Shown here: positions 1-64,000 of the stretch, one piece after another
How positions within the stretch are numbered: the first letter of the stretch is position 1
How the letters are laid out: each line of letters begins with the position of its first letter
Assembly (NCBI GenBank): GCA_017886205.1
Contig: JAFNEO010000009.1
Coordinates: 71,747 to 135,746 of the forward strand
Reading direction: 5' to 3'
DNA: 64,000 nt
DNA from: Candidatus Aminicenantes bacterium
GTDB lineage: Bacteria > Acidobacteriota > Aminicenantia > Aminicenantales > UBA8522
The notes under the pieces: model-generated
What the model was told of the DNA's origin: nothing
Database searches by the model: none
The model's input: the letters and a program-made list of their open reading frames with translations, nothing else
Program-made: the position numbers and the translations under genes

Positions 1-2
1 AA

Positions 3-344
3 AGGCTGCGCGGACTCGACTACGACGAGATCGTCCAGAAACCCTTTGATTCTGAGAGGCTGGCCCGGTTGGTCCGGGAGATCGTCGACCGCAAGAAAAC
101 CCCGCACTCCTTCCCCGAGGAGGCGTTGATCGAGGAATCCTCCGCAGCCGGCGTCCTCCCTTTGTTTAAGGAGGAAGAGTTCATCCCGCCGCCCTCATCC
201 CAACAGCCGGGGGACGAAGTCGAGGAAAAGGTCAGGAAGATGCTCCGGGACGAAATTCTGTCGGTAGAGAGGGAACTCGAGAAGAGGATCAAAGCGTCCC
301 TCCGGGCGGAGTTCAAGGAGTGGCTGGACAGGGAGAAGAAGTAG
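3..344 (+). CDS. Response-regulator receiver protein, C-terminal part (5' end lies outside the window)
   Basis: Frame is open from position 3 and reads RLRGLDYDEIVQKPFDSERLARLVREIVD; KPF followed by a helix is the end of a receiver domain. An acidic/coiled tail follows. Confidence 0.6.
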   Translation, partial: RLRGLDYDEIVQKPFDSERLARLVREIVDRKKTPHSFPEEALIEESSAAGVLPLFKEEEFIPPPSSQQPGDEVEEKVRKMLRDEILSVERELEKRIKASLRAEFKEWLDREKK

Positions 345-346
345 AG

Positions 347-2971
347 ATGAAAATCCTGGATAAATCTTACGACCCCAAGCCGGTGGAAGAGCGGTGGTCC
401 CGCTTTTGGATCGAGGCAGGCCTCTTCACACCCGAAGTCCCCTCGGCCAAGCCGAAGTTCTCCCTGGTCCTGCCTCCCCCCAATGTCACCGGGTCGCTCC
501 ACATGGGCCATGCCCTCTGTTTCACCCTCCCCGATATCATCTCCCGCTGGAAGCGGATGAAGGGGTACAACGTCCTCTGGCTCCCCGGCACCGACCACGC
601 CTCGATCGCCGTCCACAACGTGATCGAGCAGAGTCTCAAAGAAAAAGGGCTGAGCCGGGAGACGCTCGGCCGGGAGGAGTTCCTCAAGGTCGCCTGGGAA
701 TGGAAGCGGAAGTACGGCGGCATCATCACCGGCCAGCTCAAGAAGCTCGGCTGCTCGCTGGACTGGACGCGAGAGCGCTTCACCATGGACGAGGGCTTTT
801 CCCGGGCCGTGCGCCTAGTGTTCGTCAGCCTGTATAAAGAAGGCCTGATTTACCGGGATTACTATCTGGTCAACCGCTGCCCCCGCTGCAATACGGTGCT
901 CTCCGATATCGAGATTGAGCACAAAGAGCTACAGGGTAAGCTCCACTACATCAAGTACCCTGTGCTGGAGGGGGAGAGTACGATCGTCGTCGCCACCACC
1001 CGGCCAGAGACCATGCTGGGCGATACCGCCGTCGCCGTTCACCCCGATGACGAGCGCTATAAGTCCTTCCACGGGAAGACGCTAGTCCTTCCCTTGGTGA
1101 ACCGCAAGATCCCGGTCATCACGGACAGCCGGGTTGAAAAAGACTTTGGGACCGGCGCCGTCAAGGTCACACCGGCCCACGACCCCGTGGACTTCGAGCT
1201 GGGAAAGCTGCACGGCCTCGAGCAGGTCATCGTCATCGACGGATCGGGGAAGATGACCGAGGCGGCCGGAGCGGAGTTCCAGGGACTCGACCGGTTCGAG
1301 TGCCGCCGCAGGGTCGTCGAGCGTCTCCGGGAGCAGGGCTTATTGATTAAGGTCGAGGACTATCCGCACATGGTGGGGCATCATGACCGCTGCAAAACGG
1401 TCATCGAGCCGCATCTGAGCTGGCAGTGGTTCGTGAAAATGGCTCCCCTGGCCAAGGAGGCCATTCGGGTCGTCGAGGACGGGACGATCCAGTTCATCCC
1501 GGCCAACTGGGCCAAGAGCTATTTCGAGTGGATGTACAACATCCACGACTGGTGCATCTCCCGGCAGCTCTGGTGGGGACACCGGATTCCGGCCTGGTTC
1601 TGCCGGCCCTGCGGCGAGATCATCGTGGCCATGGAAACGCCGGCGAGATGCCCGAAGTGCGGAGGCGGAGAGCTCGTGCAGGACGAAGACGTGCTCGACA
1701 CCTGGTTCAGCTCGGCGCTCTGGCCGTTTGGTACCATGGGCTGGCCGGAGAAGACCGTCGACCTGGAGATGTTCTATCCCACCGACCTAATGGGCACGGC
1801 GTTCGACATCATCTTTTTCTGGGTGGCCCGGATGATCATGATGGGGCTCAAGTTCATGGGAGAGATCCCCTTCCGCCAGGTTTTTATAAACGGCCTGGTC
1901 CGCGACTTCCGGCGCCGCAAGATGAGCAAGTCCGAGGGTAACATTATTGATCCACTGGAGATGATCGAGAAATACGGAACGGACGCGCTGCGCTTCACCG
2001 TGGCGGCGCTGGCCATACCGGGCATGGACCTGTCGCTTTCCGAAGAACGCATGCTGGGCTACAGGGCCTTCGTCAACAAGATCTGGAACGCCTCGCGGTT
2101 CGTCCTGATGAACCTGGATGAAGAGCCGGCATCGATCGCGGAGAGCGAGTTGACTTTGGCCGACCGCTGGATCCGCAGCCGCCTGGCGCGGATTACGGCC
2201 GAGCTCGAGGCGGCGCTCGACCAGTACAAGTTCTATGAGGCCGCGGAGAAAATCTATCATTTCGTTTGGCACGAGTTCTGCGACTGGTACATCGAGATGG
2301 CCAAGCCCAGCCTCCAAGCGGGGAATAGGACGACACAAGCCGTGCTGGCCGGTGCTTTGGACCATATCCTGAAGCTCCTCAACCCGTTCATGCCGTTTGT
2401 CACCGAGGAGATCTGGAGCCACCTACCGGGTCACGGCAGATCCCTGGTCACGGCTGCTTTCCCCAAGAGCGAGGCGGCGGACGTAAACCCGCACGCCGAG
2501 GAGGAGATGAGCCTCCTCCAGGCACTCGTGGTCGAGGTTCGGACTATCCGGGCGGAAAACAAGATTTCGCCCCAAAAGAAGACCGCCATCCTGTTGAAGG
2601 CGCCGGGAGAGAAGGAGAAAGGGTTTATCCCCGAGATCCGGGCATACATCCTGGCCCTGGCCAACGGCTCCGAGGTCAGGGTCGAGGACCGGTTCCCGCC
2701 CGAGGCCCGGCTTCTCAAGGGCGTGGCGGGGTCCTGGGAAGTGGCGATCCCCCTGGAAGGAGAGGGCGACCTGGAGGCTGAGCGGGCCAGGCTGGAGAAG
2801 GAGATCAAGAAGGTGGAGGCCGAGATCGAAAAGCTCGAGGGCCGGCTCCAGAAGAAGGCCTTCCTCGAGCGGGCGCCCGGGCCGATTATCGAGGAGGCCA
2901 AGCAGAGCCTCCTCGGATGTCGAGATAAAAAGGCCAAGCTCCAGAAGAGCCTGGACAATATAAAGGCATAG
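347..2971 (+). CDS. valS: Valine--tRNA ligase
   Basis: PPPNVTGSLHMGH, TTRPETMLGD, DWCISRQLWWGH and KMSKS motifs plus a C-terminal coiled coil. ATG at 347 is preferred over the ORF-track start at 320. Confidence 0.98.
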   Translation: MKILDKSYDPKPVEERWSRFWIEAGLFTPEVPSAKPKFSLVLPPPNVTGSLHMGHALCFTLPDIISRWKRMKGYNVLWLPGTDHASIAVHNVIEQSLKEKGLSRETLGREEFLKVAWEWKRKYGGIITGQLKKLGCSLDWTRERFTMDEGFSRAVRLVFVSLYKEGLIYRDYYLVNRCPRCNTVLSDIEIEHKELQGKLHYIKYPVLEGESTIVVATTRPETMLGDTAVAVHPDDERYKSFHGKTLVLPLVNRKIPVITDSRVEKDFGTGAVKVTPAHDPVDFELGKLHGLEQVIVIDGSGKMTEAAGAEFQGLDRFECRRRVVERLREQGLLIKVEDYPHMVGHHDRCKTVIEPHLSWQWFVKMAPLAKEAIRVVEDGTIQFIPANWAKSYFEWMYNIHDWCISRQLWWGHRIPAWFCRPCGEIIVAMETPARCPKCGGGELVQDEDVLDTWFSSALWPFGTMGWPEKTVDLEMFYPTDLMGTAFDIIFFWVARMIMMGLKFMGEIPFRQVFINGLVRDFRRRKMSKSEGNIIDPLEMIEKYGTDALRFTVAALAIPGMDLSLSEERMLGYRAFVNKIWNASRFVLMNLDEEPASIAESELTLADRWIRSRLARITAELEAALDQYKFYEAAEKIYHFVWHEFCDWYIEMAKPSLQAGNRTTQAVLAGALDHILKLLNPFMPFVTEEIWSHLPGHGRSLVTAAFPKSEAADVNPHAEEEMSLLQALVVEVRTIRAENKISPQKKTAILLKAPGEKEKGFIPEIRAYILALANGSEVRVEDRFPPEARLLKGVAGSWEVAIPLEGEGDLEAERARLEKEIKKVEAEIEKLEGRLQKKAFLERAPGPIIEEAKQSLLGCRDKKAKLQKSLDNIKA

Positions 2972-2991
2972 CCGCGTCTTGCGGTCCTCCC

Positions 2992-3738
2992 ATGACCATC
3001 GGAACGACCATTCACAGCTTCTCCACGTGTCCCTCGACCAACGACCTGGCCAAACGGCTGGCCCGGGAGGGCTCGGCCGAGGGGACTGTGGTTCTCGCCG
3101 AAGAGCAGACCGAGGGCCGGGGGACCAAGGGGCGGAGCTGGCATTCACCCCGCGGCCAGGGCCTGTACGCGTCCATCATCCTGAGGCCGCTGCGCGCCGA
3201 CCTCTCCTTGCTTCCTCTTGCGGCCGGAGTCGCCTGCCTGGAGGCCATCCGGGAAGCGACCGGGCTCGAGGCCGCTCTCGAGTGGCCCAACGACATCGTC
3301 TGGAAACACCGCAAGCTCGGGGGCATCCTTTGCGAGGGCGAATTCCTGGGAAGCGCGGTGAGCTTCGCTGTCCTGGGCATCGGCCTGAACATAGGCCAGA
3401 TAAGGGACGACTTCCCCGCCGCGCTCCGGAGGACGGCGACCTCCCTACGGCTCGCCCTGGGCCGGGAGGTGGACAGGGCTGCGGTCGAAACGGCCCTCTG
3501 GCCGGTGCTCGACCGCTGGTACACGACGTGGGTTCGCGGCCGCAAAGAAGAGATCGTCCGGACGTATGAGTCTCGACTCGTTATCCCGGCCGGAGCGGAC
3601 GTCGAAGTCCGGAGGGAGGAAGGAACTCTGCGCGGAGTCTACCGCGGGATCGACCTCCGGGCGAGACTTAAGCTGGAAAAAGACGGAAAGGAAATCTTAT
3701 TATCCCCGGCAGAAATTTTGGCTATTGATTATAATTAG
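2992..3738 (+). CDS. birA: Biotin--[acetyl-CoA-carboxylase] ligase, without N-terminal HTH
   Basis: STN, QTEGRGTKGRSWHSP, WPND, KLGGILCE and GIGLN motifs. Confidence 0.93.
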   Translation: MTIGTTIHSFSTCPSTNDLAKRLAREGSAEGTVVLAEEQTEGRGTKGRSWHSPRGQGLYASIILRPLRADLSLLPLAAGVACLEAIREATGLEAALEWPNDIVWKHRKLGGILCEGEFLGSAVSFAVLGIGLNIGQIRDDFPAALRRTATSLRLALGREVDRAAVETALWPVLDRWYTTWVRGRKEEIVRTYESRLVIPAGADVEVRREEGTLRGVYRGIDLRARLKLEKDGKEILLSPAEILAIDYN

Positions 3739-3767
3739 GGCGCGCCCCGAAAAAGGAGACATGAACC

Positions 3768-4550
3768 ATGCTTCTGGCCATAGACATCGGGAACACCACG
3801 GTCGACCTGGGCGTTTTTGAGGGGAAGAGGCTGCTCAAGGACTGGAGGATCCGGTCTGTGCGGGAAAAGACGGCCGATGAGTACGGCATCACGCTGCTCG
3901 AGCTGCTGCGCACCTCCGGCCTCGACCCTTCGGCCATCAAGGGTGTCATCATCTCGAGCGTCGTTCCTCCGCTGACGCCGGCTTTCCAGGTCTTAAGCCA
4001 GAGTCTTTTAGGAGTAAAAGCCCTGGTCGTCGGTCCCGGCCTGCGGACCGGGATGCCCATCCTCTACGAGAACCCCGGCGAAGTGGGAGCGGACCGGGTG
4101 GTCGCCTCGGTCGGGGCCTTCGAGAAATACGGCGGTCCCTGCATCGTCGTGGATTTCGGAACGGCCACTACCTTTGATGCCGTCACGGCCAAGGGCGAAT
4201 ATCTGGGCGGCGCCATCGCCCCCGGAATCCAGATTTCGGCCGAGGCCCTCTACTTGCGGACGGCCAAGCTACCGCGGATCGAGGTCATCAAGCCGAAAAA
4301 GCCCATCGGCAAGACCACTGTCGCCAGCATGCAGTCGGGGATCTATCTTGGCTATATCGGCCTGGTCAACAACATCATCGCCGAGATCAGCAAAGAGATC
4401 GGGGTGGAGCCCAAGATCGTCGTCACCGGAGGGTTCGCTTCCCAGTTCGGGCCGGAGATCAGGGCCCCCCATCACCACGAGCCGCACCTGGTCCTCGAAG
4501 GCCTGCGGATCGTCTTCGAAAGGAACAAGGAGGAGAGACCAGCCGCCTGA
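3768..4550 (+). CDS. coaX: Type III pantothenate kinase
   Basis: LAIDIGNT, GADR, VVDFGTATT and GGAIAPG motifs; AAGGAG lies upstream. Confidence 0.96.
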   Translation: MLLAIDIGNTTVDLGVFEGKRLLKDWRIRSVREKTADEYGITLLELLRTSGLDPSAIKGVIISSVVPPLTPAFQVLSQSLLGVKALVVGPGLRTGMPILYENPGEVGADRVVASVGAFEKYGGPCIVVDFGTATTFDAVTAKGEYLGGAIAPGIQISAEALYLRTAKLPRIEVIKPKKPIGKTTVASMQSGIYLGYIGLVNNIIAEISKEIGVEPKIVVTGGFASQFGPEIRAPHHHEPHLVLEGLRIVFERNKEERPAA

Positions 4551-4581
4551 CGGTCAAAACACGGCCGGGACGAGGACGCTC

Positions 4582-5220
4582 ATGCCGCGAAAGGAAAATA
4601 AGAGTTTCTATTTCCAGGAAATCGCCAGGGCGTTCTTCGGCCTCCGCGGAGCGCCGTTCGTCCTCTCCTCCACGGACATGGTGACAATCTCTTCCTGGGA
4701 GGAGAGAGGCATTCCGCTGCGGATCGTCCTGGAGGGGATGGAGCGGGCCTTCGAGAACTACAGGAAGAGGGCGGCCCGGGGACGGAAGATGTCCTCTCTG
4801 TCTTTCTGTCAGGCCGAGATCTTGAGAGCTTTCGCCGAATTCAGGGACCGTGGGGTCGGCCGGGCCGAAAAAGGGGAATCCCGGGAGGACAAGAGAAAAA
4901 GGATTAAGGTCGAGGTCGAACGGTTCCTGAAGCTCCTGCCTGCCGAGGCGGGCTTTCTGGGCGAGGTCTATCGAGAGGCGCTGGCCGTCCTCAGCCGGAA
5001 AGAGGTCTCTGAAGAGACCCTCGAACGGCTGGACGCTAGGACCGAGGTGTTGATCGCCAAGCAGGCCGATGCCGCCGACCGGACGGAAGTGGAGAGGCGC
5101 GTCCGAGCGGATTTCCCCGGCCGTTCGGCGGAAGAGCTTCAGGGAATATGCCTTTTAGAGCTGGTCAAGCGGTGGCGCAAGAGATACCGGATTCCCTACC
5201 TCAGTTTTTATTATTATTAA
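4582..5220 (+). CDS. Hypothetical protein with a DnaD/DDBH2-like N-terminal helical motif
   Basis: Likely start is the ATG at 4582 (MPRKENKSFYFQEIAR); the upstream part of the 4174 ORF overlaps coaX. Contains LSSTDMVTISSWEERGIPLRIVLEGMERAF. Confidence 0.7.
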   Translation: MPRKENKSFYFQEIARAFFGLRGAPFVLSSTDMVTISSWEERGIPLRIVLEGMERAFENYRKRAARGRKMSSLSFCQAEILRAFAEFRDRGVGRAEKGESREDKRKRIKVEVERFLKLLPAEAGFLGEVYREALAVLSRKEVSEETLERLDARTEVLIAKQADAADRTEVERRVRADFPGRSAEELQGICLLELVKRWRKRYRIPYLSFYYY

Positions 5221-5224
5221 GACG

Positions 5225-7291
5225 ATGGAAGACGACGTACTGGCCTTGCTGAAACAAAAAAAGGGAGGGCTGTCCTTCCCTCAACTGGCCGGACTCCTCC
5301 ATGTCCGCGGACGTGCGCAGACGAAACTCCGGGCGGCGCTCAAGGTCCTGGAGAAGCGGGGAGCGATCTATAGGAAAAGAGACAACTATATCGTACCCCC
5401 GGACAGGACGGTCGTGCGCGGCGAGTTTCTTTCTTCGAACCGGGGATTCGGGTTTGTCCGGCCCGAGGGCGGCGGCCGGGAGGACGTTTTCATCCCGGCC
5501 CGGTATACTCTAGGAGCGCTCGGCGGCGACCTTGTTGAAATCTCGGTCAAGGAAAAGGGGAAGAAGGGAAAGCCCGAAGGGCAGGTCGTCCGCCTGCTGA
5601 AAAAAGGGCGGGAAACGCTGCTTGGGGTTTATAAGGAGCGGTTCGGGCAGCCGTATCTGGCGCCTTTTGATTCCTCGGCGGAAGAAATCCCGCTCTCCTC
5701 AACCGGCCGATTTTCCCCTTCGGACGGGGTCATCGTCGAAGCGGATCGGGATACGCTGGCCGTTAGGGATGTGCTCGGAATGCCCGACGATCCCGGCGTC
5801 GACACCCGGGTGATCATCAAACGCTTCGGCCTCAGATCGGAATTCCCGACCCAGGCTGCTGCCGAGGCCAAGAAGGTTCCGCGCCGGATTTCGGCCCAGG
5901 ACACAGAGGGAAGGGTCGACTACCGGGACTGGGCGACGGTGACGATCGACGGAGAGACGGCCCAGGACTTCGACGACGCGGTCAGCATCAGGAGGCTCCC
6001 CTCGGGTCACTATCGGCTCGCCGTCCACATCGCCGACGTCTCCCACTATGTCCGGCCGGGTTCCGCCCTGGACGAGGAGGCCCGAGGCCGGGCGACGAGC
6101 GTCTATTTTCCCGGCCTCACCCTGCCCATGCTCCCGGAAGAGCTCTCCAATGACCTCTGCAGCCTGCGGCCGCGGAAGCTGCGGCTGACCGTGACCGCGG
6201 TTCTCGAGGTCGACCTTAAAGGCCGAGTCGTCAAGGCCAAATTTCATCCTTCGATTATCAAGACGGTCGAGCGGATGACCTATACGTCGGTGTTCAAGAT
6301 CCTTGAGGGCGATGAGAAAGAGCGGCGGAAATACGCGGCCTTGGTCCCGGACTTCTTGCTGATGCGGGAGCTGGCGGCCGTTCTCAGGGCGAGGAGAGAA
6401 GAGCAGGGGAGCTTGAATTTCGACCTCCTCGAGCCCGAGCTCGTCTACCAGGAAGGCCGGCTCCAGGGGATCGCCGCGTTCGAGTCGAACGAGGCCCATC
6501 ATCTTATCGAGGAATTCATGGTGGCGGCCAACGAGGCGGTGGCCCGGTTTCTCAGCGAGGAAGAGCGGCCGTCTCTCTATCGCGTCCATCCTCCGCCCGG
6601 CCGGGCCGACCTCGAGGAACTGAGGGGTCTCCTTGAATGTTTCGGGCTGATGCTGCCTAAGCCCGAGAAAACGACCTCCCGAGACCTGCAGCGGGTCTTG
6701 AAGCTGGTGGAGGGAAAGCCGGAGGAAAAGATCATCCAGTTCCATGTCCTCCGGGCCCTCCGGATGGCGGCCTACGAGCCGGAGAATACCGGCCACTACG
6801 GCCTGGCGAAAAAGGACTACACTCATTTCACTTCCCCGATCCGGCGCTATCCCGACCTCATCGTCCACCGGGCTCTCAAGGCAGCGCTGCGGGGCGAAAG
6901 AGAAGACATCCCCGGTCTGCCCTCTCTGGCTCTTCATTGCTCCGAGCGGGAGAGGAAGGCGGACGGGGCTGAAAAAGAGCTGGTGGAATGGCGCATCTTC
7001 CGCTTCCTCAAGGCCAAGCTCGGAGAGGAGGTCAAGGGCATCATCGTCGACATCATCAATGCCGGAGTCGTGGTGGAGCTCGAGGATTACTTTGTTCGGG
7101 GCCTCATCCCCTTTGCCGACCTCGGGGGTGACTATTACTATCGCCGGTCGAAGCAGCTCCTCGTCGGCCGGCGTTCGGGCAGGCGGTTCACTATGGGCCA
7201 GCGGGTAAATGTCATCCTGGCGGCGGTCGACCCGCTGCTTCGCCGGATGACTCTGGTGTTGAGCCGCGAGGGCAAGAGAGGATCGCGATGA
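5225..7291 (+). CDS. rnr: Ribonuclease R
   Basis: N-terminal HTH, cold-shock GFGFV, RNB motifs TIDGETAQDFDDAVS and HFTSPIRRYPD, C-terminal S1 domain. Confidence 0.95.
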   Translation: MEDDVLALLKQKKGGLSFPQLAGLLHVRGRAQTKLRAALKVLEKRGAIYRKRDNYIVPPDRTVVRGEFLSSNRGFGFVRPEGGGREDVFIPARYTLGALGGDLVEISVKEKGKKGKPEGQVVRLLKKGRETLLGVYKERFGQPYLAPFDSSAEEIPLSSTGRFSPSDGVIVEADRDTLAVRDVLGMPDDPGVDTRVIIKRFGLRSEFPTQAAAEAKKVPRRISAQDTEGRVDYRDWATVTIDGETAQDFDDAVSIRRLPSGHYRLAVHIADVSHYVRPGSALDEEARGRATSVYFPGLTLPMLPEELSNDLCSLRPRKLRLTVTAVLEVDLKGRVVKAKFHPSIIKTVERMTYTSVFKILEGDEKERRKYAALVPDFLLMRELAAVLRARREEQGSLNFDLLEPELVYQEGRLQGIAAFESNEAHHLIEEFMVAANEAVARFLSEEERPSLYRVHPPPGRADLEELRGLLECFGLMLPKPEKTTSRDLQRVLKLVEGKPEEKIIQFHVLRALRMAAYEPENTGHYGLAKKDYTHFTSPIRRYPDLIVHRALKAALRGEREDIPGLPSLALHCSERERKADGAEKELVEWRIFRFLKAKLGEEVKGIIVDIINAGVVVELEDYFVRGLIPFADLGGDYYYRRSKQLLVGRRSGRRFTMGQRVNVILAAVDPLLRRMTLVLSREGKRGSR

Positions 7292-8373
7292 GGACCCAAC
7301 AGTTCGAGGCATCATTGGTGCTGGAGGACAGAGAAGGGACTCTCCCCGCCCAGGCGACGCTTCTCATCGGTGAACAAAAAGTGATCGCCGCGGTCCGCTC
7401 CTATGGCCCCGGGCCGGAGCCCAAGCGCGGGCGCCTTTTCTTGCGGGCGGTGGCTCGCCGTCCCCTTACGCTCAAGTGGAATAACACCTTCGCCGTTCTG
7501 GATACCCAGAAACGGGAGAGGATCGGGCGGGGGACGGTCCTCAACCCCGGCGTGCAGGAAGAGGCCAAGAGGAACGAGGAAGTTGATTGGGATTTTCTCC
7601 TGGCTCTCTCCGGAGACGAGATGGACATGCTCGATGCCCTCTGCCGGAAAAAGGGAACGAGCGGCCTCCACGAAAGGGAAATCACGGAGTTCTGTGACCT
7701 AAGCGAAGAGCGGCTCCTCCAATGGGGAGAAAAAATGGAGGAGGAGGGTAAGGTCAAGATCCTGTCCTTTTCGCCACTCCACCTAATATCCCGCGAGAGC
7801 TTTGACCACCTCGGCGAAAAAATCCTGGCCTACCTCGACCAGTTCCACGAAAAGCAGCCCGCCCAGAAGGGTGTGCTCCTCGAGAAGGTCAAGAAGAGGT
7901 TCGGCGTCTCCGAGAAGGTCCTGCACCTCGCTGTCAAGACGCTGGAAAAGGCCGGGAGGGCGCGCCAGGCCGGACCCCGTCTGATGCTCCCCTCTCATGA
8001 GATGGCGCTGTCGGCCCAGGAGGAGAAGATCCTCCAGAGGCTCGAGGAGATGTGCTACCGGGGCGAATTCCAGTCCGTCTCCCTGGAGGAAATCCGGCGG
8101 CAGTTCCACCTCTCCCAAGAGCGGCTGGAGAAGCTGCTCTCGCTCCTGACCGAACGGAAAAAGGTCATCCAGGGGCCGGAGGGGCTGTTCATCCATTCCC
8201 TCTGGCTGGATGATATCATCGTCCGGGTGAGGGCATTGGGTAAGAAGGAGATGACGGTGGCCAAGTTCAAGGAGCTCTCGGGCCTGAGCCGGAAATACGC
8301 CATCCCGCTTCTTGAGCTTCTCGACCAGATGGGTGTTACCCGCCGCCACGGCCCAGTGCGGGAAATTCTTTGA
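7288..8373 (+). CDS. SelB-like protein: EF domain III plus C-terminal winged helices, no GTPase domain
   Basis: C-terminus MTVAKFKELSGLSRKYAIPLLELLDQMGVTRRHG matches SelB WH4. N-terminus ending in IGRGTVLNP resembles SelB domain III. No P-loop. ATGA overlap with rnr. Confidence 0.8.
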   Translation: MRTQQFEASLVLEDREGTLPAQATLLIGEQKVIAAVRSYGPGPEPKRGRLFLRAVARRPLTLKWNNTFAVLDTQKRERIGRGTVLNPGVQEEAKRNEEVDWDFLLALSGDEMDMLDALCRKKGTSGLHEREITEFCDLSEERLLQWGEKMEEEGKVKILSFSPLHLISRESFDHLGEKILAYLDQFHEKQPAQKGVLLEKVKKRFGVSEKVLHLAVKTLEKAGRARQAGPRLMLPSHEMALSAQEEKILQRLEEMCYRGEFQSVSLEEIRRQFHLSQERLEKLLSLLTERKKVIQGPEGLFIHSLWLDDIIVRVRALGKKEMTVAKFKELSGLSRKYAIPLLELLDQMGVTRRHGPVREIL

Positions 8374-8390
8374 AAGAGGAGCGGATCACG

Positions 8391-10532
8391 ATGAAGAAAA
8401 CGGTAACCGCTTTGATCCTGACCGGCCTGTTTTTCGCGATGTTTATCTCCGCGGACGAAGGGATGTATCCGATCAGCGAGATCATGAAGCTCGACCTCCG
8501 GTCCAAGGGGCTGGAGATCGACCCGGCCGAGATTTTCGCGACGGACAAGAGCCTGATCTTCGCCATCGTCAGCGTGGGCGCGACTGGCTCATTCCTTTCG
8601 GCCGATGGCTTGTTTATAACGAACCACCACGTCGCCTTCGGCGCCGTCCAGGCGGCGAGTACCAAAGAAAACGATTACCTCCGCAACGGGTTTTTGGCCC
8701 GGACAAGGGCCGAGGAGATCCAGGCCAAAGGGATGACGGCCCGCATTACAGAGTCATACAGGGATGTATCGGCAGATGTCCTGAGCGCCGTGAAGCCGGA
8801 CATGGACTATGCGGCCCGCACCAGGGCCATAGAGAGGAGGACCAAGGAGATCGTGGCGCGCACGGAAAAAGAAAACCCGGGCAAACGGGCCGAAGTGGCC
8901 GAGATGTTTACGGGAAAGACCTATATCCTGTTTATTTACACATATTTAAAAGATATCCGCCTGGTTTATGTCCCGCCCCGCTCCATCGGTGAATTCGGCG
9001 GCGAAGAAGACAACTGGATGTGGCCGCGCCACACCGGAGACTTCTCCTTCCTGAGGGCCTATGTCGCTCCGGACGGGTCGCCGGCGGACTACGCAGCCCA
9101 GAACGTCCCCTTCAAACCCAGGCGCTTTTTGCGGGTTGCAGCCCGGGGTGTCAATGAGGGCGACTTCGTTTTTCTCCTGGGCTATCCCGGTCGGACCTTC
9201 CGGCACAGCACGGCCGGCTACCTGGCTTTCGAGGAAGAAGTCCGGATGCCCTATGTCGCCGACTGGTATGCCTGGCAGATCGACCTCATGGAAAAAATGG
9301 GCGCAGAGGACCGCGGAGTCGCGCTCCTCCATGCCGCGCGCATCAAGGGGCTGGCCAACACGATGAAGAATTTCCGCGGCAAGCTCAAGGGGATGAAAAG
9401 GCTCGGGCTGGTCGAGCGCCGGCGAGAAGAAGAGAAAGCGCTCCAGAGCTTCATCGCAGCGGATGAGAAACGGCGGTCCCAGAACGGGACGATCCTGAAT
9501 GATATCACCGGGGTTTATGAGGAGATGCGGGCGGCCTTCGATTATGAGACGGTCCTGGACTATCTGCGCGGGTCGGTGAACCTGGTCGGGTCCGCCTTTA
9601 CGGTTTACGAGGCGGCGCTCGAGCGGCAGAAGGCGGACCTCGAGCGCGAGCCGGCATACATGGACCGGAACTTTCCCCAAACGAAACAGAGGCTTCTGCT
9701 CTCCCTCCGCAACTACTATGAGCCCACGGACAAGGCCATTTTCAAGGAGCTGCTTCTCCGGGCCTCCAGGCTCAAGGGGCCGAACCGAATCAAGGCGGTC
9801 GACGAGCTGTTTCAGGAAGACTTCGGTGAGCCGGTCATCGATGCCTATTTAAACAAATCCTATGGAGCCTCGAGGATGAATGACGCCAAGTTCGTTGAGG
9901 AACTGCTCGCTAAAACTCCGGAGCAGATGGCCGCGGTCCAGGACCCCTTCCTCGACCTGGCCAGGGCTCTTTACCCTGCGGTCCTGGAGGGGCGCGAAAA
10001 ACAGAAGGCCCGCCGGGGCGCGCTCGACCCGCTCTACGCCCGCCTGAGCGACGTCAAGGAGGCCTACTTGGGAAAGAGCTTCATCCCGGATGCTAACAAC
10101 ACGCTGCGGCTGACCTACGGGCGGATCAAAGGGTATGAGCCAGCGGATGCGGTTTATTACGAGCCTTTCACGACACTCCGGGGCGTCCTGGAAAAGACGA
10201 CGGGCCGGGAGCCCTTCGATACGCCGGCCACCCTGTTTGACCTCTCTAAGGCCCGCGACTTCGGCGCCTTCGAGCACCCTCAGCTCCACGACGTGCCCGT
10301 CTGCATTCTTTACGATACTGATACGACCGGCGGTAACTCGGGAAGCCCGGTGATCAACGCCCGGGGTGAGTTGGTGGGGGTCAATTTCGACCGGACTTAC
10401 GAGGCGACTATCAATGACTACGCCTGGAGCGAGGAATACAGCCGGTCGATCGCCGTGGACATCCGGTATGTCCTGTGGGTCACGCAGAAGTTCGCCGGAG
10501 CGGAATTCCTCCTTAGGGAGATGGGGCTTTAG
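8391..10532 (+). CDS. S46 family dipeptidyl peptidase, secreted (DPP7/DPP11-like)
   Basis: Signal peptide followed by ADEGMY; TNHH, NWMWPRHTGDF, TGGNSGSPV and NFDR motifs. Confidence 0.93.
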   Translation: MKKTVTALILTGLFFAMFISADEGMYPISEIMKLDLRSKGLEIDPAEIFATDKSLIFAIVSVGATGSFLSADGLFITNHHVAFGAVQAASTKENDYLRNGFLARTRAEEIQAKGMTARITESYRDVSADVLSAVKPDMDYAARTRAIERRTKEIVARTEKENPGKRAEVAEMFTGKTYILFIYTYLKDIRLVYVPPRSIGEFGGEEDNWMWPRHTGDFSFLRAYVAPDGSPADYAAQNVPFKPRRFLRVAARGVNEGDFVFLLGYPGRTFRHSTAGYLAFEEEVRMPYVADWYAWQIDLMEKMGAEDRGVALLHAARIKGLANTMKNFRGKLKGMKRLGLVERRREEEKALQSFIAADEKRRSQNGTILNDITGVYEEMRAAFDYETVLDYLRGSVNLVGSAFTVYEAALERQKADLEREPAYMDRNFPQTKQRLLLSLRNYYEPTDKAIFKELLLRASRLKGPNRIKAVDELFQEDFGEPVIDAYLNKSYGASRMNDAKFVEELLAKTPEQMAAVQDPFLDLARALYPAVLEGREKQKARRGALDPLYARLSDVKEAYLGKSFIPDANNTLRLTYGRIKGYEPADAVYYEPFTTLRGVLEKTTGREPFDTPATLFDLSKARDFGAFEHPQLHDVPVCILYDTDTTGGNSGSPVINARGELVGVNFDRTYEATINDYAWSEEYSRSIAVDIRYVLWVTQKFAGAEFLLREMGL

Positions 10533-10615
10533 TGAGCCTCAGACGTCCTCGTTTATACGAATTGAACTCAGCGAACGATGAAAGGAAAGAACCGCTTGAC
10601 TCGACTCGACGGTGA

Positions 10616-11992
10616 TCATTTGATGATGTGGAACTTCGTCTGGCGGCCGTCGAGAAAGAAGACTCCCTTTTCCGTAAAGGCCACGGCCTGTTCCAGAGGC
10701 AGACGGAATTCCTTGCCTTCGCCCCATTCCGGAACGGGCGCCGTCACGCTCATCTCGGCCGTGAAGCAGCTGTTCGGGACAAGCTTAACGTCGCCCCGCC
10801 CCGGGTTGTTCACCTGTTCCCACGGCAGTCCGATGAGCGGTCCCGGCTCGTGAAGAAAATAGCCGAGCGAATGCGAGTACACCCGGGGCCCGGGGATTCC
10901 CGACTCTTTAGCCTTCCTCAGGATGTTACCCAGCAGTTCGTTTCCGGTGAGGCCGGCCTTGAACGCGCCGCAGAAGATGTCCTGGAGCCAGTTCTCCTCG
11001 GCCATGATCTTGCGAAAAATCTCGGGAACATCGGTTTCGCCGGCCCTGAGCACGTAGGCCATTTCCTGGGCATCGGAATTGCACCGCATGTACTTGAGAC
11101 CGACATCGCAATGGACGAGGTCGCCCGGCCGGATGACCTTGTCGTCTTTGCCGTACTTCTCGATATCCTTGGGATGGCGGCCGCGGATGCTGACAAACGG
11201 GCTGAAGGAAACCTTGAGCCCCAAGTCGGCGACGCGCTGCCAGTAATACCAGCGGAGGTCGTCGGTTGTGGTATGGCCTGGCGTTGTGACCTTGTTGGAA
11301 AACATATCGGCGATGATCGAATGGGAGACGACCTGGGCCCGCTCCATGAGCTCGATCTCCTCGTCCAGCAGGGTCTCCGACCATAGCGTGGCCAAGGGCT
11401 CGGCCGATTGGAGGCGCGCCGCCATTTTCGGTCCGATCGCCTCGACGAGCCTTTTCTTGAGGACGGCGGTCAGGCCGCCAGCCGCCCACTGAACTTCGCC
11501 CTCATTGATGCCGATCCTTTTCGGGTCGCGCTCCCGGACGATCCGCCCCAGGCAGTCCCACTGGCTTTCTTTCTTCTGCGCATCCCAAGCCGAGGCGTCC
11601 CAGACGTTCTTGAAGAGCCCTTGTGTGTCCGTGCGGGAGACGTTGAGCCGCTCGACACCTTTTTCAGCGCCCTGGTCAAAAAGGACGAGAATCTGAGTGA
11701 TCGGATTCCAATTTTCATACGGCATCATGGTCTCAAAGATGGGGTCGGGATTGTCCTCGTTACAGCTGATAATCCACATGTCGAACCCGGTCTCCCGCAT
11801 CATCTTGGGCAGGAGCCCATCGAGCCGCTTCTGGGTGATCTGGAGGGTGAGCGCCGCCCTCTCCCGGATGCTCAGGACGGCGGGAACATCCTGATCGGAG
11901 AGGGGGGCAGATAAGACGGTCGGTGCAACGGTCAAGGCGGTAAGTCCAATAAGGATAGATATGAAGATTGAGAGAGGAAGCCTTTTGGGCAT
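10616..11992 (-). CDS. M24 family (Xaa-Pro) aminopeptidase, secreted
   Basis: Signal peptide; metal-ligand motifs HCDVG, SDAQE, HSLG, AEM and LEQ. Confidence 0.85.
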   Translation of the reverse strand: MPKRLPLSIFISILIGLTALTVAPTVLSAPLSDQDVPAVLSIRERAALTLQITQKRLDGLLPKMMRETGFDMWIISCNEDNPDPIFETMMPYENWNPITQILVLFDQGAEKGVERLNVSRTDTQGLFKNVWDASAWDAQKKESQWDCLGRIVRERDPKRIGINEGEVQWAAGGLTAVLKKRLVEAIGPKMAARLQSAEPLATLWSETLLDEEIELMERAQVVSHSIIADMFSNKVTTPGHTTTDDLRWYYWQRVADLGLKVSFSPFVSIRGRHPKDIEKYGKDDKVIRPGDLVHCDVGLKYMRCNSDAQEMAYVLRAGETDVPEIFRKIMAEENWLQDIFCGAFKAGLTGNELLGNILRKAKESGIPGPRVYSHSLGYFLHEPGPLIGLPWEQVNNPGRGDVKLVPNSCFTAEMSVTAPVPEWGEGKEFRLPLEQAVAFTEKGVFFLDGRQTKFHIIK

Positions 11993-12066
11993 TTGAACTC
12001 CTTTTCGCCAGAATTATCTTCGGATTTGTCCGAAAAGGCAACCGTCGCACTCACCGCCGACCTTAT

Positions 12067-12159
12067 CGGAGACACTTACTTGTTTCGAGGCCCCACTTGA
12101 TTCCCCAAGGGGGGAAGGGGGGTTTAATATCTAAAAGCGAAGTCTTAGAAGTGTCTCCG
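12067..12159. repeat. REP/MITE-like element bounded by an 11-bp perfect inverted repeat
   Basis: CGGAGACACTT (12067-12077) and AAGTGTCTCCG (12149-12159). Confidence 0.5.
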
Positions 12160-12227
12160 GAGGTTTGAACACCTCCAGAGACGCTCTCAGCTTGCGGGCC
12201 TAGGCTGGTGAGGGATAAACTCAAGAT

Positions 12228-12623
12228 ATGAGAAAGAAGGCAAAAATGATAACGATGATCCTCTTGGCTATCCTTATGCTCCTTGTTTTTGTTGCGGGCA
12301 TTGCCTACTTGAACTTCAACGGTCGAATAAACCGGGAAGTCAGAGGTCTGCTTTCAGGGGCAAAATCCGGTGCCGGAACCGTCGTTATCGGGGAAATGAT
12401 TCGGACTCTGCCTGAACCGGTTCAGAGGTATTTAGCTTATTCAGGGGTCTTGGGAAAACAGATGCCTCGCACCATCCGCTTGAAACAAATCGGCAAAATC
12501 AGACAGGATGAAAAATCAGCCTGGATGAAACTCGAGGCGGTGGAATACTACTCAACGACTCCCCCGGCATTTATTTGGAAAGCCTTTTTGCCCACCAGGA
12601 GATTTCCCCTGACCCTGGGCCGG
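12228..12623 (+). pseudogene. Truncated DUF6544-like membrane-anchored protein
   Basis: TM helix, LPEPVQRYL, then EYYSTTPPAFIW. Resemblance ends at LTLGR; the rest of the 217-aa ORF looks unrelated. Confidence 0.6.
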
Positions 12624-12734
12624 AGTCAGCCGTCCGAGCAGGAGCTCGGTCGGAAACCCGATTATCCAGCGGAACGGAAGGACGAACGCAATGACCCGCA
12701 CCGGATGGGGAAGGAGTTCGAGAGGGGCGATCTG
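12613..12734 (-). pseudogene. Fragment of an ABC-2 (DUF990-type) permease
   Basis: Minus strand reads QIAPLELLPHPVRVIAFVLPFRWIIGFPTELLLGRLTP, resembling the C-terminal motif of these permeases. Confidence 0.5.
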
Positions 12735-12898
12735 TCGGGTCGAGCCTCGACTTCTATTCTCGAAGAGCGCTTCATCCCCGCTGAAGTCAAGTGGTTTTTG
12801 GCCTGGGGATGCATTCCCGCCGGGATGGAATTTTCCTTTTTTCGGGCAAAGCGGCATAATAGAAGGCCGGTAGTGTCGTAATATTTTGAGGAACAACC

Positions 12899-14884
12899 AT
12901 GAATCGTAAAAAATTCGCTCTGTTGACGTTGCTTCTGTCGGTTTTGATCTTCACCTTGGCCGCCCAACAGCTGGCGGTTTCCCAGCAGGCTGAAGACCTC
13001 AAGCCGGTCCTGGCCGAGATCGAACGCGCCGGCGGTTTGAAGGAACACCCCGACGCCAATGCCCTCGTCGTCTTCGAGGAAACTCGGACCGTCTTCGATG
13101 AGAGCGGCGAGTTCACCTCGACCGAGCACGCCCTCGTCAAGATCCTGACCGATAAGGGCAAGCAGACGTTCGCGACGAGGAAGCTGCCCTATCACCGCCG
13201 ATATTCGACCGTCAAGGTGATCCTGGCCCGGGTCATCAAGAAAGACGGCCGCGCGCTACCCGTCACCGCCGAGTTCATGAAGGACGGGACGATGGAAGAG
13301 ACCCAGGCCATGAACATCTTCGAAGAGAATTTTCGCCGGCTCAGCGTTACGTTTCCCGGCGTCGAGGTCGGAGATTCGATCGAGATGACCGTCGAGACGC
13401 ACTCCAAGCCGCTCATCCAAGGCCACTACAACGACCTCACCCTGTTTCAGAGCATCGAGCCCGTGCTGAGGAAGGACGTGTCGATCGATGGCCCGGCCTC
13501 CAAGCCGCTCCGGAATGTCGTGAAGAACGGGAAGCTCGAGTTTTCCGAGCAGAAGAAGGGCGGCCGGGTTGTCTATCGCTGGAGGGCGGTGAACCTGCCC
13601 AAGATCGAGCAGGAGCTGGCCATGGCCTCGCTCGCCGACGTGGCCACCCGAGTCGTCACCGGCACTTTTAGGGACTGGAAAGAGCTCTCCAAGTATGGAG
13701 ACAGCCTGAATGCCGGCAAGGTCGATTCGAACGAGGCGATGAAGGCGAAGGTCGCCGAACTGACCAAGGATTGTGCCGCCCAAGAGGACAAGATTCTGGC
13801 CATTTTCCGGTACGTCTCCCAGAAGATCCGGTACATGGGCTCGTCCATGGACCTGGGCGCTTTTATCGAACCTCACCAGGCCACTTATACCTTCGAGAAG
13901 CAGTACGGGGTCTGCCGTGACAAGTCCATCCTGATGATGGCCATGCTCAAGGAAATCGGCGTGAGGGCGTATGACGCCTTGATCAACGTGTCGCGGTCGA
14001 CCGACCCGGAGATACCGATCATTTTCTTCGAGCACGCCATCTGCGGCGTGGTCATGGACGACGGACATATCGTCTACATGGACCCGACGCTCGAGCTCAG
14101 TTCCTCCTTCGGCGAGACCTATGTCGGCGGCCGGTACGTTCTTCTCTTGGACGAACAGGGAAAAGACCTGATCAAGGTCCCGCCCATTCCCGCCGAGGAG
14201 GGCCTCGGCACGATCCGGGGCGAAACCCAGGTCCTGCCCGACGGAAGTATTCAGGGGAAGGTCAAAATCTCGGGCAAGGGCTTTTATGATTTCGTCCTGC
14301 GCTCGGTGGCCAAGCAGGTCCCGGCTTTTCAGTTTCCGATGGTCTTTCAGCAGCTCGGCCAGAATCTCGCGACCACGATCAAGATCGAGAACGTGAAACC
14401 TGGAGAGTTCGCAGACCTGGCCAAACCGTATGAAATCAATTTTGAGTACAAGGCCAAGGACTATGTCGTCGACATCGGAAAGCTCGTGATGTTCAAGATC
14501 CCGTTCTCTACCCAGGCTTTTGATATCATCTCGGTCGGCATTTTCCAGGTGCTGGCCGACCGGGAAGAAAGGAAGTATCCAATCTTCCTGTTCGCCCCCC
14601 GCGGCTGCCGCGAGGAAGAGACGATCATCATCCCCCCGGGTTACAGAGTGAAGGCCGTGCCCGACCCGGTGTCGATCAGGGAGGGGCCCGTGTCGCTGAC
14701 GCTGACCACGGCATTGAAGGGGAACGAGGTCGCCTTCACGAGCGATTTTCGGATCGAGGCCTCGAGCCTCGACCCCCAGGGATACCAGGGTTTAAGGAAG
14801 GTGGTCAGGGGGCTGAGGCGTTTCCAGAAGAGCATGGTTATCCTGGAAAAGGTTGAAGCAGGCGTTCCGGGAGGTGGCCGATGA
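12899..14884 (+). CDS. Secreted DUF3857/transglutaminase-like protein, catalytic triad intact
   Basis: Signal peptide, FPGVEVGD; triad motifs GVCRDK, FEHAI and YMDPT. Confidence 0.85.
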   Translation: MNRKKFALLTLLLSVLIFTLAAQQLAVSQQAEDLKPVLAEIERAGGLKEHPDANALVVFEETRTVFDESGEFTSTEHALVKILTDKGKQTFATRKLPYHRRYSTVKVILARVIKKDGRALPVTAEFMKDGTMEETQAMNIFEENFRRLSVTFPGVEVGDSIEMTVETHSKPLIQGHYNDLTLFQSIEPVLRKDVSIDGPASKPLRNVVKNGKLEFSEQKKGGRVVYRWRAVNLPKIEQELAMASLADVATRVVTGTFRDWKELSKYGDSLNAGKVDSNEAMKAKVAELTKDCAAQEDKILAIFRYVSQKIRYMGSSMDLGAFIEPHQATYTFEKQYGVCRDKSILMMAMLKEIGVRAYDALINVSRSTDPEIPIIFFEHAICGVVMDDGHIVYMDPTLELSSSFGETYVGGRYVLLLDEQGKDLIKVPPIPAEEGLGTIRGETQVLPDGSIQGKVKISGKGFYDFVLRSVAKQVPAFQFPMVFQQLGQNLATTIKIENVKPGEFADLAKPYEINFEYKAKDYVVDIGKLVMFKIPFSTQAFDIISVGIFQVLADREERKYPIFLFAPRGCREEETIIIPPGYRVKAVPDPVSIREGPVSLTLTTALKGNEVAFTSDFRIEASSLDPQGYQGLRKVVRGLRRFQKSMVILEKVEAGVPGGGR

Positions 14885-16788
14885 AGAAGATCGCAGTCGG
14901 TCTGTTTCTCGTCGTCCTTCTTCTCGCCTCGGCGGGGGCGCAGGAGAAGGTCGAGGATCTCGCCAAAAGCGCGCCGTCGCGCGCCAAGTACCCGGATTCG
15001 AGCGCGGTCGTTGTCCGGGCGGGTGAAGTGTTCACTCTAACGAAGACCGGTGGCTCGACGCACGAGTATTTCCGGGCCCTCGAGGTCTTCAACCTGACCG
15101 GCCGGGAAAAATTCAGCGACTTCCGTATACCCTTCGACAAAAACGACGAAAAAGTCGAGGTCATCCTGGCCAAGACGATCAAGGGTGACGGCACGGTCGT
15201 CGACGTCGAGCCCAAGGCCATCAATGACGTGACCCCGCCGGAGCTCGCCGAAGCCGACCTTTATGCGAATATCATCCACAGGGTGCTCTCGTTTTCCTCG
15301 GTCGATCCTGGATCGATGCTCGCCGTCCATTTCAAGAAAAATAACGAGAAGGCCGACCAGGTTGAGGGCGTGGTGCTCTTTCAACTCGATGAGCCGATTG
15401 TCCGGAAAGACCTGAAAATCGTCATTCCCGAAAACCGGGCCCTCCGGTACAAGATCAGGGGGTTGACGGCCGAGCTCAAGGAGGAGGCCGAGGGAGATCA
15501 GAAGACCTATCATCTCCAGGCTGCCGACTCGCCACAGATCAAGCCCGAGGAATACATGCCGCCCCTTCAGGAGGTGGCCTCCCGGATCGTCTTCAGCACC
15601 TTTCCGGACTGGAAAGTTGCCTCGGGCGCCTTCGCGGGCTCTTTCTACGCAGCGGCCAATCCCGGCCCGGACATCGAGGAGTTTGTCCAGAACCTGACGA
15701 ACGGCGCGAAGACCGAGCTCGATAAGATCAAGGCCGTATCGTTCTTCGTCGCCAAAGACATCCGGAGTGTCCGGTTTGCCTTCGGCGAGGGAGGTTATGA
15801 CGTTCATGCCGCCGGCGCGGTCCTGAAAAACCGTTACGGCGATTGGAAGGACAAGGGAGCGCTGCTCGTCGCCATGCTCAGGGCAGCGGGCGTGACGGCT
15901 CATCCGGTCCTCGTCAACGCGCGGGCCGTGCCTCCCGAGGAGGATGTGCCGACTCTCAAGCAGTTCGACGCGCTCCTCGTTGGGGTGCTGCAAGCCGGAG
16001 ACGGCGGATATCTTTTTCTCGACCCGTTCGCCGACGATTCGCTCTTCGGGTATTTCCAGGAAGGGAGAGGCTCGAGGGGGTTGCTTGTGAGGCCCGACGG
16101 CGCGGAATTCGTGGACGTGCTCTGTCTTCCCGAGGCCGAGAGCGTCGAGAGGTGCGAGATCTCGGCCGAGCTCGACGGGGCTGGCGCCATCAAGGGAAAA
16201 ATCTCGGCCGACCTTTCCGGGCTCTTCGACCTCCGGGCGCGGCAAGCCCTTAAGGATATGACCTCGATAGAGCGAGCCGTTTTCTTCGCCGAGTCGATCA
16301 ACCGGCTCTGCGAGGACGGTAAAGCATCGAAGAACGACCTGAGTGACGCCAGAAACCTGGCGGAGCCCGTCAGGATTTCGCAGGAATTCAGCGGCCGGAA
16401 CTATGGCCTCTTCCAGGGGGCGATCATGCTGGTTCCGATCCCCGCGGTTCCATATGGATTCGCAGATCTCCCCTCGGCTCCCAGCCTGGCCAAGAGACGG
16501 TACCCGTTCCGGATGACCGGCGAGAATGAAATCTATTCGACGGTCTCCTTCAAGATTCCCGCCGGGTTCAAGCCCCTCTATCTGCCGGAGGGTTTCAGCC
16601 ATCAGAAAGATTACGGCGAGTTCTCGTTTGCGGCGTCCTATGACCCGGCGAAGTCGATGGTGATCATCAAGAAAGCGATGCTGTTCAAGAAGAGGGACAT
16701 TTCCTTGGATCAGTATGACGAATTCAAAAAGATCATCGATTCCTTCGGCACCACCAAGAACACCCTGATCCTGCTGGAGAAAGAATAG
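14881..16788 (+). CDS. Secreted DUF3857/transglutaminase-like protein, triad degenerate
   Basis: Same architecture as the upstream gene, but GDWKDK (Cys to Trp) and QFDALL (His lost); FLDP retained. ATGA overlap. Confidence 0.82.
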   Translation: MKKIAVGLFLVVLLLASAGAQEKVEDLAKSAPSRAKYPDSSAVVVRAGEVFTLTKTGGSTHEYFRALEVFNLTGREKFSDFRIPFDKNDEKVEVILAKTIKGDGTVVDVEPKAINDVTPPELAEADLYANIIHRVLSFSSVDPGSMLAVHFKKNNEKADQVEGVVLFQLDEPIVRKDLKIVIPENRALRYKIRGLTAELKEEAEGDQKTYHLQAADSPQIKPEEYMPPLQEVASRIVFSTFPDWKVASGAFAGSFYAAANPGPDIEEFVQNLTNGAKTELDKIKAVSFFVAKDIRSVRFAFGEGGYDVHAAGAVLKNRYGDWKDKGALLVAMLRAAGVTAHPVLVNARAVPPEEDVPTLKQFDALLVGVLQAGDGGYLFLDPFADDSLFGYFQEGRGSRGLLVRPDGAEFVDVLCLPEAESVERCEISAELDGAGAIKGKISADLSGLFDLRARQALKDMTSIERAVFFAESINRLCEDGKASKNDLSDARNLAEPVRISQEFSGRNYGLFQGAIMLVPIPAVPYGFADLPSAPSLAKRRYPFRMTGENEIYSTVSFKIPAGFKPLYLPEGFSHQKDYGEFSFAASYDPAKSMVIIKKAMLFKKRDISLDQYDEFKKIIDSFGTTKNTLILLEKE

Positions 16789-17056
16789 AGTTCCTGAAAA
16801 CGAAAGCCTCGAGCTCTTAGACCAACGCCTCGATTACCGCTTCCTAACCATGCCCTCGACGGAGAAAAGGTGGCGAAGCTATTTCTACAGCTTTGCCTAT
16901 GCCTCGGCCTTGGAAAAAGGGGAGAGGCACCCGCTGACTGACCCACCGCTCAGGGCAATTTCTTCCTCTTTTGGCTGGAGCCGTACCTGATATCTAAAAA
17001 CCACATGGCACAATAGTCATCATTTGTCATGATATTTGACGACAATGGTGACACAT

Positions 17057-17308
17057 TCAAGAATAAACGTCTTTTCGGTGTTTGATCCGGTAAATATATA
17101 TTCGCTTTAAAGCATCGTCGATCCGATAGAGAATGCGATAGTCCCCGGTTCGGATGCGATATCCGTCATCATCCGTCAACTTAAGACAGCCGGGCGGACG
17201 TGCGTCCTTTGACAGGGCGCGGATTTTCTTGAGGATACGAGCAAAGACCGGCGCCTCCAGCTTATCGAGGTCTTTTTGCGCCGCAGGGAGGACGAGGAGT
17301 TCATACAC
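17057..17308 (-). CDS. RelE/ParE-superfamily toxin
   Basis: 83 aa; AQKDLDKL, PPGCLKL, YRIRTGDYRILY and IKHRKDVY. Confidence 0.92.
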   Translation of the reverse strand: MYELLVLPAAQKDLDKLEAPVFARILKKIRALSKDARPPGCLKLTDDDGYRIRTGDYRILYRIDDALKRIYIYRIKHRKDVYS

Positions 17309-17534
17309 GGCGCTTCTTGAGGTACTCGTCGAGAGAAATAGCTTGTTGTTCCAACTCGCGCAGGTTCTTCAAATCCACGAGGTCTTCTTTGAGCTCCTCC
17401 CGGGCGAGCTGTTCGAGGATGGCTTTTTCGACGAAAAATCCATACTTCAGCCCTCTCTCCCGGCAGAAATGCTTGACCCGCTCGGCGACGGCATAATTCA
17501 CTTTCACGGCCAGAGTGGTTTTTCCCTCTTTCAT
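17301..17534 (-). CDS. Putative antitoxin (RHH-like N-terminus, acidic C-terminus)
   Basis: 77 aa, upstream of and overlapping the toxin by 8 nt; ends in ISLDEYLKKR. Confidence 0.75.
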   Translation of the reverse strand: MKEGKTTLAVKVNYAVAERVKHFCRERGLKYGFFVEKAILEQLAREELKEDLVDLKNLRELEQQAISLDEYLKKRRV

Positions 17535-17543
17535 GGCGCTCCC

Positions 17544-17578
17544 ATGATAGAATAAATATTTAACTTTGTCAATATTTA
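17544..17578 (-). promoter_or_regulatory. Sigma70 promoter and palindromic operator of the TA operon
   Basis: TTGACA (17572-17567), 17-nt spacer, TATCAT (17549-17544). Inverted repeat TAAATATT-N10-AATATTTA (17553-17578) overlaps the -35. Confidence 0.7.
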
Positions 17579-17777
17579 GTTTATTTTAGTTAAGCTATAT
17601 AACTTTAGTTTTAAATCGACGAAATCTCCAAGGGCGTCCGGCCTCTATTTGCCCCGGTGATTCCGGTCGATTGGATAGGGACTCTTCGTTGATCCCAGTT
17701 GAAATAGACTGGCCCCCTTTCTCCAGCGTGATCTCTATGAAGGCATAAAGAGATTCTGGAGACGGATTGAGCCGGTA

Positions 17778-20700
17778 TCAGGCGCCTTGGCCCGGCGATT
17801 GAAGGGATTCTAGACGTTTCCTGGCATCGGCCAATTCCGGATGGTTCGGGTCCGCGTCCTTCCAGTATTCGAGGAATTTCTTGTACTCGGCGGAGGCGCT
17901 CGCTTTTTCCCCCTTTTCTTCATAGACGCGGCCCAGCCGATAATGATAGAGCGGATGGATGAGGTAGCGGACCTGGTTTTTCGGGTCGATGGTCATGAGG
18001 CGATTATATTCAGCGATGGCCTTATCGAGGTCCCCCTTTTTCCAGTAAGCCCGGGCCAGGACGTCCTTGAGGAAGGGGGTATTGTAGCCGGGCATGCTCG
18101 ATGTATTCATGTTCCCAAAATTCTCCGGGACAATTTTTTCCCCGACCTCTATCGCTTTCTCGGGCAGATTCTCCGCGAGAATGACTTCTGCCTGCAAGAG
18201 CCGGTACTCCATGGACATGCCTTCTTGGCTTGCCTGATCCAATTGGGGAAGAAGCAGCTCAATTTCCTTGAGTCTGTCCTTGGCGGCATCCAGGCGCCCC
18301 TGCTTCAGGTCTACTGTGACGAGAAGAATATTATTCCACGCCGCCCAGGAAGTCTGATAGGAGGGGTTCCGCTTCATACCCCAATCAATGTAGGCTTGAT
18401 ATGCCTGTCTGGCCAGATCGTATTCGCCCCGGTCGGCGTACAGGTATCCCATGATCGAATTGGTGCCGGCCGCGGGGGTGTCAGCGCCGGCGCCTTCTAA
18501 CTGTGCTCTTATGGTTTTATATTCGGCCAGGCTTTCATCCCAGCGGCCGAGAAAATATTCGAAGTAGGCCTTAAGCCAGCGCGCCTCGGTTTTTTCCATG
18601 CGCGTCGGCGCCCTGGCGATATACTCTTCCAGCCAATGCCAGGTCTCCGCGTAATTCTCCTCCAGCGCGAAAACGTAGGCCAGGCCGCGGCAGGAGCCGG
18701 AAAAATCAGGCCTGATCTCCAATGCCTCCCGGTATTTTGCTTTGGCCTGGTCGAATTTCCCCTGGCGAAAATAGAGCTCGGCGATGGAGTCTATGGGATT
18801 GGCCTGCCCCGGGTTTGCGGCCGCGTAGCGCTCGAAAGACCGAATCGCTTTTTCAAAATCCCCGATATCCGCATACGCATAACCGGCCTGGTTCAGGGCC
18901 AGCCCAAAATTCGGGTCCAGGGCCAGGGCCCTCTCGTGGGAAGCAATGGCTTCCGGGTATTTGTTGTCGGCTTGGTAATAGTTTCCGAGTTCATGATGGA
19001 ACTGCTTTTCTTGCGGGAATTTCTTGGTCAACTCCAGTAAGAGGCGCAGTCTTTTCTCCGGATTCCGTTCGACTGCACTGGCGTATCCGGCATCAATGTA
19101 GAGCCTTTCCTTCTCGGTCGCCTTCTCGGAATATTTTTTAGCCATCTCATAGGCCTCGGTCATGGCCTTGGTGTCGTAGAGAGCGCTTGCAACCTTGCCC
19201 AGATAGAGGTAGGCGACCGCGAACGTCGGGTCGAGCGCAACGGCCTTCTCCAGGAATTTGCGCGCGTCCGCGTAGTAGAACTTCTCGTAGTCGTCCCGGC
19301 CTCGCAGGAAATAGTTATAGGCTTCCATCGAGCTCGTGGTGATTTCGGCGATCTTAGGTTGGGCGATTTCGAGTTTGGCGGCAACGGGGCCGAGTCCGCG
19401 GGAAATGGTGCGGCTGATCTCGTCGATCTGTGTCTTCAGGACGCTCGAGACGCCGTCGCCCTTGGAAGATGCGGTTCGGAGAATCTCTTTGCTGGCCACA
19501 TCTAAGACCTTGACGTCCGTGGCAAATGTCTCGCCCGCTTTGATGTAGCTTCCGAGGACAAGGGAGGCGATGCCTTCCTTGCGGCAGACGTCGAACCCGG
19601 CCTCCTCGTCGCCAACCGCAGCGGCGTCCTTACCCGATTGGCGGAGAAGGTCATTCAGGCGCTCCCATGAGGTCACCTGGAAGTGCCCCGACTGCTCGAG
19701 GCTGGTGATGAGGAGGTTGGGGATGGCTTCCTGGAGATAGTCGAGGCTTTGGTCGCCGGTCCGATTCTTGAAACCGATGACGGCAATAGCGCGTTTGGGC
19801 CCTGCCTTTTGAGGAATCAACTTCCAGACAGCCAACCCGACGATAACCACTGCGATCAAAGCAGCGATCGGCCACAGGGCTTTTTTCAGGGTGAACTGGA
19901 CTGTGATCTGCTTCGAGGTGAGAGTCTTCCGGATCGGCAGCGGCTGCGACGTGGTCGGGAGTTCTTTCTCGATCCTGGCAAGTTCCGTCAGAATCTCGTC
20001 CGAGCTCTGATACCTTTTCTCTTTCGGTTTTTCCAGGCATTTGAGAATGATTCGGCCCAGCTCGTCCGGAATCTGGGCGTTGATGCTTCTGGGGTCGGGC
20101 GGCCGTTCACTTTTCTGCTTAACGGCAACACTCAGAGGAGTGTCGCCCTCGAACGGGAGATGCCCGGTCAGCATTTCAAATAGGATTATCCCCAGGGAAT
20201 AAATGTCGGAGCGCGGGTCGGCCTCTTTTCCATCCACCTGCTCCGGCGACATGTACTCCGGAGTCCCGATCATGACACCGGCGCCGGTCATTCCTCTGGC
20301 CGTCAGCGAACGGGCGATCCCGAAATCCATGATCCGGGCGTTTCCCTCGCGGTCGATCATAACGTTCTGAGGTTTGAGGTCGCGATGGACGACGCCGAGG
20401 CGGTGAGCCTCGGACAGGCCTTCGCAGACCTGCTTGCCGATGCTGACCGCCTTGCCGACAGGCAGAGCGCCGATCCTGTGGATCAGGCTCTTGAGGTCCT
20501 CCCCGGAGACATATTCCATGGTGATGTAATATGTCCCTTCTTCCCGGCCGAGGTCGAACATCCGGCAGACATTCCGGTGCGAGATGGCCCGGGCGAGCTT
20601 CAATTCATTCCGGAAGCGCTCGATGGTCCTCTCGTCCGCGGCGATATCGGGATGGAGAAGCTTCAGGGCCATCTTTTCCTGGACTTCCGTGTCGAAGACT

Positions 20701-20909
20701 TTGTAAACCCGGCCCATTCCGCCCCGGCCCAGGTCCTCGATGATCTGATATCTCCGGGCAAATGTCGTCCCGGCCGTCAATTCCTTGATCGGCACCTGGA
20801 TCGTCTCCGTGAGCACGAATTCTTTGTCCGGCGGCAGGGGAGAGGCGCAATTCCCGCAGAACCGGGTGCCGGAAGGGTTTTCAGAGTGACACTTGGGGCA
20901 TTTCGACAC
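17778..20909 (-). CDS. Membrane Ser/Thr protein kinase with N-terminal zinc ribbon and extracytoplasmic TPR domain
   Basis: CPKC/CGNC, GRGGMG, HRDLKPQN, DFG and GTPEYMSPEQ motifs, a TM helix and multiple TPRs. GTG start with GAAGG upstream. Confidence 0.93.
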   Translation of the reverse strand: MSKCPKCHSENPSGTRFCGNCASPLPPDKEFVLTETIQVPIKELTAGTTFARRYQIIEDLGRGGMGRVYKVFDTEVQEKMALKLLHPDIAADERTIERFRNELKLARAISHRNVCRMFDLGREEGTYYITMEYVSGEDLKSLIHRIGALPVGKAVSIGKQVCEGLSEAHRLGVVHRDLKPQNVMIDREGNARIMDFGIARSLTARGMTGAGVMIGTPEYMSPEQVDGKEADPRSDIYSLGIILFEMLTGHLPFEGDTPLSVAVKQKSERPPDPRSINAQIPDELGRIILKCLEKPKEKRYQSSDEILTELARIEKELPTTSQPLPIRKTLTSKQITVQFTLKKALWPIAALIAVVIVGLAVWKLIPQKAGPKRAIAVIGFKNRTGDQSLDYLQEAIPNLLITSLEQSGHFQVTSWERLNDLLRQSGKDAAAVGDEEAGFDVCRKEGIASLVLGSYIKAGETFATDVKVLDVASKEILRTASSKGDGVSSVLKTQIDEISRTISRGLGPVAAKLEIAQPKIAEITTSSMEAYNYFLRGRDDYEKFYYADARKFLEKAVALDPTFAVAYLYLGKVASALYDTKAMTEAYEMAKKYSEKATEKERLYIDAGYASAVERNPEKRLRLLLELTKKFPQEKQFHHELGNYYQADNKYPEAIASHERALALDPNFGLALNQAGYAYADIGDFEKAIRSFERYAAANPGQANPIDSIAELYFRQGKFDQAKAKYREALEIRPDFSGSCRGLAYVFALEENYAETWHWLEEYIARAPTRMEKTEARWLKAYFEYFLGRWDESLAEYKTIRAQLEGAGADTPAAGTNSIMGYLYADRGEYDLARQAYQAYIDWGMKRNPSYQTSWAAWNNILLVTVDLKQGRLDAAKDRLKEIELLLPQLDQASQEGMSMEYRLLQAEVILAENLPEKAIEVGEKIVPENFGNMNTSSMPGYNTPFLKDVLARAYWKKGDLDKAIAEYNRLMTIDPKNQVRYLIHPLYHYRLGRVYEEKGEKASASAEYKKFLEYWKDADPNHPELADARKRLESLQSPGQGA

Positions 20910-21072
20910 GAAGCGCCTTCCTTCGGTTACTTGTCCCGAATGATACTTTTCCCTTACCGTTTGCGCAAGGGGTCCTTAGGTCTTGCCCTAATACATAACA
21001 TCCCCTCGCGGCGCTGTCAATACCGCGGGGGCTCTATGATGAAAAGCGGGCTGACCAGAAGGGCTCCGCCTT

Positions 21073-21155
21073 CCCCCTCCTCCCTACCTCCTCCCACCAG
21101 GGGAGGAGGATATATGAATTGTGCCTCCCATTCCTCACTTCTCAGAGGGAGAGAA
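21073..21155. repeat. C-rich/G-rich REP-like hairpin(s)
   Basis: CCTCCTCCC-ACCAG-GGGAGGAGG (21087-21109), with a degenerate second copy near 21124-21153. Confidence 0.4.
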
Positions 21156-21191
21156 TAAAATTAGACAGGGCCCTGCACGCTACCGAGAAAA

Positions 21192-23291
21192 TCAGCGCGG
21201 GGCCAGGGCCGCTTTGAGGCGGGCGGCCGTGATCGGGAGCCGGTAAAGCCGGGCGCCCGTCGCGTCGAAGACCGCGTCGGCCACAACCGCTCCCATGTTG
21301 ACGATGGGCGGCTCACCTCCTCCCTGTGGTTCCAGCCCGGGATTATCCACCAGGATGGTCTCGATCTTCGGCAGCCAGGAGAAGCGCGGGATCTCGTAGG
21401 TGTCGAAATTCCGGTCCTGGATGGCGCCGCCGCGGAAATGGATCTCTTCGGACAGACAGTATCCCAGTCCCATGGTGATGCACCCCTCAATCTGGGCCCG
21501 GGCGCCGTCGGGGTTGATCACCCGGCCCATGTCCTGGGCGCAGACAACGCGTTTCACTTTTATCGTGCCGCTTTTTTCGACCGCGACCTCGGCCATGGTG
21601 GCGACATAGGTGTTGAGATAATTCACGCAGGCCAATCCCACACCGCGGCCGCTGGGCGCCTTACCCGGCTTCCAGCCGAACTTCTCGGCAGCAGCCTGGA
21701 GCACTTTCTTCATCCTTTCGTCCTTCAGGTTGAGCAACCGGAACTCCAGGGCGTCCAGGCCGGCCTTCGCCGCCATCGCATCCATGTGCGACTCGCGGGC
21801 GAACGTATTTGTGTTGCTTCCCGGCGCTCTCCAGGCTCCGACCTCGAAGGGATGGGCACCGGCGCCTCCCCGGCCCCAACTGCCCCGCGAAAGGATCCGG
21901 TAGTGGGGGATATCGTAGAAAGGCTGGGATGTCCGCTCGCCACCGAAAAAGATGACATAGTCCCAGAGGACAAGCTTGTTTACCGCGTCCAGGCCGGAGA
22001 CGATCTTAACGACTGCCGCCGGCTGGAAGGTGTCGTAAAAAAATTCCTCGCTGCGGTTCCAGGCGACCTGGACGGGCGCTCCGGCGAGTTTGGCCAAGAG
22101 GGCAGCCTCGACGGTCTGCCTGTTCCTGTTCTTGCCGCCGAAACCGCCGCCGACGAACGGTGTTATGACGCGGACCTTTTCCACCGCCAGGCCGAGAGCC
22201 TGGGCGACTTCCTCCTGAAGGCCGAAAGGCCGCTGGGTCGACGCCCAGACCGTGGCCGAGCCGCCCTCGATTTTGACAGCGGCGGTGTGAGGCTCGACCG
22301 GTGCATGGGCGACATAGGGAGTGAAATAGGTTTCTTCGAAAACCGACGTTGCCAGCTTCCTCCCTTCCTCGAGGTTGCCTTTTTCTTCGATTACGTCTCC
22401 CGCGGGGGCCACCTTGACCAGATGCTCATAGATGGTCTCGTCGTCAACGGTTGCTTCGGGCACATCCCACTCCGCCTTGATCTTGGAAAGAGCTCTCTCA
22501 GCTAGGTCGGAAGATCTGTGGAGGACAGCGACCATGTCGCCGTCCTGGATGATCCTGACCCCCTCGGTCCTTTCCGCTCCGGAGAGATCGATCGTCTTGA
22601 GCTTCGCTCCGTGGGCGGGCGGCCTTAGAATCCGGGCGTAGAGCATCCCGGGCAGGCGGATGTCGCCGGCGTACTGGGCTTTCCCGGTCGCTTTGAGCAC
22701 CGAGTCCTTGCGGTCGGCCGGGTTTCCGACGATGGCATACTCTGAAGGCGGCTTGACGGGCGGCTTCGGGTCAATGTGCCGTTCGATCATCTTCCCCTTG
22801 GCCAGGGCTCCGTAGGAAACGCGGTTTTGCGGGTTCGCCTTTTCCTGGACAAGGCCGTCCTTGGTCGCCAGTTGAGCGACCGGGAGCTTCAAGTGCTCGG
22901 AAGCGAGCTCGATGAGGACCGCCCTGGCCTCGGCGGCCGCCTGCCGGAGTGCCGGGCCGAAATACTTGATCGACCGCGAGCCGAAAGTCCCCATGTCCCA
23001 CGGACAGAGCGCCGTGTCTCCCATGATTATATCTACCCTGTCGAGCGCGACGTCGAGCTCTTCGGCGGCGATCTGGGCCAGCGCTGTTTGGGTGCCCTGG
23101 CCGAGCTCGGCTTTGCCTGAGAACCCAGTCACCTTCCCGTCCTCCGCGATCCGGAGGTAGGCGTTGAAGTCGGTGGGATAATCCCGGCCCCCGGCCCGCT
23201 GTTGACCCTCGAGCCAGTCCCGGGGCTCGCCGATCGTAAAGAACACAAACACGCCGCCACCGGCCAGCTTCATGAACTCGCGGCGTTTCAT
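21192..23291 (-). CDS. Xanthine-oxidase-family molybdopterin-binding subunit (IorB-like)
   Basis: RREFMK N-terminus; ELGQG, GTFGSRS, VGGGFGGK, WRAPG, QIEG and GGGEP motifs. Confidence 0.88.
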   Translation of the reverse strand: MKRREFMKLAGGGVFVFFTIGEPRDWLEGQQRAGGRDYPTDFNAYLRIAEDGKVTGFSGKAELGQGTQTALAQIAAEELDVALDRVDIIMGDTALCPWDMGTFGSRSIKYFGPALRQAAAEARAVLIELASEHLKLPVAQLATKDGLVQEKANPQNRVSYGALAKGKMIERHIDPKPPVKPPSEYAIVGNPADRKDSVLKATGKAQYAGDIRLPGMLYARILRPPAHGAKLKTIDLSGAERTEGVRIIQDGDMVAVLHRSSDLAERALSKIKAEWDVPEATVDDETIYEHLVKVAPAGDVIEEKGNLEEGRKLATSVFEETYFTPYVAHAPVEPHTAAVKIEGGSATVWASTQRPFGLQEEVAQALGLAVEKVRVITPFVGGGFGGKNRNRQTVEAALLAKLAGAPVQVAWNRSEEFFYDTFQPAAVVKIVSGLDAVNKLVLWDYVIFFGGERTSQPFYDIPHYRILSRGSWGRGGAGAHPFEVGAWRAPGSNTNTFARESHMDAMAAKAGLDALEFRLLNLKDERMKKVLQAAAEKFGWKPGKAPSGRGVGLACVNYLNTYVATMAEVAVEKSGTIKVKRVVCAQDMGRVINPDGARAQIEGCITMGLGYCLSEEIHFRGGAIQDRNFDTYEIPRFSWLPKIETILVDNPGLEPQGGGEPPIVNMGAVVADAVFDATGARLYRLPITAARLKAALAPR

Positions 23292-23770
23292 CTCCGTGCT
23301 CCCTTCTTCATTTCCTGAGCGGCCGTCTCAATGGCCTCGATGATCCGCATGTAGCCGCCACACCGGCAAAAATTATCGTCCATGGCCAGGATGATTCCCT
23401 CCCGCGTCGGCTGCGGATTTTTCCGGAGCAGACTATAAGCCGTGAGGATCATCCCCGAAGTGCAGAACCCGCACTGCATGACGTTGTGACGGACGAACGC
23501 CTCCTGGAGGGGGTGGAGTCTACCGTCCGCGGCCAGGCCCTCTATGGTGGTGAGTTTCTTGGCGTGCACGTCTTTCATGGGATACTGGCAAGACCTTACG
23601 GCCTCGCCGTCGACGAGGACCGTGCAGGCGCCGCAGATCCCCTCCCCGCAGCCGTACTTCGTCCCAGTCAGCCCGAGTTCAGTGCGCAAGATCCAGAGGA
23701 GCATTCGCTCAGGGTCTACGTCCAGGCTGACGGGCCGGCCGTTGATTTCGAAGCGGATCATATCTTTCAT
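23288..23770 (-). CDS. 2Fe-2S subunit (IorA/CoxS-like)
   Basis: KYGCGEGICGACTV, QCGFCTSG and CRCG. Confidence 0.92.
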   Translation of the reverse strand: MKDMIRFEINGRPVSLDVDPERMLLWILRTELGLTGTKYGCGEGICGACTVLVDGEAVRSCQYPMKDVHAKKLTTIEGLAADGRLHPLQEAFVRHNVMQCGFCTSGMILTAYSLLRKNPQPTREGIILAMDDNFCRCGGYMRIIEAIETAAQEMKKGARR

Positions 23771-23870
23771 GCCCTTCCCCTTACTTATAGAACGCTTCCA
23801 ATTCTATGTATATCACCGTAAATCCTCAGGCGTCAATAAAATAGTCAGGGTCTTTTTTTGAGCGGTAATC

Positions 23871-24031
23871 ATGAGGCTCCATCCCGGGATCTCCTTCACC
23901 GAGCTGAAGTACATCGTCGAAATGGGGGTGAGCCCGATGGAGACGATCGTGGCGGCGAGCGGCCCGAGTCCTTCGACGTCCTCGGCAAACTCGAGGTCGT
24001 CATCGTCGGCGGCAAGAGCCACCGGTCTTAA
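23871..24031 (+). pseudogene. Amidohydrolase C-terminal remnant
   Basis: ELKYIVEMGVSPMETIVAAS, then a frame change to FDVLGKLEVVIVGGK and a stop. The middle part is deleted. Confidence 0.5.
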
Positions 24032-24047
24032 GAAGATTTGCCAACGC

Positions 24048-26087
24048 CTATTTGGTCTGGTCTTCTTCTTTTTCTTTTTTCTTCTTGTTCAGCGCGGTCT
24101 TGAGCTTCTCGGCGAACAGCCCGCCAAAAGTGATTTCTTTCGCCGCCGCGGGCTTGGGCTCTTCCTTCTTCTCCCGGGCGGCGGTCTCTTCTTCCGCTTC
24201 CTCTTTTTGCTTGACGGCGGCGAGAGCTTCCTGTTCGCCTTCGGCCAGCTCGATCCGCTCCTCGATCACCCGGCGCTCGCTCTTTCGGGGCCGCGGCCCT
24301 CTCTCTCCCTCGATCTTGGGTTTCTTCTTCCTGACCGGCTTTTCCTTGGCCGGGGGCATTTCGACTTTGACCTTTTCGACGGCCGGAGCGACCTGGACCG
24401 GGACGGGAGGAGAAACCTCTTCCCTTTCGATTTCCTCTTCGGGAATGGCCTCTTCCGGGACGGCCTCCTCAGGCGCCTCGAGGACCTGCGCTCCCTCGGC
24501 CTCAATGGGCAACTCTGGCCTGACTTCTTCGACGGCCTTGCGGGGCTCCTGGTAGAAGAAAATGCCTTTTTTCTTTTCCGAGGTGCTGAATTCCGGGGAG
24601 TTGAGGAGGGTGGTCTCGACGTCCTCCTGGGTGGTCTGCTTGAGCATATCCACCAGGTGGTAGGCTCTGAGAAAATGGAGCGAGTGGCCGTCGGACTCCA
24701 GGCCGAAATTCTGGAAGATGAGGACCAAAAGGTCGTGGAGGTCCTTGTCTTCCCTCTGCTCATTCAGGGTAAGGAGCTGGGCCAGGGTTTCTTTCTCCAG
24801 GAAGATGATCTTGTTCGGCAGGGCGAAGGTGAAGGTTTCGGCTCCCGGGCTGGTGAACCGATCCTCTGCCGGGTTGTAGTTCAGCTGCGGCACGGAGATC
24901 TTTTTTTTGGATTTCTTCAGCCAGAAGTTGAACTGACCGGGGCTCTTTTTCTCCAGGGTCAGGCTCGTCCCCTGGGGGATGTTATTGGTCAGGAAGAATT
25001 CCTTCAACCCCAGGAAGAAGCAGCCGGTGGGATAATAAAAGACGGTGTAGCTCTTGTTCTCCTCGGCGTCCAGGAAGATGTACTCCCGGGCATGGGAGAG
25101 CTCCTTGTTCAGGCTCTTGGGTACCCGCACCCCTCCCGACAGGACTTCCCGCCAGGTGAGATAGATCTTGAGAGGGAATTCGTGGAAGGTGCTGAGCTGA
25201 GGCTTTTCCGTTACCTCAGTCTCCGGCAGCCTGGCCGGAGAAGCCGCCAACGGGAGCTCCTCCAGGAAGGAGTTGAGGATGGTTTTGAGGTGCCAGCGGC
25301 CCCAGCCGAGGGGCGAGACGAAGACGAACTCTTTCTTATACTTCTTCTCCAGGGCCGCGTTGAACGAGACGCAGGTGATGTCGAAAAGGTTGTGGGAAGG
25401 CTCGAGGCCGAAGAACCTGTTGACGAGTTCCTCGGTCGCCGCCGAGCTGCGCGTTTCCTGGATGTGCTTTTCCGCCTCCTTGACCTTCTCCTCGGGGATG
25501 GCGACTTGGTTCTTGGTCAATTGCCAATGGTCGTTCCAGCTGAAGAATGGCACGGACTTGGAGAGGGCTGTCCGCAGGTTCTTCTCCAGGGCTTTCATGT
25601 CCCGGTCGGTCATCGGGAGCTCGTTGAGGCGGGGGTCCTCGGCCTTTTCCATCGTCTCGGGGGTCAGGGCTTTTCCCTCGCAGTCGGAGGGCAGGAGGAC
25701 CTGGGTCCTGGTCTTTTTCATGTAGTCGATGTACTTCCGGAAAAGGCCGCCCCCCGTGTAATCCACCTCGAGCATCTCGCACTCGAAGCTCTTGTAGAAG
25801 ATTTTGTTTATGATTTTGAAGACCACTGTCCCCTTGAAGTGTTCGACCGTCTTGCTGCTGACCGTCAGGGCTTCATCGTATTCCTTGTAGATGAGGTCGC
25901 CGACTTGGTATTTGCAGTTGGGGTCGTACTTGAGGACGTCGGCGACCCTTTGGCTGGCGGTCTTGTGGAAGGCCAGTTTCTCGCTGATCTCCTTGAGAGA
26001 AAGAGGCCGGGGGGTCTGTTCGAATTCCCGCTCGACGAAGCTGAGATTGTCCGCGCTGACCTGGGTGAGGTTGTTCTCTTTATCCAT
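24048..26087 (-). CDS. Large hypothetical protein, possibly nucleic-acid binding, with a charged low-complexity tail
   Basis: 679-aa ORF with typical codon usage; overlaps the argF stop by 8 nt. Confidence 0.8.
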   Translation of the reverse strand: MDKENNLTQVSADNLSFVEREFEQTPRPLSLKEISEKLAFHKTASQRVADVLKYDPNCKYQVGDLIYKEYDEALTVSSKTVEHFKGTVVFKIINKIFYKSFECEMLEVDYTGGGLFRKYIDYMKKTRTQVLLPSDCEGKALTPETMEKAEDPRLNELPMTDRDMKALEKNLRTALSKSVPFFSWNDHWQLTKNQVAIPEEKVKEAEKHIQETRSSAATEELVNRFFGLEPSHNLFDITCVSFNAALEKKYKKEFVFVSPLGWGRWHLKTILNSFLEELPLAASPARLPETEVTEKPQLSTFHEFPLKIYLTWREVLSGGVRVPKSLNKELSHAREYIFLDAEENKSYTVFYYPTGCFFLGLKEFFLTNNIPQGTSLTLEKKSPGQFNFWLKKSKKKISVPQLNYNPAEDRFTSPGAETFTFALPNKIIFLEKETLAQLLTLNEQREDKDLHDLLVLIFQNFGLESDGHSLHFLRAYHLVDMLKQTTQEDVETTLLNSPEFSTSEKKKGIFFYQEPRKAVEEVRPELPIEAEGAQVLEAPEEAVPEEAIPEEEIEREEVSPPVPVQVAPAVEKVKVEMPPAKEKPVRKKKPKIEGERGPRPRKSERRVIEERIELAEGEQEALAAVKQKEEAEEETAAREKKEEPKPAAAKEITFGGLFAEKLKTALNKKKKEKEEDQTK

Positions 26088-27012
26088 TTTTTTCGGTTTT
26101 TCCCATTAATAATACCATAATCACCTTCTGGACATGAAGCCGGTTTTCGGCCTGGTCGAAGACGAGGGAACTCGGGAAGTCTATTACCTCATCGGTGACC
26201 TCATCGCCCCGGTGAGCGGGCAGGCAGTGCATAAAGAACACGTTTTTCTTGGCCTGGGCCATCAGTCCACGGTTGACCTGGAAGGGCGCGAAAGTCCGGG
26301 CTCGGGCGTCTTTCTCGGCCTCCTGGCCCATGGACGTCCAGGTATCGGTGTAGACGGCGCCGGCCCCAGTCACGGCCTGGCGGGGATCGCCGGTCAAGGT
26401 CAAGGAGAAACCCGTGTCTTTGCCGTCTTCCCTGGCCAGCTTAACTATATCCAAGCTCGGCTCGTAGCCGGCGGGTGTCGCCACGGCCATCGCGCATCCG
26501 GCTTTGGCGGCCGCGAACATCAAGCTGTGGCAAACGTTGTTCCCGTCGCCGACATAGGCGAGCTTGAGTTTCGAAAGGTCACCCACCTTCTCTTTCAAAG
26601 TAAAGAAGTCGGCCATGGCCTGGCAGGGATGGAGGAGGTCGGACAGGGCGTTGATGACCGGGATCTTTACCGCTGCCGCCAGGTCGATGATGTTCTTGTG
26701 GGCAAAGGTCCGGATCATGATCCCGTGGACCCAGCGCTCCAGGTTCTTGCCGACATCGTAGAAGCTCTCGCGGGCGCCGACCTGGCCGTCCGAAGGACTC
26801 AGGTAGATGGCGTGACCGCCGAGCTCGAGCATCCCGACCTCGAAAGTCATCCGGGTGCGGAGAGACGGCTTCTGGAAGATCATGGCCAGCACCTTTCTCT
26901 TAAGCGCCTTGTGGTAGTGATGGGGGTCGGCCTTCATCCGGACCGCCATGTCCAGGATCTCATGGAACTCGTAAAGGCTGATGTCGTGGATGGAGATAAA
27001 GTCTTTGTTCAC
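26080..27012 (-). CDS. argF: Ornithine carbamoyltransferase (probably catabolic, ArcB role)
   Basis: PSLRT, HPCQA, GDGNNV, SMG loop, HCLP and QAENR motifs. Confidence 0.94.
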   Translation of the reverse strand: MNKDFISIHDISLYEFHEILDMAVRMKADPHHYHKALKRKVLAMIFQKPSLRTRMTFEVGMLELGGHAIYLSPSDGQVGARESFYDVGKNLERWVHGIMIRTFAHKNIIDLAAAVKIPVINALSDLLHPCQAMADFFTLKEKVGDLSKLKLAYVGDGNNVCHSLMFAAAKAGCAMAVATPAGYEPSLDIVKLAREDGKDTGFSLTLTGDPRQAVTGAGAVYTDTWTSMGQEAEKDARARTFAPFQVNRGLMAQAKKNVFFMHCLPAHRGDEVTDEVIDFPSSLVFDQAENRLHVQKVIMVLLMGKTEKNG

Positions 27013-27022
27013 CCATTTCCTC

Positions 27023-27970
27023 CTAGGCGGCCGTGATCCGCGTCCCCGACCGGTTGAGCAGGGCGGCCTTGAGATGGCTGGCCGAGGTGATCAGGACTTC
27101 TTTCCCGCCCGCCTGGATGTATCCGATGGCGGCCTCGATCTTCGGGCCCATCGACCCCCGCGGGAACTGGCCCTGGGCCAGGTATTCTTGCGCCTGCGCG
27201 ATGGTCATGGCTTCGATCGGCCTTTCTTGCGGCGTCCCGAAATCCAGGAAGACGCGTTCAATGCCGGTCAGGATGATGAAAAGGTCGACCTTGACCTCCC
27301 GGGCGATCAGGCTGGCCACGTAGTCCTTGTCGATGACGGCTTCGACTCCCTCGAAGAGGCCGCGGCCGCTGATGATGATCGGGATCCCTCCCCCGCCTGC
27401 GGCGATGACGATCCGGCCGGCGCAGACGAGGTCCCGGATGATCCACTTGGAAACGACGTCGATGGGCTTGGGGGACGGCACGACCTTCCGGTACCCCCGG
27501 CCGGCGTCCTCGACCATGGTCCATTTCTTTTCCTTGGCCAGCGCCTGGGCCCGGTATTTGGTGTAGAAGGGGCCCACCGGCTTGGTGGGGTTGAAGAAGG
27601 CCGGGTCCTCCCTGTCCACGACGACCTGGGTAACCAGGGTGGCCACTTCTTTGTCGATCGAACGGGTCCGGAGCTCATTGATGACCGCCTTCTCCAGCAT
27701 GAATCCCATGCTGCCTTCGGTCATGGCGTCGCAGACGTCGAGGCTGAATGGAGGAATCTTGGTGACGGCCTCCTCCATCTGAATGAGCAGGTTCCCGACC
27801 TGGGGCCCGTTGCCGTGGACGATGATGAGTTCGTAGCCTTTGCGGAGGATGTGGACCATCAGCCGGGCGGCGTGCTGGGCGTTTCGCATCTGCTCTTCCT
27901 GGAGTCCCCGTTCGTTCTCGGGGAGCAGGGCATTTCCGCCGAAGGCGATGAGGGCGATCTTCTGCTTCAT
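27023..27970 (-). CDS. arcC: Carbamate kinase
   Basis: AFGGNAL, HGNGPQVG, KPVGPFY, GGGGIP, EAVIDKD and GSMGPK motifs. Confidence 0.96.
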   Translation of the reverse strand: MKQKIALIAFGGNALLPENERGLQEEQMRNAQHAARLMVHILRKGYELIIVHGNGPQVGNLLIQMEEAVTKIPPFSLDVCDAMTEGSMGFMLEKAVINELRTRSIDKEVATLVTQVVVDREDPAFFNPTKPVGPFYTKYRAQALAKEKKWTMVEDAGRGYRKVVPSPKPIDVVSKWIIRDLVCAGRIVIAAGGGGIPIIISGRGLFEGVEAVIDKDYVASLIAREVKVDLFIILTGIERVFLDFGTPQERPIEAMTIAQAQEYLAQGQFPRGSMGPKIEAAIGYIQAGGKEVLITSASHLKAALLNRSGTRITAA

Positions 27971-29274
27971 CAGAACCCTTTGAGCACGTCCTTTAGGTTG
28001 GGCGAGCCGATCTCCTCGAGTTCGTAGCGGACGCGGAGCAGCTTCTTGTTGGTGGTGAGGACTCGGTTGAGGTCGATAGGGGTGGCGCTCACGACCAGGT
28101 CGCAGTCGATCCGGTCGATGGTCGCGGCCAGCTCACTGGTCTGCTTGTCGCCGTAGCCCATGGCGGGGAGGACCCTGTCCAGGTGGTTGTATTTCTCGAA
28201 TGTCTTCTTGATGCTCCCGACCGCAAAGGGACGCGGATCGATGATCTCGGCGGCGCCGTATTTCTGGGCGGCGACGATCCCGGCGCCGAACTTCATGCCG
28301 CCGTGGGTCAGGGTCGGGCCGTCCTCGATGACCAGGACACGCTTGCCCGCGATGGCCCCGCCGTCGTCGACTGTGATCTTGGAGTTGGCGCGGATGATCA
28401 CGGCCCCGGGGTTGAGGCTCTTGATATTCGCCATGACGATATCGACCTGGTCCTTCTGGGCTGTGTCCATCTTGTTGATGACGATGACCTTGGCCCGGCG
28501 GAAGTTGGTCTCGCCGGGATGGTAACGGAGTTCGTGGCCCGCCCGATGGGGGTCGGCGACGACGATCTCGAGGTTGGACCTGTAAAAAGAGAAGTCGTTG
28601 TTGCCGCCGTCCCAGAGGATGACGTCGGCTTCTTTCTCGGCCTGCCTCAGGATGGCCCCATAGTCGACGCCCGCATAGACGATGATCCCGTTGTCGATAT
28701 GGGGCTCGTACTCTTCGCGCTCCTCGATCGTGCACTCGTGCTTGTCCAGGTCGGAGTAGGCGGCGAAACGCTGAACCTTCTGCTTCACTAGGTCGCCGTA
28801 GGGCATGGGATGGCGGATGACGGCGACCCTCCGGCCCTTGGCCTTGAGGAGGAGGGCGACCTTGCGGCTGGTCTGGCTCTTGCCGGACCCCGTGCGCACG
28901 GCGCACACCGAGACCACGGGCTTCCGACTCTTGATCATGGTGTCGTCGGGGCCGAGGAGGACGAAGTTGGCTCCGGCAGCCATGACCTGGGAGGCCTTGT
29001 GCATCACATACTCGTGGGAGACGTCGCTGTAGGCGAAATGGACATCATCCACCTTGTGCTCGTTGATGAGTGAATTGAGGTCCGCCTCGGAGTGGATCGG
29101 GATGCCCTTGGGGTAAAGCTTCCCCGCGAGCTCGGCCGGGTACTTGCGGCCCTCGATGTCCGGGATCTGGGTGGCGGTGAAGGCGACGACCTTGTAGGCC
29201 GGGTTGTTGCGGAAGTAGACGTTGAAATTGTGGAAGTCCCTTCCGGCGGCGCCCATGATGATGACTTTCTTCAT
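27970..29274 (-). CDS. arcE: cDPGS-like P-loop protein, probable arginine synthetase (ArcE)
   Basis: GAAGRDFHNFN, AVRTGSGKSQ, RHPMPYG, EEREEYE, WDGGNND and EDGPT motifs; directly upstream of arcC and argF. Confidence 0.75.
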   Translation of the reverse strand: MKKVIIMGAAGRDFHNFNVYFRNNPAYKVVAFTATQIPDIEGRKYPAELAGKLYPKGIPIHSEADLNSLINEHKVDDVHFAYSDVSHEYVMHKASQVMAAGANFVLLGPDDTMIKSRKPVVSVCAVRTGSGKSQTSRKVALLLKAKGRRVAVIRHPMPYGDLVKQKVQRFAAYSDLDKHECTIEEREEYEPHIDNGIIVYAGVDYGAILRQAEKEADVILWDGGNNDFSFYRSNLEIVVADPHRAGHELRYHPGETNFRRAKVIVINKMDTAQKDQVDIVMANIKSLNPGAVIIRANSKITVDDGGAIAGKRVLVIEDGPTLTHGGMKFGAGIVAAQKYGAAEIIDPRPFAVGSIKKTFEKYNHLDRVLPAMGYGDKQTSELAATIDRIDCDLVVSATPIDLNRVLTTNKKLLRVRYELEEIGSPNLKDVLKGF

Positions 29275-29400
29275 GATAATTGCTCCTTATCAGACCGGGC
29301 GGCCTATTTTATGGGACAGACTGCCCCGTCAAAAAAATGAACGATTAGTATAATACAGGCGCTCGGGTTAAATCAAACGGCTTGCCCCACGTTGGGGCGG

Positions 29401-30825
29401 TCAGCTCTTGTGGGCATTCAGCCCGTGCTGGAGCTTGCTGTGCTTGACGCTGTAGAGGAAGTAAATGAGCAGGCCGGCCAGGAGCCAGGCGCCGAACCGG
29501 AACCAGGTCACCTTGGGCAGGCTGTACATGAGGTAGAAACAGAAGCCGACCGTGATCAGCGGCGTGAAGGGCACTCCCGGCGTCTTGAACTTCCTCTCCA
29601 CCTCGGGCCGGGTCTTTCTCAGGACGATGACGCCGATGGAGACGAGGACGAAGGCGAACAGGGTGCCGATGTTGCAAAGGTCGATAATCATGGTCAGCGG
29701 GAAAAGGCCGGCGATCAGGGCGGTTACTGTCCCTGTTATCCAGGTGCAGATGTGAGGGGTTTTGTGGACGCGGTGGACCCGTGCGAAGGAGGCGGGGAGG
29801 AGGCCGTCCCTAGCCATGACCATGAAGATCCGGACCTGCCCATAGAGGGTGACGAGCAAGGTCGAGATCATCCCGATGACGGCGCCAGTGGCGACGAGGG
29901 CTCCTCCCCAGCGGATCCCGATCCTGGCGAGGGCGGCGGGGAGCGCGTTGCCGACGTCGATCTCCTTGAACGGGACCATGCCGGTCAGGACGAAGGCCAC
30001 CGAGATGTAGAGAATGATGATGACACCCAGGCAGATCATGAGGCCCAGGGGGACATCGCGCTTGGGATTTCGGGTCTCCTCTGCGGCCGTGGAGACGGCG
30101 TCGAACCCGATGTAGGCAAAAAAGATGATGGCTGCTCCGGCCATGATCCCCTTCCAGCCGAAGGGGGCGAAGGGGTTGAAATTGGTGAAATCGACGTGGG
30201 AGACGCCCAGGAAGACGAAGAGCAGGATCACGGCGATCTTGATGGCGACGATGATATTGTTGATCTTGGCGCTCTCCCGGATCCCGATGTAGAGGATCCA
30301 GCTTATGCCCATGGTGATAAGGATCGCGGGGAGGTCGACGACTCCGCCGGAAAAAATAACCTTGCCCGCGGCGGACGTAGTCACGGGCGGCGTGATCAGA
30401 GCCTTCGGCAGCTTGAGCCCCATTTGGGTGAGCAGTGGGATGAATGTGGTCGACCAGCCGGAGGCGACGGCGCTGGCCGCGACCAGGTATTCGAGCATCA
30501 AATCCCAGCCGATGATCCAGGCGACGAGCTCGCCGAAGGCCACATAGGAGTAGGAGTAAGTGCTTCCGGCGACCGGAAACATGCAGGCCAGCTCGGAGTA
30601 GGTGAGAGCGCAGAATGCGCAGGTGATCGCGGCGATGATGAAGGACATGAGGATGCCGGGCCCGGCCAGCTGGGACCCCTGGCCGGTGGCCACGAATATC
30701 CCGGTGCCGACGACCGATCCGATCCCGAGGGCGGCCAGGTCGACGGCCCTCAGGTTCTTTTTAAGCAGGGTGTGGTCGGACGCTTCGTTGATTTGCGCGG
30801 GTGTCTTGGTGACCCAAATGTTCAC
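29401..30825 (-). CDS. APC-family (cationic-type) amino acid permease
   Basis: GIGSVVGTGIF, YSELA, AGSTYSY, AYIGFDAV, EETRNPKR and ARDGLLP motifs; many TM helices. Confidence 0.92.
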   Translation of the reverse strand: MNIWVTKTPAQINEASDHTLLKKNLRAVDLAALGIGSVVGTGIFVATGQGSQLAGPGILMSFIIAAITCAFCALTYSELACMFPVAGSTYSYSYVAFGELVAWIIGWDLMLEYLVAASAVASGWSTTFIPLLTQMGLKLPKALITPPVTTSAAGKVIFSGGVVDLPAILITMGISWILYIGIRESAKINNIIVAIKIAVILLFVFLGVSHVDFTNFNPFAPFGWKGIMAGAAIIFFAYIGFDAVSTAAEETRNPKRDVPLGLMICLGVIIILYISVAFVLTGMVPFKEIDVGNALPAALARIGIRWGGALVATGAVIGMISTLLVTLYGQVRIFMVMARDGLLPASFARVHRVHKTPHICTWITGTVTALIAGLFPLTMIIDLCNIGTLFAFVLVSIGVIVLRKTRPEVERKFKTPGVPFTPLITVGFCFYLMYSLPKVTWFRFGAWLLAGLLIYFLYSVKHSKLQHGLNAHKS

Positions 30826-30921
30826 GGCGACCTCCGGAGAAGAGACTGAAAAAACTCATGGAAGAATGAGTTATGATAGTCAGATTCCCGGCCCTATGCA
30901 ATCAAAAAATAAGGGTCCGGG

Positions 30922-31074
30922 CTACTGACCTTCGGTCTGCTTCTTCCAGGCCTGGTCCTTCCGATCGTAGCCCTTCCCTCCCTTTTTCGTGGAGTGGGGC
31001 TTGCTGGGAGGAGGAAGCGGCCGCCGGACCTGCTTCCAGGCCGGTTTCTGGCGCCGGTTAACCTGATGAGGCAT
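30922..31074 (-). CDS. 50-aa basic small protein with an ArfA/ArfT-like motif (absent from the ORF track)
   Basis: Hand translation: MPHQVNRRQKPAWKQVRRPLPPPSKPHSTKKGGKGYDRKDQAWKKQTEGQ*. AGAAGGA lies just upstream of the ATG. Confidence 0.6.
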   Translation of the reverse strand: MPHQVNRRQKPAWKQVRRPLPPPSKPHSTKKGGKGYDRKDQAWKKQTEGQ

Positions 31075-31140
31075 CTGTCCTTCTTTTATTTTGCCATTAC
31101 GAGCACGAGCGAAGCAATCTCATCCTATCGTCTTTACCCG

Positions 31141-31191
31141 AAAAATTGGGGACGGTTCCATTTTCTGAAAAATTAGGACCGTCCCTTTTTT
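31141..31191. terminator. Hairpin flanked by A and T runs (terminator or REP) downstream of the phosphoesterase gene
   Basis: GGGACGGTTCC...GGACCGTCCC, with AAAAA before and TTTTTT after. Confidence 0.5.
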
Positions 31192-31209
31192 ATACACTGT
31201 CATCTGCGG

Positions 31210-31692
31210 TCAAAGGGCAACGATCTCCGCTTCGAGCTTATCCGAATCGAGCAGCGCCACCGTGCTTTTTCCGGTGAGCCAGCCGCCGGCCTCACCCGGG
31301 TTGAGGAGCAGGATTTTGCCTTCTTTCCGGATGTCCGGCTTATGAGTATGGCCGAAGATGATGACGTCGTATCTCCCCGACGAAGCGTAAGTCGCGACCG
31401 AGAAATGATAATGGACGAGGAGGATCTCGCGGCCGCCGTGGGCAAAGAGGAGCGGCGCGTCCTGAATCTCCCCGATTTTTTCCAGGGCCATTTCCAAACC
31501 TTGTTTTTCCCCGTCGCAGTTCCCGAAGACCGCTTTGACGGGGCAACCGAGAGCCGCCAGTTCCTTGGCGGCAAACGGCGCCACTACATCGCCCGCGTGA
31601 AGAACCAGTTCACACCCGGCATTCTTAAAAAGCGCCACCGCCTTGCGGATCTGTGGTACGTTGTCGTGCGAATCCGACATCACCCCGATCAT
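31210..31692 (-). CDS. YfcE-like metallophosphoesterase
   Basis: SDSHDN, HAGD, GNCD, GHTH and NPG motifs. Confidence 0.92.
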   Translation of the reverse strand: MIGVMSDSHDNVPQIRKAVALFKNAGCELVLHAGDVVAPFAAKELAALGCPVKAVFGNCDGEKQGLEMALEKIGEIQDAPLLFAHGGREILLVHYHFSVATYASSGRYDVIIFGHTHKPDIRKEGKILLLNPGEAGGWLTGKSTVALLDSDKLEAEIVAL

Positions 31693-31804
31693 GGTATTTC
31701 TCCTCTTATCAATTATAGCGACTTTTGCCCTTGGCTGAAAAGGGTCAAGCTGCGGCGCCCGACCCGGACAACCAGCCAGAAAAGGCGGTCTGGCCGCGCA
31801 GTCC

Positions 31805-31834
31805 TTGACACTTCCAGGCTAAATTCTCTATTAT
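31805..31834 (+). promoter_or_regulatory. Sigma70 promoter for tRNA-Val/thrS
   Basis: TTGACA (31805-31810), 18-nt spacer, TATTAT (31829-31834). Confidence 0.6.
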
Positions 31835-31856
31835 ACTAGCCGTTCGCCGAAGAAAC

Positions 31857-31931
31857 AGGCGCGTGGCTCAGTGGTAGAGCGCTTCCTTGACGCGGAAGAG
31901 GCCGTGGGTTCGATTCCCTCCGCGCCTACCA
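31857..31931 (+). tRNA. tRNA-Val (GAC)
   Basis: Acceptor stem AGGCGCG/CGCGCCT, encoded ACCA end, anticodon arm CTTCC-TTGACGC-GGAAG, T-loop GTTCGATTC. Confidence 0.97.
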
Positions 31932-32023
31932 TCGAACAATTGAGTATTCAAGAGGTCATATAGAAGATTGCATATTTCGTCATCCCCCCTGTTGAATACC
32001 TCTCAACCATAAGGACTGATGAG

Positions 32024-33949
<1,926 letters not shown>

Positions 33950-33960
33950 GGAGGCCAAGC

Positions 33961-34560
33961 ATTTTTAGAAGACAGCCATTCTATCCAGGACCCAGGAAAG
34001 CCAGACTGCATCGGATCAATGAAATGATTCACGCCAAAGAGATCAGAGTGATCGACCAAGACAAAAAGCAGCTCGGGATCCTTCCCGTGCCCGACGCTCT
34101 GTCTCTGGCCAGGCAAAAGGGGTTCGACCTCGTCGAGATCGCCCCCACGGCCAACCCTCCCGTCTGCCGGATCATGGACTATGGAAAATTCCTGTACGAG
34201 GAACACAAGAGGGAGCATGAGGCCAAGAAGCACCAGAAGCAGGTCCAGATCAAGGAGATCAAGTTCCGGCCGAAGATCAGCATCCACGACTACGCTTTCA
34301 AGATGAAACACGTGAAGGAGTTCTTGGGAGAAGGCAACAAGGTCAAGATCACGATCATGATCCGGGGCCGGGAACGCTCCAAGCCGGAGCTGGCTCATCA
34401 GCTCATGAACCGGATCCAGGCCGACGCCCAGGAGTTCGGGCGCCAGGACGGAGATATGAGGAAACAGGATTGGGCCGTATCCGCCCTGCTGGTCCCCGCC
34501 AAATCAGGAGGAAAAGATGCCAAAGCTAAAGACACACAAGGGAGCCCAAAAGAGGTTTAA
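33961..34560 (+). CDS. infC: Translation initiation factor IF-3 (ATT start)
   Basis: AAGGAGG at 33948-33954, then an in-frame ATT at 33961. RINE, DLVEIAP, PPVCRIMDYGK and KEIKFRPKI motifs. Confidence 0.95.
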   Translation: MFRRQPFYPGPRKARLHRINEMIHAKEIRVIDQDKKQLGILPVPDALSLARQKGFDLVEIAPTANPPVCRIMDYGKFLYEEHKREHEAKKHQKQVQIKEIKFRPKISIHDYAFKMKHVKEFLGEGNKVKITIMIRGRERSKPELAHQLMNRIQADAQEFGRQDGDMRKQDWAVSALLVPAKSGGKDAKAKDTQGSPKEV

Positions 34561-34717
34561 GGTCACAGCCAAGAAGAAGATCGTTCATAGCCGGGCGTTC
34601 AGGAGCCACCTGCTGGCCACGAAGGACGCCAAGAGGAAGAGGCGGCTGGGCCAGAAAGTCGTGGTCAGCCGGGCCGACCGGGGGGCCGTCAAAAAGATGC
34701 TGCCCTACGAGTTCTAG
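34517..34717 (+). CDS. rpmI: 50S ribosomal protein L35
   Basis: [17 protein letters not shown]. Confidence 0.97.
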
Positions 34718-34737
34718 AGAAACAGAAGGAGTTCAAG

Positions 34738-35094
34738 ATGCCGCGAGTCAAGAGAGGAACAAAGCGAAGAGCCCGCCGGGCAAAATATTTGAAGCTGGCC
34801 AAGGGCTACTGGGGAGCGAAGAGCCACAACTACCGGACAGCCAAGGAAGCCGTGGAGAAATCTCTTCTCTACGCTTACCGCGATCGGCGCAACAAGAAAC
34901 GGGATTTCCGGCGCCTCTGGATCATCCGGATCAAGGCCGCATCAGAGCAGAACGGGTTGAGCTATAGCCGTTTCATCAACGGTTTGAAGCGACACCACGT
35001 CGAGCTCGACCGCAAGGTCCTGGCCGACCTGGCCGTCAATGCTCCCCAGTCGTTCACCGCTCTCGTCCAGAAGGTCAGAGAAGCCGTGACCTGA
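34738..35094 (+). CDS. rplT: 50S ribosomal protein L20
   Basis: [32 protein letters not shown]. Confidence 0.98.
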
Positions 35095-35095
35095 G

Positions 35096-36130
35096 ATGAA
35101 GAATTTCGAGAGCCGTGTTGACGAGCTCAGGAAGAAATTCGAAGGGGCCTTAGCCGGAGTTAATGACGACAGAGCGCTCGAGGACCTGCGCAACGAGTTT
35201 CTGAGCCGGAAGAGGGGACATCTCACCCTCTTTTTTGATGACCTCAAGGCCCTCACCCCCGAGGAAAGGCCGGTCGCCGGCAAGCTCGTCAACGAGTTGA
35301 AAATCCAAGTCCAGGAGGCCCTGACCACACGGCAGGGGAAGCTCGCGACCCGGGTCGTTACCCCGGACAAAGCGGACCTGACGCTCCCCGGGGAGAAGCT
35401 CCCCTGGGGAGCCCCCCATCCATTGATGCTCTTCCAGGAGGAGATCGAGAATATCTTCCTGGCCATGGGCTTCTCCATCGCCGAAGGCCCGGAGATCGAG
35501 ACGGACTACTATAATTTTGAGGCCCTGAACTTTCCGCCCCATCATCCCGCAAGGGACAGCTGGGACACTCTTTACCTCGGCGATGACCTCTTGCTCCGGA
35601 CCCATACATCGCCGATGCAGATCCGGGTGATGGAGAAATTCAAGCCTCCCATCCGCATCATCATCCCCGGCAAGGTCTACAGACGCGAGGCCATCGACCC
35701 CACCCACCTGCCCATGTTCTGCCAGGTGGAAGGGCTCCTGGTGGACGAAGGAGTGACCCTGGCCCACCTCAAAGGGACTCTGGAGCATTTTCTCAAGACC
35801 CTTCTCGGCGACAAGATCGAGATCCGGTTCCGGCCGAGCTTCTTCCCGTTTACCGAGCCTTCGGCCGAAGTGGACATCAGCTGCATCCTCTGCCGCGGGA
35901 AGGACCCGGCCTGTCCCATCTGCGGAGGCACCGGCTGGAAAGAGCTCTTGGGAGCGGGGATGGTCGACCCCCAAGTCCTCAAGAACGTCAACATCGATCC
36001 CGAGAGGTATTCCGGCTGGGCGTTCGGCCTGGGCATTGAGAGGACGGCCATGTTCCGCTATCAGATCGCGGACATGCGCATATTCTACGAGAACGACCTG
36101 CGCTTCACCCGGCAGTTTAGCTTGAAATGA
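35096..36130 (+). CDS. pheS: Phenylalanine--tRNA ligase alpha subunit
   Basis: HPAR, LRTHTS, FPFTEPS and AFGLGIER motifs. Confidence 0.97.
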   Translation: MKNFESRVDELRKKFEGALAGVNDDRALEDLRNEFLSRKRGHLTLFFDDLKALTPEERPVAGKLVNELKIQVQEALTTRQGKLATRVVTPDKADLTLPGEKLPWGAPHPLMLFQEEIENIFLAMGFSIAEGPEIETDYYNFEALNFPPHHPARDSWDTLYLGDDLLLRTHTSPMQIRVMEKFKPPIRIIIPGKVYRREAIDPTHLPMFCQVEGLLVDEGVTLAHLKGTLEHFLKTLLGDKIEIRFRPSFFPFTEPSAEVDISCILCRGKDPACPICGGTGWKELLGAGMVDPQVLKNVNIDPERYSGWAFGLGIERTAMFRYQIADMRIFYENDLRFTRQFSLK

Positions 36131-38202
36131 AGATCAGTCTGAACTGGCTGAAGGAATATCTGGACGGGGATATCTCTGTCCAAACCGCCGTCGAGGCCCT
36201 GGAGCGCATCGGCCTGATGGTGGAAGGCCGGGAGGAAAAAGACGGAGACATCGTCCTCGAGGTCGAAACCTACTCGAACCGCCCCGACACTCTGGGCCAC
36301 TTGGGCATGGCCCGGGAGCTGGCCGTTGCGCTGGGTCTGCGCCTGAAAGAGAGGAACTGGCCGCTCTCGGAGCTCGCTGTCCGGACCGCCGACCTGGCGG
36401 ACGTCCAGATCCTGGACGCAGACCTCTGCCCGCGGTACTGCGGGGTCGTAGTCAAGGGAATCAAAGTCGGGCCTTCGCCGGCCTGGCTGCAGAAGAGGAT
36501 TGAGTCCATGGGGCTCAACCCCATCAACAATGTCGTCGACGTCAGCAACTATGTCCTCTTCTCGACCTCCCATCCCATCCATGCCTTCGACCTGGACAAG
36601 ATCGCCGGGGCCCGGGTGATCATCCGGCGGGCCAAGAAGGGGGAAAGGCTCCTCTGTCTCGACGGCACGGACCTGAGCCTCGCTCCGGACATGCTGGTCA
36701 TCGCCGACGAGGTGAAACCGATCGCCCTGGCCGGAGTTATCGGCGGGCAGGCCTCGGCCGTGACCGAAGAGACCAAGGACATATTTATCGAGAGCGCCTA
36801 TTTCAACCCGGTCTCGGTCCGGCTGACCCGCAAAGCGGCCGGCCTCCAGACCGATGCGTCCTACCGGTTCGAGAGGGGCGCGGACATATCCTTTCCCCCT
36901 CAAGCGGCCTTGATGGCGGCTTCGCTTCTCACCCCGTTCGGCGGCCGGTCGAGCCGGGAGCCGGCTGATGTCTTCCCGCTTCCCCCCAAGAAGAAAGAGA
37001 TCATCCTGCGCCATCGCCGTATCACCGAACTCCTCGGGGTCCAAGTCGACGAAACCTTTGTCCAAAAAACTCTCACCGACCTGGAACTGGGCGTCGAGCA
37101 GCAGCAGCCCGGCGTCTGGCGAGTCAAGGCGCCCAGCTGGCGAGTGGACCTTGACCGTGAGGCCGACCTGATCGAAGAGGTGGCGCGCTTTTACGGGTAC
37201 GAGAAGGTCCCCTCCGTCGTTCCGTCCCTCCAGGTCGTCGACCCGATCCCGGACAAGAGCCGAGAGAAGCTGGACCGGGTCCGTCCGCTCCTGTTTCATT
37301 ATGGATTCAACGAGGTCATCAATTTCAGCTTTTCCGATGCCGACAGGGAGCGATTGTTGGCGACCGGATTCGAAGCCATACAGATCCGGAATCCCATCTC
37401 TGCCAAGGCCTCGCTCCTGAGGACGAACATCCTCGGCGGCCTTTTGGAAACGGCGGCCTGGAACAAGAATCGAGGCCTGGACGCCATCCAAATCTTCGAG
37501 ACCGGCAATGTCTATTTTCGCGATGAGCGCGGCTGCCGGGAGCGCCTGACCCTGGGGCTCCTGAGCACGGGGATGCGGGAAGAGCCGCACTGGAGGCAGA
37601 AAAGCCGGGAGGCGGATTTCTTCCACCTCAAGGGCGTCTGTGAAGCCCTCCTCCAGCAGCTGCGCTACGAACCGTTCTCCTTTGAAAAAGCCGAGCATCC
37701 CTGCTTTGAACCCGGGTCCGGCCTGGCCATGGCCTACAAAGAGGAGAAAATCGGCTATCTCGGCCTAGTAGTGGGCCGGATCAGGGAAGTTTTCGACTTG
37801 AAGCAGCCGGTCTGCGCGGCCGAGATCGACCTCGAGCTCCTGTTCGGAAAGCAGCCCAAGCCGTTCACCTACGAAGCGGTAGCCAAGTACCCGGCCATCG
37901 TCCGGGATGTGTCCCTGCTCGTGCCGCGGGATGTGTCCTACCAAGATATCTGCAAAGCGATCGAGAAGCTCCCTCTTCCTATCCTGGAAGAGTCCCGGCT
38001 CATCGATCTGTATTCCGGGGAATCGGTCCCCAAGGACAAGATTTCCCTATCGTTCCGCTTTGTCTACCGTCATCTCCAGAGGACACTCCTGGCCGAAGAG
38101 GTGGATAGGGCGGAGCAGCAGGTTCTCGTTCAACTAAAACGGGCCTTTGGGGCTCAACTCAGGGAAGGAGGCAAAATTGACAACAGAACTGGAAAGAATT
38201 AA
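36127..38202 (+). CDS. pheT: Phenylalanine--tRNA ligase beta subunit (short form without the B2 OB-fold)
   Basis: MKISLNWL, NRPD, INNVVD, RFERG, DLIEEVAR and a C-terminal FDX-ACB domain. Confidence 0.95.
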   Translation: MKISLNWLKEYLDGDISVQTAVEALERIGLMVEGREEKDGDIVLEVETYSNRPDTLGHLGMARELAVALGLRLKERNWPLSELAVRTADLADVQILDADLCPRYCGVVVKGIKVGPSPAWLQKRIESMGLNPINNVVDVSNYVLFSTSHPIHAFDLDKIAGARVIIRRAKKGERLLCLDGTDLSLAPDMLVIADEVKPIALAGVIGGQASAVTEETKDIFIESAYFNPVSVRLTRKAAGLQTDASYRFERGADISFPPQAALMAASLLTPFGGRSSREPADVFPLPPKKKEIILRHRRITELLGVQVDETFVQKTLTDLELGVEQQQPGVWRVKAPSWRVDLDREADLIEEVARFYGYEKVPSVVPSLQVVDPIPDKSREKLDRVRPLLFHYGFNEVINFSFSDADRERLLATGFEAIQIRNPISAKASLLRTNILGGLLETAAWNKNRGLDAIQIFETGNVYFRDERGCRERLTLGLLSTGMREEPHWRQKSREADFFHLKGVCEALLQQLRYEPFSFEKAEHPCFEPGSGLAMAYKEEKIGYLGLVVGRIREVFDLKQPVCAAEIDLELLFGKQPKPFTYEAVAKYPAIVRDVSLLVPRDVSYQDICKAIEKLPLPILEESRLIDLYSGESVPKDKISLSFRFVYRHLQRTLLAEEVDRAEQQVLVQLKRAFGAQLREGGKIDNRTGKN

Positions 38203-38437
38203 GATACTAGAAGGAAAGATCTCCCAGGTTATTGATTACGTCAACAAGCTGACCGCCGAAAACGACAAGCTCAAGCAGCAGGTCAAAGAGTTCAAGGCCG
38301 GGGTCAAGGACTACGAAGAGCAGTCCAGAAAGACGGTCAAGTTTGAGGAGGACCTGAAACGCTGCGAAAGCGAGAGGGAAGTCATTAAAACCAAGATCGA
38401 GGCCATCATCGGCCAGATCGATAAGCTTGGGTTATGA
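38177..38437 (+). CDS. ZapB-like coiled-coil protein
   Basis: TTG start after AAGGAGG; coiled coil directly upstream of zapA. Confidence 0.7.
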   Translation: MTTELERIKILEGKISQVIDYVNKLTAENDKLKQQVKEFKAGVKDYEEQSRKTVKFEEDLKRCESEREVIKTKIEAIIGQIDKLGL

Positions 38438-38760
38438 TCGACCGCATCATCGAAGTCGAGATTTACGGTCAGAAGTACCGTATTAGAGTCAGAGGAGAAG
38501 AGGATGAGAAATATATAAATCATCTGACTTCTTATGTTGATCAAAAGATGCACGAAGTTGCAGTCAAATCGAAGTCGGCGGATATGTTGAAGATCGCCGT
38601 GCTCGCGGCCATGAACATCGCCGACGAATTTTTCCTCAGCCAGAAGAAGCTGGATCAACTGAATGAAGTCATCGGGCAGATGGAGAGTGAAATCGGGAGC
38701 CTGGACGCCCACCTTTCGAAAGAGGACAAGGAATACGATGATCTGGAGAAAACTCCATAA
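38434..38760 (+). CDS. zapA: Cell division protein ZapA
   Basis: VEIYGQKY, YVDQKM and IAVLAAMNIADE. Confidence 0.92.
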   Translation: MIDRIIEVEIYGQKYRIRVRGEEDEKYINHLTSYVDQKMHEVAVKSKSADMLKIAVLAAMNIADEFFLSQKKLDQLNEVIGQMESEIGSLDAHLSKEDKEYDDLEKTP

Positions 38761-38877
38761 AACAACCGACCACAGGACGCCGGTCGCGACAGCTGTCTCT
38801 TACGCCCGTCTTTTCCATGTAGTCTCATAGGCTTTTCCCGTCTCCTCTCTTCCGCCCCTCCTCGAAGGAGGTAGAAC

Positions 38878-40440
38878 GTGAAACTCGCACTCATTATCGG
38901 CGTTTCAGCCCTGGTCTTATGGGCGGTCGCCGTCGTCTATTACTTTCTCCGGAAGCGGCAGATCACGCAGGACCTGTTCCGGGCTCAGGAAGAAGCTAAG
39001 GCCGTCCTAGAAAAGGCCACGGCGGAAGCGAACCAGCTCACCCAGAAGGCGTCGGCCGAGGTCAAGGAGAGGTCCCGGAACTTCGAAGAGGAGTTTGACC
39101 GGCAGACCAGGGACCGGCGGAAGAAGATCAACGAGATGGAACGGCGGCTGGTCAACAAGGAGGAGAACCTCGACCGGAGGTTCCAGGCCATGGAGAGAAG
39201 AGAAGGGGAATTCTCTGGCCGGGAGCGCCGGGTCTTCCAGCGGGAGAAGGACCTCAACGTCCAGGAAGAGAAAGTAACTGGACTGGTTAAGAAGCAGATG
39301 GAGGAGCTCGAACGGATCTCCGGGTTCACCCAGGAAGAGGCCAAGGGCCAGGTCATCAAGAAGATCGAGGACGAGGCCCGGCTCGAGGCCGTCCAGGTGG
39401 TCCGCCGGATCGAGGAAGAGACCCGGGAGAAGAGCCAGGGCCTGGCCAAGGAGATCATCACCCAGGCTATCCAGAGGTCGGCGGCCGAGCATGTCGTCGA
39501 GACGACCGTATCGGTCGTGGACCTTCCCTCGGAAGACATGAAAGGCCGGATCATCGGCCGGGAAGGCCGGAACATCCGGGCCCTGGAGCTGGCCACCGGT
39601 GTCGACATCATCGTTGACGACACCCCCGAGGCCGTGATCCTCTCGAGCTTCGACCCCATTCGCCGCGAGCTCGCCCGGCTGGCCATCGAGAAGCTCGTCA
39701 TCGACGGCCGGATCCACCCGGCCCGGATCGAGGAGATCGTCGAGAACATCAAGGTGGAGCTCGAGAACAAGATCAAGCAGGAAGGCGAAACGGTCATGCT
39801 CGAGCTTCGCGTTCAGAACATCCATCCCGAGCTGGTCAAGCTCCTGGGCAAGCTGAAATACCGCACGAGCTACGGCCAGAATGTGCTCCAGCACTCCAAG
39901 GAAGTCGCCATGCTGTGCGCGCTGATGGCGAGAGAGCTGGGCCTGGATACCCAGGTGGCGCTGCGGGCGGGGCTGCTCCATGATATCGGCAAGGCCGTGG
40001 ACAGAGACGTGGAAGGGACCCACACCGAGCTGAGCGTCGAGCTGGTTAAGAAGTACGGCGAATCGGACAAAGTGGCCCAGGCCATCGCCTCCCATCACCG
40101 GGATGTCGATTTCCCGTCGGTCGAGGCCGTCCTCGTCCAGGCGGCAGACACCCTATCGGCGGCGAGGCCGGGGGCACGGCGGGAACTTCTTGAGACCTAC
40201 ATCAAGCGGCTGGAGAAGCTCGAGGAGATCGCCCATACCTTCGACGGCGTATCCAAGGCTTTCGCGCTCCAAGCTGGCCGGGAAATCCGTATCATCGTCG
40301 AGAGCCAGAAGATCTCCGACGACCGCGCGGCCCTGGTGGCCAAGGACATCGCCCAGAAGATCAAGAACGAGCTCGATTATCCGGGTCAGATTAAGGTCAC
40401 TGTCATCCGCGAGATGAGGGCCGTGGAATATGCCAGATAA
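38878..40440 (+). CDS. rny: Ribonuclease Y
   Basis: N-terminal TM helix, coiled coil, KH motif [15 protein letters not shown] motif [15 protein letters not shown]. Confidence 0.97.
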
Positions 40441-41222
40441 GCTGGGTTTCCTCTTCATCGGCGATATCATCGGCCATCCTGGCCGCCGGGCGCTCCGCAG
40501 ATGCCTGCCCCGGCTCAGAGAAAAGTATTCTCCGGATTTTATCGTGGCCAATGCCGAGAACGCGGCCGGCGGAGTGGGGATTACCGAGGAGGTGGGGACA
40601 GAGCTCCTCGGGCTGGTCGATATCCTCACCTCGGGCAATCATGTCTGGGACAAGAAAGAAGCGCTTCCTTACCTCGACCGCGAGCCGCGCCTCCTCCGGC
40701 CGGCCAACTATCCTTCACCGAATCCCGGCAAGGGTTCCTATATCCTGGAGAGCACACGAGGCTGGAAGGCGGGAGTCCTGAACCTTCAGGGAAGGGTCTT
40801 CATGGAGCCGCTTGACTGCCCGTTCCGGGTAGCGGACGGAGAGGTGGCCAAGCTCCGTGCTGTGACTCCCATCATCGTCGTCGATTTTCACGCGGAAGCC
40901 ACCTCGGAGAAGCAGGCTCTGGGCTGGCACCTCGACGGCAAGGTCTCGGCGGTCATCGGGACGCACACCCATGTCCCCACGGCCGACGAACGCATCCTGC
41001 CTCGCGGGACCGCCTACATAACGGACGTCGGCATGGTGGGAGGGTACCACTCCGTCATCGGAATCCGGCCGGAGCAGGCCGTGGCCCGCTTTCTCACGGC
41101 GCGGCCGCAGCGATTCGAGCCGGAGAAAGAAGGATTGGTCTTCTCCTCCGTCTATATCGAGGTGGACACCGCGACCGGCCGGGCCCTCTCGGTCCGGCGG
41201 GAGACGATCATCGAGGAGAGCG

Positions 41223-41230
<8 letters not shown>
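40430..41230 (+). CDS. ymdB: YmdB/TIGR00282 metallophosphoesterase
   Basis: [29 protein letters not shown] and GTHTHV motifs. Confidence 0.93.
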
Positions 41231-42550
<1,320 letters not shown>

Positions 42551-42554
<4 letters not shown>

Positions 42555-42856
42555 CCAGCCTGAGTTTCGAAAAGGCTCTGTCCGACCTGGAGGGCATCGT
42601 CCAGAAGCTGGAAAAGGGGGGGCTATCCCTGAACGAATCGCTGGCCCTTTTTGAGAAGGGGGTCAAGCTGGCCAAGTACCTCCGGGAAGAGCTGGGGAAG
42701 GCCGAGAAGAAGGTCGAGATCCTCCTCAAGGACGACAAAGGAGAAGTCCGGAAAGAGCCCTTCGACCTCGACCGGGAAGTGGGCTTTTCCTCGGAGAAAG
42801 ACAAAGAGGAAGACAAGGAGGATGAGGAGGACGAAGAGGAGGAGACACCCTTCTGA
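42551..42856 (+). CDS. xseB: Exodeoxyribonuclease VII small subunit
   Basis: SFEKAL..LE.IV..LE.G.LSL.ESLALFEKGV; acidic tail. Confidence 0.93.
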
Positions 42857-42860
42857 GGCC

Positions 42861-43730
42861 ATGCGAATCCAAGACAGCCTGGCGGCGAAAAAACGCTTGA
42901 TCGAGAGGGCCCTCGAGCGCCTCCTTTCGCGGGACGATTCCCTCCTCTTCCCGGTAATGCGCTACGCTGTCCTTCCGGGAGGCAAGCGGTTCCGGCCGCT
43001 TCTGCTGCTCTCCTCAGGGGCCTGTTTCAACGCCGCCCCGCGCCTCCTCCTTCCCTTCGCCTGCGCCATCGAGCTCATCCATAACTATTCTCTCGTCCAC
43101 GACGATCTGCCGTCCATGGACAACGATGACTTCCGGCGCGGCAAGCCGACCTGCCACCGGGCCTTCGGAGAGGACCTGGCCATCCTCGCGGGGGACGCAC
43201 TGCTGACCCTGGCCTTCGAGGTGATGGCCGGGGCCGCCTTTCCCGCGGACGCGCTGGTGCGTAAGCACGAGGCCATCCGGACGATCAGCCGGAGCGCAGG
43301 GGTTGACGGACTGATCGGCGGCCAGGTGCTGGACATCACCTTGAAGCCGAAGAGATTGACCCGGCCGAAAATCGATGAGCTCATCCGCAAAAAGACGGGT
43401 GCGCTGATCGCCGCCGCGGTCGAGGTGGGGGCCATCCTCGGCCGGGCCCGCCCCGCCGAGAGATGCGCCGTCTTGGACTACGGGAAGAATATCGGGCTGG
43501 CCTTTCAGGTCCGGGACGACATCCTGGATTCACGCCGGAAAAAGAAAACGGGCGTCCCGAACCGCCCCGGCTACGTCGTTTTCGCTGGAGAGGAAAAGGC
43601 CGGCAAAAGGCTGGAGGGACTGGTCCGCAAGGCCGTCGGCTCTCTGGGGGCATTCTCGCCCCGGGCCGAAGAACTCCGCTGGCTCGCTCTGTCTCTTCTC
43701 GAGCCGGAGCGGGAGGTCGCCCGTGCCTAA
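42861..43730 (+). CDS. ispA: Polyprenyl (farnesyl) diphosphate synthase
   Basis: GGKRFRP, HDDLPSMD, RRGKPT, KKTG and FQVRDDILD motifs; ATG at 42861. Confidence 0.9.
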   Translation: MRIQDSLAAKKRLIERALERLLSRDDSLLFPVMRYAVLPGGKRFRPLLLLSSGACFNAAPRLLLPFACAIELIHNYSLVHDDLPSMDNDDFRRGKPTCHRAFGEDLAILAGDALLTLAFEVMAGAAFPADALVRKHEAIRTISRSAGVDGLIGGQVLDITLKPKRLTRPKIDELIRKKTGALIAAAVEVGAILGRARPAERCAVLDYGKNIGLAFQVRDDILDSRRKKKTGVPNRPGYVVFAGEEKAGKRLEGLVRKAVGSLGAFSPRAEELRWLALSLLEPEREVARA

Positions 43731-45594
43731 GATCCTCGACGACATCCACAGCCCGCGTGACCTGAAGAAGCTCCCGCCGGAAAATTTGCCCCAGGTCGCG
43801 GACGAGATCCGGGCGCTGATCCTGGATGTCGTTTCCAAGAACGGCGGCCACCTGGCCTCCAACCTGGGGGCCGTGGAGTTAACGATCGCCCTCCACTACG
43901 TCTTTGATTCTCCCCGCGATACGATCATCTGGGACGTCGGCCACCAGTGCTACTCCCACAAGATCCTGACCGGACGCCGGGAGCGGTTCTGTACTCTACG
44001 GCAGCACCAGGGGATCCTGGGTTTCCCCGACCGGGAGGAGAGTGAGCACGATATCTATAACACGGGCCACGCTTCGACCGCCCTCTCGGCCGCCTTGGGC
44101 ATCGCTGTAGCGAGGGACAGGCGCAAGGACGACCACAAGGTCATTGCCGTGGTCGGCGACGGCGGCCTGACCGGCGGCGTCGCTTGGGAGGCGCTCAACC
44201 AGATCGGCCAGCTGCGCGAGCCGATGGTCATTGTCCTCAATTTCAACGAGATGTCGATCTCGCCGAACGTGGGCGCCCTGTCCAAGTACCTCAGTTACCT
44301 AGTCTCCGGCCAGCACTATCTCCGGATCAAGGACCACGCCAAGTCCATCCTCAAGTCCATTCCGGCCGTCGGCCAGCCCATAATCAAGGTCGGCCGGGCG
44401 ATGGAGGACGCCATCAAGAAGGTTTTCTTCCCCGGCCTGGTATTCGAGGAGCTGGGCATTCGGTATGTCGGGCCGGTCCAAGGCCACAGCCTGACCTCCC
44501 TGATCGAGGTCTTTGAGGACGCCAAAACCTATGACGGCCCCGTCCTGATCCACTGCGTGACGCAGAAGGGGCGCGGCTATGCCCCGGCCCGGAGCAACCC
44601 GGAGAGGTTCCACGGCACGGCACCCTTCAACCGGGCGACGGGCGAGCCGCTCAGCAATGCCACCGCGCCCACATACTCGCAGGTGTTTGGCCAGACCATG
44701 CTCAAGCTGGCTCGCCGGGACGAGAGGATCATCGCCATCACGGCCGCCATGCCGGAAGGCACGGGACTGAGCCACTTCGCCAGGGAGTTGCCCGGCCGAT
44801 TCTACGATGTCGGCATCGCCGAGCAGCACGCCGTGAATTTCGCGGCCGGCTTGGCCCTGCGCGGCCTCAAGCCGGTCGTGGCCATCTATTCCACCTTCCT
44901 GCAGCGGGCCTATGACCAGCTCTACCACGATGTCTCGCTCCAGGATCTGCCCATCGTCTTCGCCCTGGACCGCGCCGGGGTCGTCTCGGATGATGGGCCC
45001 ACCCACCAAGGGGTTAACGATATCATCTACCTGCGTCATATGCCCCACATGATCGTCATGGCGCCCAAGGACGAGAATGAGCTGCAGCGGATGCTGAAAT
45101 CGGCGCTCACTTATGGTCATCCGACGGCCATTCGCTTCCCCAAAGGCAAAGGGCGCGGGGCGGCGCTCGAGGACGATCCCCAGGAAATCGCGCCGGGACA
45201 GAGCGAGTTGCTCAAGGAAGGGAAGAGCCTGCTGCTGGCCTACGGCAGCATGGTCTATCCGGCCCTCGAGGCCGCAGCCGAACTGGAGAAAGAGGGCCTC
45301 TCCCTGGCCGTCATCAACGCCCGGTTCACCAAGCCCCTGGACGAGGAGGCCATCCTTTCATACGCTCAAAAGGGGAATGCGGTGATCACGGTCGAGGAAG
45401 GCGTGGTCAGCGGAGGGTTCGGGAGCGCGGTCCGGGAGTTCCTTGACCGGGAGCGCCGGTTCGACCTCCGGTTCCTTGCCATCGGCCTGCCGCCGGAGGT
45501 TTACCCTCTAGGGAAGGCCGAGCAGATCCGGAAGACCTACGGGCTGGACGCCGCCGGCCTGGCCGGCCGGATCCGGCGTTTTTTGGGTGAATAA
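43723..45594 (+). CDS. dxs: 1-deoxy-D-xylulose-5-phosphate synthase
   Basis: GGHLASNLG, WDVGHQ, GDG, DVGIAEQHA, YSTFLQRAYDQ and DGPTHQG motifs. Confidence 0.97.
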   Translation: MPKILDDIHSPRDLKKLPPENLPQVADEIRALILDVVSKNGGHLASNLGAVELTIALHYVFDSPRDTIIWDVGHQCYSHKILTGRRERFCTLRQHQGILGFPDREESEHDIYNTGHASTALSAALGIAVARDRRKDDHKVIAVVGDGGLTGGVAWEALNQIGQLREPMVIVLNFNEMSISPNVGALSKYLSYLVSGQHYLRIKDHAKSILKSIPAVGQPIIKVGRAMEDAIKKVFFPGLVFEELGIRYVGPVQGHSLTSLIEVFEDAKTYDGPVLIHCVTQKGRGYAPARSNPERFHGTAPFNRATGEPLSNATAPTYSQVFGQTMLKLARRDERIIAITAAMPEGTGLSHFARELPGRFYDVGIAEQHAVNFAAGLALRGLKPVVAIYSTFLQRAYDQLYHDVSLQDLPIVFALDRAGVVSDDGPTHQGVNDIIYLRHMPHMIVMAPKDENELQRMLKSALTYGHPTAIRFPKGKGRGAALEDDPQEIAPGQSELLKEGKSLLLAYGSMVYPALEAAAELEKEGLSLAVINARFTKPLDEEAILSYAQKGNAVITVEEGVVSGGFGSAVREFLDRERRFDLRFLAIGLPPEVYPLGKAEQIRKTYGLDAAGLAGRIRRFLGE

Positions 45595-45619
45595 TCTCTA
45601 CTTTTCCCATAATAATAGT

Positions 45620-46414
45620 ATGGTTAAAAAGGAGAGGGCCGATCAGGTTGTCCTGAGCCGAGGCCTGGCCGAGAGCCGCAAGAAGGCCCAGGCGCTCATC
45701 ATGGCCGGGCTCGTCACCGCCGGCGTCCGGAAGGTGGAGAAACCAGGAGAACTCCTCGACACCGAGGTTCCGCTCGCCGTCGAGAAGGGAATCCCCTATG
45801 CAAGCCGCGGCGGGCTGAAGCTCGCCGAGGCGCTGGAGGCGTTCGCCGTCCGGGTTGAGGGGAAGGTTGCGGCCGACCTTGGCGCATCGACCGGCGGGTT
45901 CACGGACTGCCTCCTTCAGAGAGGGGCCAGGGTGGTCTATGCCGTCGACGTCTCCACCAGCCAGCTCGACTGGTGGCTGCGGCGCGACCCGCGCGTGGTT
46001 CCTCTGAAGAAGAACGCCCGTTATCTGACCGCCGAGGACTTCCCGGAACGGCCGGACATCGTGACCATGGATCTGTCTTTCATCTCCGTGCTCAAGGTGC
46101 TTCCGGCAGTCCGCCAATTCCTGGCTGACGGTGACGTACTCGGCTTGCTCAAACCCCAGTTCGAGGTGGCGAAGGGAAAGGTGGGAAAACGGGGTGTCGT
46201 CCGGAACCCGGTGCAACATGAATTGGTTCTGGACCAGCTGCTGCAAGGAGCGCGGGAACTGGGCTTCGGCGTCCGTGGTCTTCACGGATGCAAGGTCCGC
46301 GGACAGAGGGGGAACAGAGAGTTCTTCGTTCACTGGACGTTGACGGGACCGTCCCTGTCTCCGGAGAAAGTCCGAGAATTGGTTAGGGAGGTGGTCTATG
46401 GGGAGAAAAATTGA
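45620..46414 (+). CDS. tlyA: TlyA family rRNA methyltransferase
   Basis: S4 domain, YASRGGLKL, DLGASTGGFTD, DLSFIS and KPQFE motifs; ATG at 45620. Confidence 0.94.
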   Translation: MVKKERADQVVLSRGLAESRKKAQALIMAGLVTAGVRKVEKPGELLDTEVPLAVEKGIPYASRGGLKLAEALEAFAVRVEGKVAADLGASTGGFTDCLLQRGARVVYAVDVSTSQLDWWLRRDPRVVPLKKNARYLTAEDFPERPDIVTMDLSFISVLKVLPAVRQFLADGDVLGLLKPQFEVAKGKVGKRGVVRNPVQHELVLDQLLQGARELGFGVRGLHGCKVRGQRGNREFFVHWTLTGPSLSPEKVRELVREVVYGEKN

Positions 46415-47255
46415 AACCGCCGGCGTCGTTATCAAACCTCACGCGCCCAATATCGAAGAGATCCTGCGCGACCTGATGCGGGGCCTGGAGGAGAGAAAGA
46501 TCGCCTGCCTTCTAGAGGACGTGGCCGCGCGCAAGCTGCTCCTGAAGGACGGGGTGCCGCGCGAGGAGCTACCGGCCCGGGTGGACCTGATGATCGTCCT
46601 CGGGGGGGACGGCACCCTTCTCAGTGTCGCCCACTTGGCCGCCCAGAGGGACGTCCCGGTGCTGGGCGTCAACCTGGGGCGTCTCGGTTTCCTGACCGAA
46701 GTGCCGACCAACGAGATCTATGTCACGCTCGATTCCTTTCTCGCCGGCCATGAGGAGACCATCAGTCACCGTCTGCTCCTCGAGGCCGGATGCCGCGGCA
46801 AGAGCTACTATTGCCTGAATGACGTCGTCATCAACAAAGGGGCCGTGGCCCGGATGATCCAGATCGGGATCTGGATCGACGACAGGGAGATCGCCGCCCT
46901 GAAGGGCGACGGGCTGATCGTCTCGACCCCGACCGGATCGACCGCCTACTCTCTTTCCGCGGGCGGGCCCATCGTCCAGCCCTTTGTCCCCGCTCTTGTG
47001 CTGTCGCCCATCTGCCCTCACACCCTTTCCTTCCGGCCGATGGTCGTCGCCTCCAGTTCAAGGATCAGGCTCCAGCTCCTGACGGCCGGCGAGGAGGTCT
47101 ACCTCACACTGGACGGTCAGAGGGGCATCACCTTGGGGAAGAACGACGTTATCGAGATCAAAAAGGCCGCGTTCGCGCTCAAGCTCCTCTCCTCGCCGAA
47201 GAGAAACTACTTTGACCTGCTCAAAGAGAAGCTCGGCTGGGCCACCTTCCCCTAG
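46398..47255 (+). CDS. nadK: NAD(+) kinase
   Basis: GGDGT, NLGRLGFL, LND and DGLIVSTPTGSTAYSLSAGGP motifs. Confidence 0.96.
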   Translation: MGRKIETAGVVIKPHAPNIEEILRDLMRGLEERKIACLLEDVAARKLLLKDGVPREELPARVDLMIVLGGDGTLLSVAHLAAQRDVPVLGVNLGRLGFLTEVPTNEIYVTLDSFLAGHEETISHRLLLEAGCRGKSYYCLNDVVINKGAVARMIQIGIWIDDREIAALKGDGLIVSTPTGSTAYSLSAGGPIVQPFVPALVLSPICPHTLSFRPMVVASSSRIRLQLLTAGEEVYLTLDGQRGITLGKNDVIEIKKAAFALKLLSSPKRNYFDLLKEKLGWATFP

Positions 47256-47260
47256 TTCGT

Positions 47261-47289
47261 TTGACAATTCACCGCCCCGCCATTAAGAT
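47261..47289 (+). promoter_or_regulatory. Sigma70 promoter of glgA-trxA-trxB
   Basis: TTGACA (47261-47266), 17-nt spacer, TAAGAT (47284-47289), ATG at 47301. Confidence 0.65.
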
Positions 47290-47300
47290 AATTTCCTCCG

Positions 47301-48773
47301 ATGAGAAACGAGCTTCGCGTTGCCCTGGTCACGCCGGAAGCCGCTCCCCTCGCCAAGTCCGGTGAGCTGGCGGAATTCTGCGCGGCTCTTCCCCGTTATC
47401 TGACCTCCCTCGGGCTGAAAATTTCGCTGATCATGCCCAGGTACAGCACCCCCCAGATCGCCTCGCTGGATGCAGCCGTCGTTTTTCCCGAGATCTCCAT
47501 CCCGCTGAACGGTGAGCGGGCCAAGGCCTCCGTCCTCCGGGCGGAACAGAGGGGCTATAACGTCTACTTCATCGACAGCCCCAAGTACTTTTTACGAGAG
47601 AACATCTACGGCCCTTCCACCGGGAACTACCTGGATAACGACGAGCGCTTCGTCTTCTTCAGCCGGGCCGTCCTGGAGTTCCTGCGGCAGTCCGGCCTGT
47701 CCCTCGACGTGATCCATTGCCACAACTGGCCGACCGCCCTTATCCCCGTGTTTCTGCAGTCCCATTACCGGGAGGACCCCGGCCTTAAGTCCGTGGCCAC
47801 CGTCCTGACGCTTCATAACACCGCTTATCAGGGCGAGTTCCCGGCCGAGAGCCTGGCCCTGACAGAATTGAACTGGGACTTCTTCAGCCCGCGGCACCTT
47901 TCCCTGAACGGCAAATTCAATTTCCTTCAGGCCGGCGCCCTTTATGCCGACCTGGTCAACACCGTGAGTTCGACCTACGAGAAGGAGCTTCTGTCCAAGA
48001 AAAACAGGACCGGGCTGAGTGGAGTCCTGAGAAAGCGAAGGAAGGCCTTCATGAGCGTGCGCAACGGCATCGACCGGAATGCCTGGGACCCGGAGAAGGA
48101 CCCCTACATCGCCGCCAACTTCGGCCCGGGCCGGACCGATGGCAAGGCGAAATGCAAGCAGGACTTGATCTCCGTAATCGGGCTCGCCACGTCTGCGGAG
48201 ATGCCTCTCGTCGCTTTCGTCTCCCATCTGTCCCGCCATAAAGGCGCCGCTATCCTGGCCCAGTCCCTGGAGGCGATCGTCAATCTTGGGGCCGGAGTCG
48301 TGATCTGCGGCCAGGGAGAGGAGCGGTATCAGAAGGAGTTTCAGGCCGCCGCCCGTCGTTTTCCAGGACGGGTCGTCCTCCGCTTCGAGTCGAACCCGGT
48401 GCTGATGCACAAGATCATGGCCGGCGCCGATATCCTGCTCATCCCCTCGCTTACCGAGCCCAGCGGGCTCAATCAGTTTGCGGCTTTCCGGTACGGGGCG
48501 GTCCCGGTCGTCCGGGCCACCGGCGGTTTAAAGGAAGCGGTCCGCGCCTACAACCCCAGAACGGGGTCCGGCAACGGCTTTGTTTTCCGCGATTATTCGA
48601 CCGAGGCCCTGTCCCGTGCTGTTAGGCAGGCCGCCGACTGCTACACCGGGAATCCGGTCCACTGGCGGAAGCTGATGGAGGAGGGAATGCGCCAGAAATT
48701 CTCCTGGGAAGACACGGCCCGCGGATATGCGGAGCTCTATCAAAGGGCACTGGAATTCAAGAGAGGAGGCTGA
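47301..48773 (+). CDS. glgA: Glycogen synthase-like GT5 protein with altered motifs
   Basis: DNDERF, HCHNW, TLHN, NTVS, NGID, EPSGLNQ and TGGL motifs; the KTGG motif reads KSGE. Confidence 0.85.
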   Translation: MRNELRVALVTPEAAPLAKSGELAEFCAALPRYLTSLGLKISLIMPRYSTPQIASLDAAVVFPEISIPLNGERAKASVLRAEQRGYNVYFIDSPKYFLRENIYGPSTGNYLDNDERFVFFSRAVLEFLRQSGLSLDVIHCHNWPTALIPVFLQSHYREDPGLKSVATVLTLHNTAYQGEFPAESLALTELNWDFFSPRHLSLNGKFNFLQAGALYADLVNTVSSTYEKELLSKKNRTGLSGVLRKRRKAFMSVRNGIDRNAWDPEKDPYIAANFGPGRTDGKAKCKQDLISVIGLATSAEMPLVAFVSHLSRHKGAAILAQSLEAIVNLGAGVVICGQGEERYQKEFQAAARRFPGRVVLRFESNPVLMHKIMAGADILLIPSLTEPSGLNQFAAFRYGAVPVVRATGGLKEAVRAYNPRTGSGNGFVFRDYSTEALSRAVRQAADCYTGNPVHWRKLMEEGMRQKFSWEDTARGYAELYQRALEFKRGG

Positions 48774-48780
48774 ATTGCCC

Positions 48781-49101
48781 ATGGATATTCCGAGCGTTAC
48801 GGACGCCAATTTCGACGAGGAAGTGCTGAAGTCTCCGCTTCCTGTGTTGATCGATTTCTGGGCCGCCTGGTGCGTTCCCTGCCGGATGATCGCACCCACT
48901 GTTGAGCAAATCGCCGAGAGCCATAAAGAGAAGCTCAAGGTGGCCAAGATGAACGTCGACGAGAACATGAAAACCCCCGGCAAGTACGGCATCCGCGGTA
49001 TCCCGACGCTCCTCCTCTTCAAAGGGGGCGAGCTCAAAGAGACGATGGTGGGCGTGCAGTCGAAAGACAAGATCATCGAGATCGTTTCCAAGCATCTATG
49101 A
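48781..49101 (+). CDS. trxA: Thioredoxin
   Basis: [12 protein letters not shown] and YGIRGIPT; AGAGGAGG lies upstream of the ATG at 48781. Confidence 0.95.
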
Positions 49102-50027
49102 GCGCCGGCGCCGCCTATGATGTCGTGATCATCGGGGCCGGGCCGGCCGGCCTGGCCGCCGCCGTCTACACCGGCCGGGGACGCCTCCGGACCGTCGTTT
49201 TAGAGAAGGCGATCCCGGGCGGGCAGATCCTGCTCACCGACTGGGTGGAGAACTACCCCGGCTTCCCTGATGGCATCGCGCCCTTTGATCTCATGGAAAA
49301 TTTCCGGAAACAGGCCGAAAAATTCGGGGCGGTGATCGAGACCGACGAAGCCAAGGGCATCCGGCGCGAAGAAAATTTCTGGGTGGTCGCCGGCCAGAGC
49401 AAAGAGTACAAAGCGAGGGCGGTGATCATCGCCAGCGGCGCCGCCTACCGGAAGCTGGGGGTCCCCAACGAGACGCGGCTGACCGGGAAAGGGATCTCCT
49501 ACTGCGCCACCTGCGACGGCCCCTTCTTCCGGGACGCCGTGGTGGCGGTCGTAGGCGGCGGGGACAACGCTCTGACCGAGGCCGTTATGCTGACGAAGTT
49601 CTGCCGAAAGCTGTATGTTATCCACCGGCGCGACCAGTTCCGGGCCATCAAGATCCTCCAGGAGCGGGTGTTCGCCAACCCCAAGATCGAGGTCCTCTGG
49701 AATTGCGTCGTGGACGCGGCCGAGGGCGAAAACAATCTCGAGCGGGCTATCGTCCGGAACCTAAAAGAGGACAGGACTTTTCCGCTCCCCCTCGACGGGC
49801 TGTTTGTCTCCATCGGCATGGACCCGCACACCGAGTTTGTCAAGGGAGTGGTGGAGCTCAACGAGTGGGGCGAGATCAAGGTGGATTTCCGGATGGCGAC
49901 ATCGCAGCCCGGAATCTACGCCGCGGGGGATGTGGCCGACGCCTGCCCCAAGCAGGTGGCCACGGCGGTGGGGGCCGGAGTCAGCGCCGCGCTCTCGGTT
50001 AACGAATACCTAGAGTCGCTCGGCTAG
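49098..50027 (+). CDS. trxB: Thioredoxin reductase
   Basis: [30 protein letters not shown] and AAGD motifs. Confidence 0.96.
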
Positions 50028-51097
50028 TCTTTTCTGACAAGCCTTTCGAGCTCTTCGACGCGGGCTTTAATCTTCTTGAGGTCCTTGACCAAGTCGTAGA
50101 GCTGCGGCAGCAGCACCGACGCCTTCCTCCAATCGCGGACATCCAGCTCAGGAGTCCCGGCCACCACGGAACCGGCCGGGACGTCCCGGGCGATCCCGGT
50201 CTGAGCGATGGCGATGACGTTGTCACCGACGCTGACGTGGTCGGCCACCCCGACCTGGCCGGCCAGGACAACATTCTTCCCGATCCTGGAGCTTCCGGCG
50301 ATTCCAACCTGGCCCGCCAGGATGGTGTTTTCTCCGATCTCGACGTTGTGGGCGACCTGGACGAGGTTGTCGATCTTAGTTCCGCGGCGGATGACGGTCT
50401 CGCCGAGGGCCGCCCGGTCGATGGCGCTGTTGGCGCCGATCTCTACGTCGTCCTCGATGACCACAGTGCCTCTCTGGGGGATTTTTTTATGAGTTCCATC
50501 CTCAAGCTTGAGATAGCCGAAACCGTCTGAACCGATAACGGCTCCGCTGTGGAGGATGACCCGGGTTCCGATCCGGACGTCTTCACGGACGGAGACGTGG
50601 GAATGGATGACGCATCCCTCTCCGATTTTCACCCGCGGGTAGATCGAGGCCAACGGAAAGATGACCGTCCCGTCCCCGATCTCGACCTCGTCCCCGATAA
50701 CGGTCAGGGCGCCCACGGCGACGCGCTGTCCGATCCTGGCAGAGGGCGAGACGACAGCCGTGGGGTGTATCCCCGGCTCGGGACGGTAAGGCTGGAAAAA
50801 AAACTCCACCGCCCGGATAAAGGTCAGATGAGGGGTTTCTGAAAGGATGACCGGAATCCCGCGGAAAGGCTCCTCCGACGGGATGATGGCGGCCGCTGCC
50901 GGTGACCCTTCGAGCAGCTTCCGGAACTTGGGAGAAGCCAGGAAGACGAGGTCTCCCTTGCGGGCGTTCTCCAGGCCGGCGACACCCGAGACGACCGTCC
51001 CCCCGTCTCCCTCGAAACGGCAGGCGAGGAGGCGGGCCAATTGCTCGACGGTCAGGCCCGCGGGGCCGGCCGCAGCGGACTCAGGCGTTTTTGGCAT
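50024..51097 (-). CDS. lpxD: UDP-3-O-acylglucosamine N-acyltransferase
   Basis: Hexapeptide repeats, GSDGFGY, KIPQ and [13 protein letters not shown]. Confidence 0.95.
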
Positions 51098-51950
51098 GTC
51101 GTCTCTCGTTCAGGACGGCCGCCAGCTCGGCTCCCCAGAGCAGGATAACCAGTGAAAAAGAGATCCAGAGCAGGAAAAAGATGATCGAAGTGAGTGTCCC
51201 CTGGACGAGCTTGGAGAGGACGATGCCGATGGCCGAGAAGTTCGCTACATAGAAGGCGAATATTCTTTTAAAGACCTCCCATAGGACAGCGCTGACGACG
51301 GCCGCCACGGCCGCGCTCCGGGTGAAAACCTTGACCTCCGGTATGAACTTGTAAAGGGTGAAAAAGACGAGAAAGGTCAGGGCCAGGGGGACGATGTACT
51401 GGAGGAGGAAGTTATCGACGAGCCCGACGGCGCGGGGGTTGAGGTGGGTGGCGACGAAATTGCTCGTCTGGAGAGCTCGGTGCAGGGCTGTCCAAAAGGC
51501 GGTGATGGCCAAGGAAATGAGCATGATGATGCCCATGGCGAACATAATACTGTATTCGATCAGCCGGTTGTAGACGAAGGACCGCTCGTACTTGGCCCGG
51601 AAGATCATGTTGATGGTGTATATGAGGTTGGAGAACAGGAAGCTGGCGGAGACGAATGACCCGATCAGGCCGAACCACCCGAGGTTGTTGATGTTCCGGG
51701 AGACATCCTGGAGCCTCCCGAAGAAGCTCGGGTCGAGCTTGGCGAAGAACTCGTCCGAGAAAAGGTTCAGGCTGCGCAGGGCGAATTCAGAGCTGCCGAT
51801 GATCTTGGTGGTGACGTAGATGAACAGGGAGACCACGGGAACGGAGCAGATGAAGGCGAAGTAGGAAATGATGATAGCGGAGTTCCAGCACTTGTCGTCG
51901 TTGAACCTTTTGAACGCGTCCCGGAGGATCGTAAATACGGCCAGGCTCAT
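51081..51950 (-). CDS. YihY/BrkB family membrane protein
   Basis: Multiple TM helices; LYKFIP, LWEVFK and ILLWGAEL. Confidence 0.85.
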
Positions 51951-51979
51951 CCGTCCGTCCTATAGAGGCACGGCCTTCC

Positions 51980-52321
51980 TTATTTGTAGTTTCCCCATTG
52001 GATCATCAGGATGACTATGGCGATGAGGAGAGCATAGATGACCAGCGTCTCGATCAGGACCAGGCCGAAGATCATGATGAAGCGGATGGTCGGGGCGGAG
52101 CCCGGGTTGCGGGAGATACCCTCGCAGGCGCTGGAGATGGCCTTGGCCTGGCAGAACGCCCCGGCCGCGGCGGCCAGGGTGATGACCGCTCCGCCGACGA
52201 TGAGGGAGAGCTTGTAGAGGGGGGCCTTGTCGGCGACCGCGCCCGCTTCCTGGGCGAGGAGGGGAGATCCGGCGAGGAGGACGAAAAAGAGCAGGAGGCC
52301 GAAAGCGTGGGTTTTCTTCAT
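51980..52321 (-). CDS. atpE: ATP synthase Fo subunit c, with signal-peptide-like extension
   Basis: RNP loop, LIETLVIY, and an N-terminal MKK-hydrophobic-LLA/QEA segment. Confidence 0.92.
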   Translation of the reverse strand: MKKTHAFGLLLFFVLLAGSPLLAQEAGAVADKAPLYKLSLIVGGAVITLAAAAGAFCQAKAISSACEGISRNPGSAPTIRFIMIFGLVLIETLVIYALLIAIVILMIQWGNYK

Positions 52322-52352
52322 GGTCTCAACTCCTTTCTATTCTTTTCTGTAT

Positions 52353-53099
52353 TTAGTGCTCTTCCTCTTGGATCACCGCGCCCGCGATGTAGATGCAGGC
52401 GAGGAGCACGAAGACGAACGACTGGATGACGGCCGTGAAAATGGCCACGGCCATGAAGGGGAGAGGAAGAACGAAGGGGACGATGGAAGCGATAATGACG
52501 ATGAGCAGTTCCTCGGCGAAGATGTTGCCGAAAAGCCGCAGCGACAGCGACACCGGTCGGGAGAAATGGCTGATGATCTCGATCGGCAGGAGGAGGGGCG
52601 CCAACGCCGGGATGGGGCCGGTGAAATGCTTGAGGTATCTCAGGGGGCCCTGGGCCTTTATCCCCTGCCAATGGTAATAGACGAAAACGGCCAGGGCGCA
52701 GCCGGCGGTGACGTTCAGCTTGCTGGTTGGAGACATAAACCCGGGGACCAGGCCGATCATGTTGGAGCAGAAGATGAAAAGCCCAATCGTGCCGATCATG
52801 GGCAGGTATTTCTTCCCGGTCTCGCCGATGATGTCGGTGAGGATGCCCTCGAAAGTCTGGAGGATCGTCTCGAGGAAGCTTTGCCGGCTGGAAGGGATGA
52901 GGGAGAGCTTCCGGGAGGCCAGGCCGAGCAGGATGATGAGGAGGAGGGCCACGATGATGACCATGACGAGGTAATCGGGGACCGGGCTGTGGGGGTTCTT
53001 GGGCTCAATGCCCAGGAGGCCGAGCAGGGCCAAAATGGGCTTGCCGAAGAGCTTGTTGAAGAGGTCGGCGACGTAAACGCTGTGCTCTAGCCCTTCCAT
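52353..53099 (-). CDS. atpB: ATP synthase Fo subunit a
   Basis: NMIGLVPG, SPT, IEIIS, RPVSLSLRLFGN and IQSFVF motifs. Confidence 0.96.
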   Translation of the reverse strand: MEGLEHSVYVADLFNKLFGKPILALLGLLGIEPKNPHSPVPDYLVMVIIVALLLIILLGLASRKLSLIPSSRQSFLETILQTFEGILTDIIGETGKKYLPMIGTIGLFIFCSNMIGLVPGFMSPTSKLNVTAGCALAVFVYYHWQGIKAQGPLRYLKHFTGPIPALAPLLLPIEIISHFSRPVSLSLRLFGNIFAEELLIVIIASIVPFVLPLPFMAVAIFTAVIQSFVFVLLACIYIAGAVIQEEEH

Positions 53100-53470
53100 T
53101 GTTTCATCTGCGAGACGGCGATCGCGGCCTCAGCTAATATGGCCAGGACGAGGCTCGAAAACCCGGCCACGAAACCCAGGATCATCCTCGGAAATACGAG
53201 GATTATAATGGAAAAAACAGCCAATAGCAAGACGAGGCGGAGGAGGTAGAGGGCGAGGCCCGAACGGACGGCCCGGCGTCTGTCCTGGGAGAGAAAGCGG
53301 AGGAGCGCCTTCTTCAGCCAGATAAAGCTCAGGGCGGAGAAAATGCCTCCGGCCAGGATAAAAACGCCGGTCAGGGGGGTGAAGAAGAGGAGGGCGATAA
53401 TAGCCAGGACAAACGCGATGATGGGGACTTCCAGAGGAATCCGGCGGAGAACCCGCTCTTCATAGTTCAT
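53087..53470 (-). CDS. atpI: ATP synthase protein I
   Basis: Four-TM protein between atpZ and atpB; ATG at 53470 (MNYEERV). Confidence 0.8.
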   Translation of the reverse strand: MNYEERVLRRIPLEVPIIAFVLAIIALLFFTPLTGVFILAGGIFSALSFIWLKKALLRFLSQDRRRAVRSGLALYLLRLVLLLAVFSIIILVFPRMILGFVAGFSSLVLAILAEAAIAVSQMKQWKG

Positions 53471-53711
53471 CGTCTTTGTCCAGGCCGAGCTTTTTGAGGC
53501 CGCGGAAGAGGCTGAGAAAACCGGAGGCCACACCGAGAAGCGTGAATATAATGAGGAGCCAGGGGTCTGTTCCCAGGAGCTTGTCCAGGAAATACCCCAT
53601 GAACAACCCGACGGCGATGGAGGCGGGCAGCATCAGGCCGAGTGAACTCAGCGCGGCGACCTTGCGGTAGTTCGAGCGGCGGGGCGGACGGTCGGGCTCG
53701 AGAAATTTCAT
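53460..53711 (-). CDS. AtpZ/AtpI-family (ATPase gene 1) protein
   Basis: GYFLDKLLGTDPWLLIIFTLLG. Confidence 0.88.
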   Translation of the reverse strand: MKFLEPDRPPRRSNYRKVAALSSLGLMLPASIAVGLFMGYFLDKLLGTDPWLLIIFTLLGVASGFLSLFRGLKKLGLDKDDEL

Positions 53712-53766
53712 AACGCGGTTAAATTTTTACCGTATTTATCGGAAATGTCAAACGTCTCTCCGAAAT

Positions 53767-53790
53767 AAAAAAAGCGGTTCGGAACCGCTT
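53767..53790 (-). terminator. Intrinsic terminator downstream of the O-antigen-ligase-like gene
   Basis: AAGCGGTT/AACCGCTT stem followed by a T7 run on the minus strand. Confidence 0.7.
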
Positions 53791-53848
53791 ATTCTGTTTT
53801 TCTAATTGGCGAGCTTTAGGCTAACGTCAATCCTGAATTGTTTATAGT

Positions 53849-55921
53849 TTAGGGATCCATCTTTTCCTTGAACTCAATTTTTCCCATGGCCACGCCCAAA
53901 TTCCGTGGGTCGGGAGTGCCCAGACTTTTTAGAGGATTCCAGGTTCTATTTACCTTTACCAGTAGAATGAGCTCTTGGCCGACTTCCTCAGGCACTTCAT
54001 ATTCACAGGTTTTCCAGATACTCTGATTCAGAGTCAATTCATCCAGCAGTTTTTTCTGTTTAAAAAAATTTTTAACAAGGTAAATCTTGACTTTGACCGG
54101 ATTTTGCTGGATATCGGGATGAGAGGCGAGGAGCGGGATTTCGATGACAGGCTTTTCAATCTTGACAGTTAGGCCCCCATATTCTCTTGTCCAGCGAAAT
54201 TCTCGGCCCTCATTGGTTTTTTCAAGCTGGTAGAACCCGAAATCTTGCTTGATTCCGAGAAGTTCGGTCCGATTTTTCAGAGAAAGCGAATGGGTAGAAT
54301 TCCAGAGATGCACAGCGCTGAAAAGTGAGAGAACAATGAGGCTGATAATTTTTTGCGTTTTGTTGAAGAGAGGTTTTTGCTTATACTTTTCGTCTTTTCC
54401 TTCGCCGGGCCGGCCAAGACAAAAGACTATCCCAACTAGGAGCCAAAAGGTGTACTTGATCTCGTAACTGCCTATAAATGTATGTGTTTGAATGATCAAG
54501 AGAAAAGAAACGATGCCGGCGATGGCTCCGATGAGAACAAACTTGTAGTTATCTGTTGCGGGAATTTTTAAATAGCTACTCCTTATCTGCTTGATGATTT
54601 CCCATAGAATCCAAAGAACTAATATTACTCCGACTAGGCCCAATTCAGAGCCGACTTGGAGGATATAGTTCTCGGCGGATTCGGGATCAACATAGATTTT
54701 TTTCAGTGTTGAGTAATTTGAGACTTCGATAATATAAGAGCCTACCCCCACGCCTGTTAACGGATACTCCTTCATCATTAACACTGCCAATTTTCCGAGA
54801 TTATATATTCTATATTTCAATGGGGCCTGGAAGTCTTTAAGCCTTAACACCGTAATTGAGCTTTTTATATTTTGGACAAAATAATTTTTAAAGGCGATCA
54901 CGCTGATTAAGATGGCGAAAATTAAAAGAATGACAACCCAAGAGGAGACCCTAATCTTTTTTAGAGAATAATACCTTGATTTCAGAAGAGAAAAAATAAC
55001 TTTTAAAGACAGAAGAGAAAAAATCAAAAGAGAGATGAGGAGACACAATAAACCACTTTTTGATCCTGTATAGAAAATCAAATAGACCGACAAGGGTATC
55101 ATAAGAAAGGAGAAGACTCGTAGTTTTCCTTTGAAGGCCAAACACACTCCTAAAAGCAGAGGTGCGACGATGGCGATATAACCCCCAAAAGATAGACAGT
55201 CTTTAAAAGTTGCGTTTATTAGGCCCGCAACAAATCTTGACGGAGTGTTTCCTAATTTCATGTTTTTCAGATGCTGAAATAAGCCGAAACTCAAAGAGAT
55301 AAGTGTGCTTAGGCACAGGATAACCAAAGTTTTTTTTATAAAATCTCTTGATCTTACTGTATTTAAAAATATGAAAAAGAATGCAAAGCCGGTTAAGTAA
55401 TTTAAAGAAAAAAACACAATGCTCATGATGGCGCCCCCCGCCGTAACTCCATAAGTACTGGTCGTTAGCTCGTAGATGCGATCGCTAAAAAAAGGATAAA
55501 AGTTGGAATAACGAAGAAAGGCGATGATTCCCGAGAGAAAGATGGTTATCGAAAATAGAATAAGAGGCTTTGAAATTGGCTCTTTAAAAGAAATCGTTGA
55601 TCTGTAGAATAACTTATGGAGCAAAAAGCCTAAAAAATAGAACAAAAATAAGACCAGGGCCGTCGGTGCGTGAGGAGTATTTTCGAAGATTCCGAAAAAA
55701 TAGGGTAGGCTATTGATCAAGGGAAAAGCGAAGATAAAAAGTAAGGTTCCCCATTGAGAATGAATTGCGGTAAGAATAAGAATAGCTAAAAGAATAGGAA
55801 CTAAAGCAATCTGAAACGGCTTAACGAGCGGAACATACCGGAAATAAAAAAGATAGAGACCAATAGTATAAATGACAATAACCAGAGCAAGGATCAAATT
55901 TGCTCTTCTATTCTTAATCAT
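53849..55921 (-). CDS. O-antigen ligase/Wzy_C family membrane protein with a C-terminal soluble domain
   Basis: Many TM helices; ATF, TGSKSG, YPLTGVGVGSY and SAENYILQVGSELGLVG. Visibly AT-richer than the backbone. Confidence 0.8.
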   Translation of the reverse strand: MIKNRRANLILALVIVIYTIGLYLFYFRYVPLVKPFQIALVPILLAILILTAIHSQWGTLLFIFAFPLINSLPYFFGIFENTPHAPTALVLFLFYFLGFLLHKLFYRSTISFKEPISKPLILFSITIFLSGIIAFLRYSNFYPFFSDRIYELTTSTYGVTAGGAIMSIVFFSLNYLTGFAFFFIFLNTVRSRDFIKKTLVILCLSTLISLSFGLFQHLKNMKLGNTPSRFVAGLINATFKDCLSFGGYIAIVAPLLLGVCLAFKGKLRVFSFLMIPLSVYLIFYTGSKSGLLCLLISLLIFSLLSLKVIFSLLKSRYYSLKKIRVSSWVVILLIFAILISVIAFKNYFVQNIKSSITVLRLKDFQAPLKYRIYNLGKLAVLMMKEYPLTGVGVGSYIIEVSNYSTLKKIYVDPESAENYILQVGSELGLVGVILVLWILWEIIKQIRSSYLKIPATDNYKFVLIGAIAGIVSFLLIIQTHTFIGSYEIKYTFWLLVGIVFCLGRPGEGKDEKYKQKPLFNKTQKIISLIVLSLFSAVHLWNSTHSLSLKNRTELLGIKQDFGFYQLEKTNEGREFRWTREYGGLTVKIEKPVIEIPLLASHPDIQQNPVKVKIYLVKNFFKQKKLLDELTLNQSIWKTCEYEVPEEVGQELILLVKVNRTWNPLKSLGTPDPRNLGVAMGKIEFKEKMDP

Positions 55922-55982
55922 TAGAACTCACTATCCAGGAGGACGAATTCGGTAGTCTGGAGACAGGCCGCCCCGCCGGCGC

Positions 55983-57866
55983 CTACCGCCCGCCGCCGCG
56001 CCAGTCTCCCTGATAACCGATGCCCATTTCCTGGAAGTGGCAGATGATCTCGGCGTCCTGGCCTTTTTCCGCGGCCGCGACCAATTCTTCAAGCCTTTTT
56101 CCGAGATCGCTGTTCACGTAGTCCACCGGCGGCGCGACGAAGATCTTCTCAAACTGCGTGACCTTGTCCCGTTCCTTGTCGATCATAATCTCTTCGTAGA
56201 GTTTCTCTCCCGGCCGTAATCCCGTATACGTGATCTCGATATCGTCATCCTTGAACCCGGAGAGCCGGATGAGGTCCATGGCCAGGTCGCTGATCTTCAC
56301 CATCTTCCCCATGTCAAGGACAAAGATCTCGCCTTTGGTCCCGATCGAGCCCGCCTGGATGATGAGGGAAACCGCCTCCGCGATCGACATAAAGAACCGT
56401 TCGACGTCCGGGTGGGTCACCGTCACCGGCCCGCCGTGGGCGATCTGCTTCTGAAAAAGCGGAACAACGCTTCCCCGGCTTCCCAGGACGTTCCCGAACC
56501 TCACGCATGAGAACTTCGTCCCGCTCTTGGCCGCGATGTCCTGGATGATGACCTCGCCCACCTTCTTGGTGGCCCCCATGACGCTCGTCGGGTTCACGGC
56601 CTTGTCCGAGGAGATGAAGATGAAGCTTTCCACCCCATACCGGTCGGCCAGCCTCGCCACGTTCAACGTTCCCTGCACGTTGTTGATGACCGCCTCGCTG
56701 ACGTTGAATTCCATGAGCGGGACGTGTTTATGGGCCGCCGCGTGGAAGATGACCTCGGGCTTGGAATTGGCGAAGATCGTCTCAAATTGCTTTGCGTTCT
56801 TGATATTGGAGATGATGGGAGTCACCCGCAATCCCTTCGCGCAGCCTTGGAGTTCGTTGTCGATCTCGAAGATGCTGTTCTCGTCCTTATCTATGAGGAT
56901 AAGCTCGTTCGGCCAATACGTGCACAACTGCCGGCACAACTCGCTCCCGATGGATCCCCCGGCCCCTGTCACAAGGATGCGTTTGCCCCGATAGTGCTTT
57001 TCGACGTCGGGATGGTGCGTCTCGATATCGACGACACTCCTTCCCAGCAGGTCATCGATATTGACCTCCCGAATCTTGGTGATCTTGACTTTATCGTCAA
57101 GCATCTCGAACATCCCGGGGACGATCTTGACCTTGATGTCAGCGCCCTCGCACAGCTCGACGATCCGCCGGATCTCCCGCGAAGACGCGTTGGCAATGGT
57201 AATGATAGCCTCTTCGATTTTCAATCGCTTGGCAATCTCAGGGATCTGAGCCGTACTCCCGAGGATCTTTATCCCCTGGATGACGTTGTTGAACTTCTTG
57301 GGGTCGTCGTCGACGAAGCCCGCGACCTCCAATCCCAGGTCGGGCCTCTGGCTCAGCTCCTTGGCCACCATGTTCCCGGCGTCGCCCGCACCAATGAGGA
57401 GAGCTCGCTTGGCCGCTCCGTTCCTGCGGCGGGTGGCGCTTTCCCTCTGCGTCGCCTCCAATGAGAGCCTGCGTATCATTCGAATGCCCGCCGTCCCCAA
57501 GATCACCAGCAGGAATTCGAGGGTGATGACGCTGATGGGGATGCGAAGCATCGCGAGGCGGTCGGGGGCGAAGTAGCGGGCAATGATCAGGATGGCGGTT
57601 ATCGGGAGGACGCCCTTGATGATGCGCCCGACGTCATGGATGGAGATGTAGCGCCAGACTATCTTGTAGACAGAAACTGCCTGGAAGGATAATGCCCGAG
57701 CGATGATTATATAGGGCAGCAGAACGGTTATTTGTCTGATGAATTCATCCGGGATGACACCCTCGAAGCGGATGAAATACGCCGCGAACAAAGACAGGGC
57801 AAATACTATCAGGTCGATGAACCCCTGGCTGACCTTACTGAAAACGCGACTGATGATCGAATTCAT
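55983..57866 (-). CDS. Membrane-bound UDP-sugar 4,6-dehydratase (PglF/CapD/WbpM family)
   Basis: N-terminal TM helices; GAGGSIGSEL, HAAAHKHVP, ISSDKAVNP, MGATK, RFGNVLGS and GLRPGEKLYEE motifs. Confidence 0.93.
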   Translation of the reverse strand: MNSIISRVFSKVSQGFIDLIVFALSLFAAYFIRFEGVIPDEFIRQITVLLPYIIIARALSFQAVSVYKIVWRYISIHDVGRIIKGVLPITAILIIARYFAPDRLAMLRIPISVITLEFLLVILGTAGIRMIRRLSLEATQRESATRRRNGAAKRALLIGAGDAGNMVAKELSQRPDLGLEVAGFVDDDPKKFNNVIQGIKILGSTAQIPEIAKRLKIEEAIITIANASSREIRRIVELCEGADIKVKIVPGMFEMLDDKVKITKIREVNIDDLLGRSVVDIETHHPDVEKHYRGKRILVTGAGGSIGSELCRQLCTYWPNELILIDKDENSIFEIDNELQGCAKGLRVTPIISNIKNAKQFETIFANSKPEVIFHAAAHKHVPLMEFNVSEAVINNVQGTLNVARLADRYGVESFIFISSDKAVNPTSVMGATKKVGEVIIQDIAAKSGTKFSCVRFGNVLGSRGSVVPLFQKQIAHGGPVTVTHPDVERFFMSIAEAVSLIIQAGSIGTKGEIFVLDMGKMVKISDLAMDLIRLSGFKDDDIEITYTGLRPGEKLYEEIMIDKERDKVTQFEKIFVAPPVDYVNSDLGKRLEELVAAAEKGQDAEIICHFQEMGIGYQGDWRGGGR

Positions 57867-57925
57867 CTTCCTGTTCTCATCAATAAAATCCCCGCCGTGG
57901 GGACCATCGAAAACGGGTTGCGCAA

Positions 57926-59083
57926 CTACCCAGCTTTACAGCAGCTTTTGATGATTCCTACCACGCGCTCGAGGTCATTGTAGGTCATCTGGCTTCCGGA
58001 AGGCAAGCATAACCCGCGCTTGAAGAGGCCGGCGGATACGGCCCCTCCCCGGACACGGCATCCGGCGAACACCGGCTGGAGGTGCATCGGCTTCCATAGG
58101 GGGCGCGCTTCTATATTCTCATTTTCAAGGGCGAGGCGGATGTCCTCCCGGTTTGCCCCGAATGCCTCCGGATCGACGACGATACAGGTTAACCATCGCG
58201 TACAGCGTCCGTAAGGCGCTTCCGGCATGAAGGAAATCCCGGGCAGTTGCCCCAGATGCTGCTGATAATAATCGAAATTGCGCCTTCGAGCCTTGACACG
58301 TTCATCAAGCACTCTCAGCTGTCCGCGCCCGATAGCCGCAAGGATATTGCTCATTCGGTAATTGTATCCGATCGTAGAATGCTGATAATGGGGTGCCGGA
58401 TCCCTAGCCTGGGTGGCCAGGAAACGAGCTCGGGCAATGAGCGATTCTTCGTCTGAAACAAGCATTCCTCCGCCGGAAGTCGTAATGATTTTGTTTCCGT
58501 TGAAAGAAAATACAGCCATCTTTCCGAAGGCTCCGGCCTTTTTCCCGTTGCACGTCGCCCCGAGCGCCTCGGCCGCGTCCTCGACGAGCGGCACCTCGTA
58601 TCTCTGGCAGATCTCTTCGATCCTTCCGTAATCGGCGCACTGGCCGTAGAGATCGACAGTCATGACGGCCCCGGGCCTTCGTCCCCTCTCCGCGCATGCA
58701 GTCAATTCCTCCTCGAGCATGTCCGGGTCGATGTTCCAGGTCTTCCGGTCGCAGTCGATGAACACGGGCTCCCCGCCCGCGTATACGATCGCGTTGGCCG
58801 AGGCGCTGAACGTCAGCGTCGGACACAGGACCTCGTCGCCGGACTTTACCCAGAGGAGCATAAGGGCAAGGTGAAGCGCCGCCGTCCCCGACATAAGCGC
58901 CGCTGCGTGCGGAATCCCCACATACTCGCATATCTCCCTCTCGAAGGCATCGACCATCGGACCGAGCGGCGCGATCCAGTTCGACCGGAACGCCTCGGCC
59001 ACGAACTCCTGTTCGTGGCCGGACATGTGGGGCGGGGAGAGGTAGATGCGAGGTTTATTATTTCTGTTGTTGCGTTTGTTCAT
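57926..59083 (-). CDS. DegT/DnrJ family aminotransferase (PglE/EpsN-like)
   Basis: IYLSPPHM, SGTAALH, EDAAEALG, SFNGNKIITTSGGG, GYNYRMSN and CLPSG motifs. Confidence 0.93.
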   Translation of the reverse strand: MNKRNNRNNKPRIYLSPPHMSGHEQEFVAEAFRSNWIAPLGPMVDAFEREICEYVGIPHAAALMSGTAALHLALMLLWVKSGDEVLCPTLTFSASANAIVYAGGEPVFIDCDRKTWNIDPDMLEEELTACAERGRRPGAVMTVDLYGQCADYGRIEEICQRYEVPLVEDAAEALGATCNGKKAGAFGKMAVFSFNGNKIITTSGGGMLVSDEESLIARARFLATQARDPAPHYQHSTIGYNYRMSNILAAIGRGQLRVLDERVKARRRNFDYYQQHLGQLPGISFMPEAPYGRCTRWLTCIVVDPEAFGANREDIRLALENENIEARPLWKPMHLQPVFAGCRVRGGAVSAGLFKRGLCLPSGSQMTYNDLERVVGIIKSCCKAG

Positions 59084-59358
59084 GTAATATCTCTTGTTCT
59101 AACCCCGGTATGTGGGGAAGAATCCGGCTTGTGCTTGCCAGTTCCGCCCTTTATTATTTCCCCAAATCCTGCGTCTACCCAGGGAGCTTCGTGAACCGTT
59201 TTGAACTCGATTTTGTCAATTGCAATTATAGAGTCCAGAATGTCCTAGTGCGGCAGGAAAGCATCAGGAGCGGCTCCTCGGCGCAGTCCGGAGAGCGGAT
59301 GCGGGCAAACCCGCACTGAAACGACGGAGACGGCCGTAAGCGGCGGGATTCTCGCCCC

Positions 59359-59481
59359 TCAGCCCCGGCCGGGAAAGCACGGTTTGCGTTTCCCGATAAA
59401 AGCATCCATCCCCTCGCGGCGATCGTCGGTTCCGAAGGCGAGCGCGCACATTTGTTTTTCAAGCTCCATGGCCTTCTCCAT
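59359..59481 (-). pseudogene. Enoyl-CoA hydratase C-terminal remnant
   Basis: MEKAMELEKQMCALAFGTDDRREGMDAFIGKRKPCFPGR matches the crotonase C-terminal pattern D-x-x-EG-x-x-AF-x-x-KR-x-P-x-F-x-G. Confidence 0.65.
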
Positions 59482-59996
59482 CATTTTTCGCGGATACGAG
59501 GCCTTGTCCCGACCACCCGGACAGGGGCGCCGACATTGATCGTCCACGGCTCGATGTCTTTCAAGACGATGCCGCCGCTGCCGACGATCGCCCCCTCCCC
59601 GATCGTGACGTTCGGATGGATGATGGCATTGGCCCCGATAAAGACGTCTTTCTTCAAGACGATCTTTCCCCGGATCACGTACTGCTCCTCCGGGGGGATG
59701 AGCGGGCTGATCCGCCGGCCGTCGCCGTAATGATGCGTCCCGGTGATCAGACGGCTGCCGGTCGCGATTCCGACATAATCCTCGGTGATGAGCTCGCCTC
59801 CGCCGACGACGCTGATGAACGAGGCGAAATGGTTCAACCGGCCGATCTTGACGCCTTGGCCGCCGTAAATGAAGACGAAGTCGTCGATTTGAGTCCCATC
59901 CCCGATCTCGACCACCTCGGGCATGACGATCTTGGCCAGCGGAAAAATCTTCACGCTTTTGCCTAGAGACTTGAGTTTCTGAAGATCGGTCAGCAT
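59481..59996 (-). CDS. Hexapeptide-repeat acyltransferase
   Basis: ATG at 59996 (MLTDLQKL); IDDFVFI, VFIGANAII and GAP motifs. Confidence 0.85.
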   Translation of the reverse strand: MLTDLQKLKSLGKSVKIFPLAKIVMPEVVEIGDGTQIDDFVFIYGGQGVKIGRLNHFASFISVVGGGELITEDYVGIATGSRLITGTHHYGDGRRISPLIPPEEQYVIRGKIVLKKDVFIGANAIIHPNVTIGEGAIVGSGGIVLKDIEPWTINVGAPVRVVGTRPRIREK

Positions 59997-60697
59997 CAAG
60001 AGTTCTCCTTTCCACGGTGTTCCCTTCGGGCTTCCGGAACGGGGCCCGTTCCCATGAATTCCTCCATCGTGGCCTGCCCCGGCTGGCTGATGCCCTCTCC
60101 CGACAAGACCCGCATCATGGTCAGACCGAGGATTTCCACGTCCAATACAAAAGACCAATGATCGACGTACCAGACGTCGTACCGAAACTTTTCCTCCCAG
60201 GTCAGGGCGTTGCGTCCGTGAACCTGAGCCCAGCCCGTGATCCCCGGCATGACATCGTGACGCCGCGCCTGCTCGGGGGTGTAACGGGCTAAATACTGGA
60301 CGACGAGCGGCCGCGGCCCGACGATGCTCATGTCTCCCTTCAGGACGTTCCAAAGCTCGGGAAGCTCGTCGAGGCTCGTCCGCCGCAGCCACCGGCCGAA
60401 CGAGGTCAACCGGTCCGCGTCGAGAAGCAATCGGCCGCTCTCGTCGCGGTCGTCCCGCATCGTCTTGAACTTCCAAAGCTGGAACAGCCGGCCACGATAC
60501 CCCGGCCGCCAATGTCTGAAAAAAACGCCTCCGCCGAAATGGGCTTTGACCGCGATCGCCAACGGAAGGAAAAGAGGCAGGAGAAGGATGAGCCCGAATA
60601 CACTCGCGCCCACGTCGAATCCTCGTTTCAGGAATCGACCGAATTTTCTCGCCACGTCGGAGCGACGTCTACGAAAAATGCCTCTGGATGGTTGCAT
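59996..60697 (-). CDS. Small monotopic phosphoglycosyltransferase (PglC-like)
   Basis: KRGFD, KFKTM, LRRTSLDELPEL, MSIVGPRP, PGITGWAQ and D..Y motifs. Start codon uncertain. Confidence 0.9.
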   Translation of the reverse strand: MQPSRGIFRRRRSDVARKFGRFLKRGFDVGASVFGLILLLPLFLPLAIAVKAHFGGGVFFRHWRPGYRGRLFQLWKFKTMRDDRDESGRLLLDADRLTSFGRWLRRTSLDELPELWNVLKGDMSIVGPRPLVVQYLARYTPEQARRHDVMPGITGWAQVHGRNALTWEEKFRYDVWYVDHWSFVLDVEILGLTMMRVLSGEGISQPGQATMEEFMGTGPVPEARREHRGKENS

Positions 60698-60835
60698 ACG
60701 CTTTTTCTACGGTCCAATGAGCCTCCAAATACGCCCGGAGGGATAAGAATTTGCTTTTCGGCTCCGCCCGCCTACGGGCACGGTTTCGGCTCGATGGCTC
60801 CATTTCTCCAAGGGATAGGTAACATGATGATGTGA

Positions 60836-60967
60836 TGCACCTCCTCGGGGAGTTTGATAGACTCTCCGTGGAAAATCTTTTTTCAGGAGGTGCACAGATA
60901 AATTATGTCGAAATTGACCATCATCATCAATACTCTCACATGACGTTGATGGATCAGGAAGGCCAGG
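60836..60967 (+). mobile_element. Degenerate IS110-family left end and transposase N-terminus
   Basis: AGGAGG, then ATA-NYVEIDHHHQYSHMTLMDQEGQ (compare M-x-YVGID-x-H). The SD lies inside the inverted repeat TGCACCTCCT/AGGAGGTGCA. Confidence 0.55.
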
Positions 60968-61674
60968 CGGACGAGAGAAGCTGTGGGACAATTGATCGAA
61001 AAGCGATATGGGGTGCATCTTTCGTTCTGGACGGTGGGGCGGTACTTGCGGGAGTGGGGTTTTACACCGCAGAAGCCGATACGGCAATGGTTGGAGGAGA
61101 AATATCCGGTGATCCGGGCCCTGGCCCGGAGGGATAAAGCGGAGATTTACTGGGGAGACGAGATGGGGCTCCGGTCGGATCATGCGACGGGGACGAGTTG
61201 GGGGTTGAAACGGCAAATGCCGGTGATCCCGGGGACGGGACAGCGGTTCGGCTGCAGCATGATTTCGGCGATCACGAACCGCGGCAAGTTGTATTTCACG
61301 GTTTTGAACAAGAAATTTCGGGCCCGGGTGTTCATCGATTTATTGAGACGATTGGAGCGGCAGGTGCCGCGCAGGATTTATTTCATCGTGGATCGTTATC
61401 CCGTCCACCGGGCGGGAGCGGTGAAGAAGTCGTTGGGAACGAAAGGACGACGGGTAAAATTGTTTTATCTTCCGGGGTACCGGCCGGACTTGAATCAGGA
61501 CGTCAAAAGCAACGCGGAGGGCCGCCGGCCTCCCGACGCAGAAACGATGCGGAAAGACATCTCCGGCTATCTTCGCGGTCGTCAACGCCGACCGCAAATT
61601 GTGATGAACTACTTCAAGCACGAGAGCGTTCTTCATGCCTCTTGAATGCCATTAATTTATCGCTTTCCGTAATA
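60968..61674 (+). mobile_element. IS630-family transposase pseudogene
   Basis: VGRYLREWGFTPQKP, IYWGDEMG, ISAITNRG, IVD, FYLPGYRPDLN and QDVK motifs; lacks the N-terminus and the third catalytic residue. Confidence 0.85.
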
Positions 61675-62623
61675 ATAGGACATAAAAAAGGCAAAAATAA
61701 AAGAATAGTGTTTCATGTATTGTATTCTTTTTGATTCTATTTCTCAAACAAAATCTTATGATTTTTTTTGAAACAACAATCTTTTGAGTTTTTTCATCTA
61801 TTATAATGAACGGTCTTGCATTATTAATTTTTCGAAAATAATCAAAGACAATTATATTATTCAATAAAATGGTACTCCCTTTTTTCAATTCGCTGAAAAT
61901 TAAAAATATTTTTTTATAGTATGGTTTCCTTGTCAAATGAGAACCAGAAACATTTGTTTCATGCTGCCTATAAAACATTAATATTTTATTTAGATAAAAT
62001 ATTTCGCCATGCCAAGAAGCATTTAAGGCTATCCAGTAATCATAATTTTCACAAATCACATATTTTTCTAAGACTTTTTTGATTAACAGCCTGTTAACTA
62101 TAGTTGTACATCCGTAAATATTATTTTGAAAAATGAGATTATTAAAGGTTGTCTGCTTGTCCATTTTATCAACATTATCGCGATTATTGTTTATTGACAT
62201 CGGGTTTAAATTTTGATCGGCTAATTGATAATTTGAGTGAACAAGAATGGGCTTATCAATTGTTTCAACTTCGTAAGTTTTAATAGTATGCAACAATATT
62301 TCTATTTTATCTTTAAACCAAAAATCGTCTTGATCTGAGTATAAAACATAGTCAGGATCATACTGTTCATTTGCATATTCAGTTAATCTATAAAAATTTC
62401 TAAAAGCACCCAGATTCTCACCATCATCACACATTACCTCAATTCTATCATCACGCGATGAGAAATATCTTAGTATTTTCATTGTATTATCACTTGAACC
62501 ATCATCACGGATTATCAGCTTCCAATCATCGTAAGTCTGGTTAATAAAACTTTCAACTTGCTGTTCAATATATTTTTCACCATTATATGACGCAAGGAGT
62601 ATGCAAACTTTTGTATTTTTCAT
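61652..62623 (-). CDS. GT2 glycosyltransferase (rhamnosyltransferase-like)
   Basis: YNGEKYI, IRDDGSSD, SDQDD, GCT and YRQH motifs; strongly AT-rich. Confidence 0.9.
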   Translation of the reverse strand: MKNTKVCILLASYNGEKYIEQQVESFINQTYDDWKLIIRDDGSSDNTMKILRYFSSRDDRIEVMCDDGENLGAFRNFYRLTEYANEQYDPDYVLYSDQDDFWFKDKIEILLHTIKTYEVETIDKPILVHSNYQLADQNLNPMSINNNRDNVDKMDKQTTFNNLIFQNNIYGCTTIVNRLLIKKVLEKYVICENYDYWIALNASWHGEIFYLNKILMFYRQHETNVSGSHLTRKPYYKKIFLIFSELKKGSTILLNNIIVFDYFRKINNARPFIIIDEKTQKIVVSKKIIRFCLRNRIKKNTIHETLFFYFCLFYVLLLRKAIN

Positions 62624-62643
62624 TTCAATCTATTGATTGGCAA

Positions 62644-62943
62644 TTAATCAAGCGATGTCGCTCGCAAGAAACGCCCAAAGCGAGTGAGTCGATCAGTATC
62701 GGATAACAGATTGCCCTGCGAGCCGCGTGCATCCGTCATGGTACGGAATTTGTAAATTGTAAACGGTTTGCCGTGCCGCCTTGGCCTCTGCTGGCGGAAC
62801 AGCACAGGCGCGCGGAGCCGCATGCGCACCAGCACCGCCGTCACTAACATAACCGGCGACAAAACCACCAGCGCCGGGATTGTCAACACTAGGTCCATCG
62901 CCCGCTTACCGCTGCGACTATACCAGCCCTTGCGAATCATCAT
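62644..62943 (-). pseudogene. Truncated phosphoglycosyltransferase
   Basis: KRAMD, KFRTM and LRATSLD followed by TAA TTG CCA; the expected ELP is interrupted. Confidence 0.8.
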
Positions 62944-63140
62944 ATTTTCCCCATACGGTGCGTGTAGCCCAGCACAATATTTCGCACTATCCGAGCCATA
63001 TTGCGCATGATCACATTGAGCCTATTGACTATGCAGCATTCTTCCTGCACCGTGCCGCTGTCACTAAATACAAAGTCGTTGATACGAGACTCCTGGAGCC
63101 AGGAGTATTGGGAAAAAATGAGTGTCTTCATGAATGACAA
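62940..63140 (-). pseudogene. Probable chimeric remnant (GT4-like N-terminus joined to other sequence)
   Basis: MKTLIFSQYSWLQESRINDFV resembles the GT4 start M-x-I-L-x-x-SQYFWPE-x-x-RINDL; 66 aa only. Confidence 0.4.
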
Positions 63141-63143
63141 AAG

Positions 63144-64000
63144 TTACCACGTATAGTGGCGATACCAGTTGCGGTGCTTGTTCATAAAGTTCCGCAACTC
63201 GGTTAGCATAGCAAGGTAACTCGACGGAAGAAAAAACGGTAGATCTGTACGGCGTGAAACCATGCTTTTGTCTGAAGTATAGGTGTCATCGGGAAGAATC
63301 CGGACTTGGCCATGGCTCCAGACTTTTTGGCATATTACTAGCAGGTCAAATTTCGTAATTTTCTCGCTTGTCGTCACATTGACCAGTCCTGAAACTCCAT
63401 GGCAGATGCAATGATTCGCAACCTTGGCTAGTTCAAGTGTGGTCACTCCAGACCAGTAGGCTTTTGAATATCCTTTTATCGTTCCCTTTTGCATCAAAAA
63501 CCAATGAAGAAGTCCAGTTCCGTCCCGTTTCAACTCCGGGCCAATGATCGACGTTCGTAAGGTCAAATCCACGTCGTTGATCACCTCCCCAAGCGCTTTA
63601 GTCCGCGCATAGGGAGTATCGCCATCCCGAAAATCGTCCTCCGAATACCCGCCACAATCCCCGGAGAACACGCAATCAGTGCTGATATGGATCAACTTAA
63701 AGCCGCATTCCCGGCCCAGCCGCGAAAGGAAATGCGGGAGAAAGCTATTGATCAGGATCGCCCGATCCACCCGATCTTGTGACGCCTGAACCAGCATGCC
63801 GACGCAGTTAACCACAACATCAGGTCGGCTGTCACGCAGGACATCTTCGACTTTGACAAAATCGGTCACGTCCAAAATGATAATGCCCGGCGCGCCCGTT
63901 ATGTCCGCAAGGATGATCTCGTATTCCGGTCTCTGCGACAAGTATTCGGCCATGACATGTCCAGCCATACCCCGGGCGCCCAGGATCAGAATCTTCTTCA
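63144..64000 (-). CDS. RmlD-like SDR (dTDP-4-dehydrorhamnose reductase family); start at the window edge
   Basis: (M)KKILILGARGMAGH, NCVG, HISTDCVFSG, YARTK and RTSIIG motifs. Confidence 0.88.
   Translation of the reverse strand, partial: KKILILGARGMAGHVMAEYLSQRPEYEIILADITGAPGIIILDVTDFVKVEDVLRDSRPDVVVNCVGMLVQASQDRVDRAILINSFLPHFLSRLGRECGFKLIHISTDCVFSGDCGGYSEDDFRDGDTPYARTKALGEVINDVDLTLRTSIIGPELKRDGTGLLHWFLMQKGTIKGYSKAYWSGVTTLELAKVANHCICHGVSGLVNVTTSEKITKFDLLVICQKVWSHGQVRILPDDTYTSDKSMVSRRTDLPFFLPSSYLAMLTELRNFMNKHRNWYRHYTW

Follow-up and report, generated by a model that had tools for sequence, protein, structure and literature searches.

A free-standing, GTPase-less SelB paralogue encoded behind RNase R in the Aminicenantia

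The winged-helix arm of SelB is the textbook reader of an mRNA hairpin that recodes a stop codon. What such an arm might do as a gene of its own, lying behind the gene for an exoribonuclease, is the question raised by a locus of a Candidatus Aminicenantes bacterium (GenBank assembly GCA_017886205.1, contig JAFNEO010000009.1, positions 71,747 to 135,746 of the forward strand). Three features of the window, i.e. the whole stretch of 64,000 nucleotides that was analysed, define this gene, here called selBL, and its junction with rnr:

5225..7291, plus strand: rnr, coding for an RNase R of 688 aa that ends just after its S1 domain (TIGR02063; RNB, OB_RNB, CSD2 and S1 domains)
7288..7291, plus strand: ATGA, in which the start codon of selBL overlaps the stop codon of rnr (direct sequence reading)
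7288..8373, plus strand: selBL, a GTPase-less SelB paralogue of 361 aa, coding sequence including the stop codon (Pfam, NCBIfam, fold and family conservation)

A preliminary description of this DNA had reported an uninterrupted 361-aa frame with an ATGA overlap to rnr, and both can be read directly from the sequence: the ORF is intact, and in the context GATCGCGATGAGGAC the ATG at 7288 shares bases with the TGA of the ORF at 5225..7291. Many relatives likewise show this overlap or are separated from rnr by just a few bases. The junction is not an assembly artefact, because it is spanned by contigs from three further public metagenome runs (X5 record 20, covering 6200-8500 with 0 differences; X19 record 4, covering 6527-8068; and X7 record 30, covering 6971-7446). 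In a promoter and terminator scan of window positions 1500-11000, no signal that would separate rnr from selBL rose above what shuffled sequence gives. A further run from a metatranscriptome library (X20) holds small contigs over orf214 (the ORF upstream of rnr), rnr and positions 7780-7931 of selBL at 90-95% likeness, these matches being contigs, possibly from a relative, and no demonstration of transcription. We suggest that selBL and rnr share one transcript and that translation of selBL is probably coupled to that of RNase R.

The modeled fold of the selBL product is that of SelB domain III followed by the four winged helices WH1-4, without the GTPase and domain II, and can be divided as follows:

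7288..7557, plus strand: beta-barrel equivalent to SelB/EF-Tu domain III, residues 1-90 (VIA-align)
7588..7992, plus strand: WH1 and WH2, residues 101-235 (AlphaFold2 secondary structure, SelB-wing_2)
7993..8370, plus strand: WH3 and WH4, the SECIS-hairpin-binding pair in SelB, residues 236-361 (fold, SelB-wing_3, invariant columns)

On this architecture, which had been proposed from the letters alone, Pfam, the AlphaFold2 model (pLDDT 85.8) and structure alignment agree. Pfam recognizes SelB-wing_3 (PF09107) at 319-358 (7.6e-16; 57.8 bits against a gathering threshold of 23.2) and SelB-wing_2 (PF09106) at 180-232 (1.6e-5; 25.3 bits against 22.3), with no match to GTP_EFTU (PF00009) or PF03144, and the selB equivalog model TIGR00475 gives 54.7 bits, below its cut-off of 242.25, over model positions 407-575 of 581 only. 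A profile built from 41 selBL sequences hits the complete set of four winged helices in Moorella SelB (1lva, E 1.9e-29, query 114-360). Structure comparison (VIA-align, with Foldseek also run) aligns residues 1..361 of the model to 267..581 of Aquifex SelB (4zu9) and to 263..606 of E. coli SelB (5lzb chain z, Z 14.5); the model also aligns to 377..632 of Moorella SelB (1lva, Z 17.6). Taken in parts, model residues 1..89 align with EF-Tu 299..393 (Z about 11, rmsd 1.7-2.6), 109..241 with Moorella SelB 377..511 (Z 11.6), and 241..361 with 511..632 of the Moorella WH3/4-SECIS complex 1wsu (Z 15.2, rmsd 2.0, 120 aligned). Aquifex SelB domain 3 is given as residues 266-342 (PMC4605307), and the fold, by placing the start of selBL at Aquifex SelB 267, bears out the earlier suggestion that the ORF begins near the domain III boundary. 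Domain III has a calculated pI of 11.1, WH2 and WH4 each one of 10.0. A long form of 470 aa carries an N-terminal 242 aa with no Pfam match even at E 10.

The statement that GTPase motifs are missing holds in part. GxxxxGK[ST] and NKxD are absent from the 361-aa protein and a P-loop is found in 0 of 56 family members; three copies of the bare DxxG tetrapeptide are present (DREG at 14, DHLG at 173 and DQMG at 346), all of them in the barrel or the winged helices and none in a G domain. The part said to be retained, the SelB WH4 RNA-binding motif, is indeed kept: LSRKYAIPLLELLDQMGVTRR begins at residue 333 and belongs to a near-invariant WH3/WH4 motif of the family, GLSRKYAIPLLELLDQMGVTRRxGxxREIL. 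Across the family SRKYAIPLLELLD..TRR.G is nearly invariant, and the stretch FK..TGLSRKYAIPLLELLD...TRR.G..R shows little or no variation in both the 41-member and the 56-member sets; particular residues of the motif are presumed to contact RNA. The same consensus is common to Moorella SelB (...TRRVG) and to 74 true SelBs, which were chosen by words shared with selBL.

In terms of known proteins, selBL is closest to bacterial SelB (Moorella thermoacetica 1lva/1wsu/2uwm, E. coli 2pjp/5lzb, Aquifex aeolicus 4zu9), with which it shares the fold, the order from domain III to the C-terminus and the WH4 sequence motif. Unlike SelB, it is without domains I and II, and therefore without GTP binding and aminoacyl-tRNA binding, so that we concur with the preliminary description that it is no elongation factor by itself; its gene adjoins rnr rather than selA/selD and is found in genomes without the selenocysteine (Sec) machinery; and it forms a clade separate from the sampled SelBs. 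All 26 selBL rows of the tree lie on one side of a branch with SH-aLRT 98, apart from 60 sampled SelBs, and about 54 cluster representatives score at least 180 bits while every full-length SelB scores at most 166 bits.

Rather than full-length SelB orthologues, a strain-specific deletion or a dN/dS near 1, against which the preliminary description had set its proposal, we find selBL in all 41 genomes of the order of the host, with a length that stays at about 361 aa while identity falls from 100% to 46%. Its dN/dS of 0.13-0.22, next to 0.11-0.19 for rnr (12 pairs with unsaturated dS), and the length kept over the whole order uphold the earlier view that it is not in simple decay. Selection is stronger on WH1/WH2 than on the barrel: dN/dS is 0.10-0.15 in the former, whereas domain III is the least constrained part (0.29-0.37) and is missing in some lineages. 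One family of the class (f12) has a diverged selBL of 347-368 aa. selBL is an ancient paralogue retained in most of the class Aminicenantia (class and lineage names as given by record titles and source labels). It is a functional, stand-alone version of the half of SelB that binds mRNA, and is neither decayed nor strain-specific.

Its distribution is independent of selenocysteine decoding. The host genome does have a full-length SelB (a 658-aa ORF with 351.6 bits, over the cut-off) in a canonical selA-selD-selB cluster, which lies on another contig (C8) than selBL, but across the order SelB passes the cut-off in only 17 of the 41 genomes, and selA is found in 0 of the five SelB-less genomes tested, two of which are single-contig. 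A tRNA-Sec search of these five genomes gave borderline matches of 46-49 bits around the cut-off, the same as in control genomes, and ARAGORN found no tRNA at one selA locus (L009). Given its presence in species without the Sec machinery, selBL probably reads RNA hairpins for another purpose. We also considered whether the diverged WH4 of the host's own SelB (SRKFACAVLEYLD) might insulate it from cross-talk with selBL; this idea was not adopted, because the 74 comparison SelBs had been picked by words shared with selBL and because both types of WH4 motif are ordinary among SelBs.

Upstream of rnr, the locus contains a conserved cluster spanning 2992..5220:

2992..3738, plus strand: birA (Pfam BPL_LplA_LipB)
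3768..4550, plus strand: coaX (Pfam Pan_kinase)
4576..5220, plus strand: orf214, an uncharacterised ORF of 214 aa, without a Pfam, PDB-profile or named Atlas match

The order birA-coaX-orf214-rnr-selBL recurs across loci L037-L116, and rnr immediately precedes selBL on the same strand in 39 of the 41 genomes of the host's order and likewise in 75 of 80 loci. Elsewhere in the class, 8 of 9 loci from other orders have rnr upstream of selBL but separated from it by a single gene; this gene is pgi in both loci tested, and these clusters therefore also hold unrelated genes. The link is strong, but not absolute: one genome (G025, 92% complete) yields no RNB-domain match, yet keeps birA-coaX-orf214-selBL, an rnr-less order of the same kind occurs in 3 of the 80 loci, and in family f12 the 8 kb of sequence covered at each locus holds rnr in 0 of 4 cases; at the single f12 locus tested, the gene before selBL codes for a GT2 glycosyltransferase. 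The RNase R itself scores 660.7 bits against TIGR02063 (cut-off 597.85), and the profile of the E. coli-type enzyme, NF008648, is matched up to position 720 of 813 only; in this class RNase R measures 682-703 aa and ends 10-30 residues past the S1 domain. In one lineage (f10) a short lysine-rich RNase R tail occurs together with selBL. No RNase R-selBL fusion is present among 74 matches of 633-2000 aa, which is weak evidence; all 74 of these longer relatives are SelBs of 633-667 aa with a GTP_EFTU domain. A candidate RNA near the selBL gene emerged neither from an Rfam scan of window positions 1-12000 (0 matches at E up to 1) nor from RNAalifold at the rnr/selBL junction (0 predicted pairs in 56 loci, -90 to +60 around the selBL start).

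The explanation toward which we lean is that selBL is a selenocysteine-independent binder of RNA hairpins, co-expressed with RNase R and active in the same RNA pathway without being an obligate subunit of the enzyme. WH3 and WH4 would grip a SECIS-like RNA stem-loop as they do in SelB, and the basic WH2 together with domain III might provide a second contact, either with the 30S shoulder, as in SelB, or with another RNA. The protein may thus act in the RNA-turnover or quality-control pathway of RNase R, marking or shielding RNAs that bear hairpins. The module itself has precedent: isolated WH3/4 of E. coli SelB, a SECIS-hairpin binder, sequesters SECIS-tagged tRNAs in vivo (PMC7590224), i.e. 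a lone SelB winged-helix module binds RNA hairpins in the cell. In a model of SelB, WHD3/4 keep the SECIS close to where the mRNA enters, and WHD1/2 touch helix 16 of the 16S rRNA (PMC4605307). A hairpin reader working with RNase R, one of the possibilities raised in the preliminary description, fits the strong rnr-selBL order, though any reading of selBL as a partner of RNase R is weakened because one lineage keeps it without an RNB-domain gene and one family has it beside a glycosyltransferase gene.

A closer tie, which we consider possible but unlikely, is that selBL is a physical adaptor that binds RNase R and steers it to, or holds it off, hairpin RNAs, perhaps replacing the long basic C-terminal tail without which this RNase R ends. 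In E. coli that tail serves ribosome or RNA binding, and the short enzymes of the class, the partial NF008648 match, the ATGA overlap and the tight gene order, which persists across orders, would all suit such a role; against it stand the retention of selBL in G025, where an RNB-domain gene was not found, its distance from rnr in family f12, the failure to find a fusion among the longer relatives, and the f10 lineage with both a lysine-rich tail and selBL. The same retention of selBL without rnr in some lineages would favour a ribosome-associated factor independent of RNase R, which might dock at the 30S shoulder and mRNA entrance and tune the translation of hairpin-bearing mRNAs. The protein keeps the full geometry of ribosome-bound SelB (domain III, spacer and WH1-4), and the placement of WHD1/2 and the SECIS in the SelB model is compatible with this, but without domains I and II it would have no anchor at the factor-binding site, and domain III is dispensable in several lineages; we rate this proposal as rather doubtful.

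Much less room is left for readings that take selBL back to selenocysteine or away from RNA. Excess C-terminal domain of SelB inhibits recoding in E. coli, WH4 of selBL keeps the SelB consensus and the host genome uses Sec (selA, selD and selB on C8), so that a competitive regulator which occupies SECIS elements and tunes UGA recoding, as the preliminary description had entertained, is conceivable; as the main role it is contradicted by the presence of selBL in 41 of 41 genomes against SelB in 17, by the missing selA of the SelB-less genomes and by the lack of linkage to the sel genes, and we deem it very improbable. Winged helices more often bind DNA, which counts against the RNA-hairpin reading itself, and weak sub-threshold Pfam matches to RPA_C and HTH_PafC, and to FeoC in one relative, are to DNA-type HTH families. 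A transcription regulator merely descended from SelB nevertheless seems highly improbable, for conservation peaks precisely at the WH4 motif specific to SelB, and selBL stands at the end of a housekeeping operon, with no divergent arrangement of the kind typical of regulators seen. Nothing but the truncated architecture speaks for half of a split SelB, a decaying remnant or an artefact of assembly: a full-length SelB beside selA and selD in the same genome removes the split, and this together with the low dN/dS, the fixed length and the independent contigs that bridge the junction rules out all three.

The archaeal SelB-like proteins (aSelBL) keep a translational GTPase body. Like selBL, aSelBL is a SelB paralogue in organisms that do not decode Sec, but it is described as an elongation-factor-like homologue (PMC3037878), whereas selBL is only the bacterial RNA-binding extension, with the GTPase lost. 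The C-terminal fragments of SelB are laboratory constructs, whereas selBL occurs in nature across the class and is held under purifying selection, with putative hairpin binding. A strongly conserved natural SelB arm, without the elongation-factor body and in bacteria without selenocysteine, implies a second cellular use of the same RNA-reading device, and its steady place behind rnr offers a concrete, testable lead toward hairpin reading as part of RNA decay or quality control. A bolder version, in our view unlikely, extends the recognition of SECIS-type hairpins beyond Sec decoding: the RNA-reading arm of an Aminicenantia SelB would have been freed from its GTPase long ago and, as a stand-alone reader of SECIS-like stem-loops acting on a defined set of RNAs, would direct or restrain RNase R or ribosome-linked RNA surveillance. 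If true, a bacterial exoribonuclease would here have a targeting factor of a new kind.

Members of the family are named 'SelB C-terminal domain-containing protein' at NCBI and 'selenocysteine-specific elongation factor' at JGI. Both are domain-based labels only, and the latter is wrong for the function of selBL, because the protein is without a G domain; many members are mislabelled in this way, which could inflate counts of the Sec trait in genome surveys of Aminicenantes. The Aminicenantia that bear selBL are uncultured sediment bacteria.

The short GTPase-less SelB paralogue of the window (selBL) is an uninterrupted ORF whose ATG overlaps the TGA of the gene before it (GATCGCGATGAGGAC), as the preliminary description had it, and that gene encodes RNase R (rnr; 660.7 bits to TIGR02063, cut-off 597.85), with the OB_RNB, CSD2, RNB and S1 domains all found.

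5225..7291, +: rnr, RNase R
7288..8373, +: selBL, 361-aa uninterrupted ORF (ORF search of the window)
selBL residues 180-232: SelB-wing_2 (domain search)
selBL residues 319-358: SelB-wing_3 (E 7.6e-16)

A domain search of the 361-aa protein recovered no GTP_EFTU domain, and the alignment to the selB equivalog profile TIGR00475 covered the final third alone, at 54.7 bits, below the cut-off of 242.25. The earlier claim that GTPase motifs are absent holds for the P-loop, which motif search did not find in selBL (it is likewise seen in 0 of 56 relatives), nor did it find NKxD; but the bare DxxG pattern does occur, three times, each outside a G-domain context. Contigs of three other public metagenome runs span the rnr/selBL junction, which rules out an assembly artefact as the cause of the truncation.

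An AlphaFold2 model of selBL (alignment of 41 relatives; mean pLDDT 85.8) consists of a beta-barrel followed by four winged helices (WH1-4), and its top Foldseek matches are the ribosome-bound E. coli SelB, a C-terminal fragment of Moorella SelB and Aquifex SelB (E 1e-16 to 5e-13).

Residues 2-86: beta-barrel
Residues 101-168, 169-233, 243-303 and 304-360: winged helices
Model 1..89 with EF-Tu 299..393 (VIA-align): Z about 11
Model 1..361 with Aquifex SelB 267..581 (VIA-align): Z 14.5
Model 1..361 with E. coli SelB 263..606 (VIA-align): Z 14.5
Model 109..361 with Moorella SelB 377..632 (VIA-align): Z 17.6, rmsd 3.4, 250 aligned
Model 241..361 with the WH3/4-SECIS complex 1wsu (VIA-align): Z 15.2, rmsd 2.0

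As the model aligns from residue 267 of Aquifex SelB, whose domain 3 is given as residues 266-342 in PMC4605307, the start of selBL falls exactly on that of domain III, near which the preliminary description had placed it. The family sequence profile matches Moorella SelB over each of its four winged helices (E 1.9e-29). Conservation within the family peaks in WH4: LSRKYAIPLLELLDQMGVTRR, previously reported as retained, starts at residue 333, and all 56 members share F327, K328, L333, R335, K336, A338-P340, L342-D346, T351 and R353, a 41-member set being similar. The consensus FK..tG..RKYAIPLLE.lD...vTrR.G..R.Il is common to selBL and 74 true SelBs, the latter picked by shared words and hence biased towards the WH4 motif; Moorella SelB carries it too. 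The true SelBs of the order (L001, L130-L144) have WH4 variants of the form SRK(Y/F)ACAVLEYLD or SRKYAQAILEYFD, whereas selBL has SRKYAIPLLELLD, a motif nearer to that of Moorella SelB.

According to PMC4605307, WHD3/4 of SelB hold the SECIS hairpin close to the mRNA entrance, WHD1/2 contact 16S helix 16 in a model, D3 touches the T and extra arms of tRNA-Sec, and a spacer fixes WHD1 to D3; PMC7590224 describes isolated E. coli WH3/4 as sequestering SECIS-tagged tRNAs in vivo. selBL keeps the hairpin-binding winged helices of SelB, and it probably binds RNA hairpins. Window positions 1-12000 have no match to Rfam families, and no conserved RNA structure was found at the rnr/selBL junction.

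In a quick, unrooted IQ-TREE tree of domain III and WH1-4 (86 rows), a branch with SH-aLRT 98 splits all 26 selBL rows from all 60 SelBs, and the 14 SelBs of Aminicenantales group together in a clade (99) that does not adjoin selBL. On this phylogeny selBL appears as an old, separate lineage, for which the unrooted tree indicates no donor. The family comes in three lengths. The 361-aa form has only domain III before WH1-4, and short forms of about 255-286 aa, directly 3' of rnr, start at WH1 and occur also in both single-contig genomes. A long form of 467-470 aa is present in family f10 and in two metagenome clusters; residues 1-210 of its model match some 205 residues of EF-Tu/EF1A-type factors (Z about 12), and the complete model matches E. 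coli SelB 1..611 (Z 19.7). These alignments suggest retention of domains II and III and loss of the G domain, in a model built on a 5-sequence alignment with low confidence over the N-terminal 140 residues (pLDDT 41-78). Comparison of the three forms identifies WH1-4 as the constant core.

Whether selBL could be half of a split SelB, or the sole SelB of its genome, is decided by the genome itself (58 contigs, 93% complete), where a search for sel genes located the following cluster.

Contig C8:64972-69661: canonical selA-selD-selB cluster (loci L001, L009, L010)

Its selB, a 658-aa ORF scoring 351.6 bits, is full-length, from the G domain through domain 2 and the SelB beta-barrel to the winged helices; over WH3-4, selBL shares only about 30% identity with it. 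This full-length gene refutes the split reading, and the cluster implies that the organism does decode selenocysteine (Sec); an ARAGORN scan of the selA locus detected no tRNA. The view of selBL as a decaying SelB fares no better, while the earlier argument against simple decay is borne out: relatives keep a steady length of about 361 aa at identities from 100% down to 46%, and Nei-Gojobori dN/dS is 0.13-0.22 as against 0.11-0.19 for rnr of the same genomes (12 pairs with unsaturated dS; 3 further pairs were saturated). Broken down by region, the barrel has a dN/dS of 0.29-0.37, WH1-2 one of 0.10-0.15 and WH3-4 one of 0.09-0.21.

A strain-specific deletion is excluded by the presence of selBL in 41/41 genomes of the order (its own and 40 relatives; 9 families, 19 genera). 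The same count speaks against the suggestion of a competitive regulator of Sec insertion as the main role, since SelB scores above the curated cut-off in only 17/41, and selA was found in 0/5 SelB-less genomes searched (G004, G025, G032, G034, G040), G034 and G040 being single-contig genomes. Scans of these five for tRNA-Sec gave hits of 46-49 bits, close to the cut-off and no different from those in control genomes. selBL is thus a selected, old SelB paralogue without a G domain, independent of the Sec machinery, and we have little doubt that it is a functional, SelB-derived protein. NCBI names its relatives 'SelB C-terminal domain-containing protein' (Candidatus Aminicenantes/Aminicenantales); the JGI name, 'selenocysteine-specific elongation factor', is wrong.

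In the class outside the order, the short form is clearly present in 9 of 18 sampled genomes (E 1e-35 to 1e-106); six members of family f12 have a weak match (E 1e-9 to 1e-15) and three, likewise f12, none. Some match exists in 243/301 genomes of the phylum sample, a tally that alone includes the genomes flagged unpublished (G064, G089, G192); among the listed matches outside the class, almost every one falls in an open frame of at least about 620 aa, like full-length SelB, and five fall in frames of only 123-289 aa (G097, G148, G213, G242, G252). In a profile search of 1.84 billion cluster representatives, about 54 reach at least 180 bits, mostly of 341-371 aa and some of 255-272 aa; lower scores belong to full-length SelBs (at most 166 bits) and SelB fragments. 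Wherever the best 80 genomic loci name an organism, it is Aminicenantes or a placeholder label, in a scan that could not detect distant forms because it used family-specific peptide patterns.

In most cases, though not in all, selBL comes immediately after the RNase R gene. By coordinates, rnr ends at most about 340 nt 5' of it on the same strand in 39/41 genomes of the order, the exceptions being G030, with the two genes on different contig fragments, and G025 (92% complete), which has no RNB-domain match yet keeps birA-coaX-orf214-selBL. The order birA-coaX-orf214-rnr-selBL (orf214 being an uncharacterised 214-aa ORF) recurs in the 80 loci, with rnr upstream in 75; in L072, L082 and L098 (Candidatus Aminicenans sakinawicola) orf214 lies directly 5' of selBL and rnr is absent, and two loci end at a contig edge. 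Of nine loci from other orders of the class, eight have rnr upstream in the same orientation, and the ninth contig is too short to show this; the genes are closely packed, with overlapping stop and start codons and one intervening gene, a phosphoglucose isomerase in 2/2 loci tested.

L118 3619..4953: phosphoglucose isomerase between rnr and selBL
L123 3911..5131: phosphoglucose isomerase between rnr and selBL

In f12 (L145-L148) a diverged selBL of 347-368 aa, with WH4 such as SRKYLIVLFEYWD and SelB-wing_3 at E 6e-12 and 4e-15 in two proteins tested, has rnr nearby in 0/4 loci (8 kb each) and follows immediately after a gene some 500 aa long, which in L146, the single locus tested, codes for a GT2 glycosyltransferase. 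A search of 74 longer relatives for a fusion of RNase R with selBL found none.

We propose that selBL would grip an RNA stem-loop in the manner of SelB. As its start codon overlaps the rnr stop and the two genes presumably share a transcript, it might work with RNase R in the turnover or quality control of RNA; it could mark RNAs that carry hairpins or protect them, or have its place at the mRNA entrance of the ribosome. Some lineages lack an adjoining rnr, or any rnr, which argues against an obligate RNase R subunit. A direct functional tie between the two seems to us rather doubtful. The case is solid as comparative genomics, while function is a matter of inference. No natural bacterial SelB paralogue without GTPase is described in the available portions of the literature searched (including PMC4605307, bioRxiv 10.1101/2025.02.04.636165, PMC7590224 and PMC8124441), though supplementary selenium-use surveys may list such proteins, and databases know the family as a domain label only. 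The nearest published concept, going by the available text, is the archaeal SelB-like family (PMC3037878), which differs in being an elongation-factor-like homologue.

RNase R of the class has 682-703 aa and ends 10-30 residues past the S1 domain (window; L117-L129), with a short lysine-rich tail in f10 only; that of the window covers the E. coli-type profile NF008648 only to position 720 of 813. Three rnr matches, in as many relatives, contain one in-frame stop each (G017:C7:668734-670794, TGA; G033:C38:6426-8462, TAG; G039:C5:77793-79838, TAG), which may reflect sequencing error, a pseudogene or recoding. The window's genome has a second, shorter RNB-domain gene (contig C13:91649-92944, -; open frame 507 aa), 32% identical to rnr over residues 195-620, with similar paralogues in several relatives. 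The product of orf214 (4576..5220, +), conserved in position between coaX and rnr across the order and adjoining selBL directly where rnr is missing, is matched by no Pfam family, PDB profile or named Atlas entry. Its neighbours in the Atlas, from Acidobacteriota and Aminicenantota, are hypothetical proteins, and among its conserved residues are W41, C78 and a YKIPYLS.FYY near the C-terminus. Without a gap after selBL follows an S46 family peptidase (8370..10532, +; PF10459, E 1.6e-201), a neighbour common only to the nearest relatives (7/80 loci); the true start of the peptidase is probably 8391, as the ATG there precedes the signal-peptide-like MKKTVTALILTGLFF.

Follow-up and report, generated by a model that had tools for sequence, protein, structure and literature searches.

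The 64,000-nucleotide stretch analysed here (the window), from a Candidatus Aminicenantes bacterium, carries on its minus strand a small gene for a basic protein of 50 residues, of which 14 are lysine or arginine, three aspartate or glutamate and seven proline (Table 1). The initial annotation had picked out this ORF, and translation of the minus strand gives exactly the 50 amino acids that it quoted. The AGAAGGA that it took for a Shine-Dalgarno-like signal is found just ahead of the ATG, where relatives have similar purine-rich stretches, and the N-terminal half that it described as proline-rich is both basic and proline-rich over residues 1-25. A gene for a YfcE-family metallophosphoesterase (hereafter the phosphodiesterase) lies upstream of the small gene on the same strand, and genes for an amino-acid permease and a P-loop NTPase-like protein lie downstream of it.

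Table 1. Coordinates of the small gene, its signals and its neighbours, with one further gene of the same genome. Positions are those of the window unless a contig is named.
Feature	Position	Strand	Basis or remarks
Small basic protein gene, 50 aa (MPHQVNRRQKPAWKQVRRPLPPPSKPHSTKKGGKGYDRKDQAWKKQTEGQ)	30922..31074	-	ORF list, orthologues and codon-position pattern
N-terminal module, residues 1-23 (MPHQVNRRQKPAWKQVRRPLPPP)	31006..31074	-	Invariant or almost so in Aminicenantia
Core motif, residues 26-39 (PHSTKKGGKGYDRK)	30958..30999	-	Defines the wider family; sole ArfA-like stretch
Shine-Dalgarno-like AGAAGGA	31078..31084	-	3 nt 5' of the ATG
Hairpin around the stop codon and the two codons before it	30878..30930	-	Folding compared with shuffles
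Terminator-like hairpin and AAUUUUU, 3' of the phosphodiesterase gene	31141..31185	-	-17.3 kcal/mol, z = -1.85, 13/200 shuffles equal
YfcE-family metallophosphoesterase, 160 aa	31210..31692	-	Upstream, same strand; Pfam Metallophos_2 9.5e-35; TIGR00040 yfcE 112 bits
Amino-acid permease gene	29401..30825	-	Between the small gene and the NTPase-like gene; permease domains found
P-loop NTPase-like protein, 434 aa, without a named family	27970..29274	-	Usual downstream neighbour in relatives
tRNA-Val (GAC)	31857..31931	+	Between the phosphodiesterase gene and divergent thrS
RF-1-domain GGQ protein, 140 aa, K/R-rich tail	G000:C51, locus L110 1438..1860	+	ArfB size

The small gene ends in a hairpin of -25 kcal/mol (z = -4.58), and none of 200 shuffles folds equally well. 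The hairpin reported by the initial annotation, CCCGG-A-CCCT/AGGG-CCGGG, is its inner stem (CCCGG-A-CCCU / AGGG-CCGGG in the RNA), which begins immediately 3' of the UAG. The two final sense codons (GGUCAG) form an outer stem with CUGACU, and thus the hairpin has the extent given in Table 1 and encloses the stop codon. No U-tract follows it, a consensus promoter and terminator scan of 30700..31400 called neither, and Rfam gave no match on 30500..31500 at E <= 1. Similar stems were seen in none but the closest relatives (L003, L005, L006 and L010), so the hairpin is no feature of the family. Among 75 distinct loci, structure around the stop is mildly enriched (z < -2 in 11), and a stop codon terminates the ORF in all 75. 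With a stop codon in every orthologue examined and the hairpin limited to close relatives, the gene does not have the non-stop design of arfA.

The sequence of the hairpin loop and of the stretch next to it (UUAUUUUUUGAUUGCAU ... CUGACUAUCAUAACUCAUUCUUC; window 30860..30911, minus strand) is kept among close relatives that carry the permease gene, and was seen at the same place in L002, L003, L005, L006 and L010. The TTGCAT-17 nt-TATCAT found here could be a promoter of the permease gene.

Conservation and distribution of the small gene

The ORF is a real, conserved, single-copy gene under purifying selection. A six-frame search of 41 related genomes recovered the protein in 24 of them at E <= 2e-15, and the part common to eight weaker matches was the N-terminal 20-25 residues. 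At 64 of 66 loci an ORF matches the N-terminal search pattern, with a length of 36-81 aa. For 28 distinct orthologues of the long form described below, the per-site mean pairwise difference is 0.23, 0.13 and 0.52 at codon positions 1, 2 and 3, and third positions are about four times as variable as second positions; from this codon pattern it follows that the frame is translated and under purifying selection.

Conserved homologues, for which the initial annotation had proposed a search, are thus present. Across the class Aminicenantia a match at E <= 0.001 was obtained in 81 of 180 genomes (77 of the 166 of high quality), although this count may include misses, since only part of the first-look candidates was scored and short divergent genes are easily missed. 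Each of the 81 genomes has exactly one match, and the 49 genomes of five Aminicenantia families gave none. In a phylum-wide sample of 301 genomes there were eight matches, all inside Aminicenantia, and none in about 270 genomes of other classes.

Among RNA data, one metatranscriptome run contained 5% of the sampled words. A 151-nt contig of a relative from an RNA library (9 mismatches) covers 31010..31160, which takes in the 5' part of the ORF and the region upstream. As contigs in RNA libraries are no proof, this is at most a weak hint of transcription.

Two modules and a wider family

The N-terminal module has the consensus M-x-[HR]-x-x-[ND]-RRQKP-x-W...RRPLPPP in Aminicenantia. M1, R8, Q9, P11 and W13 are invariant in the alignment of that class, and R7, K10, R17, P19 and P21-23 are conserved at 90% or more. 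The module is present at 64 of 66 loci, including loci that are without the C-terminal motif. The core of the wider family reads R-x-x-W ... P-x-x-[KR]-P-H-S-T-K-K-G-K-K-G-Y-x-R-K, and the pattern H-[SGKT]-[TSV]-x-K-G-x-x-[GAD]-Y-x-R is present in 103 of 116 aligned family members. Among these 103, H, K+4, G+5, Y+9 and R+11 are invariant, S+1 is found in 99, T+2 in 96, G+8 in 100 and P-5 in 93, and a tryptophan stands nine residues ahead of the H in 61. The 116 members are 39-85 aa long, with a median net charge of +13.

Within Aminicenantia the C-terminal part comes in two kinds. In the long form, found in the family to which the window belongs, in certain sister families and also in a further order of the class, the sequence ...KPHSTKKG-x-KGY-x-RK-x-x-x-WKK[ED] is followed by a short tail, acidic or neutral, at the far C-terminus. 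Short forms end in tails such as FPKKGPSRKK or RKISPPSKPK. Because many orthologues have lost the ArfA-like core and kept the N-terminus, the N-terminal module may be the part that carries function in Aminicenantia. An AlphaFold2 model built with the 116-member alignment (pTM 0.19, mean pLDDT 70.5) is mostly coil, with a short helix at residues 12-16 and a C-terminal helix at 38-49; the small protein is predicted to be extended, without a globular fold.

At short-form loci such as L063, L075, L079 and L080, the stop codon lies in the loop of a small hairpin of 4-6 bp, in which the last codons (AAG CCC ...) pair with the bases immediately 3' of the stop. With z about -2 this is a weak signal, and it comes from interrelated loci.

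No Pfam or NCBIfam model covers the small protein of the window: the two collections gave no family, Pfam having no match at E <= 10. Searched with a profile at E <= 10, the chains of the PDB likewise gave no match, either to a solved ribosomal protein or to a factor. The string HSTKKG does not occur in any of the 8.4 million papers searched, and a protein atlas returned unnamed clusters only (score 0.91), with recognition below a useful level. When 1.84 billion representatives were searched with a profile, there were 28 matches at E <= 0.001, some of which have the HSTKKGKKGY stretch with different N-termini. A metagenome scan and a word-indexed search yielded 414 protein clusters at E <= 1, with lengths of 39-85 aa among those listed; no Pfam domain is recorded for any of them, and each is either unnamed or called 'hypothetical protein'. 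Some of the clusters come from metagenome-assembled genomes labelled Planctomycetota, Nitrospirota or Aminicenantaceae, labels that can mislead, several Aminicenantes loci being labelled Eubacteriales. By these searches the small protein founds an undescribed family that reaches beyond Aminicenantia, and the initial annotation, which took the protein to be undescribed, is borne out on that point. A 494-aa 'GTPase' (P0044) listed in the P0019 cluster reads as an unrelated, HflX-like GTPase and was treated as a listing artefact.

Genes around the small gene

The phosphodiesterase gene, whose product has intact metal-binding residues, is directly upstream of the small gene on the same strand at 56 of 64 Aminicenantia loci. 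The gap is often 10-20 nt, and at many short-form loci the phosphodiesterase stop codon lies about 13 nt ahead of the ATG of the small gene. In another order of the class the two genes are still paired, 6 nt apart and flanked by polA and a peptidase gene, and the other neighbours differ. The gap in the window is 135 nt and holds the weak terminator-like hairpin of Table 1, which as far as examined occurs in this genome only and was not called by the consensus scan. At six of the 64 loci (L047, L048, L066, L068, L087 and L094) the flank examined has no phosphodiesterase match, and thrS lies 239-518 nt upstream instead.

Downstream, the NTPase-like gene follows on the same strand within 700 nt at 39 of 64 loci, and a permease gene does so at seven; at 10 loci the downstream gene is thrS. 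The permease gene in the window looks like a recent insertion. The NTPase-like protein has no match in Pfam or NCBIfam above cut-off and no sequence match in the PDB; its Pfam matches, all below cut-off, are to P-loops of the CobW, CbiA and MinD types, and it appears similar to proteins that carry the annotation cyclic 2,3-diphosphoglycerate synthetase or 'GTPase'. Across Aminicenantia this protein is more conserved than ThrS (for example, 82% versus 73% identity in L058).

In one relative (L015; G017:C7, 73..1635, minus strand) no stop codon ends the small ORF, which continues in frame through the amino-acid permease gene as an open frame of 521 aa. This frame could be a genuine fusion, the outcome of a lost stop or an assembly error.

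At five family loci outside Aminicenantia (L139-L143) no phosphodiesterase gene is nearby and no neighbour is shared. Given such varied neighbours, the small genes appear to stand alone there. Behind the phosphodiesterase gene of four class families without hits (G141, G147, G148 and G152) no recognisable small homologue was found, and a fifth genome searched (G184) had no phosphodiesterase match. Together, the N-terminal module and the fixed place behind the phosphodiesterase gene suggest a lineage-specific extra contact or co-regulation.

At L144 (G148:C44), where the small gene is absent, the phosphodiesterase gene is followed by a frame that reads like ribosomal protein L34 (KRTFQPN...).

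Possible roles of the small protein

What might such a protein do? Its size, charge and sequence rigidity suggest that it lies along RNA. The most plausible target would be the ribosome, where the protein might sit in a small-subunit groove or channel, for instance the empty mRNA tunnel, the site of the similar KKGKGSYxRK stretch of ArfA. It would then act as a free-standing ribosome-associated accessory protein, either a plug or sensor of the tunnel or a lineage-specific ribosomal protein. We give RNA binding by the small protein, with the small ribosomal subunit as the most plausible target, a probability of about one half.

The initial annotation had likened the protein to the ribosome-rescue factors ArfA and ArfT, and the part of this comparison that concerns the ArfA motif holds. 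E. coli ArfA (YhdL; NC_000913) has NKKGKGSYMRK at residues 32-42, in agreement with the motif that the annotation ascribed to it, and hhalign pairs this stretch with TKKGGKGYDRK. Without gaps, KKGGKGYDRK and KKGKGSYMRK are identical at 6 of 10 positions. The family HMM scores 6.5 bits on E. coli ArfA, a value reached by six of 2000 composition-preserving shuffles. KKGKGGYSRK of a deep-branching orthologue is identical to the ArfA motif at 8 of 10 positions, and this orthologue matches Pfam ArfA over HMM positions 26-42 of 44 (19.1 bits, E = 8.8e-4). The pattern KKG.?KG.?Y.RK, written post hoc, occurs once in the 63,355 open frames of at least 30 aa in the genome, and that occurrence is the small ORF. 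The proteins are alike in length (50 aa versus 52-55 aa for mature ArfA), in being basic and non-globular, and in the place of K-K-G-x-K-G-Y-x-R-K, which takes up residues 30-39 of 50 here and 33-42 in ArfA. By these comparisons KKGGKGYDRK resembles the mRNA-tunnel motif of ArfA beyond composition, at the level of the motif only.

Membership in the ArfA family did not stand. The hhalign probability against ArfA is 1.6-2.5%, a whole-genome scan with the ArfA model PF03889 did not find the small ORF, and BLASTP aligned the protein to no part of E. coli ArfA at E <= 100. Pfam ArfA, one of the few families matched at all, was hit in 2 of 22, 1 of 8, 0 of 7 and 3 of 116 members tested, never above its 25.5-bit cut-off, and among these 116 members, weak matches to MRP-S23 (in 4) and TP2 (in 3) arose at a similar rate. 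According to the available part of PMC5378476, residues 31-48 of ArfA lie in the mRNA tunnel, and a hydrophobic N-terminal region conserved among ArfA homologues binds RF2, with Leu19, Leu24 and Phe25 binding Trp319 of RF2. In the small protein the hydrophobic N-terminal region has no counterpart, the N-terminal half being basic and proline-rich, and the hhalign and HMM alignments cover only the motif. The small-protein family also has a near-invariant H-S-T ahead of the motif that is absent in ArfA. Moreover, ArfA is made from a truncated non-stop mRNA, whereas the small gene has retained a stop codon, and a hairpin within its frame is not conserved. Its host lineages are other ones, and it lies in an operon with a phosphodiesterase gene.

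Francisella tularensis ArfT is likewise very small (40 aa) and basic with a KKG stretch near its C-terminus, and it too was once an unannotated ORF, as far as the published excerpts go. The ArfT motif had been given in the initial annotation as H-x-x-KKG-x-x-x-Y-x-RK; the portion of PMC6299226 available gives KKGGSTNKK, and by that published motif alone ArfT is without Y-x-RK. In what is available of PMC6514570, ArfT is assigned to a broad family characterised by a repeating charged helix; no match of that type arose here. On the alignments, the small protein is not a member of ArfA, and it is probably not a member of ArfT either.

One alternative is that the small protein is a constitutive ribosomal protein specific to its lineage, comparable to Thx or bS22. 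Small ribosomal proteins confined to particular lineages are well established, and the small gene is single-copy in every genome that carries it, its product is tiny, very basic, non-globular and highly conserved, and its neighbourhood also includes thrS and tRNA-Val. Thx (Pfam PF17070) has the same tiny size, strong basicity, single copy and restriction to a lineage, but in a genome scan PF17070 did not match the small ORF, its best matches lying elsewhere with E = 0.2. Detection in only 77 of 166 high-quality genomes speaks against a core ribosomal protein, since such a protein would be expected everywhere, and the spread across phyla looks patchy. Furthermore, other sequences freely take the place of the C-terminal half within a single order, and solved ribosomal proteins gave no match. 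We regard a constitutive ribosomal protein of this kind as unlikely. As a separate matter, nothing points to the small protein as a stand-in for a small ribosomal protein that the genome lacks: it has S21, and although it has no Thx, the Thx model does not match the small ORF either.

The rescue role proposed in the initial annotation would have KKGxKGYxRK probe the empty tunnel of a non-stop ribosome while the N-terminal half activates RF1 or RF2. The motif and its place in the protein resemble those of ArfA, the deep-branching orthologue comes closest of all to Pfam ArfA, and the genome encodes an RF2 with the SPF motif; in addition, the hairpin of the window encloses the stop codon. There is also precedent, ArfT and BrfA being rescue factors that arose independently in different lineages (available parts of PMC6299226 and PMC6881298). 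The points against such a role begin with the N-terminus, which offers nothing like the RF2-binding region of ArfA, and include the rarity and weakness of the Pfam ArfA matches, the H-S-T that ArfA does not have, the universal stop codon with a hairpin in close relatives alone, and the loss of the motif from many orthologues. The genome also has a tmRNA (C20:8944-9291, 184 bits) and a 140-aa GGQ protein that is likely an ArfB-type peptidyl-tRNA hydrolase. With tmRNA, RF2 and the GGQ protein a back-up rescue route is therefore already encoded, beside which the genome may have another. In principle, a positive peptide such as this one could fill a vacant mRNA tunnel as the tails of ArfB and SmpB do (PMC5378476, available part). 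Those tails, however, are helical and attached to a catalytic or tRNA-mimicking domain, which the small protein does not have, and the tails of ArfA, ArfB and SmpB are basic whereas the extreme C-terminus of the long form is acidic. Because only a ten-residue motif is common to the small protein and ArfA, ribosome binding is plausible and a rescue role unproven; we consider release-factor-recruiting rescue rather improbable.

An alternative role away from the ribosome is opened by the tight operon with the phosphodiesterase gene. The small protein may be a subunit or regulator of the YfcE-type enzyme, possibly together with the P-loop NTPase, with RRQKPxW...RRPLPPP as a docking peptide. This would account for the close and frequent pairing, for its retention in another order where all other neighbours are different, for the conservation of the N-terminal module wherever the pairing is seen, and for an enzyme that has retained its metal-binding residues. 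Gene order by itself, however, is no proof of binding; the enzyme gene is absent near the five loci outside Aminicenantia, six of 64 loci have thrS upstream in its stead, and four other families of the class have the enzyme gene with no recognisable small gene behind it. A complex prediction for the two proteins, run without controls, scored 0.00 and counts neither way. A partnership with the phosphodiesterase is a doubtful prospect, although the fixed pairing is a rare functional lead for the poorly understood enzymes of the YfcE type. A regulatory leader peptide, at which ribosomes stall on PPP to control the downstream permease or NTPase gene, or the absence of any gene, is highly unlikely: stall-prone PPP is nearly invariant in Aminicenantia, a hairpin lies between the ORF and the permease gene and the two are in frame in one relative, but purifying selection extends over the whole peptide rather than one short motif, the downstream gene varies, the core motif persists between lineages as distant as phyla, in contexts unrelated to one another, and PPP is absent from most members outside Aminicenantia.

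Returning to the ribosome-binding reading, a bolder form of it would apply to the PHSTKKGKKGYxRK family as a whole. Its members may be free-standing peptides that bind the mRNA tunnel over several uncultured phyla, serving as rescue factors or as plugs of idle ribosomes, and coupled to the phosphodiesterase in Aminicenantia. This is a speculative extension to which we give a small chance; on its rescue branch the family would be a fourth independent release-factor-dependent type after ArfA, ArfT and BrfA. If tunnel binding is true, the known rescue or parking factors would extend well past Proteobacteria, Francisella and Bacillus, and a short, easily synthesised peptide would be at hand for structural work. 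Small proteins are routinely missed by gene callers and family databases, and here a small gene is conserved in a class of abundant uncultured sediment bacteria, with a core that recurs in hundreds of unnamed proteins elsewhere. Even if the link to the ribosome is wrong, the family merits a name and a model.

A minor observation concerns the N-terminal module outside the family. Two metagenomic proteins, P0025 (240 aa) and P0043 (238 aa), have an RQKPxW...RKPxPPP module fused to a 5-formyltetrahydrofolate cyclo-ligase domain (PF01812). They come from two separate AT-rich sequences and are without the HSTKKG core, which is too little to build on. P0043 was the one protein found when fused forms were looked for among longer proteins, and it resembles P0025.
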